Assembly: GCA_021852265.1 (NCBI GenBank)
Contig: JAJZNV010000008.1
Location: 1 to 52,058, forward strand
Reading direction: 5' to 3'
DNA length: 52,058 nt
Origin: Nanobdellota archaeon
GTDB lineage: Archaea; Nanobdellota; Nanobdellia; Parvarchaeales; Parvarchaeaceae
Part shown: piece by piece, positions 1-52,058 of the stretch
Numbering within the stretch: the stretch's first letter is position 1
Layout: each line of letters opens with the position of its first letter
Made by a program: the position numbers and the translations under genes
The notes under the pieces: model-generated
Databases searched by the model: none
What the model was told of the DNA's origin: nothing
The model's input: only the letters and a program-made list of their open reading frames with translations

Positions 1-51
1 TCGCAAATTTAAACACTAAACGTTTTTATTAGTTCTCGCCGTAGTAATATC

Positions 52-1020
52 ATGTTCGATGTAGTAACCATCGGTTCTGCGACAAAGGATCTATTCTTGT
101 TCACAAACGACAGTAGCCTAAAACCTGGAATAAATGGTCATTTCTTAGAGATCCCCTCAGATAAAAAAATAGAGATAGATAAAAAACTTGCCTTTTCGGG
201 AGGTTCTGCGACAAATGCCGCTGCTACCTTCGCTAAATTCGGAAAAAGTGTCGCAGCAATAGCAAAGGTGGGCAAAGATGATAATGGACGATTCATACTT
301 GACGATTTGAGATCTCGGGGAATAGTTGCTGATTATATGATAGAATCTGAGGGAGAGACGCCTTTCTCCGATGTATTAGTATCAAAAAATGGACATATGG
401 TGCTGTTTATTTACCGTGGAATAGAGAGCACGCTGTCAATAGAGGACATAAAACTGGATTTTAAATCAAAGTGGCTATACATAGGGCCATTAGCAGGTGA
501 AAGCCACAAGATATTACCAGATATTGTGAGCTACTGTAAAGAGAATGGGATAAAAATAGTTTTTAATCCCGGTGCAGAAGAGTTAAATCTGAAGTTGAAA
601 AGAATGGAGTCATTATTAAAAGATATAGATGTCGTGAGCATGAATAATGACGAAGCTAAACAATTCGCAGGGTATGAAAATGATATAAAAAATATTTTGA
701 AACTTTCCAAAAGTGTGAAAAGAATCGCAATAATAACCCGCGGAGATAAAGGGTGTTTAGTAATGGACGGCAACGAATTATATGATGCCGGCGCCTTCAA
801 TGTAAAACAGACCAATTTTGTTGGCGCAGGTGATGCATTCCTATCAGGATTTATAAATGCGCTCATCGATGAAAAGGATACGCCAGAGGCGATTGCCCTG
901 GGAAGCTTTAATGCCAGTAATGTGGTGAAATTTTATGGTGCCAAGGACGGGATAATAAATGAATACCCGAAACAAAAATTAAAAATGCGGAGGATAAAAT
1001 ATGAAAAAAACCAAGTTTAA
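52..1020 (+). CDS. PfkB/ribokinase-family carbohydrate kinase (candidate 6-phosphofructokinase)
   Basis: N-terminal DVVTIGSA, GGSATNAA substrate motif, C-terminal GAGDAF anion hole; first gene of the glycolytic cluster. Confidence 0.9.
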   Translation: MFDVVTIGSATKDLFLFTNDSSLKPGINGHFLEIPSDKKIEIDKKLAFSGGSATNAAATFAKFGKSVAAIAKVGKDDNGRFILDDLRSRGIVADYMIESEGETPFSDVLVSKNGHMVLFIYRGIESTLSIEDIKLDFKSKWLYIGPLAGESHKILPDIVSYCKENGIKIVFNPGAEELNLKLKRMESLLKDIDVVSMNNDEAKQFAGYENDIKNILKLSKSVKRIAIITRGDKGCLVMDGNELYDAGAFNVKQTNFVGAGDAFLSGFINALIDEKDTPEAIALGSFNASNVVKFYGAKDGIINEYPKQKLKMRRIKYEKNQV

Positions 1021-1738
1021 GATGAGCGGAATTTACCTGGCATATGACCACGGCATGGAGCATGGACCAACCGATTTCAATGATCGGAACATTTCCCCTG
1101 CGTTTGTTATAGACCTAGCAAAAAAAGCAGAGGTTGATGCGCTAGTGCTTTTGAAGGGCGCAGCAAGAAAATATTATAACAACCATGTTGGAGTCCCCCT
1201 TATATTAAAGTTAAACCAAAAGACAAAGCTATGCGGAGGGGAGCCCTTATCCACACAGACCTGCAGCGTAAAAGAAGCTATTGCACTAGGTGCTGCCGCT
1301 GTCGGATATACCGTATACGCGGGTAGTAGATACGAACACGTAATGCTTAAGGAATTTGGTAAGATAGAAGAAGAGGCGCACAAATACGGCATTCCAGTGA
1401 TAATGTGGTCTTATCCTCGGGGGAGGACTATAAACGATGATGAGGCACCGGACATAATTGCTTATGCTGCGCGGGTTGCATTCGAGATGGGTGCTGACAT
1501 AGTAAAATTAAAATACCCAAATAATGACTCTAAACTTAACTGGGTAGTAAAGGCTGCGGATACTACCAAAGTATTTCTTTCTGGAGGGTCGATTGTAGAC
1601 GGCAGTACTTTGGAAGCTCGTGTTAGTCAGGTTATCGGCGCCGGATTTTCTGGTGTAGCAGTTGGCAGGAATATATTCCAGTCAGACAACCCTCTCGAGA
1701 GAATAAAGCGCTTAAAGGAGATAATAAAATCTACATAA
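1001..1738 (+). CDS. fba: Class I (DhnA/archaeal type) fructose-bisphosphate aldolase
   Basis: LAYDHGMEHGP, WSYPRG, Schiff-base Lys in ADIVKLKY, GVAVGRNIFQ. Confidence 0.88.
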   Translation: MKKTKFKMSGIYLAYDHGMEHGPTDFNDRNISPAFVIDLAKKAEVDALVLLKGAARKYYNNHVGVPLILKLNQKTKLCGGEPLSTQTCSVKEAIALGAAAVGYTVYAGSRYEHVMLKEFGKIEEEAHKYGIPVIMWSYPRGRTINDDEAPDIIAYAARVAFEMGADIVKLKYPNNDSKLNWVVKAADTTKVFLSGGSIVDGSTLEARVSQVIGAGFSGVAVGRNIFQSDNPLERIKRLKEIIKST

Positions 1739-1744
1739 ATTAAC

Positions 1745-2587
1745 ATGGGTAAGCTAAAAGTCTGTATAGATATCGGCGGTACGAAAACCATTGTCGCTAT
1801 ATTAAATGAGCAACTTAAAATACTTAATTGGACGGAGTTCTTTACGCCTGATAACAAAGAGGCATTCATCTCATTATTGAATGAAAAACTGGACAAAATC
1901 CCAAAAAAACCTTCTACAATAAATGTCGCTATACCTGGAAGGATAGATGAAAATGGGAGAGTGGTTATGTCACCTAATTCGCCATTGCTCGGACTGGATA
2001 TTAGAGCCTTATTACAAAAAAAATTTAAGACGGTAACAATATCCAACGATGCCAATTGTTTTGCAGTTTACGAATTATTCAAAGGTAAGTTAAAGCATTG
2101 CAGCCATGGACTTATTATTGTATGGGGCACTGGAATTGGTGGAAGTTTGGTGATAAACAGAAAGATATACTCTGGAAAAGGATTTGCATCTGAACTCGGT
2201 CATATAGCAGTCTTTGATAAGGACGGAGAGGATATAGAATCTATGGTGGGCGGTGCACATCTAAAGACACACTATGGCAATTCGGGTGCCGAACTGAACG
2301 CATTGGCTATGGCAAATAATGAAACCGCACTGCTCGCATTCGAAAAAATCGGGAAGATTTTCGGAAGGTTGATATATTCCTTAATCTACGCATTTGACCC
2401 TGAGAGAATCGTATTGGGCGGCAGCATGGTAAAATCATGGAAATTTATGAAGAATGCTGTAGACGAAGAGATAAAAAAACACAGCATCCGTGGCGGCACA
2501 AAGATTTCAATAAATACGGATAAATTCTATGTTATAAAGGGCTGTTACTTCCTAGATAATTATGAAAAAACTTATAATAAATTATAA
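1745..2587 (+). CDS. ROK-family sugar kinase (probable glucokinase)
   Basis: DIGGTK, NDANC, GTGIGG and ELGH motifs. Confidence 0.88.
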   Translation: MGKLKVCIDIGGTKTIVAILNEQLKILNWTEFFTPDNKEAFISLLNEKLDKIPKKPSTINVAIPGRIDENGRVVMSPNSPLLGLDIRALLQKKFKTVTISNDANCFAVYELFKGKLKHCSHGLIIVWGTGIGGSLVINRKIYSGKGFASELGHIAVFDKDGEDIESMVGGAHLKTHYGNSGAELNALAMANNETALLAFEKIGKIFGRLIYSLIYAFDPERIVLGGSMVKSWKFMKNAVDEEIKKHSIRGGTKISINTDKFYVIKGCYFLDNYEKTYNKL

Positions 2588-3239
2588 GGCATATCGTGAA
2601 GGTATTGATCACGGTGAGGGTATCGCAAAGATTGCAAATACCGTGGCAAAAAAGTTTAATGTAGACATCATTGTCTCGCCACCCTTTACAATGCTAAAGG
2701 AACTTTCGAAGATGTGTAAAACGATAGCGCAGGGCGTCGACGAGATAGATCCTGGTGCATTTACCGGACACGTAAGTTGGTACGAGATAAAGCAAAGTGG
2801 TGCAATGGGCACACTTCTCAATCATTCCGAAGAGAGATGTATAGATAGTAAAAACGGTGCTATTGTATATTCTGCACTGAAGAAAGCCATAGACCTATGT
2901 ACGCAAAATGGATTGGAAACTTATGTTTGCGTCCAAAATATAAAGGAAGCTCTCGAGGTATGTAAGATGAGACCAACTGCAATTGCGTATGAACCGCCTG
3001 AATTAATTGGTGGCATCATTTCGGTGTCCGATGCTCAACCGGGGATAGTAAAGGAATTTATAGAGCTGGTAAATAAAAATTGCAGTTCTATACCTCTTAT
3101 AGGAGCAGGGATAAAAACGGCGGCAGATGTTAAAAAGGCCGTGGAATTAGGAAGTGCAGGGATACTTGTTGCATCTGGAGTAGTGAAATCTAAAGATTTC
3201 AAATCTGCGATATCAGAACTGGCTGAACCCCTTGCTTGA
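2562..3239 (+). CDS. tpiA: Triosephosphate isomerase, archaeal type
   Basis: NYKAY, NHSE, YEPPELIG catalytic motifs; GILVASGVVK; 225 aa. Confidence 0.95.
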   Translation: MKKLIINYKAYREGIDHGEGIAKIANTVAKKFNVDIIVSPPFTMLKELSKMCKTIAQGVDEIDPGAFTGHVSWYEIKQSGAMGTLLNHSEERCIDSKNGAIVYSALKKAIDLCTQNGLETYVCVQNIKEALEVCKMRPTAIAYEPPELIGGIISVSDAQPGIVKEFIELVNKNCSSIPLIGAGIKTAADVKKAVELGSAGILVASGVVKSKDFKSAISELAEPLA

Positions 3240-3257
3240 CATTATCACTATAAATAA

Positions 3258-4415
3258 TTATTGTGTTATCGCAGTTTCTATATTTGACATCTGTGACTGA
3301 ACAGCAGACGTGTTACATACCGCTTCGGAACCCAGAGTATAATAACATAAAGTCGCATCTAAAAATGAGACTGCGTTATTAAATAAATTCGATAGAGTCG
3401 TGTTCGTTTTTAATGTATGATTAACCTCGGTGATATTCATCCCATTAAAAATCAGTGGCGACAGCATTGAAGAAACCCCTATAAATTTACCACCTATATC
3501 TAGAAAGGGAGTAAAGCTTCCATAGATACTATTTAGGCTAATTGCATTTTGGTCATACTGAAAAAGTTCTTTTTGCGCTGTTTGGTCCTGTACTGAGCTC
3601 AGGTTATAAGCGACGAATGAAAAAATCTTGCTATTAAAGGACATGTTTTCAAAGTTGTACATTGGCTCTGGTCCAATGGTTTGCGTAGTGGTCGCACTTA
3701 TCGCTCCTGACTGTAGAGTACTGTCGCCACTAAAATTGCCGAAATTTTGTAGGGCATTCTTTATTATCAAGCTCTGAACCGCACTGAATGGCGAGTCGCT
3801 GTATATTAATAGAATTTCAGTTTTGTTTCCTTTAGTTAGATTGCTAACATTTGATTGCATAAGAAATTCCGTTGGATTTATGTCATAAAAGGCAGGTGAG
3901 CTGCGCGAAAGCCCATAAACGTTGGATACATTGTAGATATCCGTAACCGTTATAGTTCTGTTCTGAATTATACTAAAGTAGGTAAGCTTACCTAAGAGCC
4001 CTGAAATGAAGGGCGTGTTCAAAACAAAACTATTGCTTTCTACATTGAACATATTTAGATAAACCATTGCACTCAAGACATTGGCGGAGATACTTGTCTG
4101 TGGCATTACTACTGAGGGAAGAGCAGTCACTGAATTATTAGCAATAAAACTATTGCCCTCTTGTGTACCGAATAAAGCCTGCGCCTGAGAATTGGAATAA
4201 CTCTGTCCTGCTAAAATCGAGTATATCACAGAAGGTATTTGATTTGAGCAGGCTTGGCACTTTGTTGTAGACACCTCCACAAATGCTGAATTTAAGTTTA
4301 TATTGTTAGTGCTTCCGGCAGAGAATGTATTAGAGGTCATCAAAAAATAGCCAGCTAAAAAAACTCCAAAAAGAATCACGGGTATTATCAGAATAAACTT
4401 GAAGGTTACAATCAT
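3258..4415 (-). CDS. Membrane-anchored extracellular protein, DUF929-like
   Basis: N-terminal TM helix; Ser/Asn/Thr-rich; ALQNFGNFS and GSFTPFLDIGGKF resemble DUF929. Confidence 0.6.
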   Translation of the reverse strand: MIVTFKFILIIPVILFGVFLAGYFLMTSNTFSAGSTNNINLNSAFVEVSTTKCQACSNQIPSVIYSILAGQSYSNSQAQALFGTQEGNSFIANNSVTALPSVVMPQTSISANVLSAMVYLNMFNVESNSFVLNTPFISGLLGKLTYFSIIQNRTITVTDIYNVSNVYGLSRSSPAFYDINPTEFLMQSNVSNLTKGNKTEILLIYSDSPFSAVQSLIIKNALQNFGNFSGDSTLQSGAISATTTQTIGPEPMYNFENMSFNSKIFSFVAYNLSSVQDQTAQKELFQYDQNAISLNSIYGSFTPFLDIGGKFIGVSSMLSPLIFNGMNITEVNHTLKTNTTLSNLFNNAVSFLDATLCYYTLGSEAVCNTSAVQSQMSNIETAITQ

Positions 4416-5209
4416 ATGAACATTGATCTAACTGATGAAATCTTAGACTCATCCGCTGCAGATAGTTCTATAGGAGTGACGGTTATGTAACCATCCATGA
4501 GAGAGCGCACATCAGAATCCTCACTCAAATTCTTCTTTAGTGTGCCATATAACCAATAGTACTCGCGTCCATGCGGGTCTGTTTTTACGTCAACGAGATC
4601 TTCAAATATACCTCTGTCTGTCTTTACGACCTTTATCTTTGTAGTTTCTTTAACCTGTTTTGGGAAATTTATGTTCAATAGCTCTACGCCGGTCGGAAAC
4701 CCGGATTTTTTAATCTTTTTCAAGAACTCTACGGTTTTTGAATAAACTTCCTCAGAATCGCCATCAAATGTGTCGTCACTATCGCTTACTGTAGACACTG
4801 CTGACATATTATCCCTTGCTTTTGAGAAAGCGATGCTCGGAATTTTGTATATTGCTGCGAACATCGCTGCGGAAATGGTTCCTGAAGAGTATACTGTATC
4901 AAGGCCAACGTTCATCCCTTGATTTATACCGGATAAGACCATCTCTATCTTGTTCTTAAACAGGTGATTTAGGGATATAAAAACGCAGTCTGCCGGTGTA
5001 CCAGAAACTGACAGACATGGCATCCCCTTATATTCCAGTCTTTCTATCCTCAATGGTTTATGGAAGGTAAAACTCATTCCGGTGGAGCTTTGCAGGCTAT
5101 CGGGAGTGACCACCACAACATCATCCCCGAATACTTTCTTTGCGGCACGGTATAAGACGTTAATCCCTGCGCTTTTATATCCATCATCATTTGTTATCAG
5201 TACGGTCAT
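4412..5209 (-). CDS. surE: 5'/3'-nucleotidase SurE
   Basis: LITNDDG, GTPADCV, SGINQG, YSSGT motifs. Confidence 0.95.
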   Translation of the reverse strand: MTVLITNDDGYKSAGINVLYRAAKKVFGDDVVVVTPDSLQSSTGMSFTFHKPLRIERLEYKGMPCLSVSGTPADCVFISLNHLFKNKIEMVLSGINQGMNVGLDTVYSSGTISAAMFAAIYKIPSIAFSKARDNMSAVSTVSDSDDTFDGDSEEVYSKTVEFLKKIKKSGFPTGVELLNINFPKQVKETTKIKVVKTDRGIFEDLVDVKTDPHGREYYWLYGTLKKNLSEDSDVRSLMDGYITVTPIELSAADESKISSVRSMFI

Positions 5210-5307
5210 AATCGATTGTTTTTAATCTTTAAATTTAAGAAGCGTGCTCATATAAATACTCTAAAAATTCTCTAAGAGTACCCTCAATTGACCGCTTTCA
5301 AAATTGT

Positions 5308-5607
5308 TCAACCGAATAGGCTACTTAGACCTGCGGCAGCTTCTTCTGCTTTTGGCTCTTCCTTTTTCTCTTCTTTCTTGCCTTCGTGGTGCTGAGGCGC
5401 TGCCTGAGCGGCCGGTGCGGCTATTTGAGAAACCTGTGCTTCGCTTATTACTTTATCGATATCCACGCCCTTAAGCGCTGATACTACTGATTTTATCTGC
5501 GCCTCGTCTGGCTGTGCACCAGTAGAAGAGATAACACTCTTAAGCGTTTCTTCACTTATTTCCTTTCCTAAGCTGTGTAGTAACATTGCTGCGTATACAT
5601 ACTCCAT
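5308..5607 (-). CDS. rpl12: 50S ribosomal stalk protein P1/L12
   Basis: [11 protein letters not shown] start, Ala-rich hinge, GLSSLFG C-terminus. Confidence 0.97.
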
Positions 5608-5613
5608 ATTTCT

Positions 5614-6459
5614 TCATTTGCCTCCTGTTATATTAGTCAATGCACCGGCTTGCACCGTCGCCTTAGCTAATATGTCTTTAATAGTTGATTTTGACACTAT
5701 ATTTTTATCTATAGATAAAAATCTTACTCCTATATAAATCTTTTTAATTACGTTTTTCACAGAATATCTGTTCAAAATTCCCCTCTCGACCGAAAGAGAA
5801 AGCGAATTGTTAAAGGCAAGCTTTATCATTGAGGTGTATTCTTCTTTATTTTTGTAAAGTATAGTTTTACCGAATATTATATTATCATTTAGAGCATAAA
5901 CAACTGAAAGCATTATTTCCTTGGGTTTTATCTCCATGCTTGAAAGTATAGATGCAATCTTTTCAGTTACTGCTGCGCCTTTCTTTACAACCGTTGTGTC
6001 AGCAATTATAGATATTTTGCCCCCCTCATTTTTTGTCTTTACACCTATTGAAGAGAACTGTGACAACATTGGGCCGGGCGGAAAGGGCGTTGGTCCAGCT
6101 GGAAGGATTATATCATCGGGAGCTGGCTCACCACCTTTCAATTTCGCATAAGCCTTATTTTCCGATGCCATACGGGCTATTTCAAATGGTTCCAGATTTG
6201 AAAGCATCAACACTGGCATAAGAACGTCATTAACCTTTTCTGCGAGTGAAGGCTTGACTGTTTTCAATGCATTGTATATGACGACCTTGTTGATATAAAC
6301 GAAATCAGCCGAATTTCTGAATACTTTCCTCACTTGCTCGAAGTTATCGGATGGGAAACTGGACATTTCAACCAGTGCAATAGTCTTATATTTTGCTAAG
6401 GTCTTACTGAGTTTTTCCGCCTCTTTAGTTTTTTTTATCGAACCTTTTGATTTATTCAT
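5614..6459 (-). CDS. rpl10: 50S ribosomal protein uL10 (P0)
   Basis: GEPAPDDIILPAGPTPFPPGP insertion domain typical of archaeal P0; lies between uL1 and L12. Confidence 0.92.
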   Translation of the reverse strand: MNKSKGSIKKTKEAEKLSKTLAKYKTIALVEMSSFPSDNFEQVRKVFRNSADFVYINKVVIYNALKTVKPSLAEKVNDVLMPVLMLSNLEPFEIARMASENKAYAKLKGGEPAPDDIILPAGPTPFPPGPMLSQFSSIGVKTKNEGGKISIIADTTVVKKGAAVTEKIASILSSMEIKPKEIMLSVVYALNDNIIFGKTILYKNKEEYTSMIKLAFNNSLSLSVERGILNRYSVKNVIKKIYIGVRFLSIDKNIVSKSTIKDILAKATVQAGALTNITGGK

Positions 6460-7100
6460 AGAGCCACCAATTTACCCATCGTAGGTTTTAGATATACATG
6501 TTTTATGCCGGCCTCGCCGTTCAATAATGCGGATTTTATTACCGAATAAATAGCATTTACATTGCTGATTATGTTTTTGTCCTCACTTTTAACATCTCCC
6601 ACTTTTACTGACATTGCATTGTTCTTTTTAGTGGATAACCGGGTCATGAACTGTATCTTTTCCACGGCCGCTTTCAAGTTTGAAGAAGGAGTTACCACCG
6701 TATTTGTTTTTGGATTCGGCATCTTATTCAGCGCAGTAAGCTGCTTACCAAATTTAGCGGCTACGGGTGCCATTATGGAAGCTTCTGCAAAAAAGTAATC
6801 GAACTCGTGAGTCAAACGCCTTATTGACTTCTTCTCGAAGTTTGCGAAGTCATCCTTCAATATTACTTTAGAAAACACACCACTCGATTGAGTAGACATA
6901 TCCTTATCGACGAATGCACAGGTCTTAACCTCTCTAACCTTATTTGGTAGATATACTATGCTGTCAACGGGTTCTTCCGCTTTTGACTTTCTGGGCTTTG
7001 TAATTATGACCAGATCTATCGACTGATTAAACTTCTTTTTGGACTTTTCGGCTTCCTTCTTCACTTCCGTGACGGCTTTCTCTAAACTTTGAGCATCCAT
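6456..7100 (-). CDS. rpl1: 50S ribosomal protein uL1 (start more likely at 7100, MDAQ, than at 7157)
   Basis: KKKFNQSIDL, KMPNP, KPTMGK motifs; operon position. Confidence 0.9.
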   Translation of the reverse strand: MDAQSLEKAVTEVKKEAEKSKKKFNQSIDLVIITKPRKSKAEEPVDSIVYLPNKVREVKTCAFVDKDMSTQSSGVFSKVILKDDFANFEKKSIRRLTHEFDYFFAEASIMAPVAAKFGKQLTALNKMPNPKTNTVVTPSSNLKAAVEKIQFMTRLSTKKNNAMSVKVGDVKSEDKNIISNVNAIYSVIKSALLNGEAGIKHVYLKPTMGKLVAL

Positions 7101-7189
7101 AATTGGAATATTATGAACCTTAGCCTTTTTAAGGTTTTTGATATTGAGGCTATGCACGATAACAACATCCGTTATTTAACATGTCTACT

Positions 7190-9775
7190 TTAATCGGCAG
7201 GTGTACTGGTTTTCTGGGGCTGCGGCCCTACTCTAAGCATATATCCTGAAACCTTATTGTAAGTCCCTGGTTTATAATGTGGATTAGCTTCTAGATAGGT
7301 ATAAACCCCCGAATTGAAGTACAACTCGATATCTTGGACGTTTGAGGATTTTACCCTGTTTTTAAAATCGGTTGCCTTTCCTTCGGTTACGCTGTCATTT
7401 ACAAAGATATAGTCGAAATCGTTCTCCTTCGAATAGTTTCGAATCGCATTCATCATCGTATCTATCCATTTTGTCCTGCCAATAGTTACAACCTGCTTCC
7501 CGGCTTCTACGGAGTCTATAAGCAATACTTTTTTACCAGAGGGATCTTTGGTCTTATAACATATCGCAGTTGCCGTCTTAAGCTTCTCATCGTTGAAGTA
7601 CATGTCTATTAATTCTATGTCTTGATTTTGCATGTAATCTATAACATCACCTTCTTTCCCAGCCCTGAGGCCGTACGGATAAAATATGCACGCCTGTGTT
7701 TTTTCATTGTCAAAGATATCTTCAATGCCTCTTCTCCAGGTTCTCACCTGTATTTTGCTTATTAGCTGATATTCTGTAGGATTGTTCTTTAGGTCATCCC
7801 AGATCCTCATCAGATCGGAGGTAGTTGAATTTCCGCCGTGATACAGTTCATCCTTTATACTATTGAGAACGCGTTCACAAGTCGTGACGTCACCGTTTTT
7901 AATAAGCTCTATATCCTGTAAAAATATCTCTTTGAAAACTTTCCCACCATTGATTAATTGTCTCGCGCGATCGATAAATTCTTTGCCGAAAAGACTATAA
8001 GCAGTATTTAAGTTCTCTTTATTTCTAGTGACTAACCCTATGTCAAGAATGGAAAGCATTTGTCCATACGTAAGACATGAGCCAGTTATCATGCTGGAGT
8101 TCTTAGAATAGAGCACGGCCGGCTCCGATTCCGTTACAGCTTTTAATCTGTTAAGGCGTTCAGTATTAAGCCGGCCGTCAAAAATGGCATTTAAGAAATG
8201 ACTAAATATTTCCTCGTCAAGCTTTTCAAGCATTGGTGAGTATACTCCTTTCTTTAGGAGCATCTTTTCTAAATCTTGTTTTTTTATTTTTCTGGCTAAT
8301 AATTCAACCCAGTCTCTTGAGAAGGTACGCCCTCCTTCTAAACGCCGGAATATTGTCTCATATAGTGCCGCCTCCTCAAACTCTGGTTCTATTCCAGACG
8401 CTTTAGAAAGAGCGATGATTTTATCAAAATCGTTATTGTTAAAATAGCGAGTGTATTCTATCTGTACATCGGATACTCTGGGTTTTAAACCGGTTACTTC
8501 AATAAGTTTTTTAATGCTATCATTGTCCTCACGGTGTAATTCTCTCAAGAATGCATTCTTGACGACGTCAGAATTGAATTCGGGTGGAACCCCCGTAGCC
8601 TCTTTAAGACTTTTTAACTCAGTTATCCACCCTTGCGACAGATAGAAAGAATACTCTTTTTGTATGATACTACTATCGAATGTGGGAGTTATACCTGTAG
8701 TTTTTACAATGCGCCCCAGTACTGTTAGGTTATTGGAAAGCCTTGACTCAAAGAGGTGAGCGTAAATTTTTTGTAGTCCGTCCTTATCGACATATTTTGG
8801 CCCGAAGACTTCTAAATATTCTTCCAGTTTGGAAAGATTCTGATTTGATTTAACTGCCCCGTCAATAAGTTTGCTGGTAAATTTTCTCATGTCATCAAAG
8901 TCCATCGCGGGGTCAATTCCAGTAATTCTCTTCACTTCTTTCATGTCATAAAAATTCTCTCTTTTGAATAACTTATCGTAGTGCTTCTTAATGATAGATT
9001 TGTCTGGGTATATTCCGGTGATTTTTATTAACCTCGAAAGCGTATCGAATTGATAAAACCGGCCATTCTCGCCGTTGAAAAAATTAAGATACACTTCTTC
9101 TACATCATCGACTTTGAATACTGGCTTTACTTTCCATCTTGCAGATAGGGCCTCTATCGTCTCTGCTTGCTGTTTAAGTAGACGATAATGATAAACCCGC
9201 TGAGCGTCTTCATCACGTGGAGGAATATTTATACTGCTGTAGGAAAGAAATAAATCTACCTTCTCTATATCTTCGGCACTCATCGTTGAGTAAGCTGCTT
9301 CTACCCCCTCTGCTAACAACTTATATTCGTTGCTGGTGAGATTCGATAGCCATTCATGTGGGAGGATAGCTTCTTTTATGAGCGCCGTTAAGTCTCCGAA
9401 TGCCCGTCTTTTTACAAGATCCAATGCAACTCTTTTTGCAAACTTAGACGGCAGTTGCGCAATATAAGGTGTTGCATAACCTACCAAAGATACCTCTAAA
9501 AATAGATCCATGCGCTCCCTTTCATATGCTTCCTCGAAAGCCTCATATACTTCGTCCATATGCCCCCGGTATCTAAAACGAAACGCCTCGAAAGTCTCAA
9601 ATAGTTTGTCCATGTGCCCCGGGTATCTAAAACGAAAAGAATAGAAAAGTTGTGACTGGAGACCAGCGCATCTTTTAAAGGTATCGAAATTTTCCTGCAA
9701 ACTTACATTTTTTGAGTAGGAGTACCCACAATGAGACAGTACTTCTTCTAATTCACTTAATAACTTAGATCCCAT
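7190..9775 (-). CDS. Large orphan protein (861 aa) with helical repeats and an alpha/beta C-terminal domain
   Basis: Uninterrupted 861-aa ORF; recurring (T/S)GxxP motif; no family recognised. Confidence 0.8.
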   Translation of the reverse strand: MGSKLLSELEEVLSHCGYSYSKNVSLQENFDTFKRCAGLQSQLFYSFRFRYPGHMDKLFETFEAFRFRYRGHMDEVYEAFEEAYERERMDLFLEVSLVGYATPYIAQLPSKFAKRVALDLVKRRAFGDLTALIKEAILPHEWLSNLTSNEYKLLAEGVEAAYSTMSAEDIEKVDLFLSYSSINIPPRDEDAQRVYHYRLLKQQAETIEALSARWKVKPVFKVDDVEEVYLNFFNGENGRFYQFDTLSRLIKITGIYPDKSIIKKHYDKLFKRENFYDMKEVKRITGIDPAMDFDDMRKFTSKLIDGAVKSNQNLSKLEEYLEVFGPKYVDKDGLQKIYAHLFESRLSNNLTVLGRIVKTTGITPTFDSSIIQKEYSFYLSQGWITELKSLKEATGVPPEFNSDVVKNAFLRELHREDNDSIKKLIEVTGLKPRVSDVQIEYTRYFNNNDFDKIIALSKASGIEPEFEEAALYETIFRRLEGGRTFSRDWVELLARKIKKQDLEKMLLKKGVYSPMLEKLDEEIFSHFLNAIFDGRLNTERLNRLKAVTESEPAVLYSKNSSMITGSCLTYGQMLSILDIGLVTRNKENLNTAYSLFGKEFIDRARQLINGGKVFKEIFLQDIELIKNGDVTTCERVLNSIKDELYHGGNSTTSDLMRIWDDLKNNPTEYQLISKIQVRTWRRGIEDIFDNEKTQACIFYPYGLRAGKEGDVIDYMQNQDIELIDMYFNDEKLKTATAICYKTKDPSGKKVLLIDSVEAGKQVVTIGRTKWIDTMMNAIRNYSKENDFDYIFVNDSVTEGKATDFKNRVKSSNVQDIELYFNSGVYTYLEANPHYKPGTYNKVSGYMLRVGPQPQKTSTPAD
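9532..9637. repeat. 54-bp-period tandem duplication inside the 861-aa ORF
   Basis: 9532-9583 versus 9586-9637 match at 46 of 52 nt; encodes FRFRYPGHMDKLFETFEA / FRFRYRGHMDEVYEAFEE. Confidence 0.92.
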
Positions 9776-9954
9776 TTTTTATTACTTTTATAGAAGAGTT
9801 TTAGTATTAATCAATTAATCTGCATTTTTTCACTAGATTTTGCTGGTGAAGATAAACGCTATCCATGAAATCTGAGCCATATCAAATTATAAATAAAAAA
9901 GACCGATTTTGATGACGTCGCTTGTGCAAACTTTAAATAGCAAATCTGTATGAG

Positions 9955-10209
9955 ATGATTATGACGGCAATGGGTGCATTGATTTTTGTAAGTGTCATTG
10001 AAGGCACATCCCCGGTTACAGTCGCAAGAACTTTAGTTGATAAAGAAGGAGTTGAGGAGGTAATGCTGATAAGTGGCGAATGGGACTTAGTTGTAAGATT
10101 TGCTTATGACAGAATGGATGAACTTTCTGATTTTGTAGTATCTCAGCTAAGAAAAATAAACGGTGTCGGAAAAACTGACACTACCATAATATTGGATAAG
10201 TTAAAATAA
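9955..10209 (+). CDS. Stand-alone Lrp/AsnC ligand-binding (RAM) domain protein
   Basis: EEVMLISGEWDLVV and LRKINGVGKTDT patterns; 84 aa, no HTH. Confidence 0.85.
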   Translation: MIMTAMGALIFVSVIEGTSPVTVARTLVDKEGVEEVMLISGEWDLVVRFAYDRMDELSDFVVSQLRKINGVGKTDTTIILDKLK

Positions 10210-10213
10210 GCTT

Positions 10214-10221
10214 TTTAAATA
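10214..10221 (+). promoter_or_regulatory. TATA box (TTTAAATA) of radA
   Basis: Ends 28 nt before the radA ATG; the same octamer precedes other starts (9932, 19795 minus, 23358 minus). Confidence 0.6.
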
Positions 10222-10248
10222 GACGTTGTAAGATATTAGCATACAACT

Positions 10249-11283
10249 ATGGCAAAAAAGGATACCGAGCAAAATGATTCTACTGAAGAAGTAAAAAATA
10301 CGCCTGAGTTTGCAGATGAATACGTTGATATAAAAGACCTGCCGGGAGTTGGAGCAACTATCGCATCAAAACTTAAAGGCGCAGGTTATCAGGATGTTAT
10401 AGCGCTTGCAACTGCGAACCCGATGGTTGTGTCAGAGGTCTGTGAAATCGGTGAACCTACTGCAAGAAAAATAATTTCCGAAGCAAGAGAAGCTGCAAAG
10501 ATGAACTTTCTTTCCGGTCTGGAATTTGAAGATAAAAGAAAGCAGGTTCAAAGAATATCAACTGGCAGTCAAGCATTCGACATACTGCTAGGAGGCGGCG
10601 TGGAAACGCAGTCGATAACTGAATGTTATGGTGAGTTCGGTTCAGGAAAAAGTCAGCTTGCATTTCAATTGGCGGTAAATGTCCAATTGCCAAAAGAGAA
10701 GGGTGGTTTGGATGGACATGCAATATGGATTGATACAGAAGGTACTTTTAGACCTGCTCGAATAGAGCAGTTAGCATCTGTAAAAGGGTTGGATCCAAAA
10801 GAGGTTCTAAACAACATAAAGATTGGACGTGCATACTCCTCTGATCACCAGATACTCCTTGTCGATAAAGTACCCGAGCTTGTGAACAAAGATCCAAAAA
10901 TAAAACTTATTGTTGTTGATAGCATGATGGCATTATTCAGAGCAGAATACGTAGGTAGAGGAACTTTAGCAGACAGACAACAGAAGATAAATGTTATCCT
11001 TCACAATTTACAGAGGCTCGCAGACAGATATAATCTTGCAGTGTATATGACTAACCAAGTCATGGCCCGGCCGGATATGATGTTTGGAGACCCTACTGCT
11101 CCAGTAGGGGGACACATAATAGGGCATGTAGCAACCTATAGAATTTATCTACGAAAAGGGAAGAAGGGACTAAGAGTAGCTAAACTTGTAGACTCTCCAA
11201 GTCTCCCTGAAGGAGAAGTTACTTTCCAAATAGGTACTGACGGTATAACTGATGCCGAAGAAGAAGGCAAAAAATCAAAATGA
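10249..11283 (+). CDS. radA: DNA repair and recombination protein RadA
   Basis: N-terminal HhH domain, GEFGSGKS Walker A, YVGRGTLADRQQK, LRKGK; no intein. Confidence 0.97.
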   Translation: MAKKDTEQNDSTEEVKNTPEFADEYVDIKDLPGVGATIASKLKGAGYQDVIALATANPMVVSEVCEIGEPTARKIISEAREAAKMNFLSGLEFEDKRKQVQRISTGSQAFDILLGGGVETQSITECYGEFGSGKSQLAFQLAVNVQLPKEKGGLDGHAIWIDTEGTFRPARIEQLASVKGLDPKEVLNNIKIGRAYSSDHQILLVDKVPELVNKDPKIKLIVVDSMMALFRAEYVGRGTLADRQQKINVILHNLQRLADRYNLAVYMTNQVMARPDMMFGDPTAPVGGHIIGHVATYRIYLRKGKKGLRVAKLVDSPSLPEGEVTFQIGTDGITDAEEEGKKSK

Positions 11284-12329
11284 GTGTCGACAAAAGTGAA
11301 TTAGATTCTATTTTCTCACTACTTGATAAAGTAAAGGATCCGGAGATAGGCATTAGTATAACTAAGCTAGGGATGGTTGGTGCAATAGAAAAAGAAGGCA
11401 ATATTATCAAAATAAGAATAAAATTAACGGTACCAGGTTGCCCTCTTTCTAGCACTATAGAGAAGGATATTAAAGTAATTCTCGGTTCGGCAGGATATCA
11501 AAATGTAGAATTGGAATTTAGTTATATGACTAGAGATGAACTAGAAAATATTAAAAAATCTATCCGCGGTGAAAACAAACAACTTCCACCACCAATTGCA
11601 AAGTACGATAAAAAGAAGATTAAAAATATAATTGCAGTGTATTCTGCGAAGGGTGGCGTTGGGAAAAGCAGTGTCGTCTCTCTACTTGCGCTTGCGGCAG
11701 AGAACTTTGGTTATAAAACCGGCGTACTTGATTGTGACGTTTCAGGTCCATCTATTCAGACTATACTCGGCACAAGTCACATGGCAGCTGTCGGAGAAAA
11801 CAATAAAATAACTCCTTTAGTATACGAGGGGATAAAAATAATATCAGTCGATATGCTTACGAATGCTGAAGCACTAATATGGAGAGGCCCATTAGTTTCA
11901 AGTGCAATAAAACAGATGTATGATGACGCGGACTGGGGGGATTTGGATGTCTTATTTCTAGATTTACCGCCCGGTACGAGCGATGGCCCCATAACCGTAT
12001 TCCAATCGATACCAGTAGATGCAATCCTGCTTGTTACAACGCCGCAATTACTTTCACAGACTGTAGGGAAAAAAACGATGTTAATGGCAGAAACACTCAA
12101 AGTACCTATAATAGGTATAATTGAAAACATGAGCTATATCATTTGTGAACATTGCGGTGGAAAAATGGAAATAGATAAAAAACAAGAAATTATAAAAGGA
12201 GTGCCTGTCCTTGCACGCCTACCATTCAAAAAAGAATGGGCGACGAACCTAAGAAAAAACGTAAACGGCGACACTATTTCAGAATTAAAAGGCGCAATAA
12301 ACGTATCGATTTCAAAAGTTATGCTTTAG
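11280..12329 (+). CDS. Mrp/ApbC/NBP35 Fe-S carrier ATPase with N-terminal DUF59 domain
   Basis: DPEIGISI...LTVPGCPL DUF59; KGGVGKS; DLPPGT; ENMS; CEHC. Confidence 0.93.
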   Translation: MSVDKSELDSIFSLLDKVKDPEIGISITKLGMVGAIEKEGNIIKIRIKLTVPGCPLSSTIEKDIKVILGSAGYQNVELEFSYMTRDELENIKKSIRGENKQLPPPIAKYDKKKIKNIIAVYSAKGGVGKSSVVSLLALAAENFGYKTGVLDCDVSGPSIQTILGTSHMAAVGENNKITPLVYEGIKIISVDMLTNAEALIWRGPLVSSAIKQMYDDADWGDLDVLFLDLPPGTSDGPITVFQSIPVDAILLVTTPQLLSQTVGKKTMLMAETLKVPIIGIIENMSYIICEHCGGKMEIDKKQEIIKGVPVLARLPFKKEWATNLRKNVNGDTISELKGAINVSISKVML

Positions 12330-12429
12330 GGACATCAGACGCATTCGCTCTGTCTTAATATAACAGCTAACTTGGGTACCTGATAAGTATAAGTACGATA
12401 TCTCATGTTTTCTGCTCGTTCGTAGCAGT

Positions 12430-13938
12430 ATGAACAATCACTATTTAAATATTGGAGACAATTTTTATATCTGTACTGTATCTATGCAAAAGGATAAAAA
12501 TGAAAAGTGGTCTATAGCATCAGACATAAAAATGCTGATAAAGTCACAGGAGATAAAAAGAGTCCCTTCATACGCAAATACCTTTTTCTATTCACTTGGC
12601 TTCTACATAATTCTATGTTTTTTAATTTTAGTAGTAACCGGCATCACGATGGTTTTCTTTGGTATAAATTGGTGGAACCTTAACCCTACGGGAGTATTTA
12701 TACGCAGTATACACCTCTGGGCTGCCAGTGCTTTCGCAATATTTCTATTTTTACACCTATTTACAGTATTTGCCACATCTGGTTTCCGAGACACGAAAAA
12801 ACTAGTCTGGGTGCTCGGATCCATAATGTTAATGCTTGTTATATTCCAGATGGCATTTGGATTGGGAATAAGAGGGGATCTTCTCTCACAATTCAATGAC
12901 TTGTCCGCCGCAGATCTATGGAATGGACTTTTACTGGGAAACTTAATAAATCCTTTAAATATGGGTGCTGTTTTTGCGTGGCACACTGCAATAGTACCAT
13001 TATTATTGGTCTTCTTAATTTTTGTCCATTACTCCTTGGTTCGGGCAAAGGGGATATCTAAGCCGTATCGAAAAGAGGTAATTTACAAAATGATTGACTT
13101 TGATCATAAAAAGATGTTTATACGTGCGGGCGCTATTGTTGTAATAATAATTGCGTTTGCGATAATCTGGCGGGCACCGTATATTACTCCAGTTACAATA
13201 CAGCAGGTAGCCCAATCTGACCCAAACATGATTGCTAGTACACTTGTACAGGAGTTTAACCATTCCTCAGGTACCGCAACTTATTCTCCGGATTTGATAT
13301 CCGTTGATCCATACACGTTTAATACACGGCAAGTTTATGTTTTGACCCCTTTTGAGCAGTCGCTGGAGAGCAACCCGAGCATTACGAATTTTACTGCTAT
13401 ATTTGATTCCGAGAATTCTACCCTGCAATCTAACAACATAAACTCTGCATATGTGTATTTCGCAAACAATGGAACTATAAATGCATCTAATAAGACTCAA
13501 AATCCTCTGATAGGTTTGTTCAGTCAGCTTACAATCATGGCCAAAAGTGGTCTTTATGAATCATCACTAATGCTGCAATCTTCAAGTCCAATGGACCAAA
13601 CATATGAATTGAGATTTTTGGCGGATAGTGGTGCAATGAATGCAGCCGCTACCGCAGCAGGAATCGAATTAAATCAGTGGGGAATGCTTAAAGATACTAA
13701 TGGCTTGTGGCCAGTAGGACCATGGTGGACTTTCCCATACAACTTCGCTGACCTAACTATATTTAATAATGATCCCAACCAGGATTTTGATACGGGGCTA
13801 TTAGCACTAATGCTAGTGATACTCTTTATTTCATTTCCATTTATACCTGGACTCAACAAATTACCGGATAAACTTGGACTATATAAATTATACTGGGGAA
13901 AATATATCAAAAAGGCGCGCGGACGGAGCAGAAAATAA
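12430..13938 (+). CDS. Cytochrome b (b6-like N-terminal domain) fused to a long uncharacterised membrane/extracellular domain; start codon uncertain
   Basis: Four heme-ligand His in RSIHLWAASAFAIFLFLHL and WHTAIVPLLLVFLIFVHY; about 290 extra C-terminal residues. Confidence 0.8.
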   Translation: MNNHYLNIGDNFYICTVSMQKDKNEKWSIASDIKMLIKSQEIKRVPSYANTFFYSLGFYIILCFLILVVTGITMVFFGINWWNLNPTGVFIRSIHLWAASAFAIFLFLHLFTVFATSGFRDTKKLVWVLGSIMLMLVIFQMAFGLGIRGDLLSQFNDLSAADLWNGLLLGNLINPLNMGAVFAWHTAIVPLLLVFLIFVHYSLVRAKGISKPYRKEVIYKMIDFDHKKMFIRAGAIVVIIIAFAIIWRAPYITPVTIQQVAQSDPNMIASTLVQEFNHSSGTATYSPDLISVDPYTFNTRQVYVLTPFEQSLESNPSITNFTAIFDSENSTLQSNNINSAYVYFANNGTINASNKTQNPLIGLFSQLTIMAKSGLYESSLMLQSSSPMDQTYELRFLADSGAMNAAATAAGIELNQWGMLKDTNGLWPVGPWWTFPYNFADLTIFNNDPNQDFDTGLLALMLVILFISFPFIPGLNKLPDKLGLYKLYWGKYIKKARGRSRK

Positions 13939-13941
13939 GAT

Positions 13942-14151
13942 ATGCTAAAATTTAAGGCGAAATCCAAACGGGAGGGAATACGAGCATTAACAATTTTGAC
14001 AGTCATTTTTTTGACCCTAGGGGCTTTAATGGTGAGCGTAGCCGTCTATACTGGAAACGGCGATACATTTCTCAGTGCATTTGTAGGTTTACTCATCTCT
14101 GTTCTGCTTTTTATAGATTTATTATACCAAGTACTTGAAATCAAATTTTGA
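13942..14151 (+). CDS. Small two-TM membrane protein
   Basis: Starts 3 nt after the cytochrome b stop; two hydrophobic helices. Confidence 0.65.
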   Translation: MLKFKAKSKREGIRALTILTVIFLTLGALMVSVAVYTGNGDTFLSAFVGLLISVLLFIDLLYQVLEIKF

Positions 14152-14227
14152 TTTAAAATATTTTAGATTTATAAGCGATCAAGCTGTAGGTTATGTTGTT
14201 AAAGTTTATAGTTAAGCACTAATAAAA

Positions 14228-15499
14228 ATGGAAATCTTTAGAGCTTATGACGTACGCGGTTTATATCCATCTGAGCTAGATGAAGAGAAAGCGTTTAGAA
14301 TCGGAAGGTCTTTAGCCACTAAATTAAAGACCAAAAAATTTTTTGTGAACTATGATAATAGACTTGGGAGTATACGCATAAAAAATAGTTTTACAAATGG
14401 ACTAATAAAGAGTGGAGGCATCGTTTATGAACTCGGCCCCGGTCCCGTAATGGTTTCTGCATTTGCTTCATTTTCAGAGAAAGCCTGTGGAATCTGCATA
14501 AGCGCATCTCATAATCCAAAGGATTATACAGGAATTTTGGTGTTTGTGAATGGTGTAACTCTATTCCCGGAAAAGATAAAGAGTGTTTTTGATTCTAAAA
14601 AATTTTCCGATAAATTTGGAAAACCGATTCCATTCATGTACGATGAGAAGTATGTAAATTACATAACGAATGACATCGGTAAGGTTCAACTGAAGGTAGG
14701 TATCGACTCGATGGGAGGCGCTACTACCTTTATAGCCCCGCACATATTCCAAAAAATTGGTGCAAAAACATTTTCATTGAGGTCGGCAGCATCAGAAGAC
14801 TTCTATGGTAAAATACCCGAACCGAGCATTAAAAACGCGAGTACCCTTGGCAAGTTAATAAAAAAAGAACATCTCGCATTCGGAGTGCAATTAGATGCTG
14901 ACGGAGATAGGGCGTTAATAGTTGACGAAAAGGGTAATGCGCTGGACCCCTTAACAACCGCATTAATTCTGATTAAAAATTTAAAATATAAGCAGGTCGT
15001 CGCGACTACTGCTTGTTCCAGTATCTTAGAGCAGTACGCTAATGTAACGTATGTTAAAACTGGTAGGCCGAACGTTGAGATCAAATTAAAAACCGGCAAA
15101 TATGATTTTGGTGTTGAACCGTCTTCACATTTCTATTTTGGAAAATATTTCCCATTTTCGGACGGGATAGTAACGGCGCTGTTAATAGCAAAGATTATTA
15201 CACTACGCAATAAGCCATTAAGTGAGTTAGCAAAGGAATTTCCTAAGATTTATTACAAGGAATCTTCTATAAAGTTAAACAATCAAAAAGAAATAGAGTT
15301 AAGATTAAAAAAGATAGTAACGGTGGCAAAAAAATATGGGAAATTTTCTATGCTTGACGGCGTCAAAATCTCACTTATGGATGGATTTATGTTATTCCGT
15401 GCATCTAATACGGAACCGTTAATAAGAGTATACTATAGTGGGCACGATGCCAAAGCATTTAAACGTATAGGTGCTTTAGTTAAAAATATAATTAGATAA
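14228..15499 (+). CDS. Phosphomannomutase/phosphoglucomutase (alpha-D-phosphohexomutase)
   Basis: FRAYDVRG, SASHNP, DADGDR metal loop, FRASNTEP. Confidence 0.95.
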   Translation: MEIFRAYDVRGLYPSELDEEKAFRIGRSLATKLKTKKFFVNYDNRLGSIRIKNSFTNGLIKSGGIVYELGPGPVMVSAFASFSEKACGICISASHNPKDYTGILVFVNGVTLFPEKIKSVFDSKKFSDKFGKPIPFMYDEKYVNYITNDIGKVQLKVGIDSMGGATTFIAPHIFQKIGAKTFSLRSAASEDFYGKIPEPSIKNASTLGKLIKKEHLAFGVQLDADGDRALIVDEKGNALDPLTTALILIKNLKYKQVVATTACSSILEQYANVTYVKTGRPNVEIKLKTGKYDFGVEPSSHFYFGKYFPFSDGIVTALLIAKIITLRNKPLSELAKEFPKIYYKESSIKLNNQKEIELRLKKIVTVAKKYGKFSMLDGVKISLMDGFMLFRASNTEPLIRVYYSGHDAKAFKRIGALVKNIIR

Positions 15500-16404
15500 T
15501 GGAATCCACAGATTGGTTATTAGACTCTTTAATCGAAAAAACTGGCATGTCGGCTGAGAAGATAACCTCACTTATAGACAAAAAATTATCTGAATTTCCG
15601 GCACTGACACGAGATGCGGCCCTGAGGATGCTAGCGACTGAAAATGGAGTAATGCCGATACGGCGATCTTATCATGTAGGTGATGTATCAGAAGAGATGA
15701 ATCACATAAATCTGAAGGCATCTATTAAAAGAAAATTCGAGCCTAGACAGATTAATATAAAGGGCACTCCTTCAAAGATAATTAACTTATTGTTGGAAGA
15801 TCAAGGCCACACTATTTCGGCAGTGGTGTGGGACTCTAAAAAAGTAGACTACTTGATAGAAAATGCATCTGCAGGAGATGAAATCTCTATTGCCAATGCT
15901 TATTCAAAGAAGAATAAAATAAACGATGGAATTGAGTTACACATCGGAAGCAACAGTGCGATAAAATTAATAAAAACTCCTGATAGCAAGTCTGAAAATA
16001 AACCACTATTCCAAAGAATAGCTGATGTAAAAGATGATACTAAAATCTACAATTTGAGGTGCTTATTGACCCGTATTTTCACGAACAACTTGTTTTTGGT
16101 AAAATGCGATATCTGTAAAAAGAGGGTCGTCGACAAGTGTGAGGAACATGGAGACAAGGCTTTATCAAAAATGCTATTTTTGTCATGTATAGTGGATGAT
16201 GGCCTTTCGAGCATAAAGGCATCCTTTTTTGATAAAACTGCCAAAAAATTACTCGCTATATCAGCGGCGGAATCAATTGACGAAAAATTGAGAGATCTCT
16301 CATTTGGTATGTATGAGTTAGAGTTGGTGGCAGTACCGAATAACTTCAATAACACGGTTTCATTAAATGTTAAAGATGTAAAGCAAGCTGATTATTCTCT
16401 TTAA
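15499..16404 (+). CDS. Replication protein A-like OB-fold protein with zinc finger
   Basis: OB-fold pattern LEDQGHTISAVVWD, ELHIG; CDIC...CEEH zinc finger; C-terminal OB. Confidence 0.8.
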   Translation: MESTDWLLDSLIEKTGMSAEKITSLIDKKLSEFPALTRDAALRMLATENGVMPIRRSYHVGDVSEEMNHINLKASIKRKFEPRQINIKGTPSKIINLLLEDQGHTISAVVWDSKKVDYLIENASAGDEISIANAYSKKNKINDGIELHIGSNSAIKLIKTPDSKSENKPLFQRIADVKDDTKIYNLRCLLTRIFTNNLFLVKCDICKKRVVDKCEEHGDKALSKMLFLSCIVDDGLSSIKASFFDKTAKKLLAISAAESIDEKLRDLSFGMYELELVAVPNNFNNTVSLNVKDVKQADYSL

Positions 16405-16494
16405 TTTACGCTTATTTATTAAATATAAAAAATGTAAATACAAAGCACTCCAATAAGATATTTAATACCTTATTCACCTGCAAAGCGAGACTCT

Positions 16495-16779
16495 TTATAG
16501 CTTTTTTATCGAACCGGTTTTTCCTACACTAACTTGTACTTCATCCCTAAATGACCGTGTATATCCACCAGTCACTTCGATATTGTCTCCAACGGCGACG
16601 AGGCTTATCTGTTTACCCCATAAGGAAAGACTTATAGTGCCGGTGTCATCCTTTACTTTTGCGGTCGCAACCGTAGTATTCCCGAACTTCGTAACTACCT
16701 CTCTTGGCTCGGATATCTCTGTTATTTCTCCTTGGAAATCTACGTTAGACATTCCATCTTTTATTTCACTCACTTTCAT
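16495..16779 (-). CDS. Single OB-fold single-stranded DNA-binding protein
   Basis: VKDDTGTISLSLWG, VGDNIEVTGGY; GGTGA ribosome site upstream. Confidence 0.88.
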   Translation of the reverse strand: MKVSEIKDGMSNVDFQGEITEISEPREVVTKFGNTTVATAKVKDDTGTISLSLWGKQISLVAVGDNIEVTGGYTRSFRDEVQVSVGKTGSIKKL

Positions 16780-16784
16780 TCATA

Positions 16785-17720
16785 TCACCCCAGATAAGCG
16801 CCGTAAAGAAGCGGTAGTAAAACCGTCACGTCGCCTTCTACATTTACATACTTAGCCTTTGGCTTGACTTTTCCCCAGGAGATGGCCTCTTCAAGTTTTG
16901 CTCCGGAAAGGCTCCCGTCCCAATCGACCGCCGTAGTCATATAAACTGCATAATCTAATCCATGCCCAAATTGCGCCCACCATATCGTATGGTGCTTAGA
17001 TATCCCGCCGCCGAGCATCAGTGCACCCAATTTTTTGGCTTTGAATACTTTTTCTGCTAGTAGATTCTCATCTTCTATAAGATTTATTTTAAAGAGCTTA
17101 TCTTTTTGTGAGTACATCCATATCTGAGAACCAAAGCTTCCATCTGTAAAACCAGGTATTATTATTGGCACCTTATTCTTCCACGCCCAATACGTTATTG
17201 AGTCCTCTGCACCAGGTTCATCTTTTATGCTCTCTCCTATAAATGAGATTAGTTCGCTCGTGGAATATTCTTTTTTAACCTCAGCAGCCTTTTTTAGGAT
17301 TGGAATCAGTTTTTCCTCTAGAATGTAACCATAACTGTCATTTGGTATAAATATGTTATAAAGACGATTAATTCCACCCGCTCTAAGTTCTGCATCGCCA
17401 GTCACTAAATTTCCAGAGTAATAATCCTTCCAAACTTTAGCTAAATCGTGGTCCATTGTCCCGCAGGTCGTAATAATCACATCAACTAGTTTATTTTTAA
17501 TCATGTCCTTTATTACTCCTCTAAGTCCTGTCGATACAACATCTGCTGGGAAAGAGAAGAACTTTATACATTCTTTATCTTTTTGCATGTCTTTGAATAT
17601 TTCCACCGCATCTGATAGCTTCTTCGCAGTAAAACCGCCCGCAGAACTAAACTGCTTAATTAAGCTGTCTATTTTTTCCCCTTTTGATACTGATATGTTT
17701 TCTATTTTTTTGCCTAACAT
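16785..17720 (-). CDS. dys: Deoxyhypusine synthase
   Basis: STGLRG, TDGSFG, GGGISKHH, DGSLSGA, EAISWGK. Confidence 0.96.
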   Translation of the reverse strand: MLGKKIENISVSKGEKIDSLIKQFSSAGGFTAKKLSDAVEIFKDMQKDKECIKFFSFPADVVSTGLRGVIKDMIKNKLVDVIITTCGTMDHDLAKVWKDYYSGNLVTGDAELRAGGINRLYNIFIPNDSYGYILEEKLIPILKKAAEVKKEYSTSELISFIGESIKDEPGAEDSITYWAWKNKVPIIIPGFTDGSFGSQIWMYSQKDKLFKINLIEDENLLAEKVFKAKKLGALMLGGGISKHHTIWWAQFGHGLDYAVYMTTAVDWDGSLSGAKLEEAISWGKVKPKAKYVNVEGDVTVLLPLLYGAYLG

Positions 17721-17817
17721 TCTTATTATTAAATTTTAAGTGTTTAAATAAGTGTTTAATTAACAAATTTTTGGTTAAACCATGAACTAATTAATATTAG
17801 ACGTTACTAGTTATAAC

Positions 17818-19110
17818 ATGAAACCTTCGGAGATTCTAAAATATTATCTTAATGATGAAGTTATAAATCGACTACTTAATGTGAAGGATCGTGAGTGTGC
17901 AGTAAGGTACGGCGAGGGTTTCGGTAAAAGACCTATGTATTTTCAATATAGGGGAGATATTGAGAATGTTATAAGGTCAGGGGCAACGAGTTTTCATGTC
18001 AGCGAAGAGCGATGGCACAACCCACTAGACTTAACTAAGGAAATAGCAAAAGAGAATCTCTCTTCAATGAGGAAAGGATGGGACATGGTCATAGATATTG
18101 ACTGCAAGAACTTGGAAATATCTAAAATCTTTTGTAGGATGATAATAAATAAGATAGAAAGAGAGGGTGTCCACAGTCTTGCGGTAAAATTTAGTGGTGG
18201 TTCTGGATTCCATATCATGTTTCCATTCGAAGCGTTTCCGGCTGAAATAAACGGCACAGAAATAAACCGGTTATTCCCCGATGCCCCTATGACAATATCC
18301 ATATTCTTAAAAAATGAGCTCGAACAGCAGTTAAGAGAAACCTTAGAAAAAGATTACGGCGTAAGAAAATTAAGTGCAATTTTCGGCGTGGAAGAAAACA
18401 AGCTTTTAAAAAATGGCGCTCTGGATCCATATCAGGTAATAGGTATTGATACGGTACTGATATCCGAGAGACATATGTTTAGGATGCAATACTCCCTAAA
18501 TGAAAAAAAGTGGTTGGTCTCTTTGCCACTTAACAAAAATAAGATAGAGAATTTTGAAATCGACTCGGCTAAGCCAGAAAGTGTGGATACAAAAATAGAT
18601 TTTTTTGACCTTCATCCCCAGAAAAACGAGGCAGAAAATTTATTTGTTAGAGCATACGATAAATTTATCCCGGAGAAAAAGATTGAAAAAGTACGACCAA
18701 TAATGGAATATAAGGTATTAAATGTACCATTAAAAACGGCCTATTTCCCGCCATGTATAAAGCTAATAAGCGAAGGCCTCGCCGATGGCAGGAAACGCAG
18801 TATATTTATACTCACAAACTTTTACAGAAGTTCCGGTAGAACAAAGGCAGAGGTAATGTCACTTCTCTTAGAGTGGAATACTCGGAATAAGCCGCCATTA
18901 AAAGAGGGGCTTATACGGCAACAAGTTGATTATGCATTTTCCGGAAAGTTGTATCCCCCTCCAAATTGCGATGCAGAGGGTTATTATAAATACTTCAATG
19001 TCTGTTTTCCTGATGAAACTTGTAAACTTATAAAGAATCCGATTTCTTACTACATAAAACGTTCTAAGGCAGGTGCCGGGGTACCAAAGAAGCGTAATTC
19101 AAAGGCTTAA
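17818..19110 (+). CDS. Fused DNA primase (PriS catalytic domain plus PriL Fe-S C-terminal domain)
   Basis: DMVIDID and SGGSGFH of PriS; FPPC, PPNC, VC and TC cysteines of the PriL CTD. Confidence 0.88.
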   Translation: MKPSEILKYYLNDEVINRLLNVKDRECAVRYGEGFGKRPMYFQYRGDIENVIRSGATSFHVSEERWHNPLDLTKEIAKENLSSMRKGWDMVIDIDCKNLEISKIFCRMIINKIEREGVHSLAVKFSGGSGFHIMFPFEAFPAEINGTEINRLFPDAPMTISIFLKNELEQQLRETLEKDYGVRKLSAIFGVEENKLLKNGALDPYQVIGIDTVLISERHMFRMQYSLNEKKWLVSLPLNKNKIENFEIDSAKPESVDTKIDFFDLHPQKNEAENLFVRAYDKFIPEKKIEKVRPIMEYKVLNVPLKTAYFPPCIKLISEGLADGRKRSIFILTNFYRSSGRTKAEVMSLLLEWNTRNKPPLKEGLIRQQVDYAFSGKLYPPPNCDAEGYYKYFNVCFPDETCKLIKNPISYYIKRSKAGAGVPKKRNSKA

Positions 19111-19772
19111 AATTTATCTCTTAGCGCGTCTGGGTTTCTCTCAAGCCGGTCCTTCAGACTTAGAATGTCCTTGCAAAACCCAGGATGCTTACCTAGTTCT
19201 TTCTTGTTAAAGACCCCTATAAAATGCACTCCTGCCCGTCTGGATGCTACAAGATCATAAGGGCTATCCCCAACGTAATAGGTGTGTGACTTGCTCATTT
19301 TACAGGTTTTTATAGATTTATTTAATATGAATGGATTTGGTTTTTCCAAGTCTAATCTTGGGGAGTTTATGATTATTTCAGAAACGCTGTTCAGTTTTAG
19401 ATTTGGTATGAACTTCGACAGTTCTCGTGAATTCATAGACGTTGCTATACAATAGCTTATACCCAACTCCTTAAGAAGGCCCACTGTCTGAAAAACGCCA
19501 TTAAAGAATTTTATTTTTTTGATTAGTCGTGGAGTTAATTCTGCATCCCTTATCTCCATGATTTTTTTTACAGTCTCAGCAGCTAATTTTTTCTTGAGTT
19601 CTACCCTTAGCTGTTTAAAAAGAATAGAGGAAGGATATCGTATATGCGCCCTGACAAAGGTAGTTGAAACGACATCTTTTCCGAGCACCTTATCCATTGC
19701 GATTTTCATGGCTTTTGTATGAGTGCCTATACTATTTATCAGAGTACCATCTAAGTCAAATATTACGCCCAT
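19107..19772 (-). CDS. HAD-superfamily hydrolase/phosphatase
   Basis: FDLDGTL, KPNP, YVGDSPYD. Confidence 0.93.
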   Translation of the reverse strand: MGVIFDLDGTLINSIGTHTKAMKIAMDKVLGKDVVSTTFVRAHIRYPSSILFKQLRVELKKKLAAETVKKIMEIRDAELTPRLIKKIKFFNGVFQTVGLLKELGISYCIATSMNSRELSKFIPNLKLNSVSEIIINSPRLDLEKPNPFILNKSIKTCKMSKSHTYYVGDSPYDLVASRRAGVHFIGVFNKKELGKHPGFCKDILSLKDRLERNPDALRDKF

Positions 19773-19865
19773 TTATTACATTACAAAATTGGTGTATTTA
19801 AATTTAATCTGTTATCAAACTATCTAATTAAGATATCCAATACTTGTAGTCTTGATTACGTATTC

Positions 19866-20825
19866 TTAGCATTGTACTAACAGAAAGGAGTCTATTATAA
19901 GCTCAGAGGCTTCTTTCTCTGAAAAACCTCTAGACATCAAATAAAATATATCCTCTTTATCAATGGATTCGATAGAAGAGGAGTGTTTTGCCAAAACATC
20001 CTGGGCACTTATGTCCAATATCGGCACTGAATCGGTAAATGCGCCCTCCTTACTAAGATTTATTGTTTTTGTCTCGAAGTTCCCATTAGCTTTATCTTTG
20101 TAAAGTCTTAATGCGCCCCTAAAAATAAGTGACGCCGCCCCCTCTATAACCCCGCGCCCTATTACGTGTGCTTTGCTTTGAAAACCTAGGTTCACGTTTT
20201 GCACACAGTCACAGTGGGCGGTATCATAAGAATATGAGTAGATTTTTGATTGCAAATCCGAATTTTCATCTAAATCACAATCCCCTTGCAAAAAAAGAAA
20301 GTTGTCTTTAATATGGCTATTTATTAGTTCTAGTTTTGAATTCTTGCTTAGTGCTTTCTTAAATCGTATATAAGTTATACCCGAATTTCTAGAAAAAACG
20401 CTAAGCTTACAATTTGAATCCTCAACGCAATTAACGATAATAACAATATCAACTAATGAATATTCGCCAAGTTCTATTTTCAAATCTGAATTTTTAGATA
20501 GATTTAATTTTAAAGTTCCTATAACAGAAGCATTTTTACCAAAGTTTAACGTTTCTGTTCCAGACACATCCAAGGTATAACAAAAATTGTGTACCTTTCT
20601 GTTTAAATCTAGCATCGGATCTTTTTCTAATGGGAGTGGGTCTTTATACTCCGTTTTTTTTAACCGTTTATCATTAATCGTCACAAGATTCTCTTCGAAA
20701 CTTATCTTAGAAAGGTCTATCTTTGAAAAATCTGTATGAGCTATAGTTGTTGGAGAATCTCGCCACTCTTTTTTAAGTTTAAAATCTATTTTATTTTGAT
20801 GAACAAGCGCCAATAACTCACTCAT
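19866..20825 (-). CDS. sufD: SufD-like Fe-S assembly protein
   Basis: SVPILDI, AKHSSSI, FYLMSRG; follows sufB. Confidence 0.85.
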   Translation of the reverse strand: MSELLALVHQNKIDFKLKKEWRDSPTTIAHTDFSKIDLSKISFEENLVTINDKRLKKTEYKDPLPLEKDPMLDLNRKVHNFCYTLDVSGTETLNFGKNASVIGTLKLNLSKNSDLKIELGEYSLVDIVIIVNCVEDSNCKLSVFSRNSGITYIRFKKALSKNSKLELINSHIKDNFLFLQGDCDLDENSDLQSKIYSYSYDTAHCDCVQNVNLGFQSKAHVIGRGVIEGAASLIFRGALRLYKDKANGNFETKTINLSKEGAFTDSVPILDISAQDVLAKHSSSIESIDKEDIFYLMSRGFSEKEASELIIDSFLLVQC

Positions 20826-20828
20826 AAC

Positions 20829-22265
20829 TTATCCCGTTGCACCTGGTAACGCAGAAATCTCCATCTCTATCAATCTATTGATTTCTACTGCAAATTCCAA
20901 GGGTATCTCTTTTAAAACTGTGTCCATAAATCCGAGAACTATCATCGATCTTGCCTGTGCTTCCGTCAACCCTCTAGACATCAAATAAAATAATTTCTCC
21001 TTAGAAATTCTACCCACAGTCGCTTCGTGATATACTTTAGCGCTTTGATTAAGGACCTCATTATGTGGAAAAGTTGAGGTTACTGCTTTGCCTTCTAAAA
21101 GAAGCGAATCACATTGTGTGTATGCTTTCGCATTTTCAGCCCCTTTGTTTATCCTTAAAAGACCTCGATAAACGGCGGAGCCACCGCTCATGCTTATCGA
21201 TTTCGAAATTATCTTTGCGCTCTGATTTGGCGCTGACATTATGACTTTAGACCCGCTATCCTTCCATGTGCCTGGCTGCGCAAAGGATATTGTAAGATTA
21301 GAGCTACTGGCACCTTCCCCTACTAGATAAGAGGCCGGGTAAAGCATGGTTACTCTAGAGCCCAAAGTAACTTCTACCCACTCTATATGCCCATTCTTTT
21401 TTACTATCGCTCTCTTAGTGTTCAGATTATAAACATTCCTACTCCAATTTTCTGCAGATATAAATTTTACTTTTGCACCTTCCTCAACAAAAACCTCTAC
21501 AATTGCAGCGTGTAACGCCTTACTATTTGGCTCATATGCTACTGCACTGCACCCCTCCACATAAGTTACTTCACTTTCTTTATCTGCAATTATTAACGTA
21601 TGCTCAAACTGTGCCCCTTCTTTTTTATTCATTCTGAAATAAGTCTGCAAGGGCGTGTCTATTTTCACGCCGGGTGGAATATAAATCAAAGGTCCGCCGC
21701 TAAATACTGCACCATGGAGTGCTGCAAACTTATTATCTGTGAATGGAACTGCTTTCATAAAATATTTCTTTACTAGGTCGGGGTGTTCTTTCAGTGCGGT
21801 ATCAATGTCGGTGAAGATTACGCCTTTATCTGTCCATTCTTTCCTTAGTTTAGCTACAATACTGTCCGAATCAAAAACGCTCAATGAACCTGCAAGTATT
21901 TTTCTTTCGGCTTCTGGAACACCGAGTTTTTCATATGTGTCCTTTATCTCCTGCGGTACTTTATCCCAGTCTGTAGTAAAATCTACATTTGGAGGAGAGT
22001 AATAATAGAAAGAGTCATACTTCATGTCCTTATCCAAATCTGGATAACCCCAAGTCGGAGTAGGTCGCCTAATGAACTCTGCGTAGGATCTCAGTCTATG
22101 ATCTAACATCCACTCAGGCTCCCCTTTTATCCTTGAGATTTCCTTAATAAGTGCCTCACTTATACCAGTACCAAAATCATACTTGTATTTAGTGTCGGTA
22201 TAAAAGCCGAATTTATAATCCAAACCAGTACGCTTAAGTTGCTCTAATTTTTCTTCTCCGCCCAT
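20829..22265 (-). CDS. sufB: Fe-S cluster assembly protein SufB
   Basis: QFEHTLII, YVEGCSA, QCDSLL, HEATVG, FYLMSRGL. Confidence 0.96.
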   Translation of the reverse strand: MGGEEKLEQLKRTGLDYKFGFYTDTKYKYDFGTGISEALIKEISRIKGEPEWMLDHRLRSYAEFIRRPTPTWGYPDLDKDMKYDSFYYYSPPNVDFTTDWDKVPQEIKDTYEKLGVPEAERKILAGSLSVFDSDSIVAKLRKEWTDKGVIFTDIDTALKEHPDLVKKYFMKAVPFTDNKFAALHGAVFSGGPLIYIPPGVKIDTPLQTYFRMNKKEGAQFEHTLIIADKESEVTYVEGCSAVAYEPNSKALHAAIVEVFVEEGAKVKFISAENWSRNVYNLNTKRAIVKKNGHIEWVEVTLGSRVTMLYPASYLVGEGASSSNLTISFAQPGTWKDSGSKVIMSAPNQSAKIISKSISMSGGSAVYRGLLRINKGAENAKAYTQCDSLLLEGKAVTSTFPHNEVLNQSAKVYHEATVGRISKEKLFYLMSRGLTEAQARSMIVLGFMDTVLKEIPLEFAVEINRLIEMEISALPGATG

Positions 22266-22966
22266 AAAAACCCGTCCTTCTCTATTTTTTGTATGAGGTC
22301 AACGCCACCAGAGGCGATGATTCTTCCATCCTTTATGATGTTAACTTCATCTACTTTTAGGTATCTGAAAACTACCGGATTATGAGTAACTATTAAGAAA
22401 CCGGATTTCGACTCGTTTATTATTTTTGAAATTGCCTTAACGCCATCTATATCAAGTCCTGAGTCAAACTCATCTATCAATGCATACTTTGGATTAAAGA
22501 GCAATAACTGCAGTACTTCTAGCTTTTTCTTCTCGCCTCCCGACAATGTAATGTTTAGTTCTTTTGTAAGCAATTCTCTATTGAAATCTATATGTGAGAT
22601 TATTGAATTCAATTTCTCGAGAAAATCTTTGGAATCGGGGAATCTCTTGTTATATGCCGTCCTTAGGAATCTTAATATATTGAGTCCATCCACTCCCTCA
22701 GGTTCCTGAAAAACCATAAACAATCCTTCTTTTACTTTTTCGTTCGGCGGCAGATTAGTTATATTCTTTCCATTTAAGTTCACCGAACCGTTAGTAACTA
22801 GATAACTCGGGTCACCCATCAATGTCTTGCACATCGTGCTCTTTCCGCTGCCATTGGGACCCATTAACACTATCTTTTTGCCGTCTCCTATCTTTAGGCT
22901 GACTTCTCTTAATATCTGTTTTTCCCTTGCACTTACACTTAAATTTGTTACCTCAAACATATTCAA
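22244..22966 (-). CDS. sufC: Fe-S cluster assembly ATPase SufC
   Basis: GPNGSGKST, LSGGEKKK, DEFDSGLDID. Confidence 0.96.
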   Translation of the reverse strand: MNMFEVTNLSVSAREKQILREVSLKIGDGKKIVLMGPNGSGKSTMCKTLMGDPSYLVTNGSVNLNGKNITNLPPNEKVKEGLFMVFQEPEGVDGLNILRFLRTAYNKRFPDSKDFLEKLNSIISHIDFNRELLTKELNITLSGGEKKKLEVLQLLLFNPKYALIDEFDSGLDIDGVKAISKIINESKSGFLIVTHNPVVFRYLKVDEVNIIKDGRIIASGGVDLIQKIEKDGFLWAEKKN

Positions 22967-23328
22967 TCAGAACTAGGTCTGTCAATCTCAAGGAGGCAAA
23001 GAAATTCTCTAGGATTTATTCTAATCACACCACTCTCTCGGGTCTTCTCACAGATCCTACATATTTTTGTGTTTATGTTCAGGTCACTCTCGGTTATCTC
23101 ATTTATCATGCTATCTATGTATTTTCCTAGACTCTCGTTTAGATGAATGCTGCCCGCCATGCTTCCCCGTACTCTTTGCTTATACTGTGATATTGCGGGC
23201 TGCGTTATACCAAGTTTTTTTGATATCTCTATTTGTGTAAAGCCTCTTTTTAACATTCGTAATGCTATTTCTGCTCTTATCGCGGGCAATATCTCATTTA
23301 ACGTAGTCTTACAGAAAACTTCTGTCAT
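22963..23328 (-). CDS. XRE-type HTH transcriptional regulator with cysteines, first gene of the suf operon
   Basis: TQIEISKKLGITQPAISQY HTH; Cys in VFC, CRIC and FLC; stop overlaps the sufC start. Confidence 0.85.
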   Translation of the reverse strand: MTEVFCKTTLNEILPAIRAEIALRMLKRGFTQIEISKKLGITQPAISQYKQRVRGSMAGSIHLNESLGKYIDSMINEITESDLNINTKICRICEKTRESGVIRINPREFLCLLEIDRPSSD

Positions 23329-23357
23329 AACTTATAGTCTATCCTAAGTGGCACTGG

Positions 23358-23380
23358 TATTTAAATATAACGGCGTTATA
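23358..23380 (-). promoter_or_regulatory. TATA box plus adjacent inverted repeat (candidate operator) of the regulator-suf operon
   Basis: TTTAAATA on minus at 23358-23365; TATAAC-N3-GTTATA at 23366-23380. Confidence 0.5.
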
Positions 23381-23473
23381 ATCGGATATTGTACATATGA
23401 AAAAGTACGGCATCTTGACTGAACTTGCTATACAATCTATCGCATTTATAAAGAACTAAAAAAATAAAGAGAG

Positions 23474-23932
23474 ATGCAAGGTATAAAGTTTAGATACGCA
23501 AAGATGTCTGATTTTCGATCCCTTCTTCGAGAAAGCGAGGCTGAATGGCCAGGTTGGTGGGAAAAGAATTATAAATTCGGTATAAAATACACTAAAGATC
23601 GTATAACGGGAAAAAGAGCCATAGTCGCTGTCTCAGGACGGAGAATAATAGGGTTTTTAATGTTTGGGAGTATTTGGAGCAGACATACCCATATAGAGGA
23701 CCTTTATGTTCAATGTAAGTATAGACGAATGGGAGTTGCTTCTGGACTACTTGAAAAGCTTATAGAGATATCAAGAAAGACCGGGATACGCAAAATTGTA
23801 GCTGAATGTGACCCCTCCGATAAGCCAGTGCACAAGTTAAATGTAAAAAATGGGTTTCGAAGAGCTGGCTATATTAAGAGATTGTGGGGAGATACTGACG
23901 CAATAGTGTTTACAAAAGATTTGCGCGGATAA
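23474..23932 (+). CDS. GNAT-family N-acetyltransferase
   Basis: HIEDLYV...YRRMGVASGLL acetyl-CoA motif A; KNGF motif. Confidence 0.9.
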   Translation: MQGIKFRYAKMSDFRSLLRESEAEWPGWWEKNYKFGIKYTKDRITGKRAIVAVSGRRIIGFLMFGSIWSRHTHIEDLYVQCKYRRMGVASGLLEKLIEISRKTGIRKIVAECDPSDKPVHKLNVKNGFRRAGYIKRLWGDTDAIVFTKDLRG

Positions 23933-23982
23933 TTGATGACATTATGACCGAGAGATAGGTTTATAATTTTAGTGTAGATTAA

Positions 23983-24822
23983 TTACTTTCTTAGCTGGAA
24001 TACCTTCGTATCTGTTAGCTCTTTATCAGTTTGCGGTATATATCGGAGCCGTGTATAAGTCGATCCCATGACAGTTCTAAATACTTTACCATAGCTTGGG
24101 TCCAGTGTATATTGTTTCGCGTCTAGCCCACACTCTGGATGTGCAGAAGGAAAGTTTAGAGTGACCCAGGTGTGCCCTACAAAGCTTCTATTTAGCAAAT
24201 AGCCGTTACATACCCGAGCTTTTCCGCCCATAAATTTTATTTCTGGGTCATTTGAAAGCAGCCAATTTAATGTCAATGCCTGTTCAAAGCACACTGCCGG
24301 TAGGTTACCCTCAATAATGGTTTCCAATGGTATAATCTTCTGATAATACAGTTCGTCTTGTGCGATCTCCATAGCTATAAGCTCCATCCCACTCAAACCG
24401 CCTAATGAATGTTTTAACTTTCTTTGGACAGAATTTACATATCCGGTTATTTTAGCAATTCCCATTTTGGCCAGGTTTTCTTTTAGCTCATTCTTTAAGC
24501 AACAATTATATAGTACCTCAAAAGGAGGTATGGCAACCCCATAATCCACGTTTATGCAGATATCTCCAGCTTGGATGTTCCCTGCTGTGAATGATATTTT
24601 TTTATAATTTATAAATTTAGAGTCTGTTAACGCTTCCGCCTCCCTAGCTAAGCTCACCAAGTAATTTTTCTTTAGTTTTTGTTTTGAACCTTCAACCAAC
24701 GTTTCTAGCCCGGGGTAAGAAGATTCTAATGCCCCTTTTGAAAGGTAATTTTCAAATCTTATCCTCTCTGCACTATTAAGCGAATCGCCAACTTCCTCAA
24801 CCATAGTATAATCCATCTGCAA
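23983..24822 (-). CDS. Transglutaminase/papain-like fold protein
   Basis: Cys (AVCFEQAL), His (GHTWV) and Asp (TLDPS) in catalytic-triad order. Confidence 0.6.
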   Translation of the reverse strand: MQMDYTMVEEVGDSLNSAERIRFENYLSKGALESSYPGLETLVEGSKQKLKKNYLVSLAREAEALTDSKFINYKKISFTAGNIQAGDICINVDYGVAIPPFEVLYNCCLKNELKENLAKMGIAKITGYVNSVQRKLKHSLGGLSGMELIAMEIAQDELYYQKIIPLETIIEGNLPAVCFEQALTLNWLLSNDPEIKFMGGKARVCNGYLLNRSFVGHTWVTLNFPSAHPECGLDAKQYTLDPSYGKVFRTVMGSTYTRLRYIPQTDKELTDTKVFQLRK

Positions 24823-24859
24823 AACTTAACTTTAGCGCAATGCGGGTTCCCTTATCCGT

Positions 24860-25324
24860 TTATTTAAACTGGTTATCAAACTCTCCCTGTGTCGGTACAA
24901 GGTGAGGCGTCTTTGCGCTTGATGAGAATTTTCTTTTTAGATACTGGTAAGCTCTATTTTTAGGTTCTACATCATTTTTAAAATTAGCCAACATTTCTCC
25001 AAAAGAGGAATATTTTGAAGGGTGTTCAATCTGAGAGTAAGACATCCAGGACACCAAACCAACAAGCGCCAGAACCGGTGCGGATACTGTCCCGACAATA
25101 TCATAAGGATACGGCAGCTCCCCTAATGTACATACTAGCCCTAATGAACCAAGTGTCCCAAGCAGGGTAACTAACTTTTTAGTACTGCTTTTCACCGGCG
25201 TGTCATCAACGTCATTTACATTGTCTATATTAGTTAGGTCGCCTTTTGGGTTATAAATTTCAAATCCATTGCAATAAACAGTAGGCGTGCTATCTGTTAT
25301 CAAATTCTGTTCTAGGGATTTCAT
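24860..25324 (-). CDS. Hypothetical two-TM membrane protein
   Basis: 154-aa ORF with a hydrophobic hairpin. Confidence 0.6.
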   Translation of the reverse strand: MKSLEQNLITDSTPTVYCNGFEIYNPKGDLTNIDNVNDVDDTPVKSSTKKLVTLLGTLGSLGLVCTLGELPYPYDIVGTVSAPVLALVGLVSWMSYSQIEHPSKYSSFGEMLANFKNDVEPKNRAYQYLKRKFSSSAKTPHLVPTQGEFDNQFK

Positions 25325-25613
25325 ATTCTTGCCAGAGAGTTATAGAATACAACGTTTATTTAAGCATTCGTATGCACCCGTTTTTAGAATAATTACAAAT
25401 TTTGTTCGAAAAAAATTGGAATTTTTGGGATTAGTTTCATGCCAGCTACTTTTTTGATTTAAAAGATATGGGCGATTCTTCGTTAGAGACCAATGCATTA
25501 ATCTATTTATAGATGCCATACCAAATTTGCAATAACTTAGTTTAATAAACGACGCTATCAAAAATTTAACCTATAAATATCGAAAGGCTTCTTTTATACA
25601 AAAAGGAGGGGGC

Positions 25614-26588
25614 ATGTTAAAGGTGCACGCAGAAGGCATAAAAAACTTAGATCAAATACTAGTAGACAATCCTTCTGATTCTAAAAAATTGCAGCGGCTT
25701 TTATCCGATTATAAGAATTTAAGCAGCATATTTGATAACGATCCAGTTATTTTAGGAGGCTGGCCTGTTGAGCTACTCTGCCCAGAAAGCAGAAGGGACC
25801 ACCACGACTTCGACCTTTTTTTCCATAAAAAGCCGGATGGAAGTGTACAAAACGCTTACAAACTAGGGTACCAAAGAAAGCAGTATAAAGTTCTGGTAAA
25901 TCCAGAAGGGGATATAATTGATCCATTCTTCCGTGGAGAGTGGGAATGCTTTGTCATAAACAGATTAGTTGATGAGAACTATTTTTTACAGAGGAGCATT
26001 CCGCTGACACTTGAGATAGTGAACGAAGAGCGCATAAAAAGAGACGAGAACAGTTTTATACTAAAAGCCAGTGAGGATGGTTACGGTATCAATAGACGTG
26101 ACATGCCCGATTCTTACAACAAAACCAAAAGCTCTCTAAAACTCGAATTGATTGAGATCCCAGATAAATTAAAGGTGTTTGTGCCGGAACCAAGACTTTT
26201 GATACTACTAAAATCAGTTTCGCACGCATCTCGCGGGGAAGAGAAGGACTCAAAAGACGTTCGGCACCTGATAAAAAGGTATTATGGTGACAGTGCCCTC
26301 AATTTTCTGATAAGTGAAAATAAATTTATAGAAAACTGTAATGAACGCTTTAATGAGTGGTTCGTTAGCGTAGATTATGCTGATGACATGCTACTTAAAA
26401 ACAATCTACTAAATGGAAAAGGCACATTTACGAGTAGAATTAAAAACGTTATTGGAGATACTGTAGGCATTGAACTAAAAATGTTTAAGAATGTAGCGGA
26501 GCTAGCCGCGACGATACTTGGTGCTTGTTACAGTCAAAGCCACTATTTTGAAGCGGGAGATTTCTATAAATATTTAAAATCAACATAA
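25614..26588 (+). CDS. Pol-beta-superfamily nucleotidyltransferase-like protein
   Basis: LGGW...RDHHDFD signature; LK...KDSKD helix; AGGAGG ribosome site upstream. Confidence 0.7.
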   Translation: MLKVHAEGIKNLDQILVDNPSDSKKLQRLLSDYKNLSSIFDNDPVILGGWPVELLCPESRRDHHDFDLFFHKKPDGSVQNAYKLGYQRKQYKVLVNPEGDIIDPFFRGEWECFVINRLVDENYFLQRSIPLTLEIVNEERIKRDENSFILKASEDGYGINRRDMPDSYNKTKSSLKLELIEIPDKLKVFVPEPRLLILLKSVSHASRGEEKDSKDVRHLIKRYYGDSALNFLISENKFIENCNERFNEWFVSVDYADDMLLKNNLLNGKGTFTSRIKNVIGDTVGIELKMFKNVAELAATILGACYSQSHYFEAGDFYKYLKST

Positions 26589-26712
26589 TAAAGACAACTC
26601 AGATTCGGTAAAATATTATCCTAACGAGCATAAGTATCGATTTTCGTATATACTCCATGTTGTTAATTTAAAACAACCGGAAATTACTATGCAAGTACTA
26701 ATTTAGAGCAAT

Positions 26713-27405
26713 TCACCAGAGCTTTAGTCGATATGATGCTAAACTGAATACCGTAAATACAACGAAAGACCAAAACCCTGCAAAGAAGCTTATATAAACC
26801 AAAACCATTGTCAAAAAGGCTAGCATGAGTTTTATAGCTGACATAATTAGGTTATGATAAAACATAAACGCGCCATCAAATCTATGGTATGGCAGCAGAT
26901 TCAAAAAAGTGTATATAACTAAGAAAGAACCAGATGCAAATAATGCCTGTGAGTTATATCGTGTGTTTAACCAAAAGAAAAGCATTGAAAATGCTAAAAA
27001 TATTATCGCTGAAAAAATAGAGATTTTCCATTTTTCCTCTACAGTTACCTCCCCTTTTTTTAGACCGCGCAATGTTTTTGCGCGCTTATAATCGGTGGTG
27101 TTAAGGAACGGAACCAATACGGGAGCACCGAGTGCAGAAACAAATAAGGTGGCGACCGCAGAGAAAATTAAACCGCTCAACCAGAATGTTGATGAAAGTC
27201 TTACCTCAAAGTAATATGCAACTAATCGTTTTATTACAAATATTATCAATGTTATTGACACAACCGCTGCAGCATATGCTAGTAGATTAAATGATGTGAT
27301 TATTATGAACGTCATTGCAAACAGCACCGAAACGAACAGCAGAAGGTAACCAAATTCCTTAAGTGGCTGTTTATTTTCGGTTAGTAAGGAGTGTAAGTCC
27401 ACCAT
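26713..27405 (-). CDS. Multi-pass membrane protein, M50 peptidase-like, lacking HExxH
   Basis: About 6-7 TM helices; NLLPYHRFDG resembles the NLLPxxxxDG M50 motif. Confidence 0.6.
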   Translation of the reverse strand: MVDLHSLLTENKQPLKEFGYLLLFVSVLFAMTFIIITSFNLLAYAAAVVSITLIIFVIKRLVAYYFEVRLSSTFWLSGLIFSAVATLFVSALGAPVLVPFLNTTDYKRAKTLRGLKKGEVTVEEKWKISIFSAIIFLAFSMLFFWLNTRYNSQALFASGSFLVIYTFLNLLPYHRFDGAFMFYHNLIMSAIKLMLAFLTMVLVYISFFAGFWSFVVFTVFSLASYRLKLW

Positions 27406-27409
27406 ATTT

Positions 27410-28480
27410 TCACTTCTTTCTATTAAATCTTATATGCAGCCAGACTAGCGCTAATACTGCCAGAATGAGTATCACAATATAAAATGAGTCCATCAACATC
27501 TCTGGCTGAATTAGACTAGTTGACGCGGGTTGACTGAATATCTGCTGTTTGATAGGGGTTCCATTCTGAGATAGATAATAGGCTGCTAAATTAAGCACTG
27601 TGCTTTTTGGAATAGTCAAATTAATCTCAGATGTTGATGGTGAGATTATCAGAGACTTGTTATAGTAAAATTCATTTCCACCTATATCCAATAAGAAACT
27701 GAAAGTGGTGTTAATCGGCAGATTATTTCCATTGGTGATTTTAATTGTGTATATGCTCGAATTATTAGTTCCTGTAATTAAGCTTCCATTCTGAAACGAG
27801 ATATTTACTACGGGTGAGAATAGATCCGTTACATAACTCCTTAGTAGACTATAATTTTGGAACGCGGCATAAAACGAAAAGTTCAATGCGCTGGTAAATG
27901 TATTCGATAATGTAAGATTGATTGGGATGTTGAAAGTTTGGCTTGGAAGCAGTGTGAACAGCTGCTTATACTCAAGAGAGAAAGCAACTCCTTGTACTGT
28001 CGGGAGTGTCCATGTAAAATTTAAAGGCGTGTTACCGTTATTTTTTATATCAATCAACATTTTAGCAGAGTTATTGAAAAAAGGAGTATAATTTGAATAG
28101 CCTACAAAACCAAAGGAAGGTTTTGCAAGTATGTCAGTTGTCATATTTGACTGTATCTGCGTTGAAATCGCAGAAAATTTTATACTTGGTTTATAACTTC
28201 CGAACTCAGTGTTCGTAACGTTGTAATGCACAATTTTGTAGCCGGGAAAATTCCCTATAATCTGCCCGGATATAACCGAGACATTATCCATGTAAATAAC
28301 GTAACTTATGTTCTGTGGGAAGTCTGCAGAAACCTGAAAGAATAAATTCTGGTTTAGTCCAATCGTACCATTAAGTACGGTAAACGAGGCATTTATAGAA
28401 GCGGCTTTTACACTATTTAGCTGAAACAGTGCTAAAGATAGCACGACCGCTAGAATTATAAATAATTTGTGCCCTCTCAT
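27410..28480 (-). CDS. Secreted, C-terminally anchored surface protein
   Basis: Signal peptide, many N-x-S/T sequons, beta-rich, C-terminal TM followed by RKK. Confidence 0.75.
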   Translation of the reverse strand: MRGHKLFIILAVVLSLALFQLNSVKAASINASFTVLNGTIGLNQNLFFQVSADFPQNISYVIYMDNVSVISGQIIGNFPGYKIVHYNVTNTEFGSYKPSIKFSAISTQIQSNMTTDILAKPSFGFVGYSNYTPFFNNSAKMLIDIKNNGNTPLNFTWTLPTVQGVAFSLEYKQLFTLLPSQTFNIPINLTLSNTFTSALNFSFYAAFQNYSLLRSYVTDLFSPVVNISFQNGSLITGTNNSSIYTIKITNGNNLPINTTFSFLLDIGGNEFYYNKSLIISPSTSEINLTIPKSTVLNLAAYYLSQNGTPIKQQIFSQPASTSLIQPEMLMDSFYIVILILAVLALVWLHIRFNRKK

Positions 28481-28700
28481 TTAACTTAATGCATAGGTAC
28501 AGATATAAATATGACTTGAACACAATTGAAAAGTAAAAGTTACTGGCTTTTATGCCTGTAGATTGTTTCTTGCATATCACAAACTCCAAAGATGTGTTAT
28601 ACAGCACAGTTCCTGTTCTTTGCTTTGTAAAGACGATTAAGTATATCGCTTCAAAAACTTACTTCTTATAATCATCCATACGTGAAATTTATAAGGGTGT

Positions 28701-30440
28701 CTACTGACTTTCAATTAATCGTTTTTCTAACTTGTAATATTCATTCCATAGCTCATTTGGTATCTTCCCATCAAATTCATAAAAAAATTCTTTTATTTCG
28801 CTTAATTCCTTGAGCCAGCCATCCTTATCGATTTTTAGGAGTTCCTCTACAGTCTCTTTCTTAATATCCAAACCAGTTAAATCAATAGAGTCTACCTTGG
28901 GGATGTAGCCTATCGGCGTTGACACGGCATCAATACCATTTTCCACTCTGTCTACCATCCACTTTAGTATCCTAAAATTCTCTGAAAAACCTGGCCAAAG
29001 ATAATTGCCTAATCCGTCCTTTCTAAACCAGTTAACAAAAAATATTCTTGGTTTAGTCTTTAATTTTTTACCGAACTCTATCCAGTGGGCAAAGTAATCT
29101 CCCATATTATATCCACAAAAATCCATCATCCCCATCGGATCATGACGTAATTGTCCCACCTTACCTGAGATTGCAGTAGTTGTCTCCGCACGCATCATTG
29201 CACCAATTAGTATACCGTGCTCCCAGTTATAAGCCTCGTATACTAAGGGCACCAAGTTAGCCCTCCTTCCTCCAAATAGGATTATTGAGATTGGGACGCC
29301 GTCTGGGAGATTATAATTCTTAGATTTTAAAGAATATTGATCTATTTTGGTGGCATACCTCGAATTCTTATTCGCGACTGGAGCTTTCGAATTTGATGCC
29401 CATCTCTTTCCTGTCCAGTCTATCACGTTCTTTGGAACTTCTTCCGTAAGCCCCTCCCACCATGGTTTATTGTCAGTCGTCAAGCCGACATTTGTAAAGA
29501 GAGTATTTTTCTTTATACATTCAAGTATATTTGGATTTGAATATGGCCCTGTGTCATAAGCCACCCCAAAGAACCCGTGCTCTGGATTTATTCCAACCGT
29601 ACTTCCTTCGTCACTGCAGTGAATCCATGCGATATCATCTCCAACGGTTCTTATCTTCCAGTCATTAAACGCCTTTGGCGGCCTTATCATGGCCAGATTT
29701 GTCTTTCCACTGGCACTTGGTAATGCTCCAGAAATGTAAAAGCATTTTCCGTTCGGGTCCTCTAACTCCAGGATAAACATGTGCTCTGCGAGCCAGCCCT
29801 CTTTTTTCGCCTGAAAACTTGCCAGCCGCAGGGCGTGCGGTTTTTTACTGAGAGAGGCATTACCGCCATAATTCGTATTTATACTCATGAGCAGTTCTTC
29901 ATCCGGAAAATGACATATATACCTGTTTTCTTTTTTAAGATTGCCGGTGGAGTGAATTCCCCTTACAAATCTTCCACTGTCACCGAACTCCTCTAGTACA
30001 GTCTTACCTGCTTTAGTCAAAATCGCAGTTGTAAGTGCGACTAACGGACTATCAGTAGCTTCAACTCCCCATCGCGAATATTTTGATTTTTCAGGACCTA
30101 ACAAATAAGGAATTATATACATCTCCTTGTCTAACATCACGCCATCAAAAAGTTCATTCAAAAGCGTTTTTGCGCGAATTATCGACATCCAATTATTTGT
30201 TGGCCCAGCCTCTTCAGGGGTCTTGGTACATATAAATGTCCTTTCTTTTACCCTTGCGACATCATCAGGTAAATTCCTGAAAAGATAACAGTTTTTGTAT
30301 TCACTTTCATTTAGTTTTATGAGCTCGGCTCTGTCCAGCATGGATTTTGTTATCTGTGCAGTGTCATCGTCTGACCCATCAAACCAAAAAACGTTTTTGG
30401 GTTTAGTCAGTCTAGTTACATCTTTTACCCATGATAGCAA
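28701..30440 (-). CDS. pckA: Phosphoenolpyruvate carboxykinase (GTP)
   Basis: WLAEHM, SASGKTNLAM, GDDIAW, NPEHGFFGVA, NWFRK; TTG start, no in-frame ATG upstream. Confidence 0.95.
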   Translation of the reverse strand: MLSWVKDVTRLTKPKNVFWFDGSDDDTAQITKSMLDRAELIKLNESEYKNCYLFRNLPDDVARVKERTFICTKTPEEAGPTNNWMSIIRAKTLLNELFDGVMLDKEMYIIPYLLGPEKSKYSRWGVEATDSPLVALTTAILTKAGKTVLEEFGDSGRFVRGIHSTGNLKKENRYICHFPDEELLMSINTNYGGNASLSKKPHALRLASFQAKKEGWLAEHMFILELEDPNGKCFYISGALPSASGKTNLAMIRPPKAFNDWKIRTVGDDIAWIHCSDEGSTVGINPEHGFFGVAYDTGPYSNPNILECIKKNTLFTNVGLTTDNKPWWEGLTEEVPKNVIDWTGKRWASNSKAPVANKNSRYATKIDQYSLKSKNYNLPDGVPISIILFGGRRANLVPLVYEAYNWEHGILIGAMMRAETTTAISGKVGQLRHDPMGMMDFCGYNMGDYFAHWIEFGKKLKTKPRIFFVNWFRKDGLGNYLWPGFSENFRILKWMVDRVENGIDAVSTPIGYIPKVDSIDLTGLDIKKETVEELLKIDKDGWLKELSEIKEFFYEFDGKIPNELWNEYYKLEKRLIESQ

Positions 30441-30489
30441 GGCTGGGTACTTATCAGCGATATATTTCTCAGTAAGAGGCGTAAAAACC

Positions 30490-31647
30490 TCAGCGCTTAT
30501 CCAGCGGTACGTAATCTAGGTTTATGGGGCCCGTATAATATTCTAACGGCCTAAAGAGTTTATTGTGTTCCCAGTATTCTAACATATGTGCACACCAACC
30601 GCTTATCCTCGCGGCGGCGAACAAAGGTGTGAAGAGTTCTATTGGTATGCCCGCCCAGGTATAAAGCGGACCGGTAAAGAAATCTACATTCGGCCAGATA
30701 CCATGTGACTGGCCAAGGCGTTCTACCATTAATTTTTCTGCTCTTAATGCGATTTGTATTAGATCCTTAACCTTACCATTAGAAGTTTTATCTATATCCA
30801 CCAACCATGTTTTTAGCACTTTCGCTCTCGGATCATAAGCCTTATATACTCTGTGCCCAAATCCCATTATCTTCTGTTTTCCAGCTAGCGCTTCGTTGAT
30901 ATACGTTTCGGTGTTGTCTGGATTTCCTATCGCAAGCATCATCCTTAGTGCCTCTTCATCTGCTCCACCATGTAAAGGCCCCTTTAATGCAGAAATTCCC
31001 GAAGTTACCGCAGAGTATATATCTGCCAATGTAGAGCCCGTCACCAAAGTGGCAAAGGTAGAAGCATTTGAGCTGTGCTCAGCCTGTAATATAAACATCG
31101 TATTTATAAATTTGACTAATTTTGCGTCCGCAGCTTTTCCATTAAGCATGTAAAGAAAATTTTCTACATGACCAATATTTTTAGCCGGAGGAATAAAGTC
31201 TTTACCGGCACGAAGCCTGCCTATCTGGGCCACGATAGTGGATATTTTAGATATTAGCTTTACCATCTTTCTCAAATTAGCGGCCGGTGAATTGTCCTTG
31301 ACTTCGGCATCACTGATTACTAATGCAGAAACCGCTGTCCTCAGAGTTTCCATTGGGTCTGCCTTTTTTGCCATCTCACGTATAATATTTTTTACACCGT
31401 CAGGAATATCTCTCTCGGAGTTTAGTTCATTTTCAAACGACTCTAACTCCATTTTATTGGGAAGTTTTCCATAAAGTAAAAGATATGAAACTTCTTCAAA
31501 ACTAGAATTCTGTGCTAAAACGTCGATTGAATAGCCTCGATAGTAGAGTCTACCTAGTGTGCCGTCAACTTTGCAAATTTTACTTTCGGTTATATATACT
31601 CCGTCCAATCCCTGATAAATAGTAGGAGTGTTCTCAGCCATATACAT
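30490..31647 (-). CDS. gltA: Citrate synthase (type I size)
   Basis: GPLHGGA, MGFGHRVY, PNVDF catalytic motifs. Confidence 0.96.
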   Translation of the reverse strand: MYMAENTPTIYQGLDGVYITESKICKVDGTLGRLYYRGYSIDVLAQNSSFEEVSYLLLYGKLPNKMELESFENELNSERDIPDGVKNIIREMAKKADPMETLRTAVSALVISDAEVKDNSPAANLRKMVKLISKISTIVAQIGRLRAGKDFIPPAKNIGHVENFLYMLNGKAADAKLVKFINTMFILQAEHSSNASTFATLVTGSTLADIYSAVTSGISALKGPLHGGADEEALRMMLAIGNPDNTETYINEALAGKQKIMGFGHRVYKAYDPRAKVLKTWLVDIDKTSNGKVKDLIQIALRAEKLMVERLGQSHGIWPNVDFFTGPLYTWAGIPIELFTPLFAAARISGWCAHMLEYWEHNKLFRPLEYYTGPINLDYVPLDKR

Positions 31648-31739
31648 AAATTAAACTCTGTGGTTCGATATAAAGTTTTGCATTCGAGGCGCCTGTTTAC
31701 AAAATAATAAATTGAAGAGACCCTACGAAAAGTCAGTGT

Positions 31740-31931
31740 AAGGCTTAAAATAGTTTTAATTGCCCATGCACCCCTCTGATTCGGGAAAGGCAACCTATAG
31801 AAGCGGGTGTTTAACTCTATTGCATTTAATCTACTTTCCTTTTGATACCCGTTAAGAGTGCACTCCCTATTCCAAGAGTACTGTCGGCCTGATATACCCA
31901 TAAAGACTTCCACGCGTAGGTTACTCGCCAT
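31740..31931 (-). pseudogene. Truncated DUF72-family gene remnant
   Basis: GISGRQYSWN...LNAIELNTRFYRLPFPNQ..W matches the DUF72 N-terminus; similarity lost after about 60 codons. Confidence 0.65.
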
Positions 31932-31946
31932 ATAATAAGCCTTGCT

Positions 31947-32666
31947 CTAGTTTCTGCCGAATATCAGATTGTAGCGCTCACTATAATCTCTCAAAGCACT
32001 ATCGACTATTCTTTTATAGCTCCTGCTTTTCGATATGACAAAAAATGCAACGCTATTATCCGATATGAAATCCACACCGCACCCTTTGCCAAGCCTACTT
32101 TTAAGTTTTCTGCATAATCCAGATAAGTAAGGTAGTCTTTCTACTCTTGGGATGAATTGAAATATCAACATCACAGATTTTTTACTCATTTTATCGTATA
32201 GGTTTTTCACTTCTCCGTATGTTACATACGCCTCTTTATTTTTATTTGAGCTGGCCGTCTCAAGCCCCGTATCTGGATCTACCATTATAACCGAGTCCTT
32301 TAACCACGTATGTGATAAGCGATCAAAATAGTCCTTTCTATATCCTTTAGTTATGTATGTGAAGGAATTGTAGATTTTCATTGAGACCCCTTCTCTATAA
32401 AGAGATTGCTTAAAAAAGCGTTCTAATTCTGTTATGTTTCTCCTATCTTGTCTCAAACATTCAGATAAGAATTCTACGAGCTTGGTCCGGTGTGTACCGG
32501 GCCTGCCTGCTTTATAGACCGTCATTGATCCATGGTTATTGCCCGTATTTGGAGTCAGCATCGGCACGAAAGTGAAGTTCTTCGCTATCGCGTAATCAAG
32601 CATAAAACTTATGGCTAAATCATATTTGAAAAGATCTCTGGAATCGGCAAAGTATTGATTTTTCAT
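31947..32666 (-). CDS. Conserved-looking hypothetical protein (MKNQYF..D..KY; VDPDTG)
   Basis: 239-aa ORF; DPDxG after a beta strand is suggestive of a Rossmann/methyltransferase-like fold. Confidence 0.65.
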   Translation of the reverse strand: MKNQYFADSRDLFKYDLAISFMLDYAIAKNFTFVPMLTPNTGNNHGSMTVYKAGRPGTHRTKLVEFLSECLRQDRRNITELERFFKQSLYREGVSMKIYNSFTYITKGYRKDYFDRLSHTWLKDSVIMVDPDTGLETASSNKNKEAYVTYGEVKNLYDKMSKKSVMLIFQFIPRVERLPYLSGLCRKLKSRLGKGCGVDFISDNSVAFFVISKSRSYKRIVDSALRDYSERYNLIFGRN

Positions 32667-32724
32667 ACAAACGTTAGATTCGGTTTATTTCGGCGGGTAA
32701 CTCAAAAAAACCATTATGTTTATC

Positions 32725-34209
32725 TTAATGATACATATTTAGTTCGGCTATTACGCCTTTTCTGTAAGTCGTAATCTCAGATTCTATAAAGTCATCATAG
32801 ATACTATCCAGTTTATTTATAAAAACCAGTCCATCTTTTATGTATTTCATTTTCATCTCTTTCGCATATTTACGCAGTGCTGCATTGAAAGTTTTCCCAG
32901 AAACTTCTACATCAGATCTAATCTCACTTAGCCTACACAATGCATATCCGGGCTTAATATGGTATCCAACTAAATCATGTACAGCTGATGTCTTCTTTTC
33001 TATTGCACGCTTACAAATAGCAATTGTAGCCCTCCCGACAATCTTTCCATTAGACTTTATTACTGCCCAAAAAACGGAAGGATTTAATAGATACTCTTTC
33101 GTATAGGTTATATTAACCCCTCCTGGAGAAAGACATGAATTAATATTTTGCAATGATTCCATCTGAGTTTCCAGATCTGATGGACTTAGGTGAAGCGTTA
33201 ATGCTTTTCTGCGGTTTAAAATATAGGACTTGGTCGGCCCCTTCTTGTATATTTTTGCGCCTGAAAAAATTGGCGCAATCTTATCATCGAGCTCTTCAAG
33301 CCAATAGGGCAACCTCTCTATTTTAGTTATATCATTTACGGAATATTTTTTAAAAAAATAGTCCTTTACAGTGTTAAGGACCTTTGTGTATGAGATATTT
33401 AGATCTTCATTCGGTAGAACATTCACTCTATTACCCATAGCAATCCCTAAAAAGTATGCTAGATTTATCAATCGTTCCGCTTTTTTCACACCGAACTCGC
33501 ACACTTTTATTTTACTTATGAACTCGCTGATTTCATTGTATGAGCTACTCACAATACTATTTAGCTTCCTAATGGAATTTTTATCACGCCTACGCATAAG
33601 ATAGCTAAAGATTCCGGCCGATTTTTCTGGACCGAATATGGAATAGACGACCTCATTAACTTCAGAAAGTTTGTCTGCTCCGTCCTCATCTTTTTTATTG
33701 ATAAATGACTCTTTAGCGAGCAGAAAGTTCTTGTACGCCAACACAGATAGATTATTTCGAAAATCTAGATAAGATGGTGTGTAGAAAAAGTTATCGCTAT
33801 GTATATTCAACTTATTATTGCATCGCGTCACATCTGGATCCGATATGAAGCGAATGAACGTTTCTGAAATTTCTGGACTGCAAGTATTAGATAATATACT
33901 ATCCAAAGTACCTCTATCCATATCCATGCAAGATCCGACATCATCGTAATTATTCAATGCTGATACTATCACAGAAAGATTTTTCTCATAATTTCTGTCA
34001 ATCTCTTTTCCTGAAGAATGCAATCCGGTCAATATACGTTCAGCGAGGCTTCCTATGTATTCTGGCTTGCACCGTTCTATCTGGTTATTTATCTCATCTG
34101 ATGCCGCTAGTTTATCGATTATTGAAGCAAAGGCATAATCGGTATCTGTACGCAAATCGTGCCAAAACATTCGCCTAGTCTCATATTTGCTAGACGTATT
34201 GTCAACCAT
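32725..34209 (-). CDS. Hypothetical protein (494 aa), helical N-terminus and alpha/beta C-terminus
   Basis: Long uninterrupted ORF; no family recognised. Confidence 0.75.
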   Translation of the reverse strand: MVDNTSSKYETRRMFWHDLRTDTDYAFASIIDKLAASDEINNQIERCKPEYIGSLAERILTGLHSSGKEIDRNYEKNLSVIVSALNNYDDVGSCMDMDRGTLDSILSNTCSPEISETFIRFISDPDVTRCNNKLNIHSDNFFYTPSYLDFRNNLSVLAYKNFLLAKESFINKKDEDGADKLSEVNEVVYSIFGPEKSAGIFSYLMRRRDKNSIRKLNSIVSSSYNEISEFISKIKVCEFGVKKAERLINLAYFLGIAMGNRVNVLPNEDLNISYTKVLNTVKDYFFKKYSVNDITKIERLPYWLEELDDKIAPIFSGAKIYKKGPTKSYILNRRKALTLHLSPSDLETQMESLQNINSCLSPGGVNITYTKEYLLNPSVFWAVIKSNGKIVGRATIAICKRAIEKKTSAVHDLVGYHIKPGYALCRLSEIRSDVEVSGKTFNAALRKYAKEMKMKYIKDGLVFINKLDSIYDDFIESEITTYRKGVIAELNMYH

Positions 34210-34280
34210 TTAAAAATTGACCTTTTTAAATTTATAAATATAAATTAAAATGAAATTTGGTAAAATTTACTAAGTTTTAG

Positions 34281-35711
34281 TTAAACTGATAAATCTTTAA
34301 ACACCTCATTCAAATCCGTTGTTGATTTCCCATCAGCGTCAGCAATCTGCTGCGACAGTGGCGGCTTTATCCCACGCTTTGCGAGTCTATCTTCGAAGGT
34401 GTCCTGGTTTTTCCACTGAAAGAACAATCCAGTATTTAGATTTTCGGGGGTCTCATTCAGGATCATATTTATTGCTTGTAACTTCTTTTTGTTTACCTCT
34501 TCGAGATTCGTTGGGTCATGCACAATACCATCATAATCTTGCGGCAAGGGATGCAAGTGCTGTCCAAACCAGGCAGTATTGGTGAATTCTGGATTATAAG
34601 TTGGACAGCCCTGCTGGATATCGATTAGCGCAAGACCTGGATGCTTTATCGCTTTTACCATCAGATCGGTTTGCTCCTTTACATTATAACTTTGCGTTCT
34701 TGCAACGAAAGTATAACCCGAGAGTATGGCGATAGCGAGGGGGTTCAGAGGACCATTTATATTCGGCTCCGGAATGCCCTTTACCTTTCTTCCTTCCGGT
34801 AGAGTCGGGCTTGCTTGGCCTTTTGTCAATGCGTAAACCCCGTTATTATGAACGAATAATTTTATATTTACATTTCGTCTACCAGCACTTATGAAATGAC
34901 CAACTCCAATACCATATGTATCGCCATCGCCACTGTCGATTAGCACATTTAATTCTGGATTTGCAAGTTTTATGCCTTCTGCGAATGGAATCGCCCTCCC
35001 ATGCAAAGTATGCACGCCATTTACATTAACTAAGTGCGGAAGTTTAGATGAACAGCCTATCCCAGAAACGATAACAGTTTTATGCGGATCTAAACCTGCA
35101 CCGGCTATTGCACTCTTTACAGCAAGAACGATACCGCTATCGCCACAATTGTGTAGTGCTGCGAATTCGGTAACGTAAGAATTGGCATCTTCTACTTCTA
35201 GATTATAGACTACTCCAGAAAATTTCTCTAATTTTTTCCTGCTTATCCTAAAAAATGTATATTCTTTCTCAAAGTCATTATAAGTGTCGGCTTTTGAGTT
35301 CTTAACTAACTCGTGACATAATGCGGTTGATGGATATGCAACTAAATCTCCTTCAGATACTTTACTTGCTGGTTTCCATTCTAGTTCAAAAACAGATTCC
35401 GAAATTTTCGTTGCTACAAAGATAGGGTGTTCCTCAGTAATCAATAATTCGTTTGTTCCATTTATGGAAATTTTGAATATTTTTCCATGATGTAGATGAC
35501 TCATCGTTTTGATTACTTTGTGGTATAACCCATCATGCCCTAAAACCTGCTCGCCTTCTTTTACTAGTGCTATCTCCTTCAATCCATTTACAGAAAGAAT
35601 CTTAGTTTCTCCACTGACACACCCTGGACACCAATCATTCAACTCATTAGAACTAAGACTTGTAGGTATTACAGGAATTTTATGGTTGTCATTTTTTGGA
35701 TCAGTAAGCAT
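34281..35711 (-). CDS. korB: 2-oxoacid:ferredoxin oxidoreductase beta subunit, intein-containing precursor
   Basis: WCPG|CG, SGIGCSS, HGRAIP, GDGD TPP motif, NNGVYALTKGQASPT, CPTYN. Confidence 0.95.
   Translation of the reverse strand: MLTDPKNDNHKIPVIPTSLSSNELNDWCPGCVSGETKILSVNGLKEIALVKEGEQVLGHDGLYHKVIKTMSHLHHGKIFKISINGTNELLITEEHPIFVATKISESVFELEWKPASKVSEGDLVAYPSTALCHELVKNSKADTYNDFEKEYTFFRISRKKLEKFSGVVYNLEVEDANSYVTEFAALHNCGDSGIVLAVKSAIAGAGLDPHKTVIVSGIGCSSKLPHLVNVNGVHTLHGRAIPFAEGIKLANPELNVLIDSGDGDTYGIGVGHFISAGRRNVNIKLFVHNNGVYALTKGQASPTLPEGRKVKGIPEPNINGPLNPLAIAILSGYTFVARTQSYNVKEQTDLMVKAIKHPGLALIDIQQGCPTYNPEFTNTAWFGQHLHPLPQDYDGIVHDPTNLEEVNKKKLQAINMILNETPENLNTGLFFQWKNQDTFEDRLAKRGIKPPLSQQIADADGKSTTDLNEVFKDLSV
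35148..35621 (-). mobile_element. Mini-intein (158 aa, no homing endonuclease) in the oxidoreductase beta subunit
   Basis: Starts Cys (CVSGETKI), block B TEEHPIF, block F VYNLEVED, ends LHN followed by Cys+1; removal restores WCPGCG. Confidence 0.95.
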
Positions 35712-37512
35712 TCAAAATCACCTTTTTCTCGCCCCTCAGTATTCTATCTAGTGCGCCTCTAACTTCATCATATCTCATTGGACGCCCATTATATTTGAGG
35801 ATCTGGTTCTCTATTACTATACCAGTTTGCGAAGCGATGTGCTGTTTTAATTGACCACTTATATTTTGCTCTACACAAACAACTTTCTTTGCTCCTTTAA
35901 TAATTGACGCTATTTCTTTAGGCAAAGGCTCTATTAATTTTATCTGTAAAAATGTCATATTGGGAGTTATTGCCTCCATTATCGCATTTGACGTTCCTCC
36001 CCAACCTATGACAAGTAAATCGCTTTTACTTGGATCAGCATTTGGTCCAAGTAATCTAAACTTCTCTTCTTCTGGTAGCTGTGAGAGTATGAGTTCTGTC
36101 TTTTGAGTACGTTTCTCCATCATTTTATTTCTATTGCTAGTCTCCTCGGAGATATGTCCCCATTCTTCGTGTTCATCGCCTGTGGTCCATGTTATTGCCG
36201 TGGGATCACCAAGTGCTATGCGTGGAGAGATGTTATCCGGAGTAAACGCGTAACGTTTATAATCCGGACCGGCATTTTGTATCAATTTTCCCCGATCAAT
36301 TCGATAGCTTTCTTTTATCTTCTTTACAAAATTAACGTCCATACTAACCGAGGCCTGAGAAAGGCTTTTCTCGCTTAAGATGATTACAGGTAACTGAAAC
36401 TTCTCTGCATAATTGAATGCTAAGGCAGTAACACTTATGGATTCCTCAATACTGCCGGGCGCAATAACCATTCTTCCATAGTCACCGTGTCCCATATGCA
36501 TTGCAAATAGAAGGTCTGCTTGCTCAGTTCTTGTTGGCTGACCGGTAGCGGGAGCCCCTCTTTGATGATCAACAATAACAAGAGGCGTTTCTGTCATCCC
36601 TGCCCAGGTCGTAGTCTCGGTCATTAGAGAAAGCCCGGGACCTGAAGTCGACAATGAGGACCTAACTCCTGCTAACGAAGCTCCAGTAGTCATACCTACA
36701 ACTGCCAGCTCACTTTCCGGCTGAATTACTCTTATACCAAGTTCCGGATGCGATTCTATGAAATTACTTTCATCACTAGCGGGAGTTATGGGATAATAAA
36801 TTTGCATCTTGCACCCTGCTATTGCTTTCCCTAGGGCAGTTGCGGTGAATCCTTCTATATACAACAATTCTTTTTTTGGTAATTGAGATAGTTTTGCGCA
36901 CTGTGGGAAATTTTTGTTAGAAATATATTTTATAGTATTATCGGCAACAAGGACGTTCATCTTTATTACTTCTTCGGATTTGGAAGAAAAAATCTCTTTA
37001 AGCGCTTCTTCTATTTTCGAAGTAGGGAGCCCCAGCATACTAACAGAAGCAGAAACACAAATGACGTTCTTTGCAATCATAAGATCACTTGCCTTGGCAT
37101 TTGATTGTTTTGCACTTTCATTTATTATAGAATCAAAATCCAACTGGAGAACCTTAATGTCTTTTCTGGTTATCTTTGAAATATCCATTTTTGAGTCTAC
37201 TATTATGGTACCATTTGCTTTTAGGTCTCTTATGTGACCTTCGTGAATCGTACCGCCCCGTGCATTCTTCTCACCTAGAACAGATTCATCATCGGAGAAT
37301 ATAGCTAAGTCTACAAATGAACCCAGGGCACGCACATTTTTGTCAGAAACCCTTACAGTGAAAAAACTGTGCATGCCTTTTATGTTAGAGAAATATTCGC
37401 GATAGCCAAAGGTGTAATAACCCTGCTTCATTAGTATCCTTGAAAAAAGCCCTAAAGCAGAATCTATTCCGCTACCTTGCTTCCCCCCAGTCATCCAACT
37501 GAAATCAAACAT
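35701..37512 (-). CDS. korA: 2-oxoacid:ferredoxin oxidoreductase alpha subunit (gamma-alpha fusion)
   Basis: GGKQGSGI, YYPITPAS, TSGPGLSL, QRGAPATGQPT. Confidence 0.95.
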   Translation of the reverse strand: MFDFSWMTGGKQGSGIDSALGLFSRILMKQGYYTFGYREYFSNIKGMHSFFTVRVSDKNVRALGSFVDLAIFSDDESVLGEKNARGGTIHEGHIRDLKANGTIIVDSKMDISKITRKDIKVLQLDFDSIINESAKQSNAKASDLMIAKNVICVSASVSMLGLPTSKIEEALKEIFSSKSEEVIKMNVLVADNTIKYISNKNFPQCAKLSQLPKKELLYIEGFTATALGKAIAGCKMQIYYPITPASDESNFIESHPELGIRVIQPESELAVVGMTTGASLAGVRSSLSTSGPGLSLMTETTTWAGMTETPLVIVDHQRGAPATGQPTRTEQADLLFAMHMGHGDYGRMVIAPGSIEESISVTALAFNYAEKFQLPVIILSEKSLSQASVSMDVNFVKKIKESYRIDRGKLIQNAGPDYKRYAFTPDNISPRIALGDPTAITWTTGDEHEEWGHISEETSNRNKMMEKRTQKTELILSQLPEEEKFRLLGPNADPSKSDLLVIGWGGTSNAIMEAITPNMTFLQIKLIEPLPKEIASIIKGAKKVVCVEQNISGQLKQHIASQTGIVIENQILKYNGRPMRYDEVRGALDRILRGEKKVILNAY

Positions 37513-37518
37513 ATTCAG

Positions 37519-37839
37519 CTAAAGATTGTCCTTTAACCACTTTTCCAGCATCTCTTTTGAGATTGCACCAACTATCATGTTTTTTGGCTTCCCACCAACA
37601 ACCAGAAGTGTAGTTGGTATACTAGAAATGTAATATTTTGCGGCTATCTCCTCATTTTCATCCACATTTACTTTGGCTAGTTTTAATTTATCACTAAATT
37701 TTGCCGAAACTTCCTCTATTATGGGGCCGTAAAATTTACATGGACCGCACCACTCTGCCCAAAAATCAACTAATACCGGGATATCCGACTTTATAACCTC
37801 TTTTTCGAATTGCGCTTCTCCTTTTATTTTTAATTCCAT
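37519..37839 (-). CDS. trxA: Thioredoxin
   Basis: DFWAEWCGPC, SIPT. Confidence 0.96.
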   Translation of the reverse strand: MELKIKGEAQFEKEVIKSDIPVLVDFWAEWCGPCKFYGPIIEEVSAKFSDKLKLAKVNVDENEEIAAKYYISSIPTTLLVVGGKPKNMIVGAISKEMLEKWLKDNL

Positions 37840-37933
37840 ACCACACCTCTCTAAAGAATCCTCTTATTACAGTAATTATAACAGTTCCCGTTATTTAAGT
37901 GTTCCCTTATCGGGTACATATCTAAGTCTAAAC

Positions 37934-38806
37934 TTATGTTTTATACAAGTTCTTCAATAGAACAGGGATTTCGGATGGTAACGCAGCAACGGACACGCCC
38001 GCCTTCTTAAACGCGGATATTTTGCTCTCTGCTGTACCGGCCTCCCCTGATATTATTGCACCCGCATGCCCCATTCTTTTTCCCGGTGGCGCGTACACTC
38101 CTGCGATATAAGCGAATACTGGCTTAGACACATTTTTCTTTATAAATTCTGCGGCTTCCTCTTCTGCGCTACCGCCTATCTCTCCTACCATTACTATAGC
38201 TGAAGTATCTTTATCTTTTTCAAACATGCCAAGCACATCGGTAAATGTGGTCCCTGGAACCTTATCTCCTCCTATGCCGAGGACGGTACTCTCTCCCATC
38301 CCATTCTCTGTGATATAGTTAACAATCTCATATGTGAGTGTACCACTTCTGGAAACCACACCAATCTTTCCGGGTTTTAACACGCTATTTGGAGTAATCC
38401 CCAGTTTACCGACCCCTGGTGAAGCTATGCCAGGACAATTTGGCCCGATTACCGTAACTCCATTACGCTTTGCATACAACAGCAATTCGACCATATCATG
38501 GGAGGGGACGTGCTCCGTTACTACCACTATAAGTTTTATTCCTGCATTTATCGCCTCTAGTACTGCATCCTTTGTGAATTGCGCAGGAACAAAGACTACA
38601 GATGCATTCGCACCTGTCTCGTCCACAGCTGTTTTTACATCATTATACACCTTTACCCCATTCACGACGACACCATTTTTGCCCGGTGTGACGCCCGCAA
38701 CTATGTTTGTCCCGAAATCCATCATAGCCTTGCTGTGGAAAGTCCCTTGATGCCCGGTTATTCCTTGCACCAAGACGCGGGTATTTTTGTCTATAAATAT
38801 CGCCAT
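37934..38806 (-). CDS. sucD: Succinyl-CoA synthetase alpha subunit
   Basis: [27 protein letters not shown] phospho-His. Confidence 0.97.
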
Positions 38807-38807
38807 A

Positions 38808-39914
38808 TCAGCTTTTCACACTCGTTACTGCGGCATGTATCGCCTCGGTCATATCAGTAAATGCCTCAACACCATTCTCCCTTAATAAATTTCGTCCTTT
38901 CTCTTCATTGAAGCCCCTCAGCCTGACCACTACCTTGAATGCGGGTTTCTCCTTTTTTATTGCAAGGAGTATCCCTTCAGCAACCGTATCTGCCTTTGTA
39001 ACCCCTCCGAATATGTTTATCAATAATACGGCTGGTTTCGATTCATAGACTAGAGAGATAGCTTTTGATACTTTCTCTGGATCATCGGTCCCTCCTAAAT
39101 CAAGAAAGTCTCCGGGTTTACCGCCTAACAATGCTATCTGGTCTATTGTTGACATTGTTAGACCTGCCCCGTTTGCAATAATACCTATATCACCATCTAA
39201 TTTTACGAAAGATATCCCCTCTTTCTTAGCTTTTATTTCCAATGGATTAGTGCCTAAATCTGGTTTTATATAAGGGTGCCTGAATAGGGCGTCATCATCA
39301 ATTATTATTTTTGAATCGAGCGCAGTGAGGATATCATCTGAAACTGCAAGTGGATTTATTTCAACCAACTCGGCATCTTCTCCCTTATATAGAGACCACA
39401 TGCTATCAAGCAAGTTATAAAGCCCGAACCTACTAACCTCCTTGATATCAAATAGTGCAAAAATCTGCTGCTTAATTTTAATTGGGAGATCCTCCAATTG
39501 GTTTAAAGTAAACGTATTAATCTCCTCTTTCGGCACATCCTCTATATTTACGCCACCACTCTGGGATGCTATGAGGACAGGTGACCGCTTGCTCCTGTCG
39601 AGAGTGATGCTTAGGTATAGTTCTTTATCGTGTTTAACCAACCTTTCTAAAAGGAAAGCTTTTGGAGTAAACCCACCAAAACTTGCTTTTTGCATGGAAT
39701 TCAATTTTTCTGCAAGTTCTGCGCCGTTTTTGACGGTTTGAACACCGCCAGATGTCCCCCTGTGCCCAATCGGAACCTGTGCTTTTAATACAGCAGGATA
39801 ATGTATGATTTCATCTTTAATGCCAGCCTTATTTATTAGCAACAGCCCTTCCGGGATAGGGATTCCATAACGATTAAAAAGTGCCTTGCCTTGATATTCT
39901 AGGAGGTTTACCAC
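38808..39914 (-). CDS. sucC: Succinyl-CoA synthetase beta subunit
   Basis: LLEYQGK, LKAQV, EINPL, NGAGL, NIFGG. Confidence 0.96.
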
Positions 39915-39974
39915 TCTATTGAATGCGATGCAACAAATAAATACAGATAACGCTGCTGCTGATTCCGAATCTTT

Positions 39975-40274
39975 TTAACGGAGTACCATTGCCGGAATTA
40001 TCAGAATAGATACTAGGATGTTTATTAGCACTATAAGCGTTATTATGGTATAAAGCGCATTTCGTTCCATGGCAAAGGATACCACCGATGCCATGACTCT
40101 TATTACCGGTGTTGCAAATAACACAATAATACTTGTAACTATAAAGTTTTCACCGATAGTACTATTTCCAAACACTAAAACCACTATAAGCCCAATAATG
40201 GCTATTGCCGCACTAAGTGTTACACCTAACTTAAGCACTACCCCCAACATGATGTCCAGATTAGGCGTTTTCAT
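39975..40274 (-). CDS. DUF1634-like small membrane protein
   Basis: Three TM helices, ATPVIRV motif; overlaps the TauE stop, a common pairing. Confidence 0.75.
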   Translation of the reverse strand: MKTPNLDIMLGVVLKLGVTLSAAIAIIGLIVVLVFGNSTIGENFIVTSIIVLFATPVIRVMASVVSFAMERNALYTIITLIVLINILVSILIIPAMVLR

Positions 40275-41119
40275 GCAATACCTAACCCCCTAAGTATCAT
40301 CTCTATTGCGACAACTACCAATACTAGCATGAATATATTCTTCAATTTACGACTTGGCTCCTTTTCCATTATCGCACTGCCGACATATGCGCCTACAAGA
40401 ACGCCTATAAGTATCGGTGCAACGAGCAGTGGCTGTATATATCCCAACTCCCAATATATAACGCTGCCCGTTACCGCTGTTACCCCTATCATAAAGTCAC
40501 TTGTTGAGGTACTTACCTTTATAGGAAGATGCATCCCAGAATCCATAGCTAGCACTTTCAGGACACCAGACCCGACTCCTAACAGCCCAGACACGACCCC
40601 CGCTACCAGCATAACGGATTCGCCAAACCACCACCGTATACCGGAGTATTTTACTTCACGTTTTAGAGCTTTATCATAATATCTTCCCCGTAATTCGAAA
40701 AACTTTGTAGACCAATCACTCTTCAATCGCGCTTTGACGCCTCCATCGCGGATAACTGGATAAACGGATAGCAGGATAACGGCGCCAAAGACTATAAACA
40801 GCAGATAAGATAAATTATGTGTATAAACGAATGCCGCAGACAGTGAACCCGCAATCGCCCCGAGGGTGGTCGCTATTTCGAGTGACATTCCTATCCTTAC
40901 ATTCGTTATCCTATCACGTATGTAAGTGGTAGCTGCGCCGCTCGAAGTTGCTATTGTGGAGACTAAACTCGCCCCTGCCGCATACTCCAACGGAACACCA
41001 AATAGTATCGATAATACTGGGGTTATAATCACTGCCCCGCCTAAGCCCGTCAACGCTCCAACTAATCCCGCAACAATCCCGGTCAATACAAGAAATACCG
41101 AATATATTAAAGTTATCAA
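40271..41119 (-). CDS. TauE/SafE (TSUP) family transporter
   Basis: GLGGAVI..P, SGLLGVGSG, STSDFMIGVTA; TTG start. Confidence 0.9.
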   Translation of the reverse strand: MITLIYSVFLVLTGIVAGLVGALTGLGGAVIITPVLSILFGVPLEYAAGASLVSTIATSSGAATTYIRDRITNVRIGMSLEIATTLGAIAGSLSAAFVYTHNLSYLLFIVFGAVILLSVYPVIRDGGVKARLKSDWSTKFFELRGRYYDKALKREVKYSGIRWWFGESVMLVAGVVSGLLGVGSGVLKVLAMDSGMHLPIKVSTSTSDFMIGVTAVTGSVIYWELGYIQPLLVAPILIGVLVGAYVGSAIMEKEPSRKLKNIFMLVLVVVAIEMILRGLGIA

Positions 41120-41200
41120 TTTGCATCCCTAAAAAGATGTCTACACACATACATTAAAACTTATCAATTTGATGATTGCCCATATAAAATGTGTCTGGCG

Positions 41201-42508
41201 TTATTTTCCAGATATTTTCACATTTTTTGCCAAAATTGCTGGCGTGCTTATTCCAGATATCTCAAAAACTTCCTTGCTGAGTGCACTTATATTCCGCATT
41301 AAATCTATCATATTTATCCCAATCATTGTCTCCTTTACAGGATACATTATCTTGCCCTTCTTGATGTAATATCCTGCGGATACCATTGCAGATAAGTCCC
41401 CTGTGGACATATTAGGACTGTCTTCTGTATCCAGTAGGTATATCCCCTCATCTATTCTGCCCAATAAATCTTGCATGGTTTCTTCGCCGCGACGAATTAT
41501 CAGGTTGGTAGCGCCGACAAAACCTCCTGAAGTCCGAAAAGCATTTCCCGTGCTTCTTACACCCATTTTTTCTGCACTGTAGATATTGTGCAGATAGGTT
41601 TTTAATACGCCATTTGACACCAAGTCCTTTTTGGCAGTCGGTATCAGTTCATCATCAAATGTCCGGCTGTATGGACTTTTAGGAAGTGAAGGATCCTCTG
41701 TGATGTTTAATAGTTCAGATGCAATTTTATCTCCAAGTTTGTCTTTTAAAAAGCTCCTATGCTTGTACACTTCTTCCCCACTCATTGCTGCTATGAAATC
41801 CCCTACCAAACCGTTGGCTGCTTCCGGGCTTATAAGCACCTGACCCCTAAACGTCGGTGCTTGCTTCGAGCCGAGAAGGGAAACTGCAGTGTCAGCTGCG
41901 TTCTTAAATGTTGAAGGAATATCCAGTCCGCTATAATCACGAGCCTCTTGAATCTTAATTCCAGATGCCTGGTCACCCTTATATTTTGCGGTTATTTCTG
42001 CAAGAATATTTGCAGTTGTACTCTCATAGTCGCCTACTACCCCGTTACTGTTTGCTATAGAGACTTTTTTACTTGAGTGATCTAAAAACGCGTTAACTGA
42101 ATATACTTTTTTAAGCGCAGAGATGGATTGCACCGCATCGCGCACTTCTTTTATGGTGTTTTCCTCTTTAAACTGCCCCATTCGTCCGCGCCTTCTCTGG
42201 TTATCTCTTATTTTCATTTTAGAAAAACCGCTTTGGCTATCCGTGGCACCCGCTTGTTTGGCGAGCTTATACGCCGATTCTATCGCAATTTTAAGCGCAT
42301 CTTTAGAACCCAACGATGCAGTCGCCAGCCCCATTCTGCCATGGCAGATGCACCTGACACCGACGGCTTCGGTCTCGTTTATTAGTGCTATATTAAATGC
42401 GCCCCCTGCTATTTTTAGACCGCTATTTACCGCGGAGGTACAGGTTACCTCAAAATCGGCATCCAAACCTAAAGACCTTATCGTTCTCAAAAGCGAGTCA
42501 CTGTCCAC
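41201..42508 (-). CDS. pmbA: TldE/PmbA-family protein
   Basis: FDDELIP, NGVLKTYLH, STGNA, TGDLS; no HExxxH. Confidence 0.9.
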   Translation of the reverse strand: MDSDSLLRTIRSLGLDADFEVTCTSAVNSGLKIAGGAFNIALINETEAVGVRCICHGRMGLATASLGSKDALKIAIESAYKLAKQAGATDSQSGFSKMKIRDNQRRRGRMGQFKEENTIKEVRDAVQSISALKKVYSVNAFLDHSSKKVSIANSNGVVGDYESTTANILAEITAKYKGDQASGIKIQEARDYSGLDIPSTFKNAADTAVSLLGSKQAPTFRGQVLISPEAANGLVGDFIAAMSGEEVYKHRSFLKDKLGDKIASELLNITEDPSLPKSPYSRTFDDELIPTAKKDLVSNGVLKTYLHNIYSAEKMGVRSTGNAFRTSGGFVGATNLIIRRGEETMQDLLGRIDEGIYLLDTEDSPNMSTGDLSAMVSAGYYIKKGKIMYPVKETMIGINMIDLMRNISALSKEVFEISGISTPAILAKNVKISGK

Positions 42509-43871
42509 CCACGACCACCCCTCTTATGCGTATACTTGGTCCCCCACTTGTCACTGGAACCCATTGTCCTTCTTTTCCACACACCCCTGCATCAAGTTTA
42601 AAGTCAGACGTGATTGCATCTATTCTGTTCAGTATATCTAATGTGGTGCCAGTCAACGCAACGTCACGAACATACTCTGCAAGCTTCCCGTTATGTATCA
42701 TCCTTCCATACTGGGATTTGAACATAAATTTACCGCTACTTGTTTCGACATAACCGTACTGGAATCCATATAGCGAGATGCCACATTTTATCCCTTCATA
42801 TATGTCATCACTAAAATCGCCTGGAGCTATAAATGTATTCGACATCCTGGACAGAGGTATTGAGGCGTAGTCCATTGCTCTCGCTGCACCATTTGGGGTC
42901 AAACCAAGTGTTTCGGCGGTTTCTAATGTGTGCAAATACTCCTTCAATACTCCCCTATCAACAATGATTCTCTTTTTAGCTGCTACACCCTCTTGATCGA
43001 AAGGGAAAGAACCAGACGCAAGTTTTATAGTTGGATCATCCACTATCGTAACGATATCATTCCCAACCTTTTTCCCCAGCTTATTTTCTAATACAGAGCT
43101 CTTGGCCAGTATGGCATCAGCCTCTGACGCATGCCCGAAAGCTTCGTGTGTATAAACTCCAGTCATTGCATAATCCAATACAACATCATATTTTCCACCA
43201 CGTGCAGCCTTTGCGCCGATTAGCTTCTCAGCTTCTTCTTTTGTTGCTCTGCCTAGTTCGGAGTTCGCGTTGTTATCAAACAACTCAAATCCACAGTTTC
43301 CACTCAGAGTTTTCTTTATAGAATGCGTGGTTGCCCCATCCTTCACAAATGATGCTATGCCTAGCTGGGGGTGCGATTCATAGAAAGACACTACGGCTCC
43401 AAGATTATTTCCGATAAGCCAATGCGTAACCAAATCCCTGTAGTCCGAGACGGTTGCTACGGTATCTTTTCCAATTGCGGCACGATCCATATCCATAGTA
43501 AGCCTAAGTTTATCTGCTATATCGACTGACCTAGTATCCTTCGCCCATTTTGGATCCAATCTTACATTGTTTAATTCTGGATTTGGGGTAGTGCCACGCG
43601 TTTTACCAGTATCGACTCTTATTTTTGAGTATGCGGCATCCAGTGCGGCCTTTATTGCTTTTTTAGATATATTATTGGAGGATACAAATCCACAGACCCC
43701 ATTCTTGATAACTCTCAAGCCGAACCCTGCATCTTTTACATTGGCCGTTCGGCGGACTTTTCCGTTTTCTACGCTTAAGAAAGTGCCTTCCCGTTCACTT
43801 AACCGTATATCACCGTAGTATCCATCCTTAACAGAGGATGCAAAAAACTTTATCAAATCTTCGTCAATCAT
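42498..43871 (-). CDS. tldD: TldD-family metalloprotease
   Basis: HEAFGHASEAD zinc motif, DQEG, RMSNT, CGKEGQWVPV. Confidence 0.94.
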   Translation of the reverse strand: MIDEDLIKFFASSVKDGYYGDIRLSEREGTFLSVENGKVRRTANVKDAGFGLRVIKNGVCGFVSSNNISKKAIKAALDAAYSKIRVDTGKTRGTTPNPELNNVRLDPKWAKDTRSVDIADKLRLTMDMDRAAIGKDTVATVSDYRDLVTHWLIGNNLGAVVSFYESHPQLGIASFVKDGATTHSIKKTLSGNCGFELFDNNANSELGRATKEEAEKLIGAKAARGGKYDVVLDYAMTGVYTHEAFGHASEADAILAKSSVLENKLGKKVGNDIVTIVDDPTIKLASGSFPFDQEGVAAKKRIIVDRGVLKEYLHTLETAETLGLTPNGAARAMDYASIPLSRMSNTFIAPGDFSDDIYEGIKCGISLYGFQYGYVETSSGKFMFKSQYGRMIHNGKLAEYVRDVALTGTTLDILNRIDAITSDFKLDAGVCGKEGQWVPVTSGGPSIRIRGVVVGGQ

Positions 43872-43884
43872 TTATGCCCCGTAT

Positions 43885-44886
43885 TTAATTTTTATGAGCG
43901 GTTATGCTATCTTTTACAATCTCCTTTTTCAATAGCTGTATGGCAAAGGCCGGATCAACGCCTTTGGGACATACTTCTGAGCAAGAACCCGAATATTCGC
44001 AGTCCCATACTCCTTTTAGTGTATCGACCTGTTTTAACCTAATCTCGCCCCCCTCATCTCTGGAATCAGCATAATATCTATAAGCCTGTGATAATGCCTG
44101 CGGTCCAATAAACTCAGGATTAGTATTAACAACTGGGCATGCATCAACACATAAACCGCACATTATACAGTATGAAAATGGTAAAAATTTATCGAGTTCC
44201 AATTTCGTCTGCGGGTATTCCTTAGTAGGATGATACTTTTCACCTAGATCTTTCCTGAAAAGGTACGGACTTACAGCAACGTGCTTTTCGAAAAAATCAT
44301 CGAAATCTGTTACTAAGTCTTTTAGGAGGGGATGTCCCAGCATAGGTGATACCTCAATTTTTCCATCTTTTAGATTTTCTGTAACATTGGTCTCACACGC
44401 AAGTGACGGTTTTCCATTTATCACCATACCACACGAACCACATATACCCATCCTGCAGCTATATCTCATTGAGAGCGAAGGGTCGTTTTTTGTCTTTATT
44501 GATAAAAGCCCGTCCAGTACTGTTGAAAATTCTGTAATCCCTACAGTGTATTTGCTTTCCTTTAGTTCCTGAGTTTTTGGATCAAATCTAAATACATTGA
44601 ACTCGGCAAATTTTCCGCTATGTGCAGGCGTGTTCTCCGGACCTTGACTCTCATTATTTAATATGGACTTTTTTAAAGTGATTGCATTCTTGGGAAATCT
44701 CCTAATATAGACATCTTTTACTCCAGACAATCCAAATACCAGCAATCCAAACATCGATAACCCTAATAACACCTGTTTCAAGAGGATCAGATTTGTTGAA
44801 TACACGAATGCATAAATTAAAAGCAGGATGGGAACACCAAACATAGGCATGTATACAGTCGATATTGAAATCCATGATTCTCTCAT
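43885..44886 (-). CDS. sdhB: Succinate dehydrogenase/fumarate reductase Fe-S subunit with N-terminal TM extension (start likely 44886)
   Basis: SCRMGICGSCG...C, CIMCGLCVDACP, CEYSGSCSEVCP; ATG at 44886 overlaps the upstream TGA. Confidence 0.93.
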   Translation of the reverse strand: MRESWISISTVYMPMFGVPILLLIYAFVYSTNLILLKQVLLGLSMFGLLVFGLSGVKDVYIRRFPKNAITLKKSILNNESQGPENTPAHSGKFAEFNVFRFDPKTQELKESKYTVGITEFSTVLDGLLSIKTKNDPSLSMRYSCRMGICGSCGMVINGKPSLACETNVTENLKDGKIEVSPMLGHPLLKDLVTDFDDFFEKHVAVSPYLFRKDLGEKYHPTKEYPQTKLELDKFLPFSYCIMCGLCVDACPVVNTNPEFIGPQALSQAYRYYADSRDEGGEIRLKQVDTLKGVWDCEYSGSCSEVCPKGVDPAFAIQLLKKEIVKDSITAHKN

Positions 44887-45293
44887 ATTATCGACTCCGA
44901 TACAAACCAGACCAGTGCCGCTATCCAAAATACTAATCCGATAAAAGGCACTGCACGATAAATTAAATTTGCATGTTTATTCACCGTTACCAAGGATTTA
45001 TATGATGAATTCAGATGTCCAAATGCAAACCCATTGCTCATGACCATTGATAAACCCATCATAAGAGAAAACAACTGGGGTGTAAAGAGGACCCAAATTA
45101 TAACTATCAGATAATTTAGATAACTAGACAATGAGATAAAAAAGAGACTGAAAATATAAAAGGCAAATGCAAATAGCCCAAACAAGATAAGAATCCTGTA
45201 GAAAAGCATATGAAAGAATGCTTGTGGGTTAAATGCAAGTTGTCTAAGCAAATTTGATTCTGGACCACGCACATCGTAGGTTTTTTTGCCCAT
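44883..45293 (-). CDS. Three-TM membrane protein in the sdh operon, probable non-canonical anchor (start likely 45293)
   Basis: Between sdhA and sdhB with tight junctions; three hydrophobic helices. Confidence 0.7.
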   Translation of the reverse strand: MGKKTYDVRGPESNLLRQLAFNPQAFFHMLFYRILILFGLFAFAFYIFSLFFISLSSYLNYLIVIIWVLFTPQLFSLMMGLSMVMSNGFAFGHLNSSYKSLVTVNKHANLIYRAVPFIGLVFWIAALVWFVSESII

Positions 45294-45295
45294 CC

Positions 45296-47032
45296 TTAAT
45301 ACACCCGCGGCTCCGGTTTCCACCTTGTTATTTTTACGGGCAGATAGGATATCCCAATACCGGTTTTTGTTTTATAGATTAGAGTATGCTTTAACCAGTT
45401 CGTATCATCACGCTTCGGATACTCAATCATTGCATGTGCGCCACGGCTTTCTTTGCGGTTTACTGCACAGGCAGTTATTGCCTCTGCTAGTTCAAGCAAA
45501 TTATCCAATTCCAACACATCGCGTAGGTTTGTATTATAAATTTTGCTCTTATCCTTGATGTATATGTTCTTAAAGTCCTCCTTAAGTTCCGCGATTTTGT
45601 TCTTAGCCGATATTAAACCGTTCCTCGTTCTATAAACGTAAACCAGTTTGCCCATCGTTTTTTGCAATTCGGCTTTTATTGAATATGGATCGACATTGCC
45701 ATCTTTATCTAGTAAAGATGCCGCTCTAACTTCCTCCCTTCTCAAGAGTTGTTTTGACATTGGGACTTCGGCTGTCGATTCCAAATACTTAGCGACGGCA
45801 GTACCGGCTATCCTGCCCCATACGGAGCACTGACTTAGCGAGTTGCTACCGAGTCTATTTGAACCATGTACGCTTACACAGCCACATTCTCCTATAGCCC
45901 ATAAACCTTTTACAATGGTTTTGCCCTCATCTGCCATCACCTGCCCATTCAAATTAGTGTGGATCCCTCCCATAGTAAAATGCGCAGCTGGACGAACTGG
46001 CAACGGTTTATCTACAGGATTTATGTTAAGGCTTTTTTGTGCTATCTCCTTTATCATAGGAAGCCTCTCATCTATTATTTTTTTACCTAAATGTCTTAAA
46101 TCTAAGTATACATACTCAAGGCCTGATTCATGATCTGTAAACCCTCTTCCCTGCTCCATCTCTGTTATTATTGCTCTGGAGACTATGTCCCGAGGTGCGA
46201 GCTCCATCTTACTTGCAGCGTAGTCCTTCATAAAGCGTTCTCCCTTTGAATTAAGTAGATAACCACCTTCGCCCCGCGCTGCTTCTGTTATTAGAATTCC
46301 ATTAGGCACTAATGCCGTAGGGTGAAACTGCACGAACTCCATATCCTTTAGCGGAAGGCCTTCTCGATACACAAGAGCTAGACCATCTCCAGTACTGGAG
46401 TGAGAAGTAGTTGTAAAATCGTACACCCTGCCCGCACCGCCGGTTGCAATTATCGCAGCTTTCGCCCTGATCACTTTGCTTGAGCCCGTTGCCAGATCTA
46501 GCACTGTAACTCCCAAAAACTTTTTATTTTCGACTAGAAGCTTGTAAACAAAATGCTCGTGTAGGATATCAACGTTTTTTAGGTTAGTCGTCTCATCATA
46601 AAGAGCACGCATCATAAAGAACCCAGTTTTGTCTGCCGCAAATGCCGTTCTAGGTATACTCATTCCCCCAAATGCTCTTTGCTGTATCTTACTATCGTCA
46701 TCGCGGTTCCAGGACACACCTATATGGTCAAAAAACTCTATCTCGGTAGGCGCATTTTTTACAAGCAACTCTACAGCGTCCTGATCTGCCAGATAATCTG
46801 ACCCTTTTATAGTATCATACGAATGCAGTTCCAATGAATCGTTTTTAGCCTCGGGGTATAACACTCCGGAGATACCGCCCTCGGCAGCTACTGAGTGACT
46901 GCGCATTGCATGAAGTTTTGTGATTATCGCTATTTTTATCTTACCAGAGCTGGCTTTGCTGGCATGTATTGTAGCAGTCAGTCCTGCGATACCACTGCCA
47001 AGAACTATCAAATCATAGTCTAAGGTTTCCAT
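45296..47032 (-). CDS. sdhA: Succinate dehydrogenase/fumarate reductase flavoprotein
   Basis: [16 protein letters not shown] (covalent FAD His), [30 protein letters not shown]. Confidence 0.97.
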
Positions 47033-47133
47033 CAGCTTTAGCTTATACTTAAATTTGGAGGTGCAAATATAAAAAGATTTTAGGGCTTTTCATCGCGTAT
47101 TAAATATTTAAAACAGTATACACTAGGATTAGT

Positions 47134-48339
47134 ATGTTGGAAGTATCTACACAAAATTTTTTCATGCTCGGAGTTGCAGCTATACTATTGATTGGCTTCC
47201 TAGGTAAGGCAATAGCTAAAAAGACCAAAATACCAAATGTAGTTTGGCTGATAATTTTTGGTTTGATCTTATTTCCGGTGCTTAATTTCGTACCGACATC
47301 GACCCTTATATATTACACGCCATTTGCCTCTAGCATTGTTATAATCATTCTTCTTTTTAATGCAGGTTTGAATTTTAACATACGAAAGCTTTTCAGGGAG
47401 GTTTCAAGAGCATCGTTATTGGCAGTAGTTAACTTTATTCTGGCAGCTATTGCAGCATTTCTTCTAATGTACTTTTTAAAGGCAGGCACACTTGCTTCAT
47501 TGCTTACTGGATTGGCGGTCGGCAGTGTAAGTGCAGTAGCGATACCCTCAATAAATAGACCTGATAAATCAAAAGACAAGAGCTCATTATTGGTTACGAT
47601 TGAGTCCACTATAACGGAGCCTCTTGGTATAATTCTGGTTCTCGTTGTGATAAGTGCAGTTTTACTTAATAATTATAATGCGAATTTTATAGCGACCACG
47701 CTAGCATCAGAATTCTCGACTGGCATAGTTGTTGGCGGGTTATTCGCTTTGGCATGGATACCGACAATGAGCTACTTCCAAAGATTACATTATGAATACT
47801 CTTATGCTGCTTCACTGGCTTTAGTATTTATCGTATACGTCTTAGTGCAGGAAATTGGAGGAAGCGGTCCGATTTCAGCGCTAATCTTCGGCCTGATAAT
47901 TGCAAATGGTGAGGATATCTACCGTGCACTAAAATACAGACATAGCAGCTCGTTTACCTTAAGCAAGGAATCAAAATCTTTCAATGATTTAATAAGCTTT
48001 ATCACAATGTCGTTTTTCTTCGTTTACTTGGGCGGACTTATAATCCCGAATGATTATCTGTACTTAGCGCTAGGTGTACTAATAGGATTAGTTGTTCTGA
48101 TAACGAGAGAGATAGGCACGCATATTGCTCTATTTAAATCGGCTTTCTCAGACTATGACAAGAGGATAATCTCTTATATGTTTTCACGTGGAAGCGGTAC
48201 TGCGATAATCGCCGTATTACCGATAGCTTATGGTATATTGAATGTAGGGTTTATAGATATAATCATATCGGCAATTCTGACGACGATAGTCTTAAGTGGT
48301 GCGCTATTGACACACATCAATGCGCAGGAAATGATTTAA
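47134..48339 (+). CDS. Cation:proton antiporter (CPA/NhaP-like), paralog 1
   Basis: About 12 TM helices; IPNVVWLIIFG, LFNAG, ES motif, GGSGPI, SRG. Confidence 0.85.
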   Translation: MLEVSTQNFFMLGVAAILLIGFLGKAIAKKTKIPNVVWLIIFGLILFPVLNFVPTSTLIYYTPFASSIVIIILLFNAGLNFNIRKLFREVSRASLLAVVNFILAAIAAFLLMYFLKAGTLASLLTGLAVGSVSAVAIPSINRPDKSKDKSSLLVTIESTITEPLGIILVLVVISAVLLNNYNANFIATTLASEFSTGIVVGGLFALAWIPTMSYFQRLHYEYSYAASLALVFIVYVLVQEIGGSGPISALIFGLIIANGEDIYRALKYRHSSSFTLSKESKSFNDLISFITMSFFFVYLGGLIIPNDYLYLALGVLIGLVVLITREIGTHIALFKSAFSDYDKRIISYMFSRGSGTAIIAVLPIAYGILNVGFIDIIISAILTTIVLSGALLTHINAQEMI

Positions 48340-48343
48340 ACGT

Positions 48344-49573
48344 ATGTTCGGAAACCCAGTTGAAATATTTTCGATAGTCGCTGCAATAATACTTATAGGA
48401 TTCGCAGGGGATCAATTTTTCAGACGAACGGGCGTGCCGTCTTTTTTGTTTCTGATATTGGCAGGTATAATTATAGGGCCCATACTGGGAATATTCTCTC
48501 CAACTATGCTTTTACCGGCGCTAGGAACGATATCAATTCTTACCTTAACTATGGTTCTTTTTTCTGGAGGGATTTACATAAACATACGTGCTCTGCTTAG
48601 AAATGGGGGACGCATCTTCACTCAAGTTATTTTATATGTCATACTAAGCATGATTATAATCGCATTCTTTGCGCACAGCGTCCTCGGATGGGATTGGACG
48701 CAAGCACTTATATTTGGTTCAATTGTGGGCGGTGAAACTACCGCCGCAGTGATGGTGCCGCTTGCTAGACGACTTCCATTAGTAGAAGACGTTAGAGTAT
48801 TTCTTACAGTTGAATCCGCATTAAATTCGATATTAACTGTTATCTTCTTCATTACTTTCGTCGGCTTGTATCAAAGTGGTGGCGTAAGCCTTTCTAATGC
48901 AGTATCCTCCATTGCGTCTAATCTTTCGATTGGAATTGTGATAGGGTTGGCATTATCTCTGATTTGGATTTATCTATTAAATGCAATTAAAAAATACAAA
49001 TACACTTATGTACTCACGCTCGGGCTCCTTTTCTTAACGTATTCTGTAAGTTCATCACTCGGTGGGAGCGGACTATTAGCGGTGCTTATATTTGGGATAG
49101 TTCTCGGGAATCATGGATTCATAGGTGAAATAATACATAAGGTATTTAAGATGAGCACATTAGAAAAACGATTGGCAGAATTTCAGGAGGAGATTAGTTT
49201 TCTTTTGGAAACTTTCTTCTTTGTTTTTCTGGGACTTATATTTAGCATAGCATTGAGCAGCTTGCTGTTTGGACTTATAATCGGAAGTGCCATAGTCATT
49301 ATCCTTTTAGCCTCGCGCGCATTCGCAACAACAATCTCTACCTTCAGATCTAGACTTGCTTACAACAAAAAGACGATATTCTTGCTGTGTGCACAGGGAT
49401 TGACCCCTGCAACGCTTGCTATATTGGCATTGAGCTATAATATACCGCTTGCAAATACGTTTGTAGAACTAGTTACGTATATCATAATAATAACAAACAT
49501 TGTAACAACAGTTGGTTCATACCTTGCATTCAACTCTAATAAACCGAAGATGGCTAACGGTGCATCGGCATAA
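48344..49573 (+). CDS. Cation:proton antiporter (CPA/NhaP-like), paralog 2
   Basis: About 12 TM helices; VPSFLFLILAG, LFSGG, ESALN, GGSGLLAV, FFFVFLG. Confidence 0.87.
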   Translation: MFGNPVEIFSIVAAIILIGFAGDQFFRRTGVPSFLFLILAGIIIGPILGIFSPTMLLPALGTISILTLTMVLFSGGIYINIRALLRNGGRIFTQVILYVILSMIIIAFFAHSVLGWDWTQALIFGSIVGGETTAAVMVPLARRLPLVEDVRVFLTVESALNSILTVIFFITFVGLYQSGGVSLSNAVSSIASNLSIGIVIGLALSLIWIYLLNAIKKYKYTYVLTLGLLFLTYSVSSSLGGSGLLAVLIFGIVLGNHGFIGEIIHKVFKMSTLEKRLAEFQEEISFLLETFFFVFLGLIFSIALSSLLFGLIIGSAIVIILLASRAFATTISTFRSRLAYNKKTIFLLCAQGLTPATLAILALSYNIPLANTFVELVTYIIIITNIVTTVGSYLAFNSNKPKMANGASA

Positions 49574-49602
49574 TAAACTAAAAATAAAGGTTATATACTG
49601 GT

Positions 49603-50115
49603 TTGAATCTTAACCTAAGATATATGAAAGATAAACTTGCAGAGGTATTGAGTAAGAAAGGGGCGAATTATCGCCAACTAGTCAAAGCCAACGTGCTTCA
49701 AAAGGCGCTTGTTCTATTATATAGTAACTATAGTTTTGGTGATTTTGTAACTGCGTATAAAGAGAAGGACAAGTCAATTTATGTATACTCAGATGAAGCC
49801 TCTGGATTGGTGATAGAGCACCATTTTTATAATGACAATGCCGAACCAGATGAACTCATCATAAAATACAATGAAAGGACCGTATTTGATGCAAAAATAG
49901 AATCTGCATTGGAGCCGGAGGACCGTACTCAGAAAAGTTTAGACACATGTGATTTAAAGAACCTTAAATTTGATTATTCTATACTCAAGCATTGCCATGG
50001 TGACTGGGAATCTCGATTTGAGAAAGAATATGGTCTGGTTTTTACACACTATAAAATCAAAAGCACGTTAGAATCACAGACAACCCAGGATAAGCATTAC
50101 TGGGATAACGCCTAA
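49603..50115 (+). CDS. Hypothetical protein (start may be ATG at 49624)
   Basis: 170-aa ORF, no family recognised. Confidence 0.6.
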   Translation: MNLNLRYMKDKLAEVLSKKGANYRQLVKANVLQKALVLLYSNYSFGDFVTAYKEKDKSIYVYSDEASGLVIEHHFYNDNAEPDELIIKYNERTVFDAKIESALEPEDRTQKSLDTCDLKNLKFDYSILKHCHGDWESRFEKEYGLVFTHYKIKSTLESQTTQDKHYWDNA

Positions 50116-50198
50116 ATGACGCCACTTTGATAGTTAACGTAAATTTGGCAAAACTATTGCCTAATCAATTAAGCTTTAAATTTAATGAGTGAATTACA

Positions 50199-50336
50199 TT
50201 AAGATGGAAAATCTTAAATACAGCGGTCCAAAGCCGCCGGAACCAAATACACCTTTCCCATACCCCGGTAGAAAAAAAAGGTGATTTTGTACACTGTCCT
50301 AGACTGCTAGTGTGGCATTCACTTGACTACGGCTTA
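50199..50336. other. GC-rich intergenic element: candidate structured RNA and/or 26-codon Pro-rich ORF (50204-50284)
   Basis: 57/120 GC at 50221-50340 versus 12/60 just upstream; several stems; leaderless-spaced ATG. Confidence 0.35.
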
Positions 50337-50340
50337 ACAT

Positions 50341-50859
50341 ATGAGGGCTATCTTTATAGGCAGATTTCAGCCATTCCATAACGGTCATTTAAGTATTTTA
50401 AAAAAAATAATAAAAGAAAATGATTCTGTAATAGTTGCCATCGGAAGCGCACAATACTCAAACACGCCACAAAATCCGTTTAGTGCAGGCGAACGGATTG
50501 TTATTATCAACAAGATATTAAAGGAACTAAATGCAAAAGAATTTTACATTGTACCTATAGAAGATGTTGGAAATGATGAATTGTGGGCGTCAAAAATAGA
50601 AACTCTTTCGCCAGCATTTGAAGTAGTTTACACGAATAATCCCATCACTAGGCGTATTTTTGCCGGCAGGGATTACATTGTCAAAAGTCCCGGTCTAATA
50701 AAAAGGGACAGATTATCCGCCACAAATATAAGAAAATTAATGTCTAGTGGAAAAAACTGGAAAAACTTAGTACCGCACTCTGTTGCGGATGAGATTATAC
50801 GCATAAACGGAGTTGATCGATTAAAAATATTAATGCGCGCCGGTTTAGAGCGGTTTTAA
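50341..50859 (+). CDS. nadM: Nicotinamide-mononucleotide adenylyltransferase
   Basis: GRFQPFHNGH, GSAQ, NPFSAGER, SATNIR. Confidence 0.95.
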   Translation: MRAIFIGRFQPFHNGHLSILKKIIKENDSVIVAIGSAQYSNTPQNPFSAGERIVIINKILKELNAKEFYIVPIEDVGNDELWASKIETLSPAFEVVYTNNPITRRIFAGRDYIVKSPGLIKRDRLSATNIRKLMSSGKNWKNLVPHSVADEIIRINGVDRLKILMRAGLERF

Positions 50860-50931
50860 TCCATACAAAAGAGTAATTGAATACCCTAATCATGTCGGTA
50901 ACTTTATTTACTCACATCTTATAACTATAAT

Positions 50932-52058
50932 ATGGACTTTAGAATTGAGCATGATTATCTTGGCGAGGTTAAAGTTCCAAAAGACGCTTACTGGGGTGCA
51001 CAAACACAAAGAGCGGTGGAGAATTTTCCGATTTCTGGATTACGCCCTTACCCTGAATTCATAAGCGCCCTGATAATGGTTAAAAAAGCTGCAGCACAGG
51101 CCAACTTAAAGACCGGAGTACTTGATAAAAAGAAGGCGGAAGCGATAATCAGTGCCTCCGATGAGATACTTTCTGGAAAACTTAAAGACCAGTTTGTAGT
51201 TGATGTATACCAAGCTGGTGCTGGAACTTCCAATAATATGAACGCAAATGAGGTTATCGCAAATCGAGCTATAGAACTTCTTGGTGGGAAGAAAGGAGAT
51301 TACTCGATGATACATCCAAATGATGATGTAAATAAGAGCCAGTCAACAAATGATGTTATTCCGACTACAATGCGATTAACTATTATAACATTATTACTCC
51401 GCTTAAAAGAAACTGCCGATTATATGGAGATGGCGTTTATGAAAAAAGCCAAAGAATTCGATGGTATAGTAAAAAGTGGAAGAACCCATCTAATGGATGC
51501 TGCACCCATAAGACTCGGTCAGGAATTTGAGGCTTGGGCAAGGATGATTTCAAAAAGCAAGAATAGAATAGATGTCGTCTTAGAAAAATTAAAGGAGATA
51601 AATATAGGCGCCACTGCCGTCGGCACGGGACTAAACGCAGACCCGCGCTATAGAGATTTAACGATAGAGTACCTGAGTAAAATATCCGGTTTAGATTTAA
51701 GGCCAGCACAATTTTTGCCGGAAGCAACTCAATCGCTTGCCGACTTCTTAGAGGCTTCATCTGTCGTTAGGAGCCTTGCGGCGGATATGGTTAAAATAAC
51801 AAATGATATTCGTCTTCTAAATTCTGGACCAATAACTGGATTTGATGAGATTTCACTGCCGCCAGTTCAACCGGGGTCTTCTATAATGCCTGGCAAGGTA
51901 AACCCTAGTATGGCAGAAGCGGTTTTGATGGTATCATTCCAGGTAATCGGAAATGATGATGTAATCTTATTATGTACACAAGCAGGCCAGCTGGAGCTAA
52001 ACATTACGATGCCTCTCGTAATTTATGTGCTTTCTCATAGTATAACGATACTTAATAA
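50932..52058 (+). CDS. Aspartate ammonia-lyase / class II fumarase family enzyme, runs off the window end
   Basis: Hand-translated: MDFRIEHDYLGEV, QAGAGTS, SQSTND, GRTHLMDA, GSSIMPGKVNP signature; no stop before 52058. Confidence 0.93.
   Translation, partial: MDFRIEHDYLGEVKVPKDAYWGAQTQRAVENFPISGLRPYPEFISALIMVKKAAAQANLKTGVLDKKKAEAIISASDEILSGKLKDQFVVDVYQAGAGTSNNMNANEVIANRAIELLGGKKGDYSMIHPNDDVNKSQSTNDVIPTTMRLTIITLLLRLKETADYMEMAFMKKAKEFDGIVKSGRTHLMDAAPIRLGQEFEAWARMISKSKNRIDVVLEKLKEINIGATAVGTGLNADPRYRDLTIEYLSKISGLDLRPAQFLPEATQSLADFLEASSVVRSLAADMVKITNDIRLLNSGPITGFDEISLPPVQPGSSIMPGKVNPSMAEAVLMVSFQVIGNDDVILLCTQAGQLELNITMPLVIYVLSHSITILN

Follow-up and report, generated by a model that had tools for sequence, protein, structure and literature searches.

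The oforB locus raises the question of why the gene for the beta subunit of a 2-oxoacid:ferredoxin oxidoreductase (OFOR) is interrupted within its iron-sulfur ligand motif, whether the interruption can be removed from the protein, and whether its removal serves the cell. The locus lies in a window (the whole stretch of DNA that was analysed) of 52,058 nucleotides from an archaeon of the genus Ca. Parvarchaeum, a tiny archaeon of the acid-mine type, whose assembly comprises 0.78 Mb on 26 contigs and is 88% complete. Judged by its residues, its predicted fold and its distribution, the insert is very probably a bona fide, splicing-competent class-1 mini-intein, a selfish homing element at an endonuclease-less stage.

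The gene order at the locus is sucD, thioredoxin (trx), oforA, oforB, two unknown open reading frames and citrate synthase. The alpha subunit gene and the surrounding TCA genes are intact, and the sucD-trx-oforA-oforB operon order is kept across the genus with the intein present or absent. The parts of the locus are the following.

34281 to 35711, minus strand: oforB precursor open reading frame, 476 aa, consisting of N-extein, mini-intein and C-extein.
35622 to 35711, minus strand: N-extein, residues 1-30, ending in ...NDWC28-P-G; C28 is the predicted Fe-S ligand 1, at intein position -3.
35148 to 35621, minus strand: predicted class-1 mini-intein, 158 aa, C31 to N188, with a Hint fold and without an endonuclease.
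35619 to 35621, minus strand: codon of Cys1 (Cys31), the putative block A nucleophile, which with C28-P29-G30 makes C-P-G-C.
35427 to 35438, minus strand: block B TEEH, residues 92-95 (T92, H95).
35262 to 35333, minus strand: linker PSTALCHELVKNSKADTYNDFEKE, 24 aa, at the site of the ~210-aa LAGLIDADG endonuclease of relatives.
35148 to 35216, minus strand: blocks F and G GVVYNLEVEDANSYVTEFAALHN, with His187 penultimate and Asn188 terminal, followed by Cys189.
35145 to 35147, minus strand: codon of Cys+1 (C189), the putative splicing nucleophile and second [4Fe-4S] ligand of the CXGC loop.
34284 to 35147, minus strand: C-extein, residues 189-476, with the TPP-binding domain and the remaining predicted cluster ligands C220 and C369.
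35701 to 37512, minus strand: oforA, alpha subunit, 603 aa, with an 11-nt overlap with the oforB start.
37519 to 37839, minus strand: thioredoxin (trx), 106 aa, with WCGPC, adjoining oforA on its upstream side.

The flanks of the insert were assigned to the OFOR beta subunit by profile searches, with matches to TIGR02177 (309.6 bits, cut-off 261.9), TPP_enzyme_C and PFO_beta_C. The profile NF041171 scored 334 bits (cut-off 423), its match being confined to residues 188-475, downstream of the intein. Removal of the insert leaves a 318-aa protein that matches the Sulfolobus tokodaii OFOR (StOFOR) beta chains 5b48_B and 5b46_B at 6e-87 and 3e-85, respectively. By these matches, the host protein is the predicted beta subunit of a two-subunit archaeal 2-oxoacid:ferredoxin oxidoreductase. 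A preliminary description of this DNA had placed a 158-aa mini-intein, C31 to N188, at 35148-35621, exactly between WCPG and CG, and had proposed that its clean removal gives a 318-aa beta subunit. Residues 31-188 map exactly to that interval, and alignment with intein-less homologues (e.g., P0009, 318 aa), in which WCPG and CGD are contiguous as WCPGCGD, bears out both the insertion point and the product.

In the alignment, C28 and C189 line up with Cys12b and Cys15b of S. tokodaii OFOR, and none of 81 homologues departs from cysteine at C28, C189, C220 or C369. Cys12b and Cys15b of StOFOR2 form the CXGC motif and are [4Fe-4S] cluster ligands, and the CXGC loop is also the ferredoxin-docking surface (PMC5020499). 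By this correspondence, the intein splits ligand 1 from ligand 2, and its own putative +1 nucleophile is ligand 2. The identity of Cys+1 as a cluster ligand had been claimed previously and agrees with its alignment with Cys15b of the StOFOR CXGC (PMC5020499). Because Cys+1 is a [4Fe-4S] ligand, the holoenzyme is predicted to be unable to form until splicing has occurred; the earlier view that the enzyme cannot mature before splicing is likewise supported by the separation of ligands C28 and C189 by the intein.

The insert has the full set of catalytic residues of an intein: Cys1, Thr and His of block B, the penultimate His and the terminal Asn. The same five residues are invariant or near-invariant in the inteins at the same site (87-88 of 88), and the block B Thr and His are invariant across all 88. 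At its C-terminal end, the translated intein reads GVVYNLEVEDANSYVTEFAAL-H187-N188 and is followed by C189-G-D. The Pfam profile Intein_splicing (PF14890) was matched by hmmscan at 9e-9 with 35.7 bits, just below the cut-off of 35.8, and at 38.3 bits, above that cut-off, in a six-frame search of the genome, where this is the only PF14890 intein in the assembly. The profile TIGR01445 (intein_Nterm) matched residues 31-99 with 19.3 bits against a cut-off of 24.5. No Pfam match to an endonuclease domain (LAGLIDADG, HNH or other) was found in the 158-aa intein, and in the alignment a 24-aa linker stands where relatives have a LAGLIDADG block of ~210 aa.

Class-1 inteins usually have Asp at position 4 of block F. 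The mini-intein has Asn170 at this position, as do 87 of the 88 same-site inteins with an Asn of their own, and the residue reads as a family-wide substitution and not as a lesion peculiar to this copy.

An AlphaFold2 (AF2) model of the precursor was obtained with 81 aligned homologues as input and has a mean pLDDT of 86. The pLDDT is 83-93 at residues 31-130 and 151-170 and 67-82 towards the C-terminal junction; the model is least confident at the two junctions and at linker residues 131-150 (linker pLDDT 65-70). In Foldseek comparisons, the precursor model matched StOFOR beta 5b46_B with a TMt of 0.85, and the mini-inteins gp41-1 (6qaz) and Ssp DnaB (1mi8) with TMt values of 0.77 and 0.79, respectively; the Foldseek probability was 1.00 for the gp41-1, DnaB, RadA and Prp8 inteins. 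A Hint fold of the insert is therefore a confident prediction of the model, and the Hint blocks listed in the preliminary description (Cys1, TEEH and HN) are present within it.

OFOR-beta is encoded by a single copy in the assembly, and oforB is the only match to TPP_enzyme_C. No E1 dehydrogenase component was found in the 88%-complete assembly. A second oxidoreductase could sit in the missing 12%; unless such a gene is missing from this unassembled part, the 2-oxoacid oxidation of the cell would hang on splicing of the precursor. The identical protein is encoded on at least 23 contigs of different assemblies and is listed in 49 index blocks. Six contigs show only synonymous differences in the gene, one of them within the intein and two within the C-extein, and a single substitution distinguishes each of two cluster members (V107I in one, I15M in the other). 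The population is close to clonal. Because the insert interrupts the sole TPP enzyme and the same protein recurs unchanged on at least 23 contigs, the intein very probably splices, and its splicing competence is held with high confidence on these comparisons.

Splicing would follow the standard class 1 mechanism. In the first step, Cys31 would carry out an N-S acyl shift at Gly30. In the second step, the thioester would be handed to Cys189, and in the third, cyclisation of Asn188 would free the intein. In the last step, an S-N shift would regenerate WCPGCGD. The predicted spliced junction peptide is ...NDWCPGCGDSGIVLAVK, and that of the N-terminal junction of the precursor is ...NDWCPGCVSGETK. 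Until splicing is complete, Cys28, Cys189, Cys220 and Cys369 could neither hold the single [4Fe-4S] cluster nor build the loop at which ferredoxin docks.

The insertion site is not confined to this genome. Among the best 120 homologue clusters, ~85 have an intein, and all of these inteins lie between C-P/A-G and C-G-D. When one genome from each species was scanned for the junction pattern NDWCPGC[VLI], which gives a minimum count, inteins at the OFOR-beta site were identified in at least 79 species-level genomes. The 79 loci are distributed among Parvarchaeota / "Nanoarchaeota" (~10), Nitrososphaerota (~40), Chloroflexota/Limnocylindria (~27) and a few others. The nitrososphaerotal carriers include Ca. 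Nitrosotenuis chungbukensis MY2 (complete genome), Nitrosotalea, Nitrososphaera and Nitrosocaldus. By length, 54 of the loci contain full-length inteins (357-374 aa), 18 contain minis (155-181 aa) and seven are cut by contig ends; all 18 minis found with the junction pattern are in Chloroflexota. Most same-site inteins bear LAGLIDADG endonucleases.

The preliminary description had regarded the insertion site as unfamiliar. This holds for the literature, as no paper describing an OFOR, KorB or PorB intein was found in a full-text search, and the text of the intein survey by Novikova et al. makes no mention of the site; it does not hold for sequence data, given the at least 79 species genomes and ~85 clusters with inteins there. 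The site is widespread in public genomes and apparently undescribed in the literature.

Alleles containing an endonuclease, for which a search had been suggested, are abundant at the site and occur in eight species of the same genus. Of 32 other Parvarchaeum species, these eight carry the LAGLIDADG intein in full length, the site is empty in ~18, and a mini form is seen in none. The eight include ARMAN-4 (Ca. Parvarchaeum acidiphilum) and ARMAN-5 (Ca. Parvarchaeum acidophilus), and the LAGLIDADG motifs of the congener full-length inteins (LAGYYIAEG and GLWRGDG) look intact. Across the best 120 clusters, the 79 loci and the 32 congeners, the mini-intein is the only endonuclease-less archaeal form at the site.

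When 44 close relatives were placed on a tree of their exteins, the distribution of the intein required at least five changes. In the small extein subclade of the source genome, four alleles are empty, one has the full-length intein and one the mini form, and the nearest extein relative, P0009, is 88-89% identical and has no intein. The patchy presence even among the closest exteins points to an ongoing homing cycle and argues against a fixed, domesticated element. The domestication that had been deduced from the absence of an endonuclease is thus not supported, given the at least five changes of presence and the intein-less P0009, whereas the 'long retention' proposed alongside it would fit the long branch described below.

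The mini-intein would accordingly be placed, as a working model, in the endonuclease-less phase of the homing cycle of a selfish intein, the site in Parvarchaeum being empty, occupied by a LAGLIDADG intein or, in the source genome only, occupied by the mini form. Its persistence may be explained by the rarity of precise loss together with a host that has no other 2-oxoacid oxidoreductase, and the latter would also mean that selection maintains splicing. A site occupied by the mini form may be immune to the endonuclease of congeners.

The origin of the mini-intein was approached through its sequence relationships. Compared with same-site inteins, it shows 27-40% identity across the full splicing domain and no more than 45% in blocks A, B, F and G, while its exteins are ~80-89% identical to those of congeners. 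A search of 1.84 billion representative proteins gave a best E value of 4e-28 with 31-48% identity, and inteins in unrelated hosts (a multi-intein giant protein, an RmlD-like enzyme, a phage portal protein and a DNA methylase) match the mini-intein as well as the same-site alleles do. By these searches it would be classed as a sequence orphan. In the tree of splicing blocks, its terminal branch is 1.1 substitutions per site long, against a median of 0.05. The maximum-likelihood (ML) tree places it with bacterial minis, outside the 100/100 clade of genus inteins, but a grouping with the genus-intein clade is not rejected in the AU test (p = 0.18); the p values in the tests of intein origin were 0.18 and 0.49. 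With so long a branch, the tree is compatible with two origins: the mini-intein may be what is left of the genus intein after rapid divergence, or it may have been acquired separately as a lineage of its own. Descent from the same-site, endonuclease-bearing lineage is assumed here.

The alternative of an independent arrival is possible but is considered the less likely course. By this account, the mini-intein would not have arisen by deletion from the LAGLIDADG intein of Parvarchaeum and would come from another lineage, possibly the Chloroflexota minis, through recombination of an oforB segment already bearing the intein. The ML tree is in its favour, as it sets the mini-intein with bacterial mini-inteins and five bacterial full-length inteins (a 100/100 set) and outside the 100/100 clade of the eight same-genus inteins, and so is the comparison of P0001 with P0002, whose exteins are ~80-85% identical and whose inteins are only ~35% identical. 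The placement of so long a branch is unreliable, however, and a clade uniting it with the genus inteins is compatible with the AU test (p = 0.18). On both sides of the insert, the exteins are of the usual Parvarchaeum type, no relative above ~45% identity is found anywhere, and the GC content of the intein (34.8%) is inside the host range (8th percentile).

Two further indications of origin were considered and rejected. A foreign composition was suggested by the GC content of the intein, 34.8% against 42.7% for the extein, but this value is at the 8th percentile of 474-nt windows and is not significant. A relocated endonuclease was also sought; the only LAGLIDADG_3 match in the genome belongs to a stand-alone gene of 272 aa next to a tRNA, and it is only 24% identical to the congener intein endonuclease (E = 0.02) and is therefore regarded as unrelated.

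The N-terminal junction of the intein reads C28-P29-G30-C31, which is the CPGC redox-trap motif. The motif is present because the insertion site itself supplies the C-P-G of the host. It adds a concrete element, overlooked in the preliminary description, to the proposal made there that splicing could act as a switch on central carbon flux. By analogy with engineered inteins, the chances that splicing would prove redox-sensitive in vitro are about even; regulatory, adaptive use of splicing by the cell is a different matter and seems improbable. In such a scheme, the endonuclease-less form would have been retained as a gate through which the only OFOR matures. Either a disulfide formed reversibly between Cys28 and Cys31 or a metal or cluster bound at the pseudo-CXXC would stop the first splicing step under oxidising conditions, and OFOR would be produced only in a reducing cytoplasm. 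This domesticated state is judged unlikely. The junction is exactly C-P-G-Cys1, the motif of engineered redox traps (PMC10772547, citing Callahan 2013), and the Pyrococcus abyssi MoaA intein provides a natural precedent (PMC10663303). The interruption of the sole OFOR, the retention of all catalytic residues despite loss of the endonuclease and the presence of a thioredoxin gene in the same operon also favour a gate. Nevertheless, CPGC is automatic at this insertion site and is common to every mobile, endonuclease-bearing allele, the closest extein relatives have no intein and presence is patchy. The protective rationale is weakened by the relative oxygen tolerance of the two-subunit OFORs of aerobes (PMC5020499), and the mini-intein has no close relatives in which selection beyond splicing competence could be gauged.

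Thioredoxin was considered as an intein-specific reductant and rejected. The gene is there with or without the intein, and because the sucD-trx-oforA-oforB order is also conserved in intein-less congeners, trx is not specific to the intein.

There is little expectation that the OFOR-beta intein acts as a natural CPGC redox trap, or as a metal or Fe-S sensor, gating the sole 2-oxoacid oxidoreductase. If it did, TCA flux and ferredoxin reduction would be tied to the redox state of the cytoplasm, perhaps reset by the thioredoxin of the operon. In a broader version of this idea, the intein family may favour Fe-S-ligand cysteines in contexts in which P-x is followed by C-G-D; such a preference is entertained because homologous inteins are placed before the first cluster-ligand Cys of IscU/NifU.

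A dead insertion or pseudogene, with a non-splicing Hint domain, no OFOR activity and reliance on a host as in many DPANN, would suit the very long branch of the mini-intein, the Asn in place of Asp at block F position 4 and the reduced 0.78-Mb genome, but it is highly improbable given the intact 476-codon frame, the presence of all five catalytic residues, the confidently predicted Hint fold, the sharing of the block F Asn by 87 of 88 family members, the identity of the protein across many assemblies with solely synonymous differences among six contigs, and the intact alpha subunit and neighbouring TCA genes.

Most known inteins interrupt proteins of replication and repair. The OFOR-beta intein, read as a splicing-competent homing element, would instead reside in a ferredoxin-reducing enzyme of central carbon metabolism, where its +1 nucleophile doubles as an Fe-S ligand. 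With its native CPGC junction, it would open the question of whether inteins regulate their hosts to direct tests in a small system. At 158 aa, the mini form requires no deletion of an endonuclease, and it would allow redox-conditional splicing at an Fe-S ligand to be examined in a compact and native setting. The empty, full-length and mini sites of Parvarchaeum form a natural series for the homing cycle in an archaeon with a reduced genome. As the intein is ordinary and inteins at its site abound in public data, only proof of conditional splicing would make the finding more than incremental.

Several known systems resemble the OFOR-beta intein. In engineered CPGC inteins (Callahan 2011, 2013; Ssp/Npu DnaE), a reversible disulfide halts splicing until reduction, as described in a citing paper (PMC10772547). 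These redox traps, as described there, have Cys(-3)-Pro-Gly-Cys1 at the N-terminal junction, as in the OFOR-beta intein. The CPGC of OFOR-beta differs in being native and derived from the cluster-binding loop of the host, and any redox dependence of its splicing is a prediction.

In the MoaA intein of P. abyssi, Cys1 is tied up in a disulfide with an N-extein Cys, and the oxygen-labile host enzyme is not spliced until conditions are reducing (PMC10663303). The MoaA and OFOR-beta inteins both have an oxygen-sensitive Fe-S metabolic enzyme as host and not a replication protein. The MoaA intein has another host and another site, and its disulfide trap has experimental support, whereas that of OFOR-beta is a prediction.

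Splicing of the SufB intein of Mycobacterium tuberculosis responds to oxidative or nitrosative stress and is also reported to respond to metals. Both the SufB and the OFOR-beta inteins are in Fe-S-related proteins; SufB is an assembly scaffold, and its intein, unlike that of OFOR-beta, is not located at a cluster-ligand Cys+1 within CXXC.

Among the structurally characterised mini-inteins, gp41-1 (6qaz), Ssp DnaB (1mi8) and Mja KlbA (2jmz) are Hint-only proteins of ~130-170 aa, like the OFOR-beta mini-intein. They reside in other hosts and have less than 20% sequence identity to it; its best sequence match in the structure database is 2jmz (E = 0.004).

The closest counterparts by position are the same-site LAGLIDADG inteins of ARMAN-4, ARMAN-5, Nitrososphaerota and Chloroflexota/Limnocylindria. 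These are inserted at the same point, between C-P-G and C-G-D, of the same host enzyme and share its catalytic residues, among them the Asn at block F position 4 that is peculiar to the family. The archaeal same-site inteins are all 357-374 aa long and have an endonuclease, whereas the intein of the source genome is 158 aa long and has none. Both full-length and mini forms occur at the site in Chloroflexota/Limnocylindria, and among the loci scanned minis are otherwise seen only in the bacteria of Chloroflexota.

The following genes flank the OFOR genes oforA (alpha subunit) and oforB (beta subunit) in the window:

37519-37839, minus strand: thioredoxin gene (106 aa, WCGPC motif), 6 nt upstream of oforA
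32725-34209, minus strand: 494-aa ORF directly downstream of oforB

The thioredoxin gene is predicted to be co-transcribed with the ferredoxin oxidoreductase genes. The gene order sucD-trx-oforA-oforB is kept in most of the Parvarchaeum species examined (loci L020-L031), with or without an intein in oforB. The 494-aa ORF had no match in Pfam. This ORF, followed by a 239-aa ORF, is retained between oforB and the citrate synthase gene in all six independent contigs.

In two congeneric genomes, G015 (contigs C63 and C97) and G030 (C6 and C15), an intein-less oforB is accompanied by a second contig fragment that carries an N-terminal intein junction, which suggests mixed alleles within the population or the bin. 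An intein at the OFOR-beta junction was also identified on two contigs binned as Candidatus Saccharimonadales (L036 and L037); the intein of L036 is 365 aa long and that of L037 is truncated at the edge of its contig. The presence of an intein at this junction in Candidatus Saccharimonadales is surprising, and these two contigs may have been mis-binned.

A free-standing LAGLIDADG gene (locus L111) is present on contig C4 of the same assembly as the window, where it shares 23 nt with the 5' end of a tRNA gene:

C4 2595-3413, minus strand: 272-aa gene encoding a LAGLIDADG_3 domain with two motifs, preceded by an N-terminal HTH
C4 2532-2617, minus strand: tRNA gene

The encoded protein shows only 24% identity to the intein endonuclease of the congeners.

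The protein P0111 (687 aa, JGI) carries another intein at the OFOR-beta site that lies on a long branch. Among the 88 same-site inteins compared, this intein alone has Asp at position 4 of block F, and it alone terminates in G-N in place of H-N. Its block A (CVTGET...) is similar to the CVSGET of the window intein.

Homologues of the OFOR-beta intein were found in four IscU/NifU-N scaffold proteins (P0125, P0127, P0129 and P0132) as full-length LAGLIDADG inteins inserted at GNPV|CGD, a site immediately before the first cluster-ligand Cys of IscU. P0125 shares 36% identity with P0054 across 416 aa (E = 2e-75). A P-x|C-G-D site is common to both hosts, OFOR beta and IscU/NifU, and the family of the OFOR-beta intein has apparently transferred from one of these two Fe-S proteins to the other.
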